DNA of 64,000 bases. It comes from the human T2T-CHM13v2.0 reference genome, Homo sapiens. The notes beneath the pieces are model-generated. The model worked only from the letters and a program-made list of their open reading frames with translations, was not told where the DNA came from and did no database searches. A program made the position numbers and the translations under genes. Where the stretch lies: NCBI RefSeq assembly GCF_009914755.1, contig NC_060933.1. The stretch is one strand, 5' to 3'. Positions within the stretch are counted from its first letter, which is position 1; each line of letters begins with the position of its first letter. Shown here in pieces: positions 1 through 64,000 of the stretch.

Positions 1-2440
1 ATTAGGCCACTCTTGCCTTGCTATAAATAAATGCCTGAGACTGGGTAATTTGTTTTTAAAGAGGTTTAATTGGCTCACAGTCCTGCCAGCTATATAGCAA
101 GCATAGTGCCAGCATCTGCTTCTGGAGATGCCTCAGGAAGCTGTTTCTCATGGTGGAAGTCAGAGCAGGAGCAAAACAGGAGCTCACATGGCAAAGCAGG
201 AGCAAGAGTCGGGGGGAGTTGCCACACACTTTAAATGATCAGATGTCATGTGAACTCAGAGCAAGAGCTCACTTATCACCAAGGTGATGGCCCCTGTGAT
301 CTGCCCCCATGATCCAAATACTTAACCACCAGGCCCTACCTCCAAAACAGGGATTACCTTTCAACATGAGATTTGGGTAGAGACAAATATCCAAACCACA
401 TCATTTTGCCCTCCGCCCTTGCTCCCACCCAAATCTCCTGTCCTTCTCACATTGCAAAATACAATTATAACTTCCCAATAGTCTCCCAAAATCTTAACTC
501 CTTTCAACATTAACTGAAAAGTCCAAAGTCCAAAGTCTTATTTGAGACAAGGCAAGTCCCTTCAACCTATGAGCCTGTAAAACCGAAAACAGATTATTTA
601 CTCCCCAGATACAATGAGGGCATAGGCATTGGGTGAGCATTTCTGTTTCAAAAGAAAGAAATCAGCCAAAAGAAAGGAGGCGGGGGCAGTCGTTAAGTGT
701 TAAAGCTCTGAAATAACCTCCTCTGACTCCATGTCTCACATTGAGGGCACACTGTTAGAAGGGGTGGACTCCCAAAGCCTTGGGCAGCTCCACCCCTGTG
801 GCTTTGCAAGGTTCAGCCTCCGTGGCTGCTCTCACAAGTTGTTGAGTGCCTGTGGCTTTTCCAGGCACAGGGTCCAAGCTACCAGTGAATCTACCATTCT
901 CAGGTCTGGAGGGCAGTTTCCCCCTTCTCACAGTTCCATTAGGTGGTACCTGACTGGGGACTCTGAGTGGGGGTTCCAATCCCCCATGGTCTCCCTTGGC
1001 ATTGCCCCAGTAGTTCTCTGTGGGGGCTCTGCCCATGCAGCAGGCTTCTGCCTGGGTACCCAGGTTTTCCATACATCCTCTGAAACATAGGGGGAGGGTG
1101 ACAAGTCTCCTTCACTCTTCCACTCTGTGTGCCCACAGGCTTAATGCTACATGGAAGCCACCAAAGTTTATGGCTTGCACTCTCTGAAGCAGTGGCCTGA
1201 GCTATATTTGGGGTCCTCTGAGCCAAGGCTGGAGCTGGAGTGGCCTGGATGTGGGGAGCAGTGTGTTGAGATTGAGCAGGGCAGTGGGGCCTTTGGTCAG
1301 GCCCCTGAAACCATTCTTCCCTTATAGGTCTCAAGGCCTGTGATGGAGGGGCTGCCATGATGGTCTACGAAATGCTTTCACGGCCTGTTCCCCATTGTCC
1401 TGACTTTCAGCACTGGGCTCCCTATTAGTTATGTAAATTTCTCTAGCAAATGGTTGTTCCACAGCCTACTCGAATTCCTCTCCTGAAAAGGCTTTTACTT
1501 TCTCTGCCACATGGCCAGGCTGCACATTTTTCCAACGTTTATTCTCTGCTTACCTTTTAAATAGAAGTTACAACTTTAAGTCATTCCCTTGTTCCCGCAT
1601 ATGAGTATAGGTTGTTAGAAGTAGCTAGGCCACATTGTGAATGTTTTGATGCTTAGAAATTTGTTCTAGCAAATACCTGAAATCATTACTATGAGGTTCA
1701 AAGTTCCACAGATCTCTAGGGCATGAAAAAGTTATTTGCTAAGGTATAACATGTGACCTCTGATCCAGTCCTCAGTAAGTTCCTCATTTTCATCTGAGAC
1801 CATGTCATCCTTGACTCCATTATCTGTATCACTACCAGCATTTTTGTCACAACTATCTGACCAGTCTCTAAGAAGTTCTGAACTTTCCCTCATCTTCCTA
1901 TCTTCTTCTCAGCCCTCCAAATGCTTTCAAACTCTGTGTGTTACCCAGTTCCAAAGTCGTTTCCACATAGTCAGGTATCTTTATAGCAATGCCCCACCAA
2001 TCAGTACCAATTTTCTGCATTAGGCTATTCTTGCGTTGCTATAGATAAACACCTGAGATAGGGTAACTTATAAATGATAGAGGTTTAATGGGCTCATCGT
2101 CCTGCAGGGTTCACAGGATGCATAGTGCCAACATCTGCTTCTGGGGAAGCCTCAGGAAGCATTAACACATGGCAGAAGCTGAATGTGGAACAAGTACTTC
2201 ACATGACTAAAACAGGAGCAAGAGAACTGGGGGTGATGAGGAAGTGTCACACACTTTTAAAGAACCAGATCTCATGTGAACTCAGAGCAAGAGCTTACTT
2301 ATGACCAAGGGTATTGTCCCAAGCCATTAATAGGGCTCTGCCCCCAGGATCCAAACACCTCCCACCAGGCCCCACCTCCAAGATTGGGGATTACATTTCA
2401 ACATGATATTTGAATGGAGACAAATATAAAAACTGTATTA
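1..2440 (-). mobile_element. Complete MaLR element, MSTB-like: LTR 1-403 (first bases cut by window edge), internal region 404-2015, LTR 2016-2440
   Basis: Two similar direct repeats: attaggccactcttgccttgctata...ccaaaccacatca and tgcattaggctattcttgcgttgctata...aactgtatta. They flank a ~1.6-kb MaLR-type internal region and read as the reverse complement of the TGATATGG...CTAATACA consensus. Confidence 0.9.
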
Positions 2441-2667
2441 CCATCTCATTTCTACTCCAACTTTTGGATTGTTAGGCTAAACCTAATTTCTTACTTTCTG
2501 AAACATGATGGAATGAGTACTCTTTCTTATAAAATTTGCATGCATCTCTGATTCCTACCATAGGAAAATATTTTCTTAGAAATGGACTTTCTGGATTAAA
2601 AAGTAGGTTCATTTTATTTTGTTACTAGTAATATCTTCTATATTATTTTAAAGGACATATTCACTGA

Positions 2668-6560
<3,893 letters not shown>

Positions 6561-6569
6561 TTTTCTTAG

Positions 6570-7295
6570 TTAGATATTTTATTTTCATTTATTGCAGATT
6601 CATATGAAGTTATAAGAAATGATACAGAGAGACTGTGTTTCCTTTTCCCAGTTTTCTAATGGTAGTATCTTGCAAAACTAGTACGATATCAAAATTAGGT
6701 GTTGACATTGATACAGTCAAGACACAGAATTTTTTTTTATCATGTTGTTCTTTTATAGCCACTCACCCCTACTTGCTCCTTAAGCCCTGACAGACACTAA
6801 TCTGTGATTCAGTTCTATTATTTTGTCATTTTAAGCATGTTATGTAAATGAAACCACAAAGTACGTAACCTTTTGAGAAGAGCTTTGACATTGTTCTTTT
6901 CTTCTCAGCAAAGTTCTCTGGCACTTATTTCAGGTTGCTGTCTATATCAATAGTCATTGCTTTTACTTTATACTTTGAATTGTATTCCGCGGTATGACTG
7001 GACCGCAGTTTGTTTAACCATTTGCAGTTGAAGAACACGTGGGTTTTTTCCAGTTTTTGCCTATCACAAATAAAGCTTCTATAAACATTTGCATACACAG
7101 TTTTGTGTGAAGATGTCAGCATTTCTTTGGGATAAATGCTCTAAAGTCCAATTGCTGAATTATATGAGAGTTTTTTATATAGCTTATTAAGAAATGTTCA
7201 GAGTGGTGGTATCAATTTATATTCTTACCAGTAAAGTGTGAATCATCTAATTTCTCTTAATTTCTTCAATCTTACCAGCATTTAGTGATGTCATT
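6570..7295 (-). mobile_element. L1MC1/2-like 3' end
   Basis: agattcatatgaagttataagaaatgatacagagagac...ggtagtatcttgcaaaactagtac...gacattgatacagtcaaga resembles the antisense L1MC 3' UTR. Confidence 0.7.
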
Positions 7296-7816
7296 GCTTG
7301 TGCCTCAAATTCCATTGTTCACATATTTTGTGAGAATATTTCTTAGTATTAGGCTATTTAATATTTCATTATAAGTATCTTAATTTATTAATTTTGTGTA
7401 TTTACTGATACTTCAAAATTATGTATTCAGTTGGATGTATTAGACACAAACAATTTTCAGTTACATTTTTTTCTTAGTTGTAAAAATTGGGTGACATATT
7501 AATTTTTGCCGGAATTGTGTTTTTTTTTTCAATTCAACTTTGATCAATTTGAACATTGTGATATCCTGGTTTCTTTTTGTTTGGATTTGCATAATTTTTT
7601 AAAATTTAAGTTATCATAATTTTTAAACTGTGTTATTATATAAATGTCTCTTGTAGACAGAACTTAATTTAGGTTTCCTTTTTGACACAGAGATGTCTTT
7701 GTTCTTTGTCTTATTTTTATTTATTTTTGCTGTCCTATTGTTGTATTTTCGACTATGATTTTCATGTGTTTTCTCATCTACATGTGAGTTGACTGGATTT
7801 ATATAATCTGTTTTAA

Positions 7817-8155
<339 letters not shown>

Positions 8156-9390
8156 TGAATTTTTATTTTTTAATGTATTGATCTAAAGTAATAATGGCAT
8201 TTAAGATTACTTCTGTTAAATATAAATGCATTAGCATGTTTATCCAACCTTTTTCCCTCCTGAAACTTTCACCATTTCTAAACACCAGTAATTATACTTA
8301 TTTTGTAATGTTGTTGATATAGTCTTGAGTTTTTTAATTTAATAATTTTATTTCTTATGTTTACACCTAGTGTTTTGATTCAAATAAATTAACAATCACT
8401 TTTTTCCTAACCATTGTACCCATAGTAGTTTAAAGCTAATTCTGCATTTGAGTTAATTTAATTTGAATTAATTTAGCCATCATCATTATCCTTTTTAATA
8501 ATTTTCCACATATTTGCTTCCTTATTGTGATTCATTTTTATTGAAGCTACAATCACAGTAAATTCAACAAAAGATATTTACATATTTGAGAAGATACATC
8601 TTTTACATTTACACTGGAATGGTTACTTCATTAAAGAAATCTTGGGTCAAATAATTTTTTCTCCAAGTTTTGTAGAAATTGTGTTTTGCTTTTTAGTAGC
8701 TATAATGGCCCAGATAAAATTGAAGGAAAAAGGATTATTTGTTTACTGTCTTAGTGATGTGCTTTTATCAATCTAGAGTTCACAAACTGATAATTAACAT
8801 GAAAAATATCATAAAAATTAATTTCTGCCAAAAATGGAATAAAAATTTCCTATTCTCAAATTTTAAGAAAAGGAAAGACTGATTTTTTTTTTTCATAACA
8901 ACATAGCCATCATCCAGTAAACACTTAAATTGACTTTAAACTTTCCCAATTAATCAGTGACAGCTTCACGTTAGTGCCTGAAGCATTTCAAAATCAGCCA
9001 ATTAGTGACTTTTCCATGCTTCTGAAAGTTATCCAATCATCAGTAGCCTCTGTCTAGTGACCACATGCCCATGCCTGAAAATCAGGCAACCCCTAAACAC
9101 TAAAAAAATCTGTGAACATGAAGCTTTCCCAAAATCTATGCAAAATCACATCCTTGTTTGGAGAACTGGGCTTTGAGGTCATATCAAGCTCTTGCTTAAC
9201 AAGAAATAACTACGTCTTTTTATTTTTACTTTTTGGTGGTAGTGGGCCATTCTGATGCATGTTTCCAGATCTGCATTTTTCATTAATATACATTAGATTA
9301 CATGAAGCTGAAGAAAGAGAAGAAAGTCATGAGAGGGGAACCTGCATTGGGAGAGGAACATATGGATCAAAGCACAATCTTCCAAGTGAG

Positions 9391-11145
9391 TTAGTTAGTC
9401 TATTTGTGCTGCTAAAACAGAATATCTAAGACTGAATAATTTATAAAGAACAGAAATCTGTTTCTCACAGCTCCAAGGCTGAGAAGTCCAAGATCAAGAT
9501 GCCCCAACTTTGGGTGTCTGATGAGAACCTTCTTCTCGTATCCTCACATAGCAAAAGGGCAAGCTAGCCAAATGCTGTCCTTAACCTCGTTGACAAAGAA
9601 GAGCCTTCATGGTCTAATCACCATTTAAAGGCCTCACCTGTTAACACAATCATGTTGGCCATACTTAATTTTTTTTTTCTCACCAGAAATCATTTTATTT
9701 ATTTTTTCTTTTCTCCAGTTTTATTTTATGTTCATGGGGTACCTATGCAGGTTTACCATTTGAGTAAATTGCATGTTGCTGGGATTTGTTGTACAAATGA
9801 TTTCATCACACAGATAGTGAGCACAGCACCTGATAGGTAGTTTTTCAACCTTCACCCTCCTCCTAACCTCTCCCCTCAAGTAGGCCTCTGTGTCTATGGT
9901 TTCTTTTTGCCCATGTGTACTTAATGTTTAGCTCCCACTTGTAAGCAAGAACATGCAGTATTTGGTTTTCTGTTCCTGCATTAATTCACTTAGGGTAATG
10001 GCCTCCAGCTGCATCTATGTTGCTGCAAAGGACATGATTACAGTTTTTTGTTGTTGCTGTTGTTTCATGGCTGCATAGTATGTCATGGGTGTATATGTAC
10101 TACATTTTATTTATTCAGTCCACCATTGATGGGCTAGGTTTATTCCATGTCTTTGCTATTGTTAATAGTACGTTTATGAACATACAGGTACATGTGTCTT
10201 TTTGGTAGAAAAATTTCTATTGCTTTGGTTATATAACCAGTAATGGGATCATTGGGTTGAATGGTAGTTCTGTTTTAAGTTCTTTGAGAAATCTCCAAAC
10301 TGCTTTCCACAGTGGCTGAACTAATTTACATTCCCACCAGCAGTGTATAAGCATCCTTTTTCTCTGCAATGTCACCAGCATCTGTTATTTTTTGACTTTT
10401 CAATAATAGCCATTTTGACTGGTATGAGATGATATCTCATTATGGTTTTGATTTGCATTTCTCTAATGATGTTTTGTTGAGCATTTTTTCACGTGCTTGA
10501 TGGCTGCATGTATGTCTTCTTTTGAGAAGTATCTGTTGATGCCTTTTGCCCATTTTTTAATGGTTTGCTTTTTGTTTTGGTGGGGGATTTTTTGTTTTGT
10601 TTTTTGTTTGTTTTGCTTGATTTGTTTAAATCCCTCATGGATTCTGGATATTAAACCTTTGTCAGATGCACGGTTGCAAATATTTTCTTCCTTTATGTAG
10701 GCTGTCTGTTTAATCTGTTGAAATTTTCTTTTGCTGTTTAAAAGCTCTTTAGTTAGGTCCCACTTTTCTATTTCTGTTTCCATTGCAATTGCTTTTGGAG
10801 ATTTTATCATGAAATGTTTGCCAAGGCCTAGGTCCAGAATGGTATTTCCAAGGTATTTTGCTAGAGTTTTTATAGTGATAGGTCTTACGTTTAAGTCTTT
10901 AATCCATTTTGAGTTGATTTTTGAATACGGTATAAAAAAGGGGTCCAGTTTCAATTCTCTGCATATGGCTAGCCAGTTATCCCAGAACCATTTATTGAAT
11001 AGAGAGTTCTTCCCCATTGTTTGCTTTCATCAACTTTGTTGAAGATCAGATGTTGTAGGTATGAAAATTTATTTCTGGGTTCTCTAACCTGTTCCATTGG
11101 TCTATTACACCTGATTCTCGAAGTGGACACTTTCAAACCACAGTA
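9391..11145 (-). mobile_element. MaLR solo LTR (MSTC/MSTD-like) split by an L1: parts 9391-~9668 and ~11106-11145
   Basis: ttagtctatttgtgctgctaaaacagaatatctaagactg...aagtccaagatcaag, resuming as cctgattctcgaagtggacactttcaaaccacagta. 5-bp TSD GTGAG at 9386-9390 and 11146-11150. Confidence 0.8.
9670..11105 (-). mobile_element. 5'-truncated L1PA15/16-like element (3' UTR and ORF2 C-terminus)
   Basis: T-rich tail, then antisense L1PA16-type 3' UTR. ORF 10463-11017 (-) resembles ORF2 (SLFNKWFWDNWLAICRELKLDP). Confidence 0.9.
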
Positions 11146-12079
11146 GTGAGTACGGAATTAAACACATTCCATTTAGTCAGACAAAAAACAGACTAGAAAG
11201 GACAAATCGCAAAACACGGAGCTCTTCTGGAGTATTGGTACCCCTGGTAACCATTGCCTAAGAACAACTTACCAGCTAGAAAGTCCAAGGCCCTTAAAAG
11301 CCTCTAGAAAAGAAAAGGAGAGAGGAGTTGAAGTGTGAGAACTAAAGTGTGAAAATAATGCCTTCACTTGTGATAAAATGAAAAACAAGTGGGAATTTTT
11401 CTATGAGCTTAGGTAATGGTGGACTCATTACTTCTTACATATTACAAGGTGAATATAAATCAAACAGTATGCCTTTGAATTTCAAGAAGCCCATAAAAGT
11501 CAGATGATTTTATAATAGTTTTCCTGGTACATTAAGCAAGCCACACCTAAGTGAGTGGGCATAAGGATATCATTGAAGACAAGGTATGTGTCATCTGCCA
11601 GCCTTGAGGGGAAATTGTTGAATCTCAGAAGAAATAAATAATATGCTATATTGGGGCTCTTGCCAGATACAGTTCAGCTTGGTCATGCAGGGTGAAAATA
11701 GAACATATAAGAAGTAGCACCCTCTCTGTGTTCATTTTTACATTTCTTATGCTTCATGTCAAAGCTCATTTGACTCCAAAAAAAGAAGAAAGAAAAATCC
11801 CAAAGAGAAACATTTTATCCACAAGGAACACCAAGAAAAATGCAGCTTAACAAAGAAGTGACAAATCCCTTTGGTCCTCTAACGAGTGTCTTCAACAAAA
11901 CAAATAAAGCAAACAGTCAAAGCGGAGCTTGACCCAAGTTATAATGACTACCTGGAGAGCTGTTTTGTTTTACATATCCCAATTCAATTTCACATTATTC
12001 CAAGGCACATAACAGACTTGGATACAATCATGAAACGTTCACACCTGAAAAATAATCTCTGTAGAACTTGTTTTCAATG

Positions 12080-12190
12080 ATTTTCAGGTCAGAGACCCCT
12101 TTGAAAATCTGCAAAACTATGGAAGTTTATTTCAGAAAACAAAACAAAACAAAAAAAAAAAAAACCTTAACATTTTAGGGATTTCAGGTT
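12080..12190. mobile_element. hAT-Charlie MITE relic, MER103-like
   Basis: ggtcagagacccctttgaaaatctgcaaaactatgga resembles MER103C. Confidence 0.45.
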
Positions 12191-12440
12191 CTAAAGAAGA
12201 TTTTTATAGCAAATGTCACAGGCGTTTGAATGACAGTAACTCCATTTTGAATAGGGGCTGGATAAAACGAGGCTAAGATCTGCTGGGTTGCATTCCCAGG
12301 AAGTTAGGCATTCTTAGCCACAGTATGAGATAGGAGGTTGGCACAAGATACAGGTCGCAAAGACCGTGCTGATAAAACAGGATGTGATAAAGAAGCCAGC
12401 CAAAATCAAGATGGCGAAGAAAGTAACCTCTGGTTGTCCT

Positions 12441-12854
12441 TGTCAGGCCTCTGAGCCTAAGCTAAGCCATCATATCCCCTGTGACCTGCACGTACACATC
12501 CAGATGGCCGGTTTCTGCCTTAACTGGTGACATTCCACCACAAAAGAAGTGAAAATGCCCTCTTCCTGCCTTAATTGATGACGTTGTCTTGTGAAATTCC
12601 TTCTCCTGGCTCATCCTGGCTCAAAAGCTCCCCTACTGAGCACCTTGTGACTCCCACTCCTGCCCACCAGAGAACAACCCCTCTTTGACTGTAATTTTCC
12701 TTTACCTACCCAAATCTTATAAAACGGCCCCACCCTTATCTCCCTTTGCTGACTCTTTTTTCGGACTCGGCCCACCTGCACCCAGGTGAAATAAACAGCC
12801 TTGTTGCTCACACAAAGCCTGTTTGGTGGTCTCTTCACACGGACTCGAGTGGAA
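12441..12854 (+). mobile_element. HERV-H LTR7 solo LTR (LTR7up-like)
   Basis: tgtcaggcctctgagcctaagctaagccatcatatcccctgtgacctgcacgtacacatccagatggcc...gcctgtttggtggtctcttcacacggac. Perfect 5-bp TSD GTCCT at 12436-12440 and 12855-12859. Confidence 0.95.
12540..12795 (+). promoter_or_regulatory. LTR7 promoter motifs: SOX-like ACAAAAGA (12540-12547), TATAAAA (12718-12724), KLF/GC box GGCCCCACCC (12726-12735), AATAAA (12790-12795)
   Basis: Motifs read directly. Their roles are assumed from known LTR7 promoter organisation; activity at this copy is untested. Confidence 0.6.
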
Positions 12855-14178
12855 GTCCTCACTGTTCTTTATATGCTAACTATAATGCATTAGCATGCTA
12901 AAAGACACTCCCATCAGCGCCACTGCAGTTTACAGATACTTTTGGCAATGTCGGGATATTACCCTATATGGACTAAATAGGGAAGAAGCTCCGGGTTCCA
13001 TGAACTCTCCACCCCCTTCCTGCAAAACTCATGAACAATCCACCACTTATTTAGCATATGACTAACAAGTAACCATAAAAACAGCCAACCAGCAATCCTT
13101 AGGGCTATTCTGCCTGTACATAGCCATTCTTTTGTTTCTTTATTTCTCACATAAACTTGATTTCACTTTCCTCTGTGGACTCCCCCGCCCTCTGCAAATT
13201 CTTTCTTGCACAGGATCCTAGAACCCTCTCTTAGAGTCTGGATCAGGACCCCTTTCTGGTAACACAAACAATAAAGAAATTTGTTGTTCTCTATGTTCTC
13301 ATAGCAGTGTTTTCTGTGTTTTTTTTAATGGGTAAACAAAACACAAAGATTTTTCACTGAGGTTACAGATTATTTAACAATGATGCCTAGGTTATATTTG
13401 TTGTCATTGTTTTGTAAATCTAGGCCATCTTATAGTCTCCCCAGAGATTGCATCAGCAAGCATTCTACTCACTTGGTTCATGTTTACTGTATTTAAATCC
13501 TGACTGTACCATAAATTAGAAAAGAAAAGAGAATATTAAAAATTAGATCTAAATTAATTCCCACACTCCAGTTCAACATTCCTCATCCTAATAACATGAG
13601 ATGTTTTAAAGACTTCAAATTGAGAGAATAGTTTGTATCTTAGATTTGATTCATGAGGAGATGAGCTTCTATCATCAGTTTGAGTCTAATCACCCTGTGC
13701 CTTCTTCCTCCCAAAGACTGGGACTGAATTACATGGCTTCAAGTTGTAGAAGAACATTACATGGATCTCATTTAAGGCTATCACAAGAATTCACAGACCT
13801 AAACCAAATATACTATTTTCTTTAATTGTATTTTTCATTTCTACCAAATACTTGTTTCATCTTCACTCTTATTACCATAGTACTGTCTATGATTATCTCA
13901 AACCTGCTAAGTAGCTTGCAGATTAAGCTCAAACATGTCAACATGAATGTTAAAGCCTTTTAAAACATTTTAACTTCTCAATTTTCAGGTTCCTGTTTCC
14001 CTGCTAAAACACAAGTAAGAGACATAGGACTGTCCCATGTCCTAATCTACTAAGAAAGTGAAAATACCAATGATGTCAATTCAGTCATGGTGCTGGTATA
14101 CTCATTTCAATACAAGACTCTTTATATAACTTGTATGACGTATATTAACCTTGCTCTTGCAGAAAGAGGTACCACTTT

Positions 14179-14247
14179 ATTTTTTTATTTTTATTTATTT
14201 ATTTATTTATTTTTGATATGGAGTCTCGCTCTGTCACCAGGCTGGAG
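14179..14247 (-). mobile_element. Severely 5'-truncated Alu (last ~33 nt plus tail)
   Basis: (TTTA)n tail then tgatatggagtctcgctctgtcaccaggctggag. Degenerate TSD gaggtaccacttt (14166-14178) / gagataacacttt (14248-14260). Confidence 0.85.
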
Positions 14248-14269
14248 GAGATAACACTTTCATGTAGAA

Positions 14270-14600
14270 CAGGGGTCGTCCCCAAACCTTGGGCCACAGA
14301 CTGGCATCACAGGAACCGGATTCACAGCAGGAAGTGAGTGGCTGGTGAGGGAGCATTACCGCCTGAGCTCCCCCTCCTGTCAGATCAGAAAGGGCCTTAG
14401 ATTCTCATAGGAGCGCAAACCCTATTATGAACTGGGCATGCGAGGGATCCAGGTTGTGTGCTCCTTATGAGAATCTAATAATGCTTGATGAGCTGAGGTG
14501 AAACAGTTTCATCCCAAAACTATCCCCCTCCACATCCCCTCCATGGAAAAATTGTCTTCCATGAAACGGTTGCTAGTGCCAAAAATGTTGGGGACCACTG
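14270..14600 (+). mobile_element. MER1B hAT-Charlie DNA transposon
   Basis: Termini caggggtc...ggggaccactg and internal ttagattctcataggagcgcaaaccctatt. Perfect 8-bp TSD ATGTAGAA at 14262-14269 and 14601-14608. Confidence 0.92.
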
Positions 14601-15250
14601 ATGTAGAATCAAAAGGTAGGAGATGGGGAGAAAATTCCCTACTTTGGCTATAGGTCTTATATCAATTATGATGTGAACTCTCTGAGAGTGGCCTAAAATT
14701 GAAGTCAGTCAGATGAAATTCTACAACTGAACAACAGGTAGCAAATATTCAGCTATTATTTTTTATATTAACAATTGGTCTGGGTCACTAAAATCCACCT
14801 AATTTTTTTCTTATGCTAAACACAAAGAAAAGGGCGTACAATATTTATTCATAAAAAGCCCATGTCTATATTCCCATCAAAACAAGGGAGATTATTATAT
14901 AAATAATATTCATTTACATATTTATTACTCCAAACTATTTTACATAAAAGTGACAAATGTAAAATGGCTTTGGCAAAGCATAAATAAACATATAAACAAA
15001 TAAAAGGAAAACGTAAAGATTTTGGCTCTCAACATATGAGAGCAATTTTAGACTTCTATGACCAGGTATACGGGCACAAACAGTGTCATGATGTCTCAGT
15101 CTTTCTCCGTCCACCTTTGGCCAATGGGTCTGCTCTATTTTCAGGTGAGCTTTTCTTTGTTGCGACAATATGTCCCCTAGTATTTCCAGGCTAAATTCAA
15201 TCCTTCCAGAAATAGCCCGCAGAAAAAACGAAACTATAATCTCAAAGGAT

Positions 15251-15254
<4 letters not shown>

Positions 15255-15294
<40 letters not shown>
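15255..15294. repeat. (AC)20 microsatellite
   Basis: Uninterrupted AC run. Confidence 0.97.
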
Positions 15295-15301
<7 letters not shown>

Positions 15302-15919
15302 CCCTGCACACAAAAATCAACAACCCGGAATTGATTTTCATTGGCCAGATTTAGTCACATTCTTATCTTTGGAGTTACAGAAAAAGAAGAAAGTCCAATA
15401 CAATAGCATGCACTGAAAATGCTAACTGGTAATTACCCAAGGAAAATTAACGTTATGTTAATAAAATAAAATTATGAATATCTATTGTTGATTCCAAATA
15501 GATGCAGAGAAAATAATAGATATCCACAATTGTTTTACTCCTCCCAGGTGTTTACTGCTCCTACATTATTCACTTCTTAAACTATAAGCTTAGACATACG
15601 AATTAAACTAAGCTCCTTAAATGTGTCATGTTCTCTTATCTCTGGAACATTAAGCATTTAATTTTCATCACCTGAAATGCATTCTCCTTCCCTTTTTCTT
15701 TGGCTAAATCTTAATTCTCTTTTGTATATTAGTTTAGAAATATTTTTCTTGATCCCACTTACATTGTGTACTTAGCCTCATTTTCTATCTTCCACACTTC
15801 CACAATGGTTGTACAATTTTTACACTCACACTAGTAATGAATGACCCTTCCTATTGCTCCACATCCTCTCCAGCATTTGGTGTTTTCCGTGTTCTGCATT
15901 TTGGCCATTCTAGTCTTCT

Positions 15920-16042
15920 ATCGCTAGACTATAAGCTGTATAAAGGAAGAGATGTGGCCTTCCTTAACCACTAGTATCTCTAATCTCAACCGAGTGCCCA
16001 ATGCAATAGCAGATAATAAATATTTTAACAAATGAATGAATC
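15920..16042 (+). mobile_element. L2 3' end relic, preceded by a short antisense L1M piece (~15806-15913)
   Basis: tagactataagctg...aataaatattttaacaaatgaatgaa matches the L2 terminus pattern. Confidence 0.6.
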
Positions 16043-19000
16043 ATCTGAGTAACTTTTAAGTCACCAGAAAAATTGACTTCCTCTTAATAATTTCTGCAAA
16101 CAAGAACAGAGAGCTGACTGCATATGGACTTCACAATTGAAGTTAATTTTAGTCCAGTAATCCCATAAAGAAGTGACAAAAATAACAAAAGCAAACAAAA
16201 AACCCTAAAACACAGTTGCAGAATTGCCTAATGAGGAATTTATATTATTTTGTTTATTTTATCTTTTTCCAATCCTGGCTCTCTCCTAAAAGTCATATGA
16301 AGCATCCCTAAAATCATACATTCAGCAACGCCACACCAGATGTATGATTTATGATGACTGGAAGAGTAGATAGGTAATTTAAGCCACCCCTTGAAATGGA
16401 TCCAAAGCCATAACTCTTATTCTTAGGCTATAGGCTTTTTCTTGTCATATCTATCCCAAAAGGATGTTCAGGCTACCATGGTGACTAAGATTAAAGGTAT
16501 ATGTCTTCTGCTCTTTTTTTTTGCTTTTCTTGCAATTTTTCAAAGGAAATTAATTACGTACATTTCAGACACATGCTTGCATCTCTCCTCAATATCAACA
16601 AGGAATAATAGCACATCACAATAAAAATAGACTATGTTAATTTTGGTCAACTTCTAATTTTTTAAAAATAGATGTATAAGTAAAACTCCTGGAGTTCATT
16701 TTCATGTTTCCTATTGATCTCCACCTGCCACAGATTCTTGTCTACTATATGATAGCATTTCATTAAAAAAGAAGATATTTCAATTACTCTTGCCAATATT
16801 TTTTGTTTGTCTCAACCCAATTAGTAATATGTCAATTACATGGAAATCCAGAAATGTTGCGGAATTTCAGGTTTCTGTATTCCCAGTTGCTCTGATCCTC
16901 TTAATCGATACACAGTAATTAATCAAGATAGCTTGTTGATTTGCTGCTGTTTGTGTGGGAATACCTTTAGTGGCTATAGGACATTTCCTCTAACTCTGCT
17001 AAGCAGAGGTCACTAAATGAACCCAGAGCCATTAAAATAGTATCTCCCTGCTATGTTGGCATACTATGGGTACAGCTCTCCCTTCTACTGAGCTTTTAGA
17101 TTCTCTTTTAAATTCTAAGACACATTTTTCTACAACAGAAGACAAGGTTAAAACTATGGCTAATAAAACATTGTGATTCTAGTTTATGTTGGACAAGAGA
17201 GAGCTTTGATAAATTCCTCTTATTGATTACTTAGGTGTACAGTCTTAGTAAAAACACTTTCAGGTTTTCCTCTTACGTTCCTCATTCAACTTGTGTTGCT
17301 TTTACTTCCATAGTCATTGATGTCTACTTGGGAAGTGTCACATTATGGTAAAATAAGCGATGAATGAGGTAGTCTAAAGTGTGTTTAAAAACTATCTCTT
17401 TACCAACCAGCCGTCCACCCTCTTCAGATATGTTTCTTAGTTTGGTAAGTCACTGGTTTGTAAATTTTTATTATTTTTCTAACTACCATTCATCGTAGAA
17501 ATACTCATATTATATGTTGATCTCTGCTCCATGTATATTTGCCTTCTTCCTCTAATCATCATATGAAATATAGTCTGTTTTGGTTAACAAAGTACATGAT
17601 ATCTAACATTCTGTTAAAACATAATTGGTAAGAATATATTTACCATTTTAAATTTTAAGTAGGCTCTGGGTATTTATTTCTGAAGTCCTTACATTACATG
17701 TTAAAATGGTCTTTTAAAATAATGTTTGCTTTTAAAAATAATTTACCAATTTTATCCTTGTGATTTTAGTTTTATTTCTGAACTAAATAAGTTGAATTCT
17801 TGTTGGCTAGTTACTATAATACTGTTTAATAATCATCTAATTAAACATTTATTGGTGTTCATTATTAAATATTAATTTTATTTTTAGAGCCATGCATTTT
17901 TTTCTGATGCCAAATATCATCTCAGGTCATGCAAATCTCATAGACCCTACCTAGTATGTCCAAATAATACAATATCCCTAATTTTTAAGGTGAATTTTTC
18001 CCACCCTCCTTAGAGTTATGCAGTTTTCAATAAATTACATTGAATTAAAATTTTTAATAAGTAATTTGAAGGGTTGATTTTTTTAAAGGTGTACAGTGAA
18101 AAAAGGCATAATGTCTATCACATTTTGGGTGTTCAGTAGATCAGTAGATAGTGAATAAATAATGGAATAAATTATATTACTTGCAGAGAAAACTTCATTT
18201 TTGCTATTCCTAAATCTCTGCTTTTGGGTAATCTCCTTCGCCAGGATTACATTTTTTCTTAGTGTGTTTCTGCAATATTCCTTCTAGCATGGGTATATAA
18301 AGAAAAGACATTTCTTCAACTTATTAGCCTGCTGATATATAACCTATGATTATGTCGGTGTACTTCATATTATTTTTAGGGTTTATTTAATATAAAAACA
18401 ACAGATGATTTCTAATACTACAAGAATTTTTGGCCTATTAAATTATAAGTTCCTTTCCTAGTGCAAATGCGGGTCATTCATTTGTGCCACCTCTAAACAT
18501 AATGTGAAAACTTGTAATGCTTTCTAATGTGTTTCTTTAGAGTCACCTTCACTTGATTTGTTAAATAAATTTATTTGTTTGATCATTAAAATACCTGTGA
18601 TGTTGCTATACATTGTACAGAATAAAGAAGATGCTTTAGGTGAAAGGTTTATGACGTACATATTTTTACACTAATTGATCTAAAAGAATTAACTGCAGTT
18701 ACACCCTAATTTGTTTTCAAAATTATTTTTTAAAAGCTGTCATGGACTAAAATACCCACATCTAAACCTACTCAGATTTTTCTTATTAAATTTTAAAGAA
18801 CATATTTTAGAAGTATATTTTTATGTTTTCAAAGCCTTAAATATCAATAAAGTAAAAATGAACATGCCAGTCCAACTCCAGTGGGAACCTGTCTTATGAA
18901 GGAGATCAATGACGATTCTAACTAAGCTTCTAAGAAAAGAAAAATCATCTGTGAGCTAGAAGATCTGCATTTCAACAGGCTGTTTATATATTTACTTACA

Positions 19001-19649
19001 TTGAAAAGCAGCCAAATGCTGTGGTTTTTACTTCTTAGCTTTTCCAAATAGGATTTTTTTTAATCCTTCATAAAAATGCACTTTAAAAATAGTTAAATTG
19101 TGTGCATTTTTTTGCCTTTTCATATTTAAGGAAAATAGGGCATATATAATATGGAGCAAACACAAAATCATAAACAGTACATTAAATTGAAGTAAATGAT
19201 GCATTGCATTTAACATTTTACTTTCAAAGTTGTGTAGAAATAGAATATGACCTAAGAAATGGGAAACTAGGCCAATTGGGGTTTTGTGTGATGATAGTTT
19301 CCCAGTGCTTATGTGATAACAGGAAGATATCAAAATACATTGTCAGAAATTCTTCCCTCCACTGCTATCATCCACAGTATCAAAAAAATAAGTGGTGAAA
19401 GAATGGCAGCAAAATACTTTTCCAGGGCACTCAATGATGCAGTGACTTGGAGGGAATCAATAAGACAGAAAGATGAGAGAGCCAAATGTATTCTAGCTAC
19501 GGAGTAAAACTTCTTAATCTTCCTTAAAAGTCTCTTGTGGTCAGCTAGTAGAACTACAAAACCTGGAAGCCTTTACTGGGATGCCATGAGGGAAGGATGC
19601 ATGAAAGTGTAAGCTAATTCTGACAAAAACCTCTTGACTGGGAGCACAG

Positions 19650-19810
19650 AACTGTTTAGAAAGAACACTGGAGTCTCAGAATTCGTAATTGCAGTACGGA
19701 CTTTTTCAAAGACTTGTCTTTATGTTTTGGGGGAAACTACATATTTTGAGACTCTTTTCTCATCTATGAAATGAAGCTGATAATATGTATACCACAGGAC
19801 ATATTTTTGG
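19650..19810 (+). mobile_element. MIR relic
   Basis: agaaagaacactggagtc...ttttctcatctatgaaatgaagctgataata resembles the MIR core. Confidence 0.5.
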
Positions 19811-20154
19811 AAGTGCATAATACAGTGTTTTAAAATTACCGTATAATTCAATTATGGTAGAGGTTTCTACCATTTTTAAGAATAATCTCTAAAGCATGTG
19901 AATTTTAATGGTTTTCAACTAATAATTTAAAAAATAGACTTTTAAACAAGTTCTTACCTTATGATGATACACTTATGGATAAATTATCAAGCCTTGAAGT
20001 ACATAAAATAATTCACAACTTCAGAAAAAAAATCTCACTTTTGTCAGATTTTCTTTTTAGGGGGATAGTAATAAGGGTAGCGTACTCCTTAGGTTGAGTT
20101 AACCAATTTCTGACAAGTTATGTAGCAAACAAGGATGATTTAAAAAGAATTACT

Positions 20155-20527
<373 letters not shown>

Positions 20528-20859
20528 TTATTATAGAGATCATTGAAATTAATTTTGTTTTTCACTATGCCTTTTAATCTGCCCATGGATTTTATTTTTT
20601 TCTTTTTTATAAATAGCATCTCCCCTACTAATATAATAGATGACATAAAAGGATAATGCCTTTTAATCACAGTTACAAAATACAGATGTGCTTCCAGTTA
20701 AAACGTTTTCTTTGTAAACTCCCACCCCCATTATGTTCATAATGTAATATAAACACATTAAAAATGCCTTCCCGGCCAAAGATTTGATATCTTAATTCTG
20801 TAATGAAAATCCAGAAGTCATTTCAGATGACTAGATTTTAGCCACCAGTCCCATATACC

Positions 20860-22160
20860 TATCTACCTTTCAACATCTATGTTTCTCAACTGCTTTCACT
20901 CCTCTTAATAGGAGTAGACTGTTTCTAGCTGAGGACAACCTTCCACTTGTACAGTAAGTCCTCTCACCCAATAAGAGCTGTTGCTTCAATAACATCCCCT
21001 CTCAACTTCTTCTGAATTATCATTTTTTTGCCATGTCTCTACTGGATCATTATCATCAGCACATGAACATTCTCTTACATATTCTCTTAATACTATTCCA
21101 AATGGGCTTTTACTGTTCCTCCACCATCACACTTCTCTTGTCAGTCAGCCCTAAGCTACACAATGTTAAATCCAATGGTTAATTCTTATCCCCTACCTTA
21201 CTTCATTCATCACCAGTATTTTTTAAAACCACTTAATTGTGGTGTGACTGACATGTAAAAACTGTACCTATTTTTGTATACAAACCAATACCTCGGGGAT
21301 GAGTATATACCTATGAAATCATTACTACCATCAAGGCCATACATATAGTCATCATCTACCAGATTTCCTCCCCCAACCCAAACACTTAACATAAGATGTA
21401 CCCCCTTAGCAAATTTAAAAAAAAAAATAAGTTCCGAATGTCTACTATAGAGCATACTGCCTGTAGCTAACATCAAGAGTATTTTAAGCAGCCAATTACT
21501 TCCTTCTGGAAGCATTGGCTACATTTTGTATTCATGACAGGTTCAACTCTGTTTTAGTCTTCTTAACGGTTTCTTTTCATCTTAACCCTCTTCTTTACTC
21601 ACTTTCCAGGAACCTAAGCAAGTTGCATAGCTTTAAGCACAATCTTTATGCTGTAGACTTCCAACTTCATGTCTCTAGCCTAGAAATCTATTCTGAATTT
21701 CAGACACAAATCAAATTTCCTCTACCACATTGTCACTTGGATGGATAAGTGTCATCTTAATATGTCCCAAATGTAGCTCCCCAAGTAGTACATGATAATT
21801 ACATTCTTCTAGTTCCTTTCTGTCTTAAAAAGAAATTACTGATATCTCTGCATTTCCTTCTCTCTCTCTCTTTTTCTCTCTCAACCGCTATTAGTAAATT
21901 CTGTGCGTCTACTTTCAAAATATAATCAGGGAGGTATCAATTTTCACCTTGATTACAGTTGCCATAATAATCTGATCCTCAAAATCTCTTGCCTTATTAC
22001 TCAATATCATCCTAACTATTCTTCATTTTTCCATTGTACTTCATTTCCATCTGTTCACAAAACAGAAGCCATAATAAAAATATCCACTTTAAAAATCTTA
22101 CATCAGATTATACAACTGTTTCTTCAAATTCTACAGTATTTTCTCATTTTATGTACAATC
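20860..22160 (+). mobile_element. Degenerate L2, interrupted by an antisense L1MB-like 3' fragment (~21215-21425)
   Basis: L2-like tracts (tctctactggatcattatcatcagcacatgaac; tatgctgtagacttccaacttcatgtctctagcc). Boundaries are approximate. Confidence 0.55.
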
Positions 22161-23604
22161 ACAGGAAATATATTTTGTAAATAATTACATATTATGTACA
22201 TAATTTTGTTGAAGAATGACTATGGTAAGTGATTAAAAAAACTTGTCAGCATAAAAAAATTACAGTAAAGTGAAATTCAGCGGTCAGAGTATAACAAAAA
22301 CATATTTATAAGAGAATAGGTATTAAATAAAAGCTTTTTTACGGCAGTATTTAAAGAGTTGATATTGGGCAGTGTATTGCAAAATATTTAGTTTCCATTG
22401 GATAAAACAAAATGGGTGATATGATTATTTATTTTAAAATACCAATACATAGAATACACAATAAATTATACCCTTTCAATTATATTAGAATTTATGGTGA
22501 AAAATGTTAAATTTCATCTCAAAATGTATAAGGGAGAAAATTCTTGACATTCATTTATGGTAGGTACAAACATGTGCTTGGAGATTATTGCTGTAGAGCA
22601 CCTTCTAATTGTTAGAATTGTCAGGGCCATTTGCAAACACCAATTGCTTTGATAAACTCTCTCAGCTTAGGCAATTTTAACACATCAATCACATGTTTTG
22701 CTCTTTTAAAAAAAAACATTGAAGTCTTCAATAAGGGAAAACTACAAATTTTGCGTTCATTTGAAAACACTTTCAATGAAAACCAAACGTAAGTGGGGTA
22801 CCAGGAAGGTTCTATGAGTAAAGTGCAACCTTGGAGCCTGGCTGTCTTTGCTTAAGTTTCATGAATACGTTTTTCAAGCTAAGTCTTGAGAATTTAAATA
22901 TAACTTGCTTTTGCCTTTTTTAACCTATTTTTAATTATTTAACTAATTCAATTTTGTGAGTACACTTTTCAATAAATTATCATGCTTGGAACAGAATCAT
23001 ATATGAAGTGTGTTACTGTTACATAAGACAGTATATCTCAAAGTATAGTTTCTCTGAAGGGAGAATTCCTACTAAAGACTCAGATTCTAAGGTGTTATCC
23101 TAAATGAAATGAGAGTTTGATGCTGGGAAAAGAAGTTCCACAGTTAATTGTGATAAACACTATTTCAGAACTACAATGAGAGATTATATAAATCTGTAAA
23201 GTATAAATTTTTTAATACATTTAAGTGTATGTCATTTTTCTAAAGAGTAGGGAATGTTAGAGAAAAATATGCAGAAGAGAAGATACTGAAGCAGTCTTGA
23301 AGAAAGAGCATGAATTTAGTAGGAAAGCAGAATATTCCAGGAATAGGAAGCACCATATGCAAGAGCACAGAGCACTCTGTGAGATGATCCTCTAAAGGGA
23401 AAACCACATCTCATCCTTCACCGGCAGAGTCAGAGACCAAGTTAAGCTGTATTTTATGGCTATTAATAAAGTAAAATAGCCATCAAACTGAGTGGCTGCC
23501 AAGTGATTTTTTCTGTCTCAGAATTTAAGAAGGTATCTCCAAGAGATAGGAAAGTGAATAAAATATATGAGGCCCAAGTGTAATTTATTTTATAAAATAC
23601 ACAT

Positions 23605-23950
23605 TTTGGGGGAGTGATTTTAGATTTACAGAAAAGTTTAACAATAAAACATAGTTTCTTTATACCATTCATCCATCTTTCTTAACAACCTAACAATAAT
23701 ATATTTGTCCATCTTCTAAAGTTAACATATTGCATAACATTTTCTAAAGTTAACATGTTATATAACATAACATCTTCTAAAGTTAACATATTACATTTAT
23801 GATATGTTTCTTTTATATAACTATAAAGCATCCATCAAAAATTAAATGGTAACATTGAAACAATAAGCTAAACTACAGATTTTATTTGGATTTCCTCACT
23901 TTTTCCACTTTTTCTGCTCAGGATCAACTCCAGGGTACCATACCGCACAG
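23605..23950 (-). mobile_element. L1MC/MD-like 3' fragment
   Basis: gattttagatttacagaaaagttt...aactacagattttatttggatttc...ggatcaactccagggtaccatac. Confidence 0.6.
23710..23796. repeat. Three imperfect copies of a 28-bp unit (catcttctaaagttaacatattgcataa)
   Basis: Copies start at 23710, 23738 and 23771. Confidence 0.9.
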
Positions 23951-24876
23951 ATCATTTCCCATAAGTCATATGCTTTATGGATACGATACGTTTAAAGTAA
24001 AGACTGAATCTGAACAAGTTTTTAAATAGACCAGTTACCGTACAAAGTCTGTATAAATAGTGTACCAGAAAGCCATATTAAATATTTTAAAGACAGGCTG
24101 GGACACCTGGTAAGTCCCTGTATCACTGCTAAGTATTGAAACTTAATAAGTTTAAAAAAAAGTTCTACTTTTCTGTTTATTCGCCAGTCCATATGAAACA
24201 AATCAAGACCATATTACATTTTAACGATAAATTTAGTCTATTGTTTTCATTCATTTATACTCTGATATGAGAGCCATGCTAAACGCTGCTAATTTTAATA
24301 TGGGTAATCAGAGCTATGACATTTAGTAGTAATTTGAAAATTAAATTCGAACTCTAGAATTGTGAAGAAAAATGTCTTTAGCTAAAATCTGAATGAGTTT
24401 GCTTGAGAAAAACAACTAGATTTAATCATTTTACAGGAGCATGGTAGGACATTTGTGATACATGTTGTGAAATTTATGACAAAGTCTTCTGTGAGAATTT
24501 TAAAAGAACATTTTTCTTCTTGTTTAGTTTTACTGTCAAATTTAATATTTAAGTCTTTCATTACCTTTATCATGATTGTTCTAACATTAAAAAATCAGAT
24601 ATATTTCTTCTGTGAGTTTTACCTGCATTTTTTTCTGATATATTTGAATGTATATTGTCAGAGATAAGGTCTTACCCATTGCATTCTTTTCTTTAACATG
24701 GTAAAAATGAACAGAACTGCCTTTAAATTAATTTTCTTTGAAAAGCATAATGCAAATTTCAGGGAATTGACTATGTTGCTAGTGTCTAAACTATGTGAAA
24801 CCATAAAAACACCAACTTAACTAACTACCAATCGTCCATCCAAGTACTCATCTATTAAGCACTTTCTGATTTTTAT

Positions 24877-24970
24877 TATTGTTATAAAATACCAATTTAT
24901 CATTACTTTACATCTTAAAATTATATTGTTATAAAATACCAATTTATCATTACTTTACATCTTAAAATTA
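24877..24970. repeat. Perfect 47-bp tandem duplication
   Basis: tattgttataaaataccaatttatcattactttacatcttaaaatta at 24877-24923 and 24924-24970. Confidence 0.97.
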
Positions 24971-27058
24971 TAAAGTAGTAGGGAAAGTTGAGTTTAGAAT
25001 GAAAAAGATGGTATATCCTTATTAGATCAGTCTTTCTAGTTACAAGAGTCAGAAACAGACATCATAAGTGCTTTTGCATAAATGAAAAGTCTAGGATGAG
25101 TTTTCAGATATGACCTGATCCATCAGCCTCCAATGATTTTTTAAGATTCACCTCTTTCTTATCTCTGAGTTATGCTTACTTCTGTATAGCCTTTACCCTC
25201 AGAGTCCTCTTTATGTAGTGGCCTCTAGCAGAACCCTCTGATATTTTTTTTTCCTCCTCAATTCACTAAGACTGTAGGCTTTTTGTGTTTGGAGTTTTCC
25301 CTTTCTTCCTCCATAGTGAGAAAATCTCCTCCTGGAAAAACACTGGAATAGTTGTAGGATTTACCTCATTCTTTTTTTTCTTGCTGAAATCACAGTCCTG
25401 TCTTGACTACCGTACAATGTCTTAAAACAATTGTTGCAAATCTTGTGCATTATTTTCTAGTTATTTATAATGGCATGTGAGTCATGGAGGAGTTATACTT
25501 TCAAATTTAAAAGCAGAAGTCTGTTTACCCATTTTTAATTGCAATATATTGACATAATAGTTAAACCTGATGAAAAACACCAGAAGTACTGAGACATGCG
25601 TACTTAAAATGTTTAGGCAATGAAGGCCCCTATGCAGGAATTTGCAGGAAAGACAATGGCTTTATTGGTTTATCTTATTAAATGTTAATTACACCTTTGA
25701 AAAATCTCTAATCTAACCTTTTATTTATTACCACCACAGAACCTCCAGTACCACTGCTCAACTCAGATGCACTACGAACAAGTTCTTTGTGATATTTCAG
25801 TGTTCTGTCTTCCTTCAGGCCTTTTCTGTGTAGCTATTGAGTCTTTTTTCCTATTTAAACTAAATTCCCAGGAATCCTTCTAATTAACTCCCATTAACTG
25901 AGGTAAAATGAGAGCCTGTCTCTCTCTCTTATTTAGCTAAAAGGAGCTCATAAGCAATAGTTTATGTTAACATGGTGACTAGACTCATACTTAGAATATG
26001 CATTTGGCGGTGACACTGGGTCAAGGGAAAATTTATGAAAACCCTATTTGCATCTTTGTTTGCATGCAGTGGCCAGTGGCATTTTGGGTCTTATATAGTT
26101 AGGTAAGAGAAGAAGTTGCCCTGAAGATGAGAGTTTGGGTATTTATTCATCACTAATATATAGCATTATTAGATTTTTTTAGTGCGGAGGTAGAAATTTG
26201 TATCTTCTATTCTTAGAAACCTATAGCAGGAAAGAAACCCATTATAGAAACATCTCTCCTATTCTGAGTGGTTAAAAAAATCCATTGTTGAATATAATGG
26301 CCGTAAACTCACAGCTCAACTAATAGAACATCAGGACAGAGCAAATTCCAAAATAATATATTTTATATAAATATAAAATTTGTAAAAATTAAAGCCCGGA
26401 TTGGTAATGATTTAGAGTTGCATATTTGAATAAATATTTTTAAAACGATATGGATTGGCTCACGTACATGGAAAATGCTACCTAAAAATCCTTTGCATCT
26501 AAGCATTGTGTGAAAATAGCAATATTCTTGTCTTGTAGAACATCCTATGACAATATTTAAAATAGTCTGGACTGTGGAGTGATCTGTAAAACTGTCTTAG
26601 GAAAGAAATAAATTATATTAAATTGAACTACAGAAAATTTTAAGGGACTACATCCAATTTGTGGGAAAACATATAACAGTTTAGAGCATTATTAGATCTT
26701 GTATTAAAGCAATATGATCAAGGAACAGGTAAAATATTGAAATATAAATTATTTTGGCTGGAATGGAGGTAACAGAGGTATTTAGTTAAAAAATAATCTA
26801 ACTTGTGCAAATGTAAGCTTTATGTTTAACAGCTGCCATTGGTTCCCAGTTGATAAAGTATATTTAATAAGGCCTACTGTGTGTCAGGACAAATTTCAGA
26901 TATCTCTCAATTATTTTTCTTGTTTTAAACTTCCACATAACACTATGAAGACTTTATTATTATGCTTACTTTTTTACACGTGAAATTTAAGGCTAAGAAA
27001 AATAACTAATGTCACTCTTATTAAACAAACACGTATTGTACAACTCCGGGAAATGTAG

Positions 27059-28030
27059 TGAAAGAGTTCAGTATATGTCACTCCGAAATATTACCTCTGT
27101 ATTAGCCTGTTCTTGTACTACTATAAAAAAATACATGAGACTGGGTAATTTATGAAGAAAAGAGGTTTAACTGGCTCACGGTTCTGCAGACTGTACAGAA
27201 AGCATACTGGCTCCTGATTCTGGGAAGTCCTCAGGAAGTTTCCAATCATGGCAAAAGGCAAAGGGAGAGCCAGGCACTTCACATGGCCAGAGCAGCAGAA
27301 ACACGGAGCGGGAAGGTGCTACACACTTTTCAACAACCAGGTCTCTTGAGAATTCACTCACTATCATGAGTGACAACACCAAAGGGGATGGTGTTAAGCC
27401 ATGAGAACTGCCCCCATGATCCAATTACCTCCCACCAGGCCCCACCTCCAACATTGGGGATTACAATTTGGCATGAGATTTGCGCCGGGACATGGAGCCA
27501 AGCCATATCAATCTCTATGGCATATGACTATTTTGAAGTAAATGCACTTTAAAAATGGCAGGTGCAAAAATAATGCTGATGTTCTTTCCTCTTAAAAGCA
27601 GGAGATAAAATTCTCACATAAAAAATGCCCTCTCTATACCACAAGGAAAACATCATTCTTATCATCAAGGGCAAAAAGTTGAGACTAAGGGACATCTGTA
27701 AACACAAACTTTGTTAAACTTACCCTTACCTTTCTAGTCACTTTTCCACCCAATTAACTCTCTTAACCTAAATCCCTTTGCCTTTTCACATTTTCACAAT
27801 TGACCACTCTTTGTCAAAACCATTACATAAGCATTCAACGCTAACTGCTTCTTTGGGTCTTCATTTGTTTAGGGGATCTTCATTTCTTTATGAAAGCTCT
27901 TGTGTCATGTAAAACTCATGTTAAACAAATGTGCATGCATGTTCCTTGTTAATCTGTCTTATGTCAATTTAATTCTCAAGGCCAGCACAAAACCTTAAAA
28001 TAATAAAGCTAAAAATATGCCTCTACTACA
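27059..28030 (+). mobile_element. MER34-like ERV1 solo LTR interrupted by MSTA
   Basis: tgaaagagttcagtatatgtcactccgaaata... resumes tatggcatatgactattttgaag... and ends ctctactaca. Confidence 0.7.
27098..27510 (-). mobile_element. MSTA-like MaLR solo LTR
   Basis: tgtattagcctgttcttg...gccaagccatatca. TSD acctc (27093-27097) / atctc (27511-27515). Confidence 0.9.
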
Positions 28031-28200
28031 CTGGCATAGTAAAATGAGAACAGGCTTTGAGCAGGGATACAGGACTAGAAAGACATATCCTACTGGCTAT
28101 GTGTCCTTTGTTCAGTTACTTAAATTCTCTGTGCTTATTCAACTTTAAAATGGTTATGAATATAATACTTACCTTCTGTGTTAATGTAAATGTTAGCCAT
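28031..28200 (+). mobile_element. MIR relic
   Basis: ggcatagtaaaatgagaacaggctttgag...tactggctatgtgtcctttgttcagttacttaaattctctgtgctt. Confidence 0.55.
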
Positions 28201-28464
28201 GATCTCTCTCTCTCTTCCCTCTCTTTCTCTCTCTCTCTCATCTAATCAAGCAAAGTATTTGGCCCATTCTAGTTATTCTAAAGGTTATAGTGGACATAGC
28301 TGTTCTTATTATGGTATATTGGCAGGCACTGTATGAAATACATTCCATTTATTATTTAAACAAACTATCTATTTTTGATGATCTGGAAAGACTAAAATGA
28401 TGAGGAACCAAAGCTCAGACAGTACCTTATTTTACTGTCTATTTGGGTAAATAGATAACCTAAA

Positions 28465-30746
28465 TAATATGGTTTGGTTCTGTGTCCCCACCCAAATCTC
28501 ATCTTGAATTATACTCCCACAATTCCCACATGTAAGAGATAATTTGAATCATCGGGGCGGTTTCCCCCATACTGTTCTCATGGTAGTGAATAAGACTCAC
28601 GAGATCTGATAGGATAAGGGGTTTCTGCTTTTGCATCTTCCTCATTTTTCTCTCGCTGCTGCCATGTAAAAAGTGCCTTTCCCATCCCGACATGATTCTG
28701 AGGCTTCCCTAGCCACGTGGAACTCTAAGTCTCATTAAATCTCTTTCCCTTCCCAGCCTTGGGTATGTCTTTATCAGCGGTGTGAAAAAGGACTAATACG
28801 GTAAATTAGTACCAGGAGTTGCTTGTTGCCAAAAAAGATACCCAGAAATGTGGAAACGACTTTGGACCTGGGTATCAGGCCAAGGTTGGAGCAGTGTGGA
28901 GGGCTCAGAAGACAGAAAAAAAATGTGGGAAAGTTTGGAACCTCCTGGAGAGTTGTTGAATGCCTTTGACAAAAATGTTGATAATGATATGAACAAGTCT
29001 AGGCTGAGGTGGTCTCAGATGGAGATTAGGAACTTGTTGAGAACTGGAACAAAGGTGACTCTTGTTATGCTTTAGCAAAGAGTCTGGCGGCATTTTGCCC
29101 CTGTCCTAAAAATGTGTGGAACTTTCAACTTGAGAGAGATGATTTAGGGTATCTGGCAAAAGAAATTTCTAAGCAGCGGAGCATTCATAAAAAGGTGACT
29201 TGGGTGCTGTTAAAAGCATTCCATTTTAAAAGGGAAACAGAGCATAAAAATTCAGAAAATCTGCAGCTTGATAATGCATTAGAAAAGAGAAACACATTTT
29301 TTGAGGAGAAATTCAAGCTGATTGCAGAAATTTGCATAAGTAAAAAGGAGCCAATGTTAATCCCCAAGAGGATGGATAAATGTCTCCAGGGCATGTCATA
29401 GGTCTTCATGGCAGCCTCTCCCATCACAGATCAGGAAACCCAGAAGGAAAAAATGGTTTCCTGTGCCAGGACCAGGGTTCCCATGCTGTTTGCAGCCTAG
29501 GGACTTAGTGCCCTGCATCTCAGCTGCTCCAGCCATTGCTAAAAGGGGCCAAGGTACAGCGTGGCCCATTGTTTCAGAGGGTGTAAGCCCCAAACCTTGG
29601 CAGCTTCCATGTGGTGTTGAGCCTTCAGGTGCACAGAAGTCAAGAACTGAGGTTTGGGATCCTCCACCTAGATTTCAGAAGATGCCTGGTGAAACGCCTG
29701 GATGCCAAGACAAGTTTGTTGCAGGGGCAGAGCCCTCATGGAGAACCTCTGCTAGGGCAGTGCTGAAGGGAAATGTGGAGTCAGAGCCCCCCTACAGAGT
29801 GCTTACTGGGGCACCGTCTAGTGGAGCTCTGAGAAGAAGGCCACCATCCTCCAGACTCCTGAATGGTAGATCCACCAACAGCTTGCACCATGCACCTGGA
29901 AAAGCAGCAGACACTCAATGCCAGCCTGGGAAAGCAGCCAGGAATGGGGGCTATACCTTGCAAAGCCACAGGGGCGGAGCTGCCAAAGACTATGGGAACG
30001 TACCTCTTGCATCAGTGTGACCTGGATGCAAGAGGTGGAGACAAAGGAGATCATTCTGGAGTTTTAGAATTTGACTGCCCCGCCGGATTTCAGACTTGCA
30101 TGGACCCTGTCACTCCTTTGTTTTGGCCAATTTCTCCCATTTGGAACAGCTCCCATTTGGTACAGGTATTTACCCAATACCTGTACCTCCATTGTATCTA
30201 GAAAGTAAGTAGCTTGCTTTTGATTTTACAGGATCATAGGTGGAAGGGACTTGCCTTGTTTTAGATGAGACTTTGGACTGTGAACTTTTTGGTGAATGCT
30301 GAAATGAGTTAAGACTTTAGGGGACTGTTGAGAATGCATGATTGGTTTTGAAATGTGAGGACATGAGATTTGGAGGGGCCAGGGGCAGAATCATATGGTT
30401 TGGCTCTGTGTCCCCACCCAAATCTCATCTTGAATTGTATTACCATAATTCCCACGTATTGTCGGGGGGACCTGGTGGGAGATAATTTGAATCATGAGCG
30501 TGGTTTCCCCCATACTGTTGTTGTGGTAGTGAATAAGTCTCACGAGATCTGATGGTTTTATCAGGGGTTTCCACTTTTGCATCTTCCTCATTTTCTCTTG
30601 CCACTTCCATGTAAGAAGTGCCTTTTGCCTCCCACTATGATTCTGGGGGCCTTCCTAGCCATGTGGAACTGTAAGTCCAATTAAACCTATTTTTCTTCTC
30701 AGCCTCAGGTATGTCTTTATCAGCAGTGTGAAAATGGACTAATACA
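28465..30746 (+). mobile_element. Full-length THE1A-like MaLR: 5' LTR 28465-28800, internal region 28801-30390, 3' LTR 30391-30746
   Basis: Paired LTRs (atatggtttgg...ggactaatac) and purine tract ggaggggccaggggcagaa before the 3' LTR. Perfect 5-bp TSD CTAAA at 28460-28464 and 30747-30751. Confidence 0.95.
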
Positions 30747-30826
30747 CTAAACCAATGCAATTATTTTTACACTGGTTTAGATTAAGAGATATCTTAGGTT
30801 AAGGGACAATACTATAAAGATACATC

Positions 30827-31238
30827 TACAGAGATATATTTTGGGGTGATATATTCCAAACTCTTTCACCACATTTCCTGGAGTTGTGCATTGTTTGTTT
30901 TAATGAGAGTGTGACAATGGTAATTTTTCTTAGCCTTAACTTTCATGTATAAAAAAATAAACAATAATAGGATCTTTTAGTATCATGTGGAAGTTTAAAA
31001 CAAGAACAAAAATTGAAAGCTATCAGAGAGCATTATTTTTGCACCTGCCATTTTTAACATGCATTTTCTTCAAAATACTCAATATGCCATAAAGGTTAAT
31101 ATGGTGTGGTTCTGTGTCCCAGCTCAAAACTCACATCAAATTGTATTCTCCAATGTTGGAGGCAGGGCCTAGTGGGAGGTAATTAGATCATGGGGGTGGT
31201 TTCTCATGGTTTAACACCATCCCCCTTGGTGTTGTCAC
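30827..31238 (-). repeat. Two-segment inverted local duplication: 30827-~31024 = revcomp of ~26899-27101; ~31029-31238 = revcomp of ~27370-27578
   Basis: Manual alignment, e.g. atgtggaagtttaaaacaaga vs tcttgttttaaacttccacat, and gcattatttttgcacctgccattttta vs taaaaatggcaggtgcaaaaataatgc. Flanked by acatcta at 30822-30828 and 31237-31243. Confidence 0.92.
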
Positions 31239-32845
31239 ATCTATTATCTTATTTTACACTGTTAGACAAATAAAGTAGGGTTATTAATTCAAAATCATAC
31301 AGAAACTGATGTTTCTAGTAGTGTGTGGCTTTAAACTAGAGATCAATGTTATCGTACATTCTGGGAATAGACAAAAAAATTGCCAGGAGAATGGGCAGAA
31401 CAGATGTTCTGCATGAAACAATGTTAATTAGCTATAACATTCCCTCTGTCTCTCTTATCAGCAGTTGGCCCCCATTCTATACCTTACAGATTCCGACCCA
31501 AATCAGGTTTTGTCAACTTTGTAAAAAAAAAAAGCAAAAAGATGAGATATTTATGATATATTTTAATTTGTGAAAACAAAAATAGTTCTTGTTCAATGCT
31601 TAATTTTGTTAGATAACATTGATTTGTAGTTATTGCTTTAATATTTTATTATGAAAATTACTTTTCAATAGTAAAAGAATCAAGTTAAAACCAATGATAA
31701 AATGCAGATATAAATGTGTGTTTTAATCAAAACAAATATCTTAGGACTCTGATAATTAAACACACTATTTTATATACATTCATTTTCACTTGTATTCATT
31801 TTTTTAACATATGAACAAAAGTATCTTAAAATGTTTTGTGTTAGTCTGAGACAAAGTGTAAATGTCTATCTAGATATTCACACTTTTGCTGCAATTGCAT
31901 TCTGTAATGGCTTTAAACTTTATTCTTTAGAAATGTAATAGTGTTTCAAATTTAATCACTTTTGTTCTGCTGTTCTGCAGAATTACACAGAAATATGCTT
32001 ATGCTTAAGCTAAAGATCACATTTTCTTATGAATGTTTTTAACATTTTTATTTACTGAGAGATAAATAGGTTCAAATGTATCTTCTGTATACAGTTTTGG
32101 TTTGGTCTTTTAAAAATATTTTATTTAGAAAAACAACTATTTTAAGTAAATAAATTAACTGGTTATTATGTCTTCAATGTTTTTATTTATGTCATATTAT
32201 AATTAAATATCTTGCTTGTGAGAAATGTCCTTACTAAAATATCTACTAATAGTGCAACATTTTAGAGCTCAGAAGGTACTTTCAATTTAATCTAGTCTAG
32301 TCTTAAAGTAATTATATGAAAATAGTAACATTCAAGAAAACCATATGACATGGGCTTCTGGAATAGCTGGATTATGATTTAGACTAGGGGTGGCAAGCTC
32401 AAATTCTTCAGTGGTCAGAAAGGAAATATAAACCTGTGAGACAAACAGCGAAAGCAATGGGGCTGTGGCTTGTCTTTAGGAAGTGAAGAGTGCATGCCAA
32501 CTGAAATGCACTGAAATCTATTAGCAAACAAACAAAAAATATAGACTATCCAAGCAGGCAAGCAACATAAACTGAGGCAGTCATTCTTAATAATGCTGCT
32601 GGCCTGATTTGGCTATGAGTTTGAGAGCCGTGACTTAGATCTTCCACTGACCACTCCAAGTCTCTTTCCAATATAACCCAGTTTCTAATGTTAGATAAGG
32701 AAATGTACTAGTTTTACTTAAAAGACTAGACCTAAAAAAACTTGCCAAATAGGTTTTGGAGACACCATATACACAGAGTACCGTTTACTTACTTTCGAAT
32801 TTTGATAATGTTAAACTTAACCTGAGACCTGTGGTTTCTAAAGAG

Positions 32846-33412
32846 TGATGGTTAAAGAAATCCCCAACCTGTGTATTCCTGACAAGGCTACTGCAAAGAA
32901 TCACCCTTCTTCAAATGATTTGCAGATGACACCTTTGTTCCCTATGACAAGGCCAGACATATCCTCCAAATTCTCATTCTTTACCTGAATGATGAATAGC
33001 TTTGCTGTTTTTACCCACAAAGAAATCTGGACTAAATACCTGGCTTATCTGACTTTAGTGAAACTTCTCTCCTTTCCTTAGGCCCCTGAACTTTGACTCA
33101 TCCTCATTTTGATCCAGAAACACATTTATTCTCTAAGGGACCCTTCTGAGAAGCTGCTTAACTCAGGGAAACACACATTCCCTGTGGTCCCATCATACCA
33201 CTCACCTCTTTCCACTCGCCCATACTGCATTTTTTTCTAGCCTTGTCTGCTCCTCCCTATTAAAAGAAGAGCCTTTTTCTGCCTGACCTTGAAGACTTTT
33301 ACAGATCTTATGGTAGGAACTTTCTCCCATTGCCATCAAGAGTTCCCTTCACCTTATTTTAATAATCTTTTCAAACTGGTTTCTTCTTATCTAATTCCAG
33401 ATTTGTATGACA
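32846..33412 (+). mobile_element. ERV1 solo LTR, MER67-like
   Basis: cctatgacaaggccagaca...ttctagccttgtctgctcctccctattaaaagaaga, ending tgaca. Confidence 0.6.
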
Positions 33413-33461
33413 ATGTAAACAAACCATTATGCTTTTAGAACTCAGATTTAAACATTTTTGA

Positions 33462-36900
<3,439 letters not shown>

Positions 36901-36918
36901 ATATTTATCTTTCAATGT

Positions 36919-37648
36919 TGTAGTAAAGTTTAAACCTTTTCTCTGAAGGGTTGATGATTGAGTCATCCTGTCAAAATATACTTATAATGGACAGATTAAC
37001 AGGAGAAAAGGCATGTAAATCGATTAATCTGCACATAGATAAAGGGGTTTTCCAAATATGAGACTCCAGGAAGAGTCAGATGGTTGAGGTTTAAAGAGCA
37101 CACTCCTCACAGGAGAGAGGAAGATAGGGAATGTAAGTATTATGAGGGGTAGTTAAGTGATTTTCAGGAGAGATATGTGAGCCCAAACAACAGGCAATAG
37201 CCAGGGACAAAGTTCCTCTGAGCTCTGGCAGGAGAAGGTGGTGGGAAGGTGAGGGGTGGAACTTAGCCATGAACAAAAGTTACCTTATTATGCAGGTAAA
37301 GTATCCCAGGTAACCTCTAGAGCTGTCTCAAAGAATAGCTGGAAAGGCTATCTTAGCATGGTGGCAAAGTTTAGTATTTCCTCTTCTCTGGTGGTTAATC
37401 TTTTCTGATAATTTGATAAGAATTCTAGGGAGAAGGTCTTAAGGCAATTGCATTTTTTTGAAAGAAGTTTTTCTCAGACAGATAACTTCCAGAGACAGAC
37501 ACTCCCTGAACTTGGGAGAAAGAAAAAAGAGAAAGCTAGCAAGTCCTTGATTCTCAGGTAGCTTCTAGGCCTTCTAATTGCCTTTAATTTAAAAGTGCTT
37601 AGCATGCCAAAGCACCAATTTTGGGTTATTTTTCTCTGTGCCCCAATA
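36919..37648 (-). mobile_element. ERV1 solo LTR, MER4 group (LTR48/LTR29-like)
   Basis: Revcomp starts tattggggcacagagaaaaataacccaaaattggtgctttggcatgctaag. 4-bp TSD ATGT at 36915-36918 and 37649-37652. Confidence 0.75.
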
Positions 37649-38537
37649 ATGTTCACTTTGATGAACTGATTTTTGGTGTTAAATACTAATTTTTATGTAA
37701 ATACCAAAATGTTATTATTTTCCCATGCATGACAGGTAAATTGCATGTTATAAGAGTGTAAGCTGACAACAGTTTTCCCTATATTAAGTTGAAAAGATCT
37801 ATTTTTTTGTAAGTCAATTTATTTAGGTACATAATTTACATATGAAATTTGACCGATTTTAAATATAAAATTTGATGAATTTGATAAATGTCAAGTAACC
37901 ATTATCTCAATGATGTGGAATTCCTTTCACTAACTAAAATATTTCCCCTTGTACTCTTTTCAATCAATTGCCAACCCTTACCCTGAGCCTCTAGCAACAG
38001 CTGATTTGTTTTCTGTTGCTATAATTTTATGTATTCTATAATTTATCTAAATGAAATTATACACAGGGTAGCCATTTGTGTCTTCCTTCTTTCACTTAGC
38101 AGGATGGATTTTTTCCTATCAGTTGTCTATCAGTTATTTGTTTCTTTGTATTGCTGATCAGTGCTCCATTGTAAAATGTAACCACAATTTGGTCATCCAT
38201 TCATCAGTTGATGACATTTAGGTTGGTTCCAATTTTGGCATTCAATTAATTTTGATATATATGAGGAAAGAAGCAAGGTTTATTTTTGTGCACAGGAATA
38301 GTCACTTGTTCTGGTATCATTAAATGAAAAAAAACTTCCTAAATTTAATTACTTCGCCCCTAGATCCAATATTAATTTTCTATATACGTGTGGGTTTATT
38401 TCTGAACTCCGTTTTGTTTCACTTATCCATATGTTTGTTCTTATGTTCATCTCACACATTTAATTTACTCTAGCTTTAAAGCAGTCTTAAAATCAGGTAA
38501 TATAATATTCCAAATTTACAATATTAAAAAATGCTTT

Positions 38538-39512
38538 TGATACAGGAGCTAGAAAGAAATTATTTAGGCAGATAGTAAGGAGAACAGAGTCCTCGGTAGA
38601 ATTTCCCTTTTAACAAAAAGCAGCCCCCAAATCATTTATTTTCTAACAAAGAGCAGCCTGAAATATCGAGCTGCAAACACCGATAAGCAAGCTGGAAGCT
38701 TGCACAGGTGAATGCCAGCAGTTGTGCCAACAGAAAAGGGTTACCTGAGGGCCAGGCATGTTCAACATGGAGGCTCCATCTTCCCTTTTCTTCGTCAGCA
38801 CATGTACAGTAAAGAAACAGGCAACATGGCGCAGGTCAGGAAGCGAACACGTCTGCGTGATAAAAGATTAGGGTGGGGGCAGCCCCGTTCCCGTGCACTA
38901 TGCAAATGTACACCTAGTCCTAACAAGTTTTTTGCGCCTTATGCAAATGATACACTTGGTCTGACCAATCTTTTGTGCCCTATGTAAATCAGACACCACT
39001 TCCTCAAGCCCATATATAAAACCCTTTGCATTCCACCAGGGAACCAGCAACCCGTTTCTCCAGCACCCCTCTCTGCAGCAGAGAAAGATTTTCTCTTTCT
39101 TTTTCTTTTCTATTTATTTATTTTTTTTTTTTTTTAGACATTCTTGCTCTTGTCACCCAGGCTGGGTTTCAGTGGCAAGATCTTGGCTCACCGCAACCTC
39201 CACCTCCCAGGTTCAAGCAATTCTCCTGCCTCAGCCTCCCGAGTAGCTGAGATTACAGGTGCGTGCCACCACACCCTGCTGATTTTTGTATTGGCCAGGC
39301 TGGTCTCAAACTCCTGATCTCAAGTGATCCCCCTGCCTCAGTCTCCCAAAGTGCTGGGATTACAGGCATGTCATGCCCGGCATGAGATTTTCTCTTTCTT
39401 TTGCCCTTTAAACTTCCTCTCTGAACCTCACTCTTTGTGTTCTTCTCCTAGTTTTACGTGGCTGTGAGACAACAAATTTCATGTATTTATCCCAGACAGT
39501 GATGCCACTTCA
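38538..39512 (+). mobile_element. ERV1 solo LTR, LTR9-like, containing an Alu
   Basis: tgatacaggagctagaaagaaattatttaggcagatag...gatgccacttca. 4-bp TSD CTTT at 38534-38537 and 39513-39516. Confidence 0.8.
39104..39381 (-). mobile_element. Alu (AluSq/Sp-like) with an internal deletion
   Basis: 18-bp TSD agattttctctttctttt at 39086-39103 and 39385-39402. gatttttgta|ttggccagg lacks the tagtagagacggggtttcaccatg block. Confidence 0.93.
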
Positions 39513-42500
39513 CTTTGACTACTTTAGTTATAAATTTTAGATTCAGCTTTTGTACTTCTATAACAAGAGCTTGTTGGAATTTTGATAGGTATTTTATTGA
39601 GCCTATAAATCAATTTGGGAAGAATTGACATCTTAATAATATTGAGTCTTTAAGAACATTGAGTCTGTGTTCATTCATTAAGATCTTCTTAAAATCTTTC
39701 AGCAATATTTTATAAATATTAGTGAAAGGTTGTGAATATTTTAAATGTACTACTTTGTATAGAATATTTTTGATGTCTTTTAAATGGTGTTTTAAAAAAT
39801 ATGTTTACTATTACCTGTTTTAGCCTCAGAATTTTTACATATTTTTGAAAAATTTTATACAAGGTCAATTGGCTGGCCCATTCTTTGTGTTTGTTTATAG
39901 TTTTCTTTCTCTCTGTCTTATTCTTTCTTTCAGTATTTCTTATGTAGCTTTTTTTTTTTTTTTTGGCAACTTATCACCCAGGGTCCCCAATGTACAACCC
40001 CATTTTGTAATGTTGCTTTGGGTTCTTGTCTTCTTTTGATATTACAGATATAGTTAACTACTGAATGGGGAGATGAGTTCATACTCTCGAGGCAAGCCTG
40101 CTTCTTTCCATGTCTTATTGCCTCCTGATACATAGAACTTTCTGTAAATGATAACCAAGCCTATGATTGGACTGGGAATTTTATTTATTCTCCATTGTAG
40201 AGCATGGGCCAGCTCCACCCTAAACTCAGATTTCAAGCTTTGAACTTTACTCTTGCACCTCCTATGGAGCATCTTTAGTTTCTGTTGCCTCTAGAATGTC
40301 AATATCCCAGCCACTATTGCCTCTCCTTCACAAGGAGCCCAGCGTATCTATAAGTAGCAAAATTCAATTCGTTCTTTGTTTGTTTAGTTGTTGGTCCTCT
40401 TTTTCTCTTCTTTGCTCAATTAGGTCTTTTTTGCTTTAGCCATATTTAAAATTACCTGTCATTGGTATGTATTTCTAGCCGAACACTTGTATCAAAGCAT
40501 GAACTTCTGGCATTGTGCTATCTGTAAGTTCTACTATATAAAATTTCAAAGTTTCTATATCAGATAATTATAGACTATCATTTCTTGAGTTTTAGTAAAG
40601 AATTTCTGGTTCAAGTAAAGACATCCAAAATCAAATTAGCCTTGCTTCTGACATCTAATGTTACTTTGAATCCCAGACTCTAAGAAATTATACTCTTATT
40701 ATTCTGTCTTTTCAGTTGCAACTGTTGAGGCTTAGATAGGCAAGTGATATTCTTTTAAATATCACACAGCTCTTGCTTTATAGAGGAAAGACTAAATGGA
40801 ATCTTGAGGTTTCCTAGGTGGGTCTGCATGCTATCCAATCAACCCATATCCAGTGACATTCGAGACAGAGCCGTGCCTACTGCAGGACAAAAGAATATAA
40901 CATCTGGCAATTAATGTCCCCATAATTCTTGAGTATAAGGCAAGAAGATCCATATTTTCCTGTGGAAATCTCGATTATGAGAGACAAATAAATATAAAAT
41001 ATTGAATATTAAAAACAATTTGAATCCCATAATTTTTATGGCCAGATACAAAAAAAGAATATGTATTTTCTAGTTGTATGCAGAATTTGAAATGTGAAAA
41101 AAATTCAAACAAAAAGTTATTTGTTTTATAAAACATCTCTAGAGCAATTGGAATGAATGCTTATCCTTGCATTGATTAAGCTCACTTTTTTGGGGTCTTT
41201 GTAAAGTCGTAGTTGAAGTTTTAAATTCGTCTGAGTTTTCTTTCTTGTTCCATTACTAAAGATGAGCCTTCTTAGTATGCTGCCTTAAATTATCTCTTAA
41301 ATTGTAATACTTCTTTGGAAATTCTACAATTCTGCATATACAGAGAGAAATGTATTCTGAGAATATAAAATTTCAGAAATATGCTTAAAAAGTAAACATA
41401 ATTTTGAAAGCTCAAATGTATTAAATAAAAGTAATTGTCTTTAAAATTGACTCCAGTATATTCTATAGAGCACTTTAGTATTATTTGAGTTTTCTCTATT
41501 CCATGAAAATGAAGGCTCATGTGTTGCAAATAAAACAAATGACTTACCCAAAATAACTTAGTTGCCATGTCTACACAGTGCATAGAGACTGGCAATTTTT
41601 GGTGGAATGTAGGTGGTATGCACAGGCAATCCAGAATATGCTAGCCAACATTTTTTTTTAATATTGTCTCTTTTATTTGGGTAAAAATGGAAACAGAAGG
41701 GCAAAACGCTATAGTGGTAATGATTAGAACTTATTAAGTATTTAGTAATTATACATACCTTTATAGTATGACTTAGAATCTTTTTAAAAAATTGAAAGCA
41801 CATTACTATCTGTTCTTCTTGAGTTTACTATTGATATTCATTGTCACCCTAAGAAAATTTCAGTAGGAAAATTTAAAAAAAAACATTATTTTTGTGTTGA
41901 TTTAGGGAACACTAATACTTTGACAATGCTTTATGTAACTTTTCCATTATCCAAGCAGCAGAGTAAGCCTGAGTGGGTGCTTAATAGACATGATTAATTG
42001 GATGTGTAAGTATCTGTATTGTCATTTATGTTGCTCCCTCTGATTAAAATTCCTTTCTCATTCTAGCCAGCTTAGAAAATGTCTAATTAACTTTTGACAC
42101 TCAGATACTATTATTAATCTCTCCCTCATACAAATCTGACCACACCTTCCTTTTTGTGCCCAGTTAATCATAAGTGTCTACTGGTGAAAACATTATTTGA
42201 AGACAAAAAACATTTCCTTCACTACTATATCCATTGCATGGTTATTGGTACTGTAGATATTAATAGTAGGGAGATACGTCATAAAAAATATCCTTTCTCC
42301 TTTACTGTAATTTTATGATCAATAGACACAGACATCTTGGTTGTACATATTGAGTTGATTACACAGTAATTTAAAAAATGGTGTGCTGTTGGTTGAAGTC
42401 AAAACATATATTGATTTTGAATGGTTTCATATGTAAAATATATCAACATAATCATAAATTAGATAATCGTGAATGAAATACAATATTCATCAAAATCTCA

Positions 42501-43920
42501 TATAGAAAAAAGTTTTAACAATAATGGGATAAACTATATTCCCACAGGATGTGCAAGATAAGTATACACTTAAATATCTATGAAATAAATTTTATGCAAA
42601 TGTGACCATGGGACTTCAAAAAATATGCAATTCTTAATTACTTATTATTACTTTATAAATATGCTATATCTATAAAAAATTGGTAAAAGAAAACATTCTA
42701 AATAGGTTATCATGTAAGTGCAAATATTTCTTTTTTTCTAAATGTTTGAAGGACCATAGCTTAAGAAATTATGTTAGAAGCCTCAGTAGAATCTTAACTA
42801 TTTAGTAATTATACATTGTTGTAGAAGTCACAGAACCCTCTGAGTTTCTCTTCCTCATTCTATAAATTTCCAGGGCACTTTTAAGATTAAATGTATGTAG
42901 GCACTATTTGTAAAATGTTATATTATTATTATTTTTAAATTCATATCATAGAAAATCATAAATGAATAATTAAGATAAATTTAGTTTAAGCATATTTTAT
43001 TGTATTTTATGAGGATGACAGATGTTTTATAAATGCCAATAAAATTACATGTTTTAGCCAAGTATGTTTCTAATAATGATAGTAATTTTTCAGTTATGTT
43101 TTGCAATTTTTCTTTAGAATGAAAATACTGCTCATTACCTATATTCATCTCAGAAATACAATTTCTAAAGCAATTTTTTGCCATTTTCTTTATTTTTCAG
43201 ATTGCACCTTACAAATTATATTTTCATGCTCTCTACTAGATAACGATATAACCATAAAAATTTGCAAGGGGAAATTAATAAGTGAATTTATATTCTGTAT
43301 TAATTCAAGATAAACTTGAAGTCAGTTTTTTTGTGTGCTTTTTGGAGGGGTTTGCCTTATTTTTAAATGTTGAAATCAGTTTGAAAATAATTATGTTCAT
43401 ATACATATTTATAGTTTTGTTACCATATTTATTAAAGGTGAAAAGGGGGCTTTTAACACATCATTTAAAATATAGGATTAGAATTTACATATGTAGTTTT
43501 GAAGTGACAATGACTTACTCTATTTTATATCATCTCTTTATAATATCTGACTACATTATTTTTCAGCTAAGATAAAACCATTTGAGATGGACTTTCTATT
43601 ACAATCATTGATGGTTTATCCATATGTCCTCATACTTTTAGGCCATTTCAAACTTGTTAGGCCAGTGTTATTTTAAAATTACAGTGGTAGGCTATATTAT
43701 TCAGGCATTTTATTCACTACATTTTTATAGGATTGCATTGATTACTTAGACTGCTTTTGTCAATAGTTACAGAAAACTTAAAATGACTTAAAAATAAGAA
43801 ACTTGATTAGCTCATACAATTGGAATTCAGATGTATAAGAGGCTTTATTTGGATTTAATTCAGCCAGTGTGGTCTCATTTCTCTAATTGTTTGGGTATCT
43901 CCCTCCTCTGGGGTATCTCT

Positions 43921-44245
<325 letters not shown>

Positions 44246-46818
44246 CTCTGGGGTACCTCTTAATCATTCATGTTCGTAGAAAAATGGCTCTAGCTTTCCT
44301 AAGCCTTTCATTTGCATATCTAGCAAATTAAGACCAATTTCTTCTTCCTAACTTTCTTTTAACAGTAAGGACTTTCATCCATAATCTCCAGTATGCTTCC
44401 CCTTGGCTGTCCATGACCCCAGCTGGGTCATATGCCCATTCATGAACTAACCTTTAGACTTCAGTCTGGGTATCTGACAGATCATCAACAAAGGAGATGA
44501 CTGATCATAATTATGTGAGTTTTAATCATGACCTACTGTGTGAGATTGGAACAAAATATAAGCTGTCTTCAAAATATAAGACAGCTGAACAAAAAAGAGA
44601 GGCCTACAATGTTATTGGAAAATAACAATACTCTCTACAAGTATTAACTGTTTACAAAATACTTTTACATCCATTATCTCACACTAAATTTAAATGACAG
44701 TTCTAAATGCTGCTCCTTTCGCAGTTGCCCTGAGAATACATATGTTAACCCTTCCAACTCTATAATCCTTATCAGCATTATATCCCGTGTAACAGTCTCC
44801 TAAATATCTTTGGAGTCCCAGAAAATAGTCATGTGTTTCATCAAATGCCAGGCATCAATATACAACTTGTTTCTGTATTTACTGAAAAATAGTTAAAGAA
44901 TAAAAGTTAATCTTTCTTTAAAAATTATTTTCATTATTGAAAAAAACAGTAATTCATATAATATTATCCATTAAAAAAATACACTGTTTCAGTATCCTAA
45001 GGCTAGGACTTTGCATACCAAACAACCAGACTGAAGCAGAGCTTATTTAATGATTAGAGTCATGTGAAAATCTGGACAGATTTCTACAGCATTCTTTTGG
45101 TTGCTAGATATATTTAAATTGGCACAATAGTGGCAAGATCACCTGTGTAGTTTTCTTGATTTATGGATGTATGTAGATTAATATTTTTCCATGGAATCTC
45201 ACTTTGCTATTTAGTCATTAGAATACATGCCTCTTATTTTATTTTTATACTCCAAACAAATACTCTGAATCACCACCAGAAACAAATGTCTTCTTTATAT
45301 TATAGGTTTTGCTTTATTTATTTTCTCAAAATAGTAGATTTAGTAAAAGATGCAAACTCAGCTCTTACAATGTGGCACAAAAATAATCCAACTTTGGCCT
45401 TAGGGAGACCATATATGCACTAATGTCTGATGATTAAAAACAGCAACAAAATCAACAAACAATTTAGCAATTTTAAGCCTCTTACATTTGTTCAAAATGA
45501 TTTAACTATCTTATTGAAACAAAATCACTCCAATATTTAAGCCAAAAATTCATATTATTTCTGTATAGAAGAGAAGAACCCAGGGATTGGAGAAACGTTA
45601 AATTAATAATAACTCAGTAAAGAATTCTTTTTAAAGAATGAGTATAATAGCCTTCTTCTGTCGCTCACCTAACGAACAACACACAACTGCCCAATCAAAG
45701 TCTTGCATATTGAAGATTAAAAAAGAGAAACAAAATTTTCAAACTTGGTAAGGCACGAGTATTTTCTTAATAATAGTTTTCACATAAGAAGGTTATGGTG
45801 TATTAGCAAACATCTAACAGTATTTATACTGCTGCTTATTTGAAAAGCAGTGCTACTTTTAAGGAATCAGGTTAACTCTGCTTTTGACTCCTCGTGGTAT
45901 TGAACTGTCTGTTGGAGATGAAAATTAGTAGTACGTATGCCAAACCATATCTTTCTGTTCCCTGTTATTGGAGGGAAGGACAAGAGCTTCAGAGTGGACT
46001 AATTCCTTCTGTTTATCTCAGACTATACTAGGATATGGTTGTAATTTTGACTAATTTGGAGAGGTGGCTGCATCTCCAACTGTTCATTCTGGCATTTATT
46101 AAACATTTTACAGTAGTGGCTGCTTCTGTTAGCTGCCTGCCTTGTAGTCTCATCTGTCAGCTCCCATGAAAAATGAATGGCTTCATTTCACACAATGTGT
46201 GACTGTCATCACCCTGCCCAAACGTTTTTGTTGTAATCTATGTGATTTCATAGCTGAATTGTTTTTGTTCTTTAAGTGATGTGGGTGTCTGCATGCCAGT
46301 GATTTCTAGTTTCAATATTTATTTCATTGGAAGTGGTCACCTATGGTGTTTTCAAACACTTTGACTAGAGATGGGTCAAATACAATTGCAATAATTTAAA
46401 CCTACATGCAGACAATTATATAGTTTCCAATACAAATGAAAGCATAACTATTTTATTGACATAGTTAATGAATATTCACACTGTAACTTAATTATGGGAA
46501 AATCTACATATCCATATGCAAATTTATAATATGTTTTTGAGCAATATAAAGACACATTTGGCCCTCTTTCCCTAGTTGGTGGGTACATAAGAAGAGAGAT
46601 GTACTGTCCTTAATATAAATGCCTTTAAGGTTTTCCTATATATAAGAGGATTTATTTTTTATGTTATATACATATATATTTAATTTTGATGTTTATTGTT
46701 TTGCCAAACAACTTTTATTCCACTTCTTTATATTAGTCATCTCCTAGTTTTTTATTACCGGTGTGTTTAGGATTCAGTAATATGCATCTTTGCTTATTAT
46801 CTTTGTGTTTATTGGTAA

Positions 46819-47191
<373 letters not shown>

Positions 47192-48486
47192 AAGTTTTTT
47201 TCTTTAGTTTCATTAAATATCCAAGTTTTAAAAAAGTTAAATAGTGTTGTAAATCCCTGAACTTATGCATTTTGAGTGTGAAGCCTCTGTGTTCCTGACC
47301 TACTTTGCCACGCAGAGACCTGTAGCCAACAGGTGCTAGGCATCTGTGCCTCAACTATTCACAGGCGCTGCTAAATATGTTTTTGACTTTCAATATGTGA
47401 AACACTGTTAAATTATGGAAAGACATGGTGATGACGGAATTTTCATTCCCATCGAATTTTCCATTCAAATTTCCCATCAATATTTCAAACAGTATTTTTA
47501 CTTCTTTTGTAGTTTCACCAGAGAGAGCAAGAATCCTGATAAATAGCATCTCCCACTAATGTAGATTGGCTACTGAGTATATCACGTCTTGAAGAAGGTA
47601 TAAACACAACTCTTGAGGGAGGGAGAACAACTTCCAGTCTAGTTAAGCTAATGTCCATTACAGACATATGATATTTCACAATAAGAGACAGTCTTTATGA
47701 TGATTGTCCTAATGTCTCCTTTAGGAAAAAAGTGAGACCCATCAAACAAGAAATTGAATGGATAAGATTATGAGATTTTGAATCAATAAATAGACTGCAT
47801 GTTTAAAAGAAAAAAAGTCTTTTAGACTCATTATCTAATTATTATCTAATATGTTTTGTAACACAAAATTTATTGCTATAACCAATTACATTGATATACC
47901 CAGGCAGGTAAAATGAACTGAAACCACAAGGAAAGGGGATACTTACATCCACATTATGTTGTATGTTTAATGTAAGTGTAGATCCTGGATAGTAGACAGA
48001 AATGCCTTTAAGTAAGTCGCTAATATCCTACCTCCCAAAAGCTCATGTTATTTTTTATAGTATCTTCAGATTATGAAATAATTCTGAGAAGGTTGATTTT
48101 GTTTGACCTCCCAGCATCTGATGAGTTTTGCAACTGCTGTTTTAAATTAGAATTAAATACATAAACATGGTAAGACATGATGGCAGCCTCTGCATATTCT
48201 GCAGAGAATGGTTTAATATGAAGCAAAAAAGAAAACATCAATTTGATTATGAAATAATCATCATTATCACATTTTCTTTACAGGTTACAAAAAAAAGACA
48301 AACATAAAATTACATACAATGATTACACTGTCACCACCCTAACCCCCCAACCCTCTCATACAAAGATAAAAAATAAATAAATTTCTTTAGTTGTTTCAAT
48401 TGCTGTGGAATCATGAAATTTTGTCAAAGCCCAAATGATTTGCCCAAACCCTACATATTGTTTCAAGACCTTGTTTATATTGTACT

Positions 48487-51400
48487 GGGTTTTGTTGTTG
48501 TTGTTGTTGTTGTTTAGGGTCGACAACATGCTATTGGGGACACATAATAGTTGTACATATTTATCAGGTACATATGACATTTTGATATGTATATAGTGTG
48601 TAATGATCAAGTCAAGGTGATTGGGAAACCACCCAATTTATCATTCCTTTGTGTTATGAGCATTCCATTTCCAATTTTCTAGTTATGTTGAAATATACAG
48701 TAAAGTATTGTTAACTTTAGTCACCCTGTTATGCTACTGAACACTAGATCTTATTCTATGTAACTGTATTTTGTACCCATTAACCACCTCTTCTTTATTC
48801 TCTTCCCAGCTTCTGATATCCATCATTCTAGTTTCTATCTCTACGAGTTCAATATTTTTTTGCTCCCACATATGAGTAAGAACATGTAATATTTGTCTTT
48901 CTGTGCTTGACTTATTTCACTTAACCTAACTGTCCTCCAGGTCCATCCACATTGTTTCAGAAGACAGAATTTCATTCTTTATTACGGATGAATAATATTC
49001 CATTGTGTATTTGTACCACATTTTCTTTATCTATTTAAACATTGATGGACACTGCTTAGGTTAATTTCATATCTTGGCTATTGTGAATGGTGCCACAGTA
49101 AACAAGGGAGTGTGGATATATCTTCGATATACTGATTTCTTTTTTGAGGGGTATATACCCCACAGTGAGATTGCTAGATCATGTGGTAGTTCTATTTTTA
49201 GTTTTTTTTAGGGACGTCTACAGTATTCTTTATAGTGGTTGTACTAATTTACATTGTCATGAACAGTCTGCAAGAGTTCACATTCTTGCCAGCATCTGTT
49301 ACTGCCTGTCTTTTTGATAAAAGCCATTTTAACTGGGGTGAGATGATATCTCATTGTAGTTTTGCATTCTTATGAGAGAAATGCAAATGCAAATGAGTGA
49401 TGTTGAGCATTTTTCCATGTTGGCCATTTTTACGTCTTCCTTCGAAAAATGTCTCTTCAGGTATTTTGCCCATTTTTAAACTAGATTATTATTATGTTTT
49501 CATATTGAGCAGTTTGAGCTCCTTATACATTCTGATTATTAATCCTATTAGATGGGTAATTTGCAAATATTATCTCTCACTCTGTGGGCTGTCTCTTCAC
49601 TTTACTGATTGTTTTCTTTGCTTGATGTGATCCTTTTTGTCCATTTTTTTTTTCATTGCTTGTGCTTTTGAGGTCTTACTCAAGAAACTTTTACCCAGAC
49701 CAATGTCCTTGAGTGTCACACCAATGCTTTCTTCTAGTAGTTTCATGTCCTAGGTTTAGGTCATTAATTCATTTTAACTTGACTTTTGTATATAGCAAGG
49801 TCTAGTTTCATTCTTCTGCATATGGACATCCACATTTTCCTGCACCATTCACTAAAGAAACTGTTCTTTCACCAATGTATGTTCCTAGAAGCTTTGTCAA
49901 AAATGAGTTGACCATAAATGTATGGATTTATTTCTGGGTTCTCTATTATGTTCCATTGGCATATGTGTCTGTTTTCATGTTGGTATCATGCTGTTTGGGT
50001 TGATATAGCACTGAAGTATAATTTTGAGTCAGGTAATGTGGTGCCCCCAGCTTCGCTCTTTTTGCTCAGAATGACTTTGGTTATTCTGGGTCTTTGATGG
50101 TTCCATAAAATGATATAATTTTTTTTTCTATTTCCATGAAAATGTCATTGGTATTTTGAAAGATATTGCATTGAATCGGTAGATTGCTTTACATACTAGG
50201 GATATTTTAACAACATTGATTCTTTCAATCCATAAGCCTGGAAACTTTTTCTATTTTTTTTTTTTTGCCTTCTTCAAAGTTTTTAATTCATGTTTTATAG
50301 TTTTTATTATTTTTATCTTCCACATCTTTGGTCATGTTTATTTTTATGTATTTTATTTTATTTGTAGCTATTGCAAATGGGAATATTTTCTTGGTTTCTT
50401 TTTCAGATTGCTCACCATTGTCATGTAGAAATACTACTGAATTTTCTATGTTGATACTATGTCCTACAACTTTATTGAATTTATCAGTCCTAATGTTTTT
50501 GGTGAAGTCTTTAGGTTTTTCTAAATATAAGGTTATATCATTTGCAGACAAGAATAATCTGACTTGTTTCTTTCCAATTTGGATGCCTTTATTTCTTTCT
50601 CATGTCTAATTGCTCTGGCTAGGACTACCAGTACCTGTTGGATAACAGTGGTGAAAATGGCCATCCTTGTCTTGTTCCAGATCTTAGAAGAAAGTCTTCT
50701 AGTCTTTTCCTATTCAGTGTGATGCTAGCTGTGTGTTTCTCATATATGGCTTTTATCATGTTGAGGTATGTTCCTTCTATACCCTGTTTGTTGAGAGTTT
50801 TTATCATGAAGGAAGGTTGAATTTTATTGACTATTGTTCGGCGTCTATTGAAATGTTCATATAGTGTGTCCTTCATTCTGTTGATGCCAGTATCACATTT
50901 ATTGATTTGGATATGTTGAACTATCCTTCCATCTCAGGGATGAATCTCTTCTGGTCCATGGTGGGTCTAGAAACATCGGCCAGGGGCTAAGGCCTGGAAT
51001 TAGGGGCTTTAGGAATCTACTTGGTGCTTTATTTTACTGCAGCTGAGCTGGTACCAAGTTGCAAGACAAAGTCCTCTGTATTCTTCCCTATCCTTTCCCC
51101 AAGTGAAAGGAGTCTCTCATAGAGTGGCCCTGCTAGAGTTGGGGGAGGGGTTATGCAGGCACTCAATATCCCCTATAGCTGGTGTTGAACTGGACTGCAC
51201 TCAAGTCCCATTGCCTCCAAGACCAGTGTGGCACCAGGACTTTCCCAAGGACTGGAGTCCTTGTAGCTTAACTTCCATTCAAATGCATTCAGGGCCCCAG
51301 ACCACTTTACTTAGCTGGTGGTGAAGTCATCCAAGGCTTGAGTTCCTCCTGCTTAGGCAGAAGATTCCCCTCTGGCCCATGGCTGGTCTAAATGCTCATT

Positions 51401-51744
51401 CTGTGGGCACTGGCAGAATTCTGTCTTGTGTTGTGTTCTGCTGTGAAAGGGCAGCCCTGAATTACAATGCAAAGTTCCACAGTACTTTGCTCTTGAAGCA
51501 CACAGATTCTCTCCATACAGGGCTTCCTGAGACTGGGGGAGGGGTGGTTTAAGCAGTGCCAGGTTAACTTTCCTACTCTCTTCAATGTGCCTTTCTTTGT
51601 TACTATGTTAAAAGCAGGTACTATGATCATTCACCTAATTGTTTGGTTCTTATGAAGCTGCTTTCTTGCGTGAATCGTTGTTCAGTTTGGTGTTCTTGCA
51701 GGGGGATGATACCTAGAGAGTTCTATTTGGCCATCTTGCTTCCC
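48487..51744 (-). mobile_element. L1MA3/4-like element: 3' UTR and ORF2 RT-to-end (~48540-50960) joined to a 5' UTR segment (~50960-51744)
   Basis: Antisense L1MA 3' UTR. ORF remnants 50625-50876 ([15 protein letters not shown]) and 50288-50551 (ANDITLYLEKPKD). 5' end reads ggccatcttgcttcc. Candidate TSD atatt[g/c]tact at 48477-48486 and 51745-51754. Confidence 0.85.
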
Positions 51745-52443
51745 ATATTCTACTTTTTGATGAATTTCCCTTTACTAGGGCAACTTTTCTAGCTCTCTTG
51801 TACCTCTGATTATTCTTTCAATTTCCCTCCTAATCATAGGATATTGCCTTTATATATGTGTAGTCTTAGTATTTACCATGTCATTCCCAAATAGACACTA
51901 ACTTTTGTAGGGGAATGAGCTATGTCACATATGTCTTTTGTCTTTCCACACTGCCTCATAGAGTGGCAACCACATAGAAAATAGAAAGTTAAGAAAATAT
52001 TTGAAGGATTTGCTGATTGCTTGATAAAAATTTATGTACACATATTTCATATGTTAACCAGTTATGTTAACAGTATGCTTATAACTTACATTTGACCATG
52101 AAGTCTCAAGTAATATCACACTCAATCATAAAGTGTAAATGGGAAGATCCTCTGGCAAAATTATAAACATCTCTATTGTCATCACATAAGAGACCCTAAA
52201 ATCCTGTGGCTAACTTCTTATTAATAAACTTGATGACAATGAGCTTCACTTCTACCTTCAAATGGAGAAAATATAAAGGAAAAAAGGCTTCCTTCTTTTC
52301 TCTGGTTTCTATATTAACTGTTGTATATTTTCCCAGGAAAGTTTTTCAAAGCCTCTAACTTTGTGGATAGTATTAGACTAGAATATGTGAATTATTGATC
52401 CCATGGATAACAACCTTAATGTTCTAATTAAAAGTTTATGGCT

Positions 52444-52780
52444 TGAGATTATGTCCTTTGCAGGGACATGGTTGGAGCTGGAAGTCCTTATCCTCAGCAA
52501 ACTAACTCAGGAAGAGAGAACCAAACACCACATGTTCTCACTCATAAATGGGAGCTAAACAATGAGAACACATGGACACAGGGAAGAGAACAACACACAC
52601 TGGGGCCTGTAGGGGTGCAGGGGGAAGGAGAGCATCAGGATAATTAGCTAATGCACTTGGGGCTTAGTACTTAGGTGATGGGTTTATAGGTGCAGCAAAC
52701 CACTGTGGCACACATTTACCTATGTAACAAACCTGTACGTGCTGCACATGTATCCTGGAACTTAAAGTAAAATAAATAAA
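52444..52780 (+). mobile_element. Short 5'-truncated L1PA (PA10/11-like) 3' end
   Basis: L1PA 3' UTR ending gcacatgtatcctggaacttaaagtaaaataaataaa. TSD taaaagtttatg[g/a]ct at 52429-52443 and 52781-52795. Confidence 0.92.
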
Positions 52781-53083
52781 TAAAAGTTTATGACTAATTC
52801 TTGCACACTTAATACCTTTCTTCATTTACATATAGTTTATAACTTGTATCTTAACATACTGTCTCCCTCAGCGTTGTTATACCAATGTGGTATCAAAATA
52901 AATATTTATTCAGCTATTCCCTTCCATATACCTTTAAATGCTTACCTCTACTATTTTCTTTTTCCACCATTTTTATCCTTTTTTCTTTACTTTTTGTTTC
53001 TCTTTTTTGCTGTCTTTTGATCTTTTACCTTCTTTATTTTTTTCTTTTACCATATGTTATAAACCTATTTAGTGCAAATCCTG

Positions 53084-53158
53084 TCTGGTCTTCCCATGAA
53101 GTAGCCATTCTTTTATTTCTTTACTTTCTTTAAAAACAAAAACAAACAAACAAAAACC
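53084..53158 (+). mobile_element. Tiny retroposed insertion: MER41-like LTR 3' fragment plus A-rich tail
   Basis: cccatgaagtagccattcttttatttctttactttctt followed by taaaaacaaaaacaaacaaacaaaaac. Flanked by exact 17-bp atttagtgcaaatcctg at 53067-53083 and 53159-53175. Confidence 0.8.
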
Positions 53159-54249
53159 ATTTAGTGCAAATCCTGATGTTAAATTTCGAAATGGTTCAAT
53201 GTCAATTGTGTGGATTCTGCCCTTGAGGTGCTGTCTGGTAGAACAGATGGGGCATACATATAAATTAAATAATAATACAAATTATCAGTAATGAATGCCA
53301 TGAGAAATTGCTGATAAAGAATTTCCCACATACAAACCACCCTTTTACAATCTTTCTAATCATAACTTCCTGTTTACTAAACTACATGATTTATTTTGCT
53401 TTTGCATATTTTCACAAAGATTCCTCTCCTTTATTGTTAACTGAAAATTTCTCAACAGTTAGAATAAGACATGAGAATCTGTGAAATATTTAAGACTGAG
53501 GTCTTGAAATATCCACATTTTATCTGAGATGGTAATGGTATCTGTGTTTAAAAAGGTTTCAGTCAGAAGGAGGCATCCCTGTCCAAAGGCTATTGCATTG
53601 GTGCAGCAGAAGAAAATAAGCAACTCAGCTAAAGTATATAGTAAGGAGAGAAAATAATATATTATAATATATTGGGGCTAATTTGAATAATAAATGTAAA
53701 ATAGAGTAATTTTTCTCCTTTCTTCCTATATAGTTTTCTCATCCAAAGGCAAAACTCCTTAGAAGGAAGGAGTGGATGTGACATATCTGAAAAGAAAGCC
53801 AAGACTTAAATATGTTCAAGACTAACGGACTAGTGCTGATGAGCAGAATGGTGGAAACATAAAAAAATGTCTGCTAGCAATCTTCTGTTCAGTATAGCTT
53901 CTCTCCCACTCGATCCACGTGATCATTGTGGAGCTATTATCTCTGAGCAATGCCGCTCTGCCCATACAACCACACTCAATCTGTTCAAAGATGGGACGCT
54001 CAACCAAGTGTGCCGAGGTCCTCCCTGATGATTAGCATATGGATATAGAACCATTTTCCACCTTTGGGTATCTATACTAAAAGATGAAACCTGTTTTTGC
54101 CAATGGGTTTATGAGAATGAAGAAAGTAAGGCACATAAAAAAAATAGAACAATTACTGCTGGTAATAGGATCCCATGCTATGCCAAATGGGGTCATAAAA
54201 AAGGGAGGGAGAGGTGGAGGAGGCAAGGGCAGCTTGGATATAGGAATAA

Positions 54250-54619
<370 letters not shown>

Positions 54620-54645
54620 TAGACAAAATCAAGATGTTTATTTGT

Positions 54646-55022
<377 letters not shown>

Positions 55023-55425
55023 TTAAATAAATTTTTTATAATTAAATAATATCTATTTGGATGACATATAGAAAAGAAAAACACAGCTGCCATATTCAAA
55101 TACAACAAATATAACTTATTTTTAATATAAATTAGAGCCAGAAAATTAGCCCATGATGAACTTAGAAAGGTGTTGCAAAATGTGGCATAATTTGTCTTTT
55201 TTTTCTGTTATAACCATGCCTAATCATAATAAGCTAGAGGCTTTAGTAAAGTTTTTTAATATAAATTGAATTAATATGGTTTTAGTTATAAAAGAACATT
55301 TCATAGTTTTCCTGAGTCTGTACATATTCCATATTCTCATATATTATCTATCGCCATTGATCTTTTAAAATTTTAAATAATTTAATTCTGGAACATTTCA
55401 AAATTGTCAAATCTCACAGATTATT

Positions 55426-55503
55426 TTAACTAGTAAATTTTCCAGTAAATTAACTAGTAAATTTTCTAGTAAATTAACTAGTAAATTTAACTAGTAAATT
55501 TTC
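55426..55503. repeat. AT-rich minisatellite of taactagtaaatt-type units
   Basis: Six agtaaat cores. Flanked by tcaaaa[t/c]tgtcaaat at 55398-55412 and 55505-55519. Confidence 0.88.
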
Positions 55504-55815
55504 ATCAAAACTGTCAAATTATAATCTTATAAAATATTATAGTTCTCTTTGGAAGATTTATTATCATGAAGTAATCATGTTGATTTTTATACAAAATATG
55601 TTTATTTTTTTCTTTGTTTAGCAATAATCATTGTGTTACTAATAACTTTCATTCAACCTGTTTGCTGTTCTCTGGGTTTGTTTATATAGTGAAATGAATA
55701 TATTTCTATAAAATATTATATATTAATATGGGTTGGGGGGATTTACTTCTCACTCACAGGAGTTGGGTCCATAAATGTTTGAGGAACATATGATGACTAG
55801 GAGCAAAAATTAGGA

Positions 55816-55865
55816 CCTAAGCCCTAACTCTAAAGACAAGCCTAACCCCTAACTCTCAAGACAAC
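55816..55865. repeat. 25-bp tandem duplication
   Basis: cctaagccctaactctaaagacaag / cctaacccctaactctcaagacaac. Confidence 0.88.
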
Positions 55866-56221
55866 TTAAAGATTCTCAAAGTCAGAAAGTGAAAGTGGAG
55901 ATATCATGAGGAAGAAGTTGATGGGGGACACAAATAGTTTTTTTTTTAAGTGGACTGGAGTTGAGTCAGTAGCCATAGATTCACAGGTTATCCTCTTGTG
56001 GATTCTATCACCAGTACCCAGTTCCTGCACAACACATCAACTGGAATCCAGAAACCATTAAGCCCTCACCTGAATGGTCATATGGTGTGTGTGTCAAAGA
56101 ACCATTAGTTTTCTTTCTAGGTGGCCTCATGAAGATCCTCTTGGTAACAGCCAAAAAGTCACATGATGTTATTGCCTTGTTAGAGTGATGCTTATTGGTA
56201 GCTTTAGGTCTAACTAGGCCC

Positions 56222-56736
56222 TGTTGTAGGCTAAAAAAAAGTTCCCAAAGCTATACCCACCTTCCAATCCCTCAAACTTGTGATACCCTTATTGTGGAAA
56301 AGAGTCTTTGCCAATGTAATTAGTTAAAACTCTTAAGTGAGAGAATAATCCTGGATTATTCTGGTGGGCCCTAAATAACATGACAAGTCAAAGAGAAAGA
56401 TAGAGAGAGACAACACAGACACACAGAGCAGAAGGCATTGTGAGGATGAAGGCAGGGATTGAAGGGATATAACCATGGGCCCAGGAATGCCAGCATCCCT
56501 CAGAAGATGGAAAAAGCAAGGAACACATTCTCCTTTAGAGCCTTCAGAGGAAATGTGGCCTTGTGGACACTTTTTTGGACTTCTGACCTACAGAACTTAA
56601 GAAAATAAAGTTCTATTGTTTCAAGCCATTGAGTTTGTGGCTTTTATCTCAGGATATTACCTTTCCAATATCATATATATATATAATCGCCTACTTTATA
56701 TCTAACCTATTACAGTATCTATAGGTAACTAATATA
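56222..56736 (+). mobile_element. MLT1C/D-like MaLR solo LTR
   Basis: ctggattattctggtgggccctaaat...ttctcctttagagccttcagagg...aataaagttctattgtttcaagcca, ending aactaatata. Confidence 0.8.
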
Positions 56737-56743
56737 GCTACCA

Positions 56744-57152
56744 TGTCTGTCTATTCTGGCATTCCTTTAGATAGTCACCTGAGACTGTGTAATTTATAAA
56801 GAAAAGAAGCTTAATTTGGCTCATGGTTCTGCAGGCTGTACAGGCAAGGCGCCAACATCTGCTCAGCTTCTGGTGAGGCCTCAGGGAGATTTCAATAGTG
56901 GCGGAAGTTAAAGTGTAGCCAGTGTATCACATGGTGGGAGGAGGAACAAGAGAGAGAAAGGATAAGATAGGCTCTTCAAACAAACAGATCTCACTTAAAT
57001 TCAGAGAAAATACTTACTCATTAGCCTGGGAGTGGCACTAAGCCAGGGATCTGCATGTATGATCCAATACCTCTCAGTAGGCCCCACCTCCAACATTGGG
57101 GATTACATGTCAACATAAGATTTGGAGAGGACAACACATTCAAACCATATCA
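56744..57152 (-). mobile_element. MSTB-like MaLR solo LTR
   Basis: cctgagactgtgtaatttataaagaaaagaagcttaatttggctcatggttctgcaggctgtacagg...caaaccatatca. Confidence 0.85.
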
Positions 57153-58695
57153 GCCCCCATCCTACTTTTGCCCATGTTGATAGCCTGAGATAAAAGGTGG
57201 AGTCCTGGACATCTAGTGGAATGGTTGTATAAAACACAAATTGCCAAACACCTGAACATATATGAAAATGAATGTCACCAACTCAGGATCTTTCTCTGAG
57301 CTAGAATAGTGGTCAAATGCACTTCTTGGATAAATATATAAATATATAACAGATGTGTATGTACATATATATGAATATAAGTATTGCATGTTTGTTTAGA
57401 GGGAGCAAAAGAGCACATTTACTTTTCATTCTCAAGGTTAAAGATATGAACAAATTCTGTTTAGTACATTCTAATTTCTCTGTAACTGTATTGCTCTTTA
57501 CCCATTTGAAGGGAAGTTAGGAAAGTATGCTAAAAAACTGAAAAACTGAAACTTTTTTTTTCCTCTTCATTTCTGGATGTATTTAGATTGAAAAGACAGT
57601 GCAGTAAAGAGTAGAAAAAATAATCTACCCTTGGCACCTAAACACTCACAATTTAAGACAATTATATACCCCAGGATGTTTTTAAAGAAAGACTCACCTG
57701 AAATGGATATTCCCAAAAAGAGGTTACTGATAGTATATTTAATTATCCAGTCTAAAATGTAATAGTTTCACATCCATGTTATGTATGTCATGTATTACCA
57801 GAGAACATTTCAAAACACTCAAGACTGTAGCATGCTTTCTATTTAGGTGCCATATGCACAATCTACAATCTTTGTTGAGAGCCGCTTGCTTTCATATAGT
57901 TAAAAGAGACACAGAAAGTGCATGTCTTTCATCCAAAGCGAGGTTCAGGGCTCGATTTCACCAGTCACCTACCAGTGAAACCACTTGGTGGCATGCCTTT
58001 CCCTAAATTTATACAGAATTCCAAGCATAGATTAAAAATTTTGCATCTTGATTTCATGAATGTGAATAGTTAAAGAGTCAGGGCATATGAACACATTATA
58101 AGAAAAACCTAAAGAAATGTAGCAAAGTCTTTTATTTTTTATTTCAACATTAAAGCAAATACCACCTGTGCAGTAAAAAATGCCCACATTCTTAACATAC
58201 TGAGAACTGTGAGAAGTCAAGCAGGTGCTGAGAAGAAAATAGTAAAGAAAAAAAATATGTTTCTTAAAATAAAACATTTACCTTCAAGTTTTTAACATCC
58301 TGTTTATTTCTCTTCATGTTAAGTTATAACAAGTATCACGTATACTGTTGAGAAATATTTTTCAAAAGAAGGACTAGAAGACCACAGAATTATGACCTAT
58401 AGAAAATGACAAGAAATAGATGGAAGTTTGGGGTTTTTTTTTAGAGGCCATTATGTAAGGAAGAAAAAATTGTGAGGTGGTTATTATCTTGGAACCAAGG
58501 CGATTGCAGAAATTAGCCAGTGGAAGAATCAGAAGTTTATAATGATTGTGAAATATTGTAGTTCAAGAAACCAGGTGTAAACATACAGTGAAACGTGTGC
58601 TGCAGTTGCACCGACAGTTTGTCTCCTTAAAGAGAACCTCTTAAGGGACCTCTAGCTAAAATAAGAATTGTCTTTTAGGAAGGATACCAGGGGAA

Positions 58696-58881
58696 GAGTT
58701 GTCAAAATGCAGGATGACCCATAGTTATTTCAAATAAACAACAAATAATTTTCTACCATAACTTGTCCCAAATCTTGCACTATTATGCTATATTTATGCT
58801 AAACACTCGATTGATTGTTTATCTAAATTTCAAATGTAACTGGATGCCCTGTACTTATATTTGCTAAATCTGTCAACCCTA
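58696..58881. mobile_element. MER53-like palindromic MITE
   Basis: agagttgtcaaaatgcaggatg...tttcaaataaacaac...gttt atctaaatttcaaatgtaactggatgccctgta...tttgctaaatctgtcaacccta. Confidence 0.75.
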
Positions 58882-59140
58882 ACAAGGTGTCTTAGATACT
58901 TCAAGGTAACAGGAAAAATGAGAAACAGGATTTGGAAATATCACAGGAAACAATAAGTTTACATTGACTCTCTCAGTGATTCTCTCTCTCTATTTAATCT
59001 CTGTCTCCTCGCCTCTCTCTTTCATCCAGAACTTATTTATTCATTTTTTCTCTCTAGTTTATTCATTTTTTCTCAATGTAGAACAATTTTATCTTTTTTT
59101 TTACATTTATTTTTATGCATGCTATAAAGAAGCAAGTTGT

Positions 59141-59357
59141 AGCCTAGGCAAAATAGTGAGAGATCGTCTGTACAAAATGTTTTTAAAAAATTAGGTGGGT
59201 GTGCTGGCATGTGCCTGTAGTCCCAGCTACTGGGGAGGCTGAGAAGGGAGGATTCATTAAGCCCAGGAATTAGAGATTACAATGAGCTGTAGTCATGCCA
59301 CTGCACTCCAGCCTGGGTGAAAGAGTGAGACTGTTTCAAAAGAGAAAAAAAAAAAAA
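59141..59357 (+). mobile_element. 5'-truncated AluJ-like element
   Basis: J-type right arm (gggaggattcattaagcccagga...gagctgtagtcatgccactgcactccagcc) with A tail. Confidence 0.88.
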
Positions 59358-59456
59358 GGAAGGGAGGAGGGAGGGAAGGAGGAAGGAAGGAAGGAAGGAA
59401 AGAAGGAAGGAAGGAAGGAAGGAAGGAAGGAAGGAAGGAAGGAAGGAAGGAAGGAA
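59358..59456. repeat. GGAA microsatellite: (GGAA)5 AGAA (GGAA)13 at 59381-59456, preceded by GA-rich sequence
   Basis: Counted directly. It extends from the Alu tail. Confidence 0.97.
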
Positions 59457-60736
59457 ATTGGCCCACTTTTGCAGTTTTGGTTATTATCTACTTTCAGTTC
59501 AAATCAATAGCCACCAGGGTTTCTAGGTGACTTCATCCGGTGTCTTCTCAATAGATGCTATAGAAGCAGCCTTAGAAAAGAAATACAAATGGAGGAGGGA
59601 AACTGAGTAACATGGCTATTTAAGCCACAGTTATAAATCATGTCTTCAAGGATTATTAGCTTAAATATCACAAATTTACAAGATTAATTGAAAATATGAG
59701 TACACAAAATAATCTACACTGCAAAACTCCAGTTTGCACATATACAAACACAACTACATTCACACAAATTTAAAAAATTCGAAAATATTTCCAAGCACGG
59801 TTGTGGCGATGATGAAAATTTTATCTTCTTTGTATATTTTTATATTTGCCAAATTTTCTTCAAAAAGCCCTATTTACCTAAAGAACTCATGGCATCAAAA
59901 ATTGATAAGTGGAAGGAACACATGTCTTCTAAGAATTATGAGTGCAAGAAGGTTGTTTAGTAACCCAGGAGATTACAAATATTTCCCTTAATATGAACTG
60001 CAAGCTCTTCAGTCTGGAAAGTTCTGAAAATTTGCTCCAGAACACAATGTTTTAAAGGGAGAGAAATTAGAAAGGACAATACTTAAGATATTTTGAGAAA
60101 AAGTAATATATAAGGGAAAAGTGAGATATTTAAGCAAAATTACAGTATTTTAAATTATCTTTTAATTTAATTCAATTTCTATATCCTATACACATATAAA
60201 CAGGGCCTGAAATTGGGAGGCATGTACCTAACCTTAAATGCAAAAATTAAAGAGCTAGATAAATACTTAAGGCCATATAAGGTAATGAGTCTTATAAAGC
60301 TTTTGTTATGTGTTCACCAATATTATCAAGTCTTTTTTGTTATCATTTTTGGAAACATCTACAGCTTTAATCTTCTGACAACCTTTTCACTATTTGTTAA
60401 AAATTTATTTTCTAACAAGCTGTCTTGTCCATATATTTTTCACTTTAACCTTCTGTCTTCTGTTAAAATAACAATTTGCCTAGGCATTTAGGCTAAAACT
60501 TGCAGCCCACAGTGAATGAGTCACCAAGTTCTTCCAATTCTTTAAATTGCAACTTGAATCACTGTGTTGATCTCTGTTTCTGCTGTCACTTTGTATGTCA
60601 TCATTATATCATCATGGTTTTATGTTTAGATTATTTAATTATTTAAAAAGTAGTCCGACTCTCAGCTTGCTTTTAAATTTTGAAATTATTTTGAACATCG
60701 TTTCCTGATTATCTTCTTAAAACACTGCTTTGTGTA

Positions 60737-61106
60737 TGTATTAGTCCATTCTCATGCTGATAATAAAAACATACCCTAGACTGGGTCATTTATAAAGGAA
60801 AGAAGTTTAATTGACTCAGTTCCACAGGGCTGGGGAGGCCTCAGGAAACTTACAATCATGACAGAGGTGGAAGCAAACATGCCCTTCTTCACATGGCGGC
60901 AGCAAGGAAAAGTGCAGAGTGAAGTGGGGGAAAGCCCCTTATAAAACCACCAGATCTCATGAGAACTTACTATCACAAGAACAGCATGGAGGTGACAGCC
61001 CCAATGATTCAATTACCTCCCATCGGGACCCTCCTATGACAAGTAGGAATTATGAGAACTACAGTTCAAAATGAGATTTGGGTGGGAACACAGCCAAATC
61101 ACACCA
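60737..61106 (-). mobile_element. THE1C-like solo LTR
   Basis: tgtattagtccattctcatgctgataataaa...cagccaaatcacacca. Perfect TSD GTGTA at 60732-60736 and 61107-61111. Confidence 0.93.
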
Positions 61107-61964
61107 GTGTATAAGTAACTATGACCCCAAATTGTTCAAGTCAAAAATAATGTGAGAATCTGCCCTTTACTTAGTACTTGATGAAAAAAATAGTTCACAA
61201 AGAGAGTTTTAAGAAATCTAACACATTGTTCGTTACCATTTTTTTCTGCTTGAAACACTTTTTGTTTTATCTTTATTTCTTACAGCCCATCATTTCTTCA
61301 AGGTCCAATTAAATTTTTGGGTGTTCCATGACACCTTACCTTAGTCCCAAATGATGATGGTTCTGTGACCATCTGTGATATAACACATGAACTCTTTACA
61401 ACAGAGTGATAACTCCTTACTCAATGTATAAAGTGCAGATTTTGATCAACATTTCCAAGACGGCAATGTAAAGAAAAATAGGTAGTTCAATGTTTCTTGC
61501 AGTTTATGAGCTAAAGTTACCCATTGTTCAGAAGTGAGCCATCCAATTCATCTTCTGGGAAACAGATGAAATCAACACCTTAATGTTAAAAAGGGTCTCA
61601 CTTTTGTATGGAAAACTAATAATTTTCTCTTATATGCTTTGTTTCTAAGGCAATGTCAAAAAGTTTTATGTCAAAAAGTTTCTAAACTCTATGAAATGTA
61701 TAGTTGCAAAAGCCTAGAAACTTCGTTCAGAAATATAGGTTAATTTAAAAATAGAAACTAATATTATCTCTTTTAAGAAAAAAAGCCAGAGATAATCTAC
61801 AAATCTACATATATCATAATTAACTACAACTATACTCAAGCACTATAAATCTTATTCACACAAAAGATATAATAGCATCTAATTCCTTGGAGTTACCTGT
61901 GAGTCATTAAGTTGCACAAAGAACTCCTCAAATATGAGGCTTGTAAAAAGTTCCTTTAAGTAAA

Positions 61965-62017
61965 ACACACACACACAGGCAGACTAAAACACACACACAT
62001 ACACACACACACACACA
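61965..62017. repeat. Compound (CA)n microsatellite
   Basis: Two CA runs, each preceded by taaaa. Confidence 0.9.
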
Positions 62018-64000
62018 ATTTTCTTCCAGAAGTTTTTTATTTCTTCATTGGAAACAAATTTTTTTCTTATAATATTTTGTACTTAAGCTTACCATGACTG
62101 AGAAATAATTTTTTTCAGCTAGTTAGCGCTGATGATGTCATCTGGGGGAATAATTGAACCAAAATACTTGAACACCTATTATATGAGAGTTTCATATCAA
62201 ACAACTACAAATGATTGAGGGAAGAAAATCATAAACATTATTAGAACTTTAATTTCAAAAAATAGAAATTCATGAAATTAAGAATACATTGAATTTTAAT
62301 TTCCAAGAATGCATATTTGGAAATCATATTTTTGAAAGAATAACTTCAATGTTATAAGAGAAATCTAGTGATAAGTAGCTACTTTTGAAATATGAGTTTT
62401 ATATATATTATAGAGCCTTGATTTTATACAGGACTGAAATATTCTTGTGCTGTCAATTTTCAGATTCTGCTAGTTAAAATGAGGAAAGTGCAGCTGGTCA
62501 TAGTCATTCTCTTATTAGGTAAGAAAATTATTTTTCCACAATAATCTTACTTAGTCTAATCCAGATTTGAGCTAAGAAATGGAGCTGAGAGTGTGCATTT
62601 TAGATTAAGGTTTGGCACAGTGTTATTCAACTATGCTTTGGGTTTACAGATTGGCAGCTATTCCCATTATCACTGTAGGAACAAGCAATGGATAAAGAAG
62701 TTAGGGCTGAGTGTGGAGAAAAAGAAGTCTAGGTCTTAAAGGAATATGAATGGTATGCTAAAAAGCTAGCACTTTACTCTGAAGTCATTCAAGGTTTCTG
62801 AGCAGGATGATGTGACCTAACATTGCTGTCCTATGATGCACTGCTCTATGCCTAGTCAAAGAGAAATTTTAAAGATAATTCTCGTAACAGGAAAGCTTTC
62901 TTCTCCTGTTTACTAAGCATCAATGATGAAGCTTCATTATTTGTCAATTCCACAGGAAAAACTGTCAAATTTACTGTCACCTTCAGCCTTGTCATTCTAT
63001 AAATATTTTCTTTTGACAAGGAGATACATATGTAAAGAAGAGCAGTGCTTTTCTGCTGGGCTCTGCAAATATACTAATACACCATAATATTTAATTTGAC
63101 AGTATAAAATACAATTGAAGCTTTATATTTAACATCAGTAAGAAAAATATTATATCCAGGAAGAAAAAAGAATAGCTTTGTTTGTGAAAATATGTTTTCT
63201 AGGGATCTCCTTTTTTTGAAAGATAGGAGAAAAACGTGATCAGCCAACCATTCATCAGGGACTTATTTTGTTGGAGGATACTCTAGGTGTTTTGTTTCTA
63301 CTTCCTCTTCCTCCTCCTACAAACATTTAGCTATTTACTCAATGTACTTGTAGTAAAAAGAAACAACACACCAATGAGTCCACTTATTCTACTTTTTCCC
63401 TACTCTGGCTAAAGTATCGTAGAAGAGAAGTATGAATCATTTAGAGTGAACATCTGGGGCTTTGTTTTTCCAGGTTTTTGCTGTCCCCCATTACTGGGGA
63501 AAAGAGAATTGGCTTCAAGTATCCCTGGGCATCAGGTATTTCCAAAGAAAAAGAAACTAGATATGCAGCTCCTAGATATTAGAAGCTAGTAAATAACAGG
63601 GAAGATTTTATTATAGGACAAAAACAATGCAGGATATATGTGGTAAATATGTAATTGGCAAATAAAATCGTTCATTTTAAAATAGTCATGCAATCAGTAA
63701 GCAACTAAAATTTTATGTCAAACTTGAAATTCTTGCACCAGTTCTCAGAATCAAATATTAATGATTTACGCGACCATCAGTATTCTGACTAGTCCGCTCT
63801 CTAATTAAAGATAAAGCTTAGCATCTACTAATGTCTTTCATAATTAGAAAAACTATTTAAAGGGAACTTATCTCTTGCATCTAAAATCTTACTACCTAAA
63901 TTCAAAAAAAATCATGGACAAAATATAGGCAGTGGTTTAATCCACATGTAAAGTAAAATGTTCTCACCAGTTAGTGAATTTAAAATATTGCTTGACACTA

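What the first reader, a model, noticed from the sequence alone, without database searches (positions are those of the whole stretch)
12214..13264. Chimeric regulatory cassette: LTR7up-type HERV-H solo LTR inside a MER41B LTR, same orientation
Seen: both TSDs are perfect (CAAA for MER41B, GTCCT for LTR7). LTR7 keeps CACAAAAGAAG, TATA and the CCCACCC box. The downstream MER41B half reads CATAAA (13150-13155) where the consensus has AATAAA. Known: LTR7, especially the LTR7up group with this SOX2/3 motif, acts as promoter or enhancer in pluripotent cells, and MER41B copies can be STAT1-bound interferon-gamma enhancers. Inference: a composite element that could combine pluripotency and cytokine inputs and launch a plus-strand lncRNA reading through the weakened MER41B polyA signal. 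This is the best candidate for an active element in the window.
Basis: partly seen in the sequence, partly recalled or inferred. Interest (0 to 1): 0.72.

Follow-up and report, generated by a model that had tools for sequence, protein, structure and literature searches.

The report
Older LTR7d2 nested in decayed MER41B
One old retroviral promoter fragment sits inside another in a gene-poor stretch of human chromosome 9, but it belongs to a weakly active subfamily, its host has lost the paired interferon-response sites, and it is likely an ordinary weak stem-cell enhancer that makes no stable RNA.

Summary
The nesting is real: a 414-bp HERV-H solo LTR (12441-12854, TSD GTCCT) splits a MER41B-type LTR (TSD CAAA). 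The interpretation mostly fails. This copy is in Carter et al. 2022 (hg38 chr9:11038673-11039079, sequence matched) as LTR7d2, not LTR7up. In H1 cells it is NANOG- and H3K27ac-positive but negative for RNA, GRO-seq, H3K4me3, KLF4, SOX2 and OCT4. CACAAAAGAAG is not diagnostic: 7d copies carry one, 7up copies two; this has one. The host's tandem STAT1 sites are decayed (TTCCATGAA, TTCCTGCAA), while 28 of 29 nearest paralogs keep at least one TTCYNRGAA site; no IFN-gamma-induced trophoblast enhancer boundary falls here. CATAAA is real, but the LTR7's own AATAAA (12790) and another at 13270 bracket it. About three LTR7-family insertions into MER41 are expected by area alone. What survives: hESC enhancer-type marks (H3K4me1 peak centred on the junction), a RefSeq silencer over the 5' half, and TEAD/ETS/YY1/IRF-like motifs. 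Verdict: ordinary, catalogued, probably a weak hESC enhancer. Interest 0.15.

The parts
12210..12213 (+). MER41 target-site duplication CAAA, left copy
12214..12435 (+). 5' part of MER41B-type LTR (U3)
   Evidence: up to 87% identity to paralogs, 40 of 40 listed hits; colinear with the 3' half in paralogs
12157..12451 (.). RefSeq silencer, 295 bp; length equals a Sharpr-MPRA region (source inferred from length only)
   Evidence: hub annotation; 295-bp design
12290..12304 (+). TEAD-like GCATTCC overlapping TTC-N4-GAA and ETS-like GGAAGT, at the centre of the silencer interval
   Evidence: TEAD word in 11 of 29 paralogs, both words in 2 of 29; motif names recalled
12408..12416 (+). YY1-like AAGATGGCG with CpG kept
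   Evidence: exact word in 1 of 25 aligned paralogs; motif name recalled
12436..12440 (+). HERV-H target-site duplication GTCCT, left copy
12441..12854 (+). HERV-H solo LTR, subfamily LTR7d2, 414 bp
12539..12549 (+). single CACAAAAGAAG, the copy shared by 7d and 7up; the extra upstream 7up copy is absent
12718..12735 (+). LTR7 TATA box and CCCCACCC (KLF-like) box, shared with near relatives
12790..12795 (+). LTR7 own poly(A) signal AATAAA, intact
12855..12859 (+). HERV-H target-site duplication GTCCT, right copy
12860..13264 (+). 3' part of MER41B-type LTR; more diverged than any of its 29 nearest paralogs
12962..12971 (+). CArG-like CCCTATATGG (SRF-type site of MER41), kept
   Evidence: same word in 9 of 29 paralogs; SRF binding to MER41
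12996..13025 (+). decayed tandem GAS, 21-bp spacing: TTCCATGAA (weak) and TTCCTGCAA (broken)
13150..13155 (+). MER41 poly(A) position reading CATAAA
13161..13170 (-). IRF-like GAAAGTGAAA
   Evidence: full 10-mer in 1 of 29 paralogs, 9-mer core in 19 of 29; motif name recalled
13265..13268 (+). MER41 target-site duplication CAAA, right copy
13270..13330 (+). flanking AATAAA followed by a 73% T+G tract (candidate poly(A) site)

Best explanation
This is an LTR7d2 solo LTR inserted into an older, decayed MER41B-type LTR, and it likely acts as no more than a weak NANOG-bound, enhancer-type site in embryonic stem cells, likely without a stable transcript or an interferon-gamma response. History: a MER41 provirus integrated at CAAA and was reduced to one LTR; later a HERV-H 7d2 provirus integrated inside it at GTCCT and was reduced to one LTR (order shown by the nested TSDs; the recombination steps are inferred from the known mechanism; 7d subfamilies spread about 14-20 Mya per Carter et al.). 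Mechanism: NANOG binding and histone acetylation of the kind seen at about half of non-7up LTR7 copies open the site (peaks shown in published data; causal chain inferred). Without the extra 7up block the TATA box is not productively used (no RNA, GRO-seq or H3K4me3 call in H1). The nesting is likely chance.
For: Same sequence listed as 7d2/7down solo with NANOG=1, H3K27ac=1 and 0 for RNA, GRO, chimeric transcript, KLF4, SOX2, OCT4, MED1, H3K4me3, H3K4me1, KAP1, H3K9me3. NANOG marks 45% of 7d2 and H3K27ac 48% of non-7up copies, so this profile is typical. One motif copy and 414 bp; 29 of 29 nearest copies 412-417 bp with at most one AAAAGAAG; tree separates them from 12 double-motif references at 100/100; author-labelled 7up copies show two motifs, 7down one. 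GAS pair fails TTCYNRGAA at both sites while 28 of 29 paralogs keep one and 11 of 29 both. No start or end between 11,037,000 and 11,039,999 in the lists of constitutive and IFNG-stimulated MER41 enhancers of trophoblast stem cells. Host 3' half 80.3% to its nearest paralogs versus 84.0% among them: no sign of constraint. Expected LTR7-family insertions in MER41 by area: 3.2. 4 of 29 paralogs also carry inserts.
Against: An H3K4me1 peak in hESC spans about window 11661-13184 and is centred at the MER41B/LTR7 junction, though Carter's H1 table gives H3K4me1=0. A RefSeq silencer covers the 5' half, so something measurable sits there. The 7d reporter was weak, not dead (about 13-fold over empty vector, my arithmetic). 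An IRF-like 10-mer and a CArG-like box are kept. The ChIP-STARR-seq activity files were cut from the stored supplement, so reporter activity in hESC was not seen. All chromatin data are from a few cell lines and from a different haplotype than CHM13 (3 base differences in the LTR).
Confidence: 0.72

Rival explanations
1. A true composite element: TEAD/ETS/YY1/GATA-like sites in the MER41B 5' half, placed directly upstream of the LTR7d2 U3, would cooperate with it, giving enhancer activity in hESC and repression in other cell types.
For: Silencer interval centred at 12304 on GCATTCCCAGGAAGT; TEAD plus ETS words together in only 2 of 29 paralogs and the CpG-bearing YY1 word in 1 of 25; H3K4me1 peak centred at 12422, the junction; 5 CpG in the 5' half, the top of the paralog range 0-5.
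Against: Short motifs picked after the fact; peak centres next to a 94%-identical multicopy LTR may be shifted by read mappability (inferred); host more diverged than its kin; no gene within the window and only a pseudogene and a predicted lncRNA within 100 kb (hub annotation); source of the silencer call not verified.
Confidence: 0.15
2. Inert relic: the published peaks come from reads of other LTR7 copies or from incidental binding, and the element does nothing.
For: 29 nearest copies are 93.5-95.3% identical; 0 for most marks; H3K4me1 disagrees between two studies; RefSeq lists no enhancer here.
Against: Peaks in two independent studies overlap the site; the H3K4me1 peak extends about 550 bp into unique flank; the silencer call implies a measured reporter effect.
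Confidence: 0.1
3. One reading: an LTR7up promoter fused to an IFN-gamma-inducible MER41B enhancer launches a plus-strand lncRNA through the weakened poly(A) signal.
For: TATA, CCCACCC box, one SOX-like motif and CATAAA are present; one TTC-N3-GAA and an IRF-like site remain; NANOG and H3K27ac peaks.
Against: Subfamily is 7d2; no RNA, GRO-seq, chimeric transcript or H3K4me3; tandem GAS decayed, and about 0.3 TTC-N3-GAA per 632 bp is background in this window; AATAAA at 12790 and 13270; donor-like sites reach only 6 of 9 matches; no annotated transcript.
Confidence: 0.03

Closest known systems
LTR7d2 solo LTRs of HERV-H (Carter et al. 2022, PMC8912925)
   Same: This very copy is a listed member; length, single SOX-like motif, NANOG and H3K27ac without transcription are typical of the subfamily.
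   Different: It lies inside a MER41B-type LTR, which the table does not record; the CHM13 allele differs from hg38 at 3 of the first 125 bases.
LTR7up1/2 promoters of pluripotent cells
   Same: TATA, CCCACCC box, AATAAA and the downstream CACAAAAGAAG are shared.
   Different: Lacks the extra upstream block with the second motif that the reporter assay found necessary; 88-90% identity; outside the clade; no KLF4, SOX2, H3K4me3 or RNA.
IFN-gamma-inducible MER41B enhancers (Schmid and Bucher 2010, PMC2897888; Du et al. 2023, PMC10069462)
   Same: Same architecture: homologous GAS positions 21 bp apart, CArG-like box, IRF-like site, 4-bp TSD, about 630 bp without the insert.
   Different: Second GAS broken, first weak; split by a 414-bp insert; not found in the IFNG-stimulated list for trophoblast stem cells.
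Dimorphic HERV-H loci (Thomas et al. 2018, PMC6298018)
   Same: Solo LTR7 in hg38 of the class that study screened in 279 genomes.
   Different: No hit for 9p23 or these coordinates in 10 supplementary files; the paper reports only two HERV-H solo-to-provirus candidates.

Membership tests
LTR7up (7up1/2) | Block 2b with the additional 8-bp AAAAGAAG SOX2/3 motif (two copies of the motif, about 450 bp) | tested here: not met
   one copy, 414 bp; labelled 7up copies have two, 7down one
LTR7up (7up1/2) | Falls in the 7up clade | tested here: not met
   split 100/100 from 12 references (references chosen by the double-motif pattern, 11 matched by approximate position, strand and solo status to 7up1 rows); published assignment 7d2
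LTR7up (7up1/2) | KLF4 binding, H3K4me3 and transcription in hESC | tested here: not met
   all 0 in the published row for this copy; read from the table, not recomputed
LTR7d2 | Placement in 7d clade and lack of block 2b | tested here: met
   d1 versus d2 rests on the authors' label
HERV-H solo LTR | Full LTR between a 5-bp TSD with no internal sequence | tested here: met
MER41B | About 630 bp LTR with two GAS positions 21 bp apart and a 4-bp TSD | tested here: met
   222+5+405 = 632 bp; sites at 12996 and 13017. One near paralog (L038) maps by approximate offset into a row labelled MER41B
MER41B | Best match to the MER41B model rather than MER41E or others | not testable with these tools
   no repeat library on hand; MER41E also has 21-bp GAS spacing
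IFN-gamma-inducible MER41B enhancer | Intact tandem GAS | tested here: not met
   TTCCATGAA and TTCCTGCAA, neither fits TTCYNRGAA
IFN-gamma-inducible MER41B enhancer | STAT1 binding or H3K27ac gain after IFN-gamma | tested here: inconclusive
   no boundary within 11,037,000-11,039,999 in one trophoblast list; a peak wider than that interval would be missed; HeLa, monocyte and macrophage data not seen
Sharpr-MPRA repressive region | 295-bp region from the Ernst et al. 2016 screen | tested here: inconclusive
   length matches and RefSeq uses that screen; the original paper was not held

The most novel reading that the evidence does not exclude
Nesting built a new switch: the MER41B 5' half supplies TEAD/ETS/YY1 sites that stand in for the block a 7d2 LTR lacks, so the junction works as an enhancer in pluripotent cells and a silencer elsewhere, with an IRF site on the far side adding cytokine input, and human haplotypes differ in its strength.
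Probability: 0.1. Interest if true: 0.45.

Novelty: already known. Interest (0 to 1): 0.15.

Why it matters
As it stands it matters little: one catalogued LTR7d2 copy with the usual weak marks in a gene desert. Two lessons carry over to other windows: a single CACAAAAGAAG does not identify LTR7up (count the copies and the length), and a MER41B label does not imply STAT1 response unless the tandem GAS is read. If the composite reading held, it would be a clean natural test of whether nested LTRs gain activity from each other, since the parts have sharp, datable borders.

Tried and rejected
LTR7up membership: rejected. STAT1 tandem site: rejected as intact. Read-through lncRNA: rejected on poly(A) signals and published RNA calls. 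Second LTR or proviral remnant of either element elsewhere in the window: none; only a 28-bp match at 53102. Structured RNA: no Rfam match in 8000-20000. Segmental copy of the nested arrangement: of 40 hits to the whole element only the window itself covers both families (top 40 of 6662 candidates scored). Dimorphic proviral allele: no hit in Thomas 2018 supplements (format not checked). Prior description of the nesting or of a link to 9p23 genes: searches LTR7+MER41+nested+insertion (3 listings), MER41B+YY1+silencer (1), LTR7/PTPRD/9p23 (109 papers, 12 listed) showed no title on this locus; none of those papers was opened. Ernst 2016 and Chuong 2016 were not held. hESC reporter activity could not be read because the stored file was cut. 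No primate genomes were available to date the insertions directly. CpG counts gave no clear signal: LTR7 8 versus 4-10, 3' half 4 versus 0-9.

Full report
Observation. The window reads as described. A host LTR runs from TGTCA at 12214 to TAACA at 13264 between two CAAA. An inner LTR runs from 12441 to 12854 between two GTCCT, on the same strand. Searches of the genome with the parts returned LTR copies that match only 12441-12854 or only the host halves (top 40 hits each). In the 29 host paralogs fetched (L032-L060) the two halves are colinear and, where the junction aligned (25 of 29), carry the target 5-mer once. A perfect 4-bp TSD is kept by 12 of 25 paralogs with both ends aligned, a 5-bp one by none. 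Among LTR7 relatives, 5' LTRs are followed by the primer-binding site and 3' LTRs preceded by the polypurine tract; the window copy has neither, so it is a solo LTR. The nesting and its order, MER41 first and HERV-H later, are therefore shown.

The inner LTR is not LTR7up. Carter et al. 2022 (PMC8912925; I read the abstract, sections 7-11, the file list, passages, and parts of supplements 1, 2, 5, 6) list a plus-strand solo LTR at hg38 chr9:11038673-11039079 as 7d2; their re-masking also says LTR7d2. The sequence under that name matches the window, including private changes, with three differences in the first 125 bases (window 12467, 12510, 12562; read by eye), so it is the same locus. The paper says that the SOX2/3 motif that matters is an 8-bp insertion in block 2b, present in 7up and 7u1, and that 7d1/2 lack block 2b. 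In their alignment, copies labelled 7up carry CACAAAAGAAG twice and copies labelled 7down once, the single copy aligning with the downstream 7up copy. The window LTR has one copy and 414 bp. Its 29 nearest relatives are 412-417 bp and 93.5-95.3% identical, 22 with one AAAAGAAG, 7 with none, 0 with two. Twelve double-motif references are 450-455 bp and 87.8-89.6% identical, and a tree splits them from the window copy and its relatives at 100/100. Caveat: those twelve were picked by the double-motif pattern (521 matches), so their motif count is circular; eleven agree in approximate position, strand and solo status with 7up1 rows seen, and one search gives the independent check. The d1/d2 distinction rests on the authors.

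Published activity of this copy. The row reads NANOG 1 and H3K27ac 1; RNA, GRO-seq, chimeric transcript, KAP1, OCT4, MED1, KLF4, FOXA1, FOXP1, SMAD1, SOX2, TCF4, ZNF534, ZNF90, H3K4me1, H3K4me3 and H3K9me3 are all 0. That is the ordinary profile: NANOG overlaps 45% of 7d2 copies, H3K27ac 48% of non-7up copies, and only 2% of non-7up copies are highly expressed. [quoted passage not shown] Barakat et al. 2018 (PMC6084406; passages and part of a cut supplement) list H3K4me1 regions at hg19 chr9:11037893-11038654 and 11038655-11039416, about window 11661-13184 with the join at 12422 (that hg19 and hg38 agree here is recalled, not tested). The NANOG, OCT4, H3K27ac and reporter-activity files lay beyond the cut and may bear on the claim.

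The host. Without the insert it is 632 bp, with two GAS-homologous positions 21 bp apart, the MER41B architecture described by Schmid and Bucher (PMC2897888, passages). One near paralog maps by approximate offset into a row labelled MER41B; MER41E, which has the same spacing, could not be excluded without a repeat library. The sites read TTCCATGAA (fits TTC-N3-GAA only) and TTCCTGCAA (broken). Of 29 paralogs, 28 keep at least one TTCYNRGAA site, 11 both, 20 at least one TTCCNGGAA; the window has none of either. A copy at C1:158.214 Mb with an intact pair, which I recall as the AIM2 enhancer, aligns in the same register; 757 intact pairs exist genome-wide against 55 for the reversed control. 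Du et al. 2023 (PMC10069462; passages, Table S4 part 1 of 4 and searches) list constitutive and IFNG-stimulated MER41 enhancers in trophoblast stem cells in GRCh38; no start or end lies in 11,037,000-11,039,999 (one file not searched; a wider peak would be missed). Against my reading: an IRF-like GAAAGTGAAA at 13161-13170 is complete here and in only 1 of 29 paralogs (core in 19 of 29), and the CArG-like box is kept (9 of 29). The 3' half averages 80.3% identity to its nearest paralogs while they average 84.0% among themselves, lowest 81.5%: it is decaying at least as fast as its kin.

Read-through. CATAAA at 13150 is real (AATAAA in 23 of 29 paralogs, CATAAA in 2). But a transcript from the LTR7 TATA would first meet the LTR's own AATAAA at 12790 and then an AATAAA at 13270 followed by a 73% T+G tract, 120 nt past CATAAA; further signals follow at 13535 and 14983. 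The best donor-like sites match 6 of 9 bases. No transcript is annotated and none was called in H1.

Is the nesting special? With 2,497 LTR7-family insertions and about 4 Mb of MER41, 3.2 such nestings are expected by area. Four of the 29 paralogs also carry inserts (two of them duplicates of one another; three with an Alu-like word).

The silencer. RefSeq's 12157-12451 is 295 bp, the size of Sharpr-MPRA regions, which were drawn from H1-hESC, HepG2, K562 and HUVEC and assayed in HepG2 and K562 (10.1101/099879, passages); RefSeq draws on that screen (PMC8744684, passages). The source is inferred from length only. Its centre, 12304, lies on GCATTCCCAGGAAGT; the TEAD-like and ETS-like words occur together in 2 of 29 paralogs and the YY1-like AAGATGGCG in 1 of 25 aligned (factor names recalled). 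This is the best lead for a composite function, but the motifs were picked after the fact and the only functional label on this half is repressive.

Mechanism and verdict. Shown: nested structure, subfamily, motif states, published peaks. Inferred: recombination to solo LTRs, NANOG-driven opening as a weak enhancer-type site, no productive promoter, no STAT1 response, chance nesting (0.72). The copy is already catalogued with its regulatory calls; I found no paper on the nesting (listings only). Thomas et al. 2018 (PMC6298018; passages and supplement search) give no sign of a proviral allele. A 2025 review notes that co-opted HERV-H roles involve proviruses rather than solo LTRs, which may act as enhancers but await validation (PMC12228294, passages). 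Interest 0.15.

Noticed in passing
window 12467, 12510, 12562: The hg38 copy printed in the Carter alignment differs from the CHM13 window at three of the first 125 bases of the LTR (read by eye), more than expected between two human haplotypes; a deep haplotype or gene conversion is possible.
   Followed up: no
window 12157-12451: The RefSeq silencer is exactly 295 bp and centred on the TEAD/ETS-like words of the MER41B 5' half; probably a Sharpr-MPRA region chosen from open chromatin.
   Followed up: partly
window 13161-13170: IRF-like GAAAGTGAAA on the minus strand, complete here and in only 1 of 29 paralogs; another copy lies at 14054 on the plus strand.
   Followed up: partly
window 27595-28125: The RefSeq enhancer overlaps an A+T-rich stretch that looks like another old LTR by eye; family not determined. 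A THE1/MST-like LTR appears to start near 28461 (recalled resemblance).
   Followed up: no
L045, L046, L049, L056: Four MER41 paralogs carry inserts of about 130-380 bp in their 5' half; L045 and L046 are near-identical duplicates on chromosome 16.
   Followed up: partly
G000:C3:38087400-38087564: One LTR7 copy shows four successive CACAAAAGAAGTG units, an expanded block array.
   Followed up: no

What the first reader, a model, noticed from the sequence alone, without database searches (positions are those of the whole stretch)
30822..31243. Fossil multi-jump template-switch scar: two inverted copies of nearby DNA bracketed by a 7-bp direct repeat
Seen: 30827-~31024 is the reverse complement of ~26899-27101 (flanking DNA, the MER34 start and 4 nt of MSTA). 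~31029-31238 is the reverse complement of ~27370-27578 (part of MSTA, its TSD and MER34). Both pieces carry TE-TE junctions, so they cannot be independent TE insertions. Their order is the opposite of a single inversion, and ~270 bp between the sources is skipped. acatcta flanks the insert and overlaps each template by 2 nt, and an ATC overlap lies at the internal junction. The copy reads acctt at the MSTA TSD, where the source reads atctc and the other TSD reads acctc, so both descend from acctc. Many scattered mismatches imply an old event. Inference: polymerase-theta or MMBIR/FoSTeS-type repair copied local DNA twice. Repeat annotation would hide this as unrelated fragments. If transcribed, each arm could fold back on its source around the THE1A.
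Basis: partly seen in the sequence, partly recalled or inferred. Interest (0 to 1): 0.8.

Follow-up and report, generated by a model that had tools for sequence, protein, structure and literature searches.

The report
Old two-piece inverted copy of nearby DNA
A roughly 410-base insert in a gene-poor part of human chromosome 9 is an ancient patchwork of two flipped copies of DNA lying a few thousand bases away, most likely left by a DNA polymerase that hopped between templates; it is a clean example of a known kind of mutation, not a new one.

Summary
Window 30827-31027 is the reverse complement of 26896-27101 (168 of 198 aligned bases identical). Window 31029-31238 is the reverse complement of 27370-27577 (180 of 208). 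The order is permuted relative to a simple inversion, 268 bp between the sources is skipped, and homology ends sharply. ACATCTA flanks the insert, which random site pairs match 0.6-0.8% of the time.

A whole-genome search found piece A and the non-LTR tail of piece B only at these two places. Piece A carries 163 bp of unique flank and piece B carries an LTR/older-repeat junction with its target-site duplication, so both came from this locus, not from separate repeat insertions.

Divergence (58 of 406, K2P about 0.16) equals that between the two LTRs of the intervening THE1-like element. It is also not resolvably younger than the LTR insertion in the source.

Best reading: one DNA-templated insertion with three template switches (MMBIR/FoSTeS-like), returning 7 nt behind the point of departure. 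Copying from a circular or tandem intermediate is not excluded. RNA-mediated origin is disfavoured.

The internal "ATC overlap" is ambiguous, and 2-nt microhomologies are weak evidence. The empty-site test in other primates could not be run. This is a known kind of event, of modest interest.

The parts
26896..27101 (+). Source piece A: unique flank (26896-27058), first ~39 bp of an older interspersed repeat (27059-27097, including the left target-site copy acctc at 27093-27097) and the first 4 nt (tgta) of the inserted solo LTR
   Evidence: Local alignment. Only two places in the genome. The repeat start at 27059-27067 comes from 4 relatives, L014-L017.
27098..27510 (+). Target-site duplication is acctc at 27093-27097 and atctc at 27511-27515
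   Evidence: Sequence. More than 2000 first-look candidates in the genome. Relatives of the older repeat align continuously once this LTR is removed.
27102..27369 (+). 268 bp of the LTR lying between the two templates; absent from the copy
   Evidence: Alignments end at 27101 and begin at 27370. Only 8-9 of 30 bases match beyond those ends.
27370..27577 (+). Source piece B: last 141 bp of the LTR, its right target-site copy, and 62 bp of the older repeat
   Evidence: Alignment with 180 of 208 identical. The 70-bp tail forms a unique pair in the genome.
27516..28030 (+). It runs uninterrupted through 27577, so no rearrangement remains at the source
   Evidence: BLAST against relatives L013-L017. 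149 first-look candidates genome-wide.
28464..30746 (-). Full-length THE1-like MaLR element between source and insert. LTRs are at about 28464-28800 and 30390-30746. Target-site duplication CTAAA is at 28459-28463 and 30747-30751. LTR-LTR difference is 43 of 339 bases
30822..30828 (+). Left copy of the 7-bp direct repeat ACATCTA. Its last 2 nt (TA) also match the template at 27100-27101
30827..31027 (+). Copy A', the reverse complement of 26896-27101
   Evidence: 168 of 198 identical, 11 gap columns.
31028..31028 (+). Internal junction: one G unassigned in the simplest parse. The alternatives are an ATC/GAT overlap plus a 4-nt AGAG indel, or piece A extending to about 26894 with mismatches
   Evidence: sequences read directly.
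31029..31238 (+). Copy B', the reverse complement of 27370-27577
   Evidence: 180 of 208 identical, 2 gap columns.
31237..31243 (+). Right copy of ACATCTA. Its first 2 nt (AC) also match the template at 27370-27371

Best explanation
One ancient germline event inserted about 408 bp of DNA-templated sequence at a site that originally read ...aaagat-ACATCTA-ttatc.... A free or stalled 3' end that had just made ACATCTA annealed through its terminal TA to the + strand of nearby DNA at 27100-27101. It copied leftwards to about 26896. It then switched to about 27577, some 680 bp away on the same template strand, and copied leftwards to 27370. Finally it returned to its own template through AC, 7 nt behind the point of departure, which duplicated ACATCTA. 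The mirror-image path on the other strand is equally possible.

That is three template switches of a low-processivity polymerase: a small-scale MMBIR/FoSTeS-type templated insertion. The source stayed intact.

Shown: the origin of both pieces from this locus, their orientation and permuted order, the sharp ends, the 7-bp duplication, and the age. Inferred: the replicative mechanism, the direction of synthesis, and the use of the 2-nt overlaps.

The event dates to about the time the solo LTR entered the source and the THE1-like element entered between source and insert. If the THE1-like element came later, the templates lay only about 1.0-1.4 kb from the target.
For: - Both pieces are the best genome-wide matches of each other outside the multi-copy LTR part.
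- Piece A is mostly unique DNA. Piece B crosses an insertion-specific LTR/repeat junction with its target-site duplication.
- The copy keeps the ancestral C at target-site-duplication position 2, which the source later lost.
- Homology stops abruptly at all four ends, with 3-9 of 30 identities beyond them.
- The 7-bp repeat flanks the whole patchwork, not each piece, and random site pairs match this 0.6-0.8% of the time. That fits one event that returned 7 nt behind its start.
- The two pieces are equally diverged (30 of 198 and 28 of 208).
- The source is retained, so this was a copy-number gain and not cut-and-paste.
- The features match the MMBIR description in the abstract of PMC2621351: discontinuous and inverted duplications, 2-5 bp junction microhomology, and multiple template switches.
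Against: - No empty site was seen. The flanks are unique in the human genome, so there is no paralogous empty site, and no other primate genome was available.
- Two-nucleotide overlaps are common by chance. They are also uncertain after 14% divergence.
- The internal junction has no clear microhomology.
- The permuted B-A order is what a head-to-tail (circle or tandem) junction would give, so a single copy from such an intermediate explains the order with fewer independent choices.
- Nothing in the sequence identifies the polymerase or shows that replication, not break repair, was involved.
Confidence: 0.6

Rival explanations
1. The template was a head-to-tail intermediate. This could be a small circular DNA of about 682 bp excised or copied from 26896-27577, or a transient tandem duplication of that segment on the sister chromatid or homologue. 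One continuous stretch, 27370-27577 joined to 26896-27101, was then copied or ligated into the target in inverted orientation.
For: The order of the pieces in source orientation is B then A, exactly a circular permutation. The insert would span one head-to-tail junction and needs only two further junctions. Small circles and their reintegration are discussed in reviews, seen only as listings and abstracts.
Against: No tandem junction remains at the source. The older repeat runs uninterrupted through 27577 and the flank before 26896 is single-copy. A ligated linearised circle would be expected whole, yet 268 of 682 bp are missing. Simple ligation does not predict a 7-bp target duplication whose ends overlap the template. 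Copying from a circle by an invading 3' end would still be a template-switch event.
Confidence: 0.2
2. Two separate double-stranded fragments released from the nearby region (for example from the sister chromatid) were captured and ligated by end joining into a staggered double-strand break. Fill-in of 7-nt overhangs then produced the ACATCTA duplication.
For: Ends are sharp and microhomology is at most 2 nt at the outer junctions. There is possibly one untemplated base at the internal junction. The source is intact.
Against: Both fragments share one orientation and come from within 680 bp of each other, which serial copying explains more simply than random capture. The 2-nt overlaps sit exactly at the first and last bases of the 7-mer. 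No independent evidence for a staggered break exists.
Confidence: 0.1
3. RNA-mediated origin: a back-spliced (circular) or chimeric transcript of the source region was reverse-transcribed and inserted by LINE-1 machinery, with ACATCTA as the target-site duplication.
For: The pieces are in permuted order, as at a back-splice junction. There is a 7-bp flanking duplication. The source has cag just before 26900.
Against: Neither end of the insert, on either strand, carries a poly(A) tail. The B end is followed by GA, not GT, in the simplest parse. The expected back-splice sequence is not what is observed. The outer ends at 27101 and 27370 are not splice or known transcript ends. The target is not a TTTT/AA-like site (read; the LINE-1 endonuclease preference is recalled).
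Confidence: 0.03
4. Coincidence of independent repeat insertions or chance similarity.
For: The LTR part of piece B alone is not diagnostic. All 29 other LTR copies tested are closer to the source LTR than the copy is. The copy ranks about 31st of 40 scored hits.
Against: Piece A is mostly unique sequence with only two places in the genome. Piece B continues at 91% identity across the LTR end and target-site duplication into the older repeat. E-values are 1e-40 to 1e-60 genome-wide.
Confidence: 0.01

Closest known systems
MMBIR / FoSTeS complex rearrangements (Hastings, Ira and Lupski 2009, PMC2621351; abstract read)
   Same: Discontinuous copies of nearby DNA, inverted orientation, more than one template switch, 2-nt overlaps at the outer junctions, source retained.
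   Different: Far smaller (two tracts of about 200 bp) than the kb-Mb clinical events. It is a fixed evolutionary fossil, not a de novo disease allele. No low-copy repeat is evident at the endpoints. The internal junction has no clear microhomology.
Microhomology-mediated templated insertions (MMB-TI) detected by MMBSearch (Osia et al. 2021, PMC8421209; passages read)
   Same: An insertion that is an inverted copy of a nearby template, flanked by microhomologies. Multi-template events are described.
   Different: That tool looks for insertions from 10 bp up to read length, with templates within 100 bp. Here the tracts are about 200 bp each and the templates are 3.5-3.9 kb away today (about 1.0-1.4 kb if the THE1-like element is younger).
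Short-range template-switch mutations (Loytynoja and Goldman 2017, PMC5453318, listing and abstract only; Loytynoja 2022, PMC9435742, passages read)
   Same: A leave-copy-return model in which the nascent strand copies the opposite strand nearby and returns. Adjacent double events are reported (62 and 32 bp).
   Different: Those events are mostly tens of bases and replace sequence in place; the longest reported was 318 bp. Here there are two tracts of about 200 bp from kb distance, a net insertion, and a 7-bp duplication.
Polymerase-theta-mediated end joining with templated insertions (recalled; not read here beyond a mention in PMC8421209)
   Same: Microhomology-primed copying of nearby sequence, sometimes in several rounds and in reverse-complement orientation.
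   Different: By recollection, typical tracts are a few to a few tens of nucleotides copied from within tens to hundreds of bases of the break. Two 200-bp tracts from 1 kb or more away fit poorly.
Reintegration of small extrachromosomal circular DNA (reviews PMC9527254 and PMC11660679; listing and abstracts only)
   Same: The permuted order of the segments is what a circle junction gives.
   Different: Only 414 of the 682 bp of the putative circle are present. The flanking duplication overlaps the template ends. No independent trace of a circle exists.

Membership tests
MMBIR/FoSTeS-type templated rearrangement | Inserted or duplicated segments are copies of other genomic DNA, with the source retained | tested here: met
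   Both pieces align to an intact local source. They are unique pairs in the genome.
MMBIR/FoSTeS-type templated rearrangement | Complexity: more than one template switch, with discontinuous and/or inverted segments | tested here: met
   Two inverted tracts in permuted order, with 268 bp skipped.
MMBIR/FoSTeS-type templated rearrangement | Microhomology of 2-5 bp at the junctions | tested here: inconclusive
   TA and AC (2 nt each) at the outer junctions. The internal junction is ambiguous, with 0-3 nt depending on the parse. After 14% divergence the original junction bases cannot be known.
MMBIR/FoSTeS-type templated rearrangement | Origin at a broken or stalled replication fork, with low-processivity synthesis | not testable with these tools
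   No sequence feature reports this. It would need experimental systems or de novo events.
MMBIR/FoSTeS-type templated rearrangement | [quoted passage not shown] | tested here: not met
   Self-BLAST of the window shows no low-copy repeat at the endpoints other than the event's own products. Only interspersed repeats are nearby. This feature was listed for the clinical series and is not essential to the mechanism.
LINE-1-mediated retrocopy (including circular-RNA-derived) | Poly(A) tail at the 3' end next to the target-site duplication | tested here: not met
   Neither end of the insert on either strand carries an A or T run.
LINE-1-mediated retrocopy (including circular-RNA-derived) | Segment ends at splice sites (GT-AG) | tested here: not met
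   The B end is followed by GA in the simplest parse. The observed junction differs from the expected back-splice sequence.
Independent transposable-element insertion | The sequence belongs to a multi-copy family and ends at family termini | tested here: not met
   Piece A has only two places in the genome. Piece B starts inside the LTR and crosses its end into another repeat.

The most novel reading that the evidence does not exclude
The insert is a germline fossil of a small circular DNA, or of rolling copying from one. A circle of about 682 bp made from 26896-27577 would have served as template or was reinserted, with the B-A junction at 31027-31029 being the preserved circle junction. That would make it a dated example, tens of millions of years old, of circle-derived sequence becoming fixed in a primate genome.
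Probability: 0.15. Interest if true: 0.55.

Novelty: new member of a known kind. Interest (0 to 1): 0.3.

Why it matters
This is a tidy natural example of a multi-switch templated insertion that can be proved from a single genome. The copied DNA carries one-off markers: a unique flank, a repeat-in-repeat junction, and its target-site duplication.

Events of this size fall between two surveyed classes: two tracts of about 200 bp with templates 1-4 kb away. The short-range template-switch surveys cover tens of bases, with the longest reported at 318 bp, and MMBSearch looks for templates within 100 bp. The clinical rearrangements are kb to Mb in size.

Repeat annotation would probably label the pieces as unrelated repeat fragments. 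I did not test that. A systematic search for such marked copies could measure how often this process has shaped primate genomes.

The locus itself has no annotated gene and no sign of function.

Tried and rejected
- Paralogous empty site: both flanks of the insert (30747-30828 and 31237-31600) are single-copy in the genome, so no paralogue can stand in for an orthologous empty site.
- LTR part as proof of origin: rejected. All 29 other LTR copies tested are closer to the source LTR than the copy is.
- Ordering the event against the THE1-like insertion: 58 of 406 against 43 of 339 differences are not distinguishable.
- Ordering against the LTR insertion: the three-point estimate gives a shared stem of about 0.008 (0.071 minus 0.063) on 139 sites, which is indistinguishable from zero. 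The comparison copies were chosen by similarity to the source, which biases the branch lengths.
- RNA or back-splice origin: no poly(A) and no GT-AG.
- Known structured RNA: Rfam gave 0 matches at gathering score in 26000-32000.
- RNA fold-back: co-folding each arm with its source gives -197 and -307 kcal/mol, against -69 and -110 for shuffled partners. This only restates the sequence similarity and is no evidence of transcription or editing.
- One paper look-up failed on a too-short search term and was repeated with valid terms.

Full report
**What is there**

Reading the sequence, a repeat scan, local alignments and a self-BLAST all show two reverse-complement matches between the finding and DNA 3.5-3.9 kb upstream.

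- Piece A: 30827-31027 is the reverse complement of 26896-27101. 168 of 198 aligned bases are identical, with 22 transitions, 8 transversions and 11 gap columns.
- Piece B: 31029-31238 is the reverse complement of 27370-27577. 180 of 208 are identical, with 21 transitions, 7 transversions and 2 gap columns.

On the + strand rc(A) comes before rc(B). A plain inverted copy of 26896-27577 would give the opposite order. The 268 bp between the templates (27102-27369) is missing from the copy. Homology stops abruptly: in the 30 nt beyond each of the four ends only 9, 8, 8 and 3 bases match, which is chance level.

**Anatomy of the source**

- Region 27511-27760 belongs to a multi-copy interspersed repeat, with 149 first-look candidates and 40 scored at 72-85% identity.
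- I removed 27098-27515 and aligned the remainder to five relatives (L013-L017). Four of them (L014-L017) align continuously from 27059-27067 across the cut into 27516 and on to about 27860-28030. The fifth, L013, covers only 27590-28023.
- So an older repeat starts at about 27059 and was split by a 413-bp element at 27098-27510. That element begins tgta and ends ca, with flanking copies acctc and atctc.
- The 413-bp element is itself multi-copy, with more than 2000 first-look candidates.
I could not verify the family names because no repeat library was available.
- Piece A is therefore 163 bp of non-repeat flank, plus 39 bp of the older repeat, plus 4 nt of the LTR. Piece B is the last 141 bp of the LTR, plus its right target-site copy, plus 62 bp of the older repeat.

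**Is the origin local?**

The window's own 3.1-Gb assembly could be searched.

- Copy A' and source A with extra flank each found only two places in the genome: themselves and each other.
- The 70-bp non-LTR tail of B' likewise found only itself and 27510-27577, at 90% identity.
- The LTR part is not diagnostic. The copy ranks about 31st of 40 scored hits to the source LTR. All 29 other LTR copies examined are closer to the source than the copy is.
- The proof of origin rests on the unique flank and on continuity across the insertion-specific LTR/repeat junction.
- A further detail fits. At the right target-site copy the source reads atctc and the copy reads acctt, while the left target-site copy reads acctc. 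The copy therefore preserves an ancestral C that the source later lost.

**Flanking repeat and junctions**

ACATCTA lies at 30822-30828 and 31237-31243. The last two bases of the left copy (TA) and the first two of the right copy (AC) also match the templates at 27100-27101 and 27370-27371.

A flanking exact repeat of 7 bp or more, within +-3 nt of two sites 411 bp apart, occurred in 1245 of 200000 random pairs across the window. It occurred in 841 of 100000 pairs in the local 20 kb. That is about 0.6-0.8%. The repeat brackets the whole patchwork, which argues for one event and against later trimming.

The internal junction is ambiguous, with three possible parses:

1. B ends at 27577 and A at 26896, leaving one unassigned G at 31028.
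3. A extends to about 26894 with mismatches.

Two-nucleotide overlaps are weak evidence in themselves. After 14% decay the original junction bases are uncertain.

**Age**

- Source and copy differ at 58 of 406 aligned sites (p = 0.143; my K2P from the counts is about 0.16). The two pieces do not differ from each other (30 of 198 against 28 of 208).
- A full-length THE1-like element lies between source and insert at 28464-30746, in minus orientation, with target-site duplication CTAAA. Its two LTRs differ at 43 of 339 sites (p = 0.127 +- 0.018). That is statistically the same, so I cannot say whether it was present when the event happened.
- If the THE1-like element came later, the templates were only about 1.0-1.4 kb from the target.
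- Pairwise three-point distances on the 139-bp LTR part, using 29 other genomic copies, give a source branch of 0.058, a copy branch of 0.093, and outgroup-plus-stem of 0.071. The mean outgroup terminal branch is 0.063. The shared stem is therefore about 0.008, not resolvably above zero.
- The event was therefore not resolvably later than the LTR insertion. The outgroups were picked by similarity to the source, so the branch asymmetry is biased.
- With commonly used neutral rates (recalled, about 1.5-2.2e-9 per site per year), 0.08 per lineage suggests very roughly 35-55 million years. This is an inference, not a measurement.

**Mechanism**

The source is intact. The older repeat runs uninterrupted through 27577. 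The insert is therefore a copy, not a moved fragment.

The simplest path is one 3' end that left the target after ACATCTA, copied two nearby tracts of the same template strand, and came back 7 nt behind its departure point. This is the signature described for MMBIR/FoSTeS: discontinuous and inverted duplications, 2-5 bp junction microhomology, and multiple switches (abstract of PMC2621351).

It also resembles microhomology-mediated templated insertions and short-range template-switch mutations. Those surveys cover smaller events. MMBSearch looks for templates within 100 bp (PMC8421209). The longest short-range event reported was 318 bp, with an example of two adjacent 62- and 32-bp events (PMC9435742).

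From recalled knowledge, polymerase theta usually copies much shorter tracts, so I rank it below MMBIR-like synthesis. Nothing here tests that ranking.

**Rivals**

- The permuted order B-A is also exactly what a head-to-tail junction gives. That means a 682-bp circle, or a transient tandem duplication of 26896-27577, serving as template or as insert. I cannot exclude it and give it 0.2. Against simple ligation of a circle: 268 bp are missing, and the target duplication overlaps the template ends.
- Capture of two free fragments by end joining is possible (0.1). It explains the shared orientation and proximity less well.
- An RNA or back-splice route is disfavoured (0.03). There is no poly(A), no GT-AG, and the junction sequence is not the expected one.
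- Independent repeat insertions or chance are refuted.

**Function**

None is indicated. No gene is annotated in the window, according to the hub's annotation note. Rfam gives 0 matches in 26000-32000.

The arms could pair as RNA: -197 and -307 kcal/mol, against -69 and -110 for shuffled partners. That follows from the similarity alone. Transcription and editing could not be examined.

**Context within the window**

In a self-BLAST of the 64-kb window, 22 local HSP pairs (15 kb or less apart, 80 bp or longer) were listed. Only two have a single partner: piece A and the THE1-like LTR pair. The rest belong to multi-copy repeats.

**Verdict**

The interpretation as a one-off, multi-switch templated insertion is the best reading, though not proven. 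This is a clean, old member of a known class of mutation, of modest interest. The decisive test, an empty site with a single ACATCTA in species that lack the insert, needs other primate genomes that were not available here.

Noticed in passing
window 28459-30751: Full-length THE1-like MaLR element in minus orientation (28464-30746), with 5-bp target-site duplication CTAAA. Its LTRs differ at 43 of 339 sites. The left LTR lacks about 15 bp that the right one has (near 30457-30471).
   Followed up: partly
window 1-396 and 2019-2433: Another direct pair of MaLR-type LTR-like sequences (75% over 420 bp, about 1.6 kb apart). This is probably a second full-length element, cut by the window start.
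   Followed up: no
window 54318-54909: A 599-bp stretch that is its own reverse complement at 79% identity. It is probably two multi-copy short repeats (Alu-like, 7-9 partners in the window) in inverted arrangement about 120 bp apart.
   Followed up: no
window 27595-28125: The RefSeq 'enhancer' feature lies entirely inside the tail of the older interspersed repeat (27516 to about 28030). It begins 18 bp after the end of source piece B, and none of it was copied into the insert.
   Followed up: no
window 27370-27510 vs 31099-31238: On the LTR part, the copy branch (0.093) looks longer than the source branch (0.058) in three-point distances. With 139 sites, and outgroups chosen by similarity to the source, this is not significant.
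   Followed up: partly
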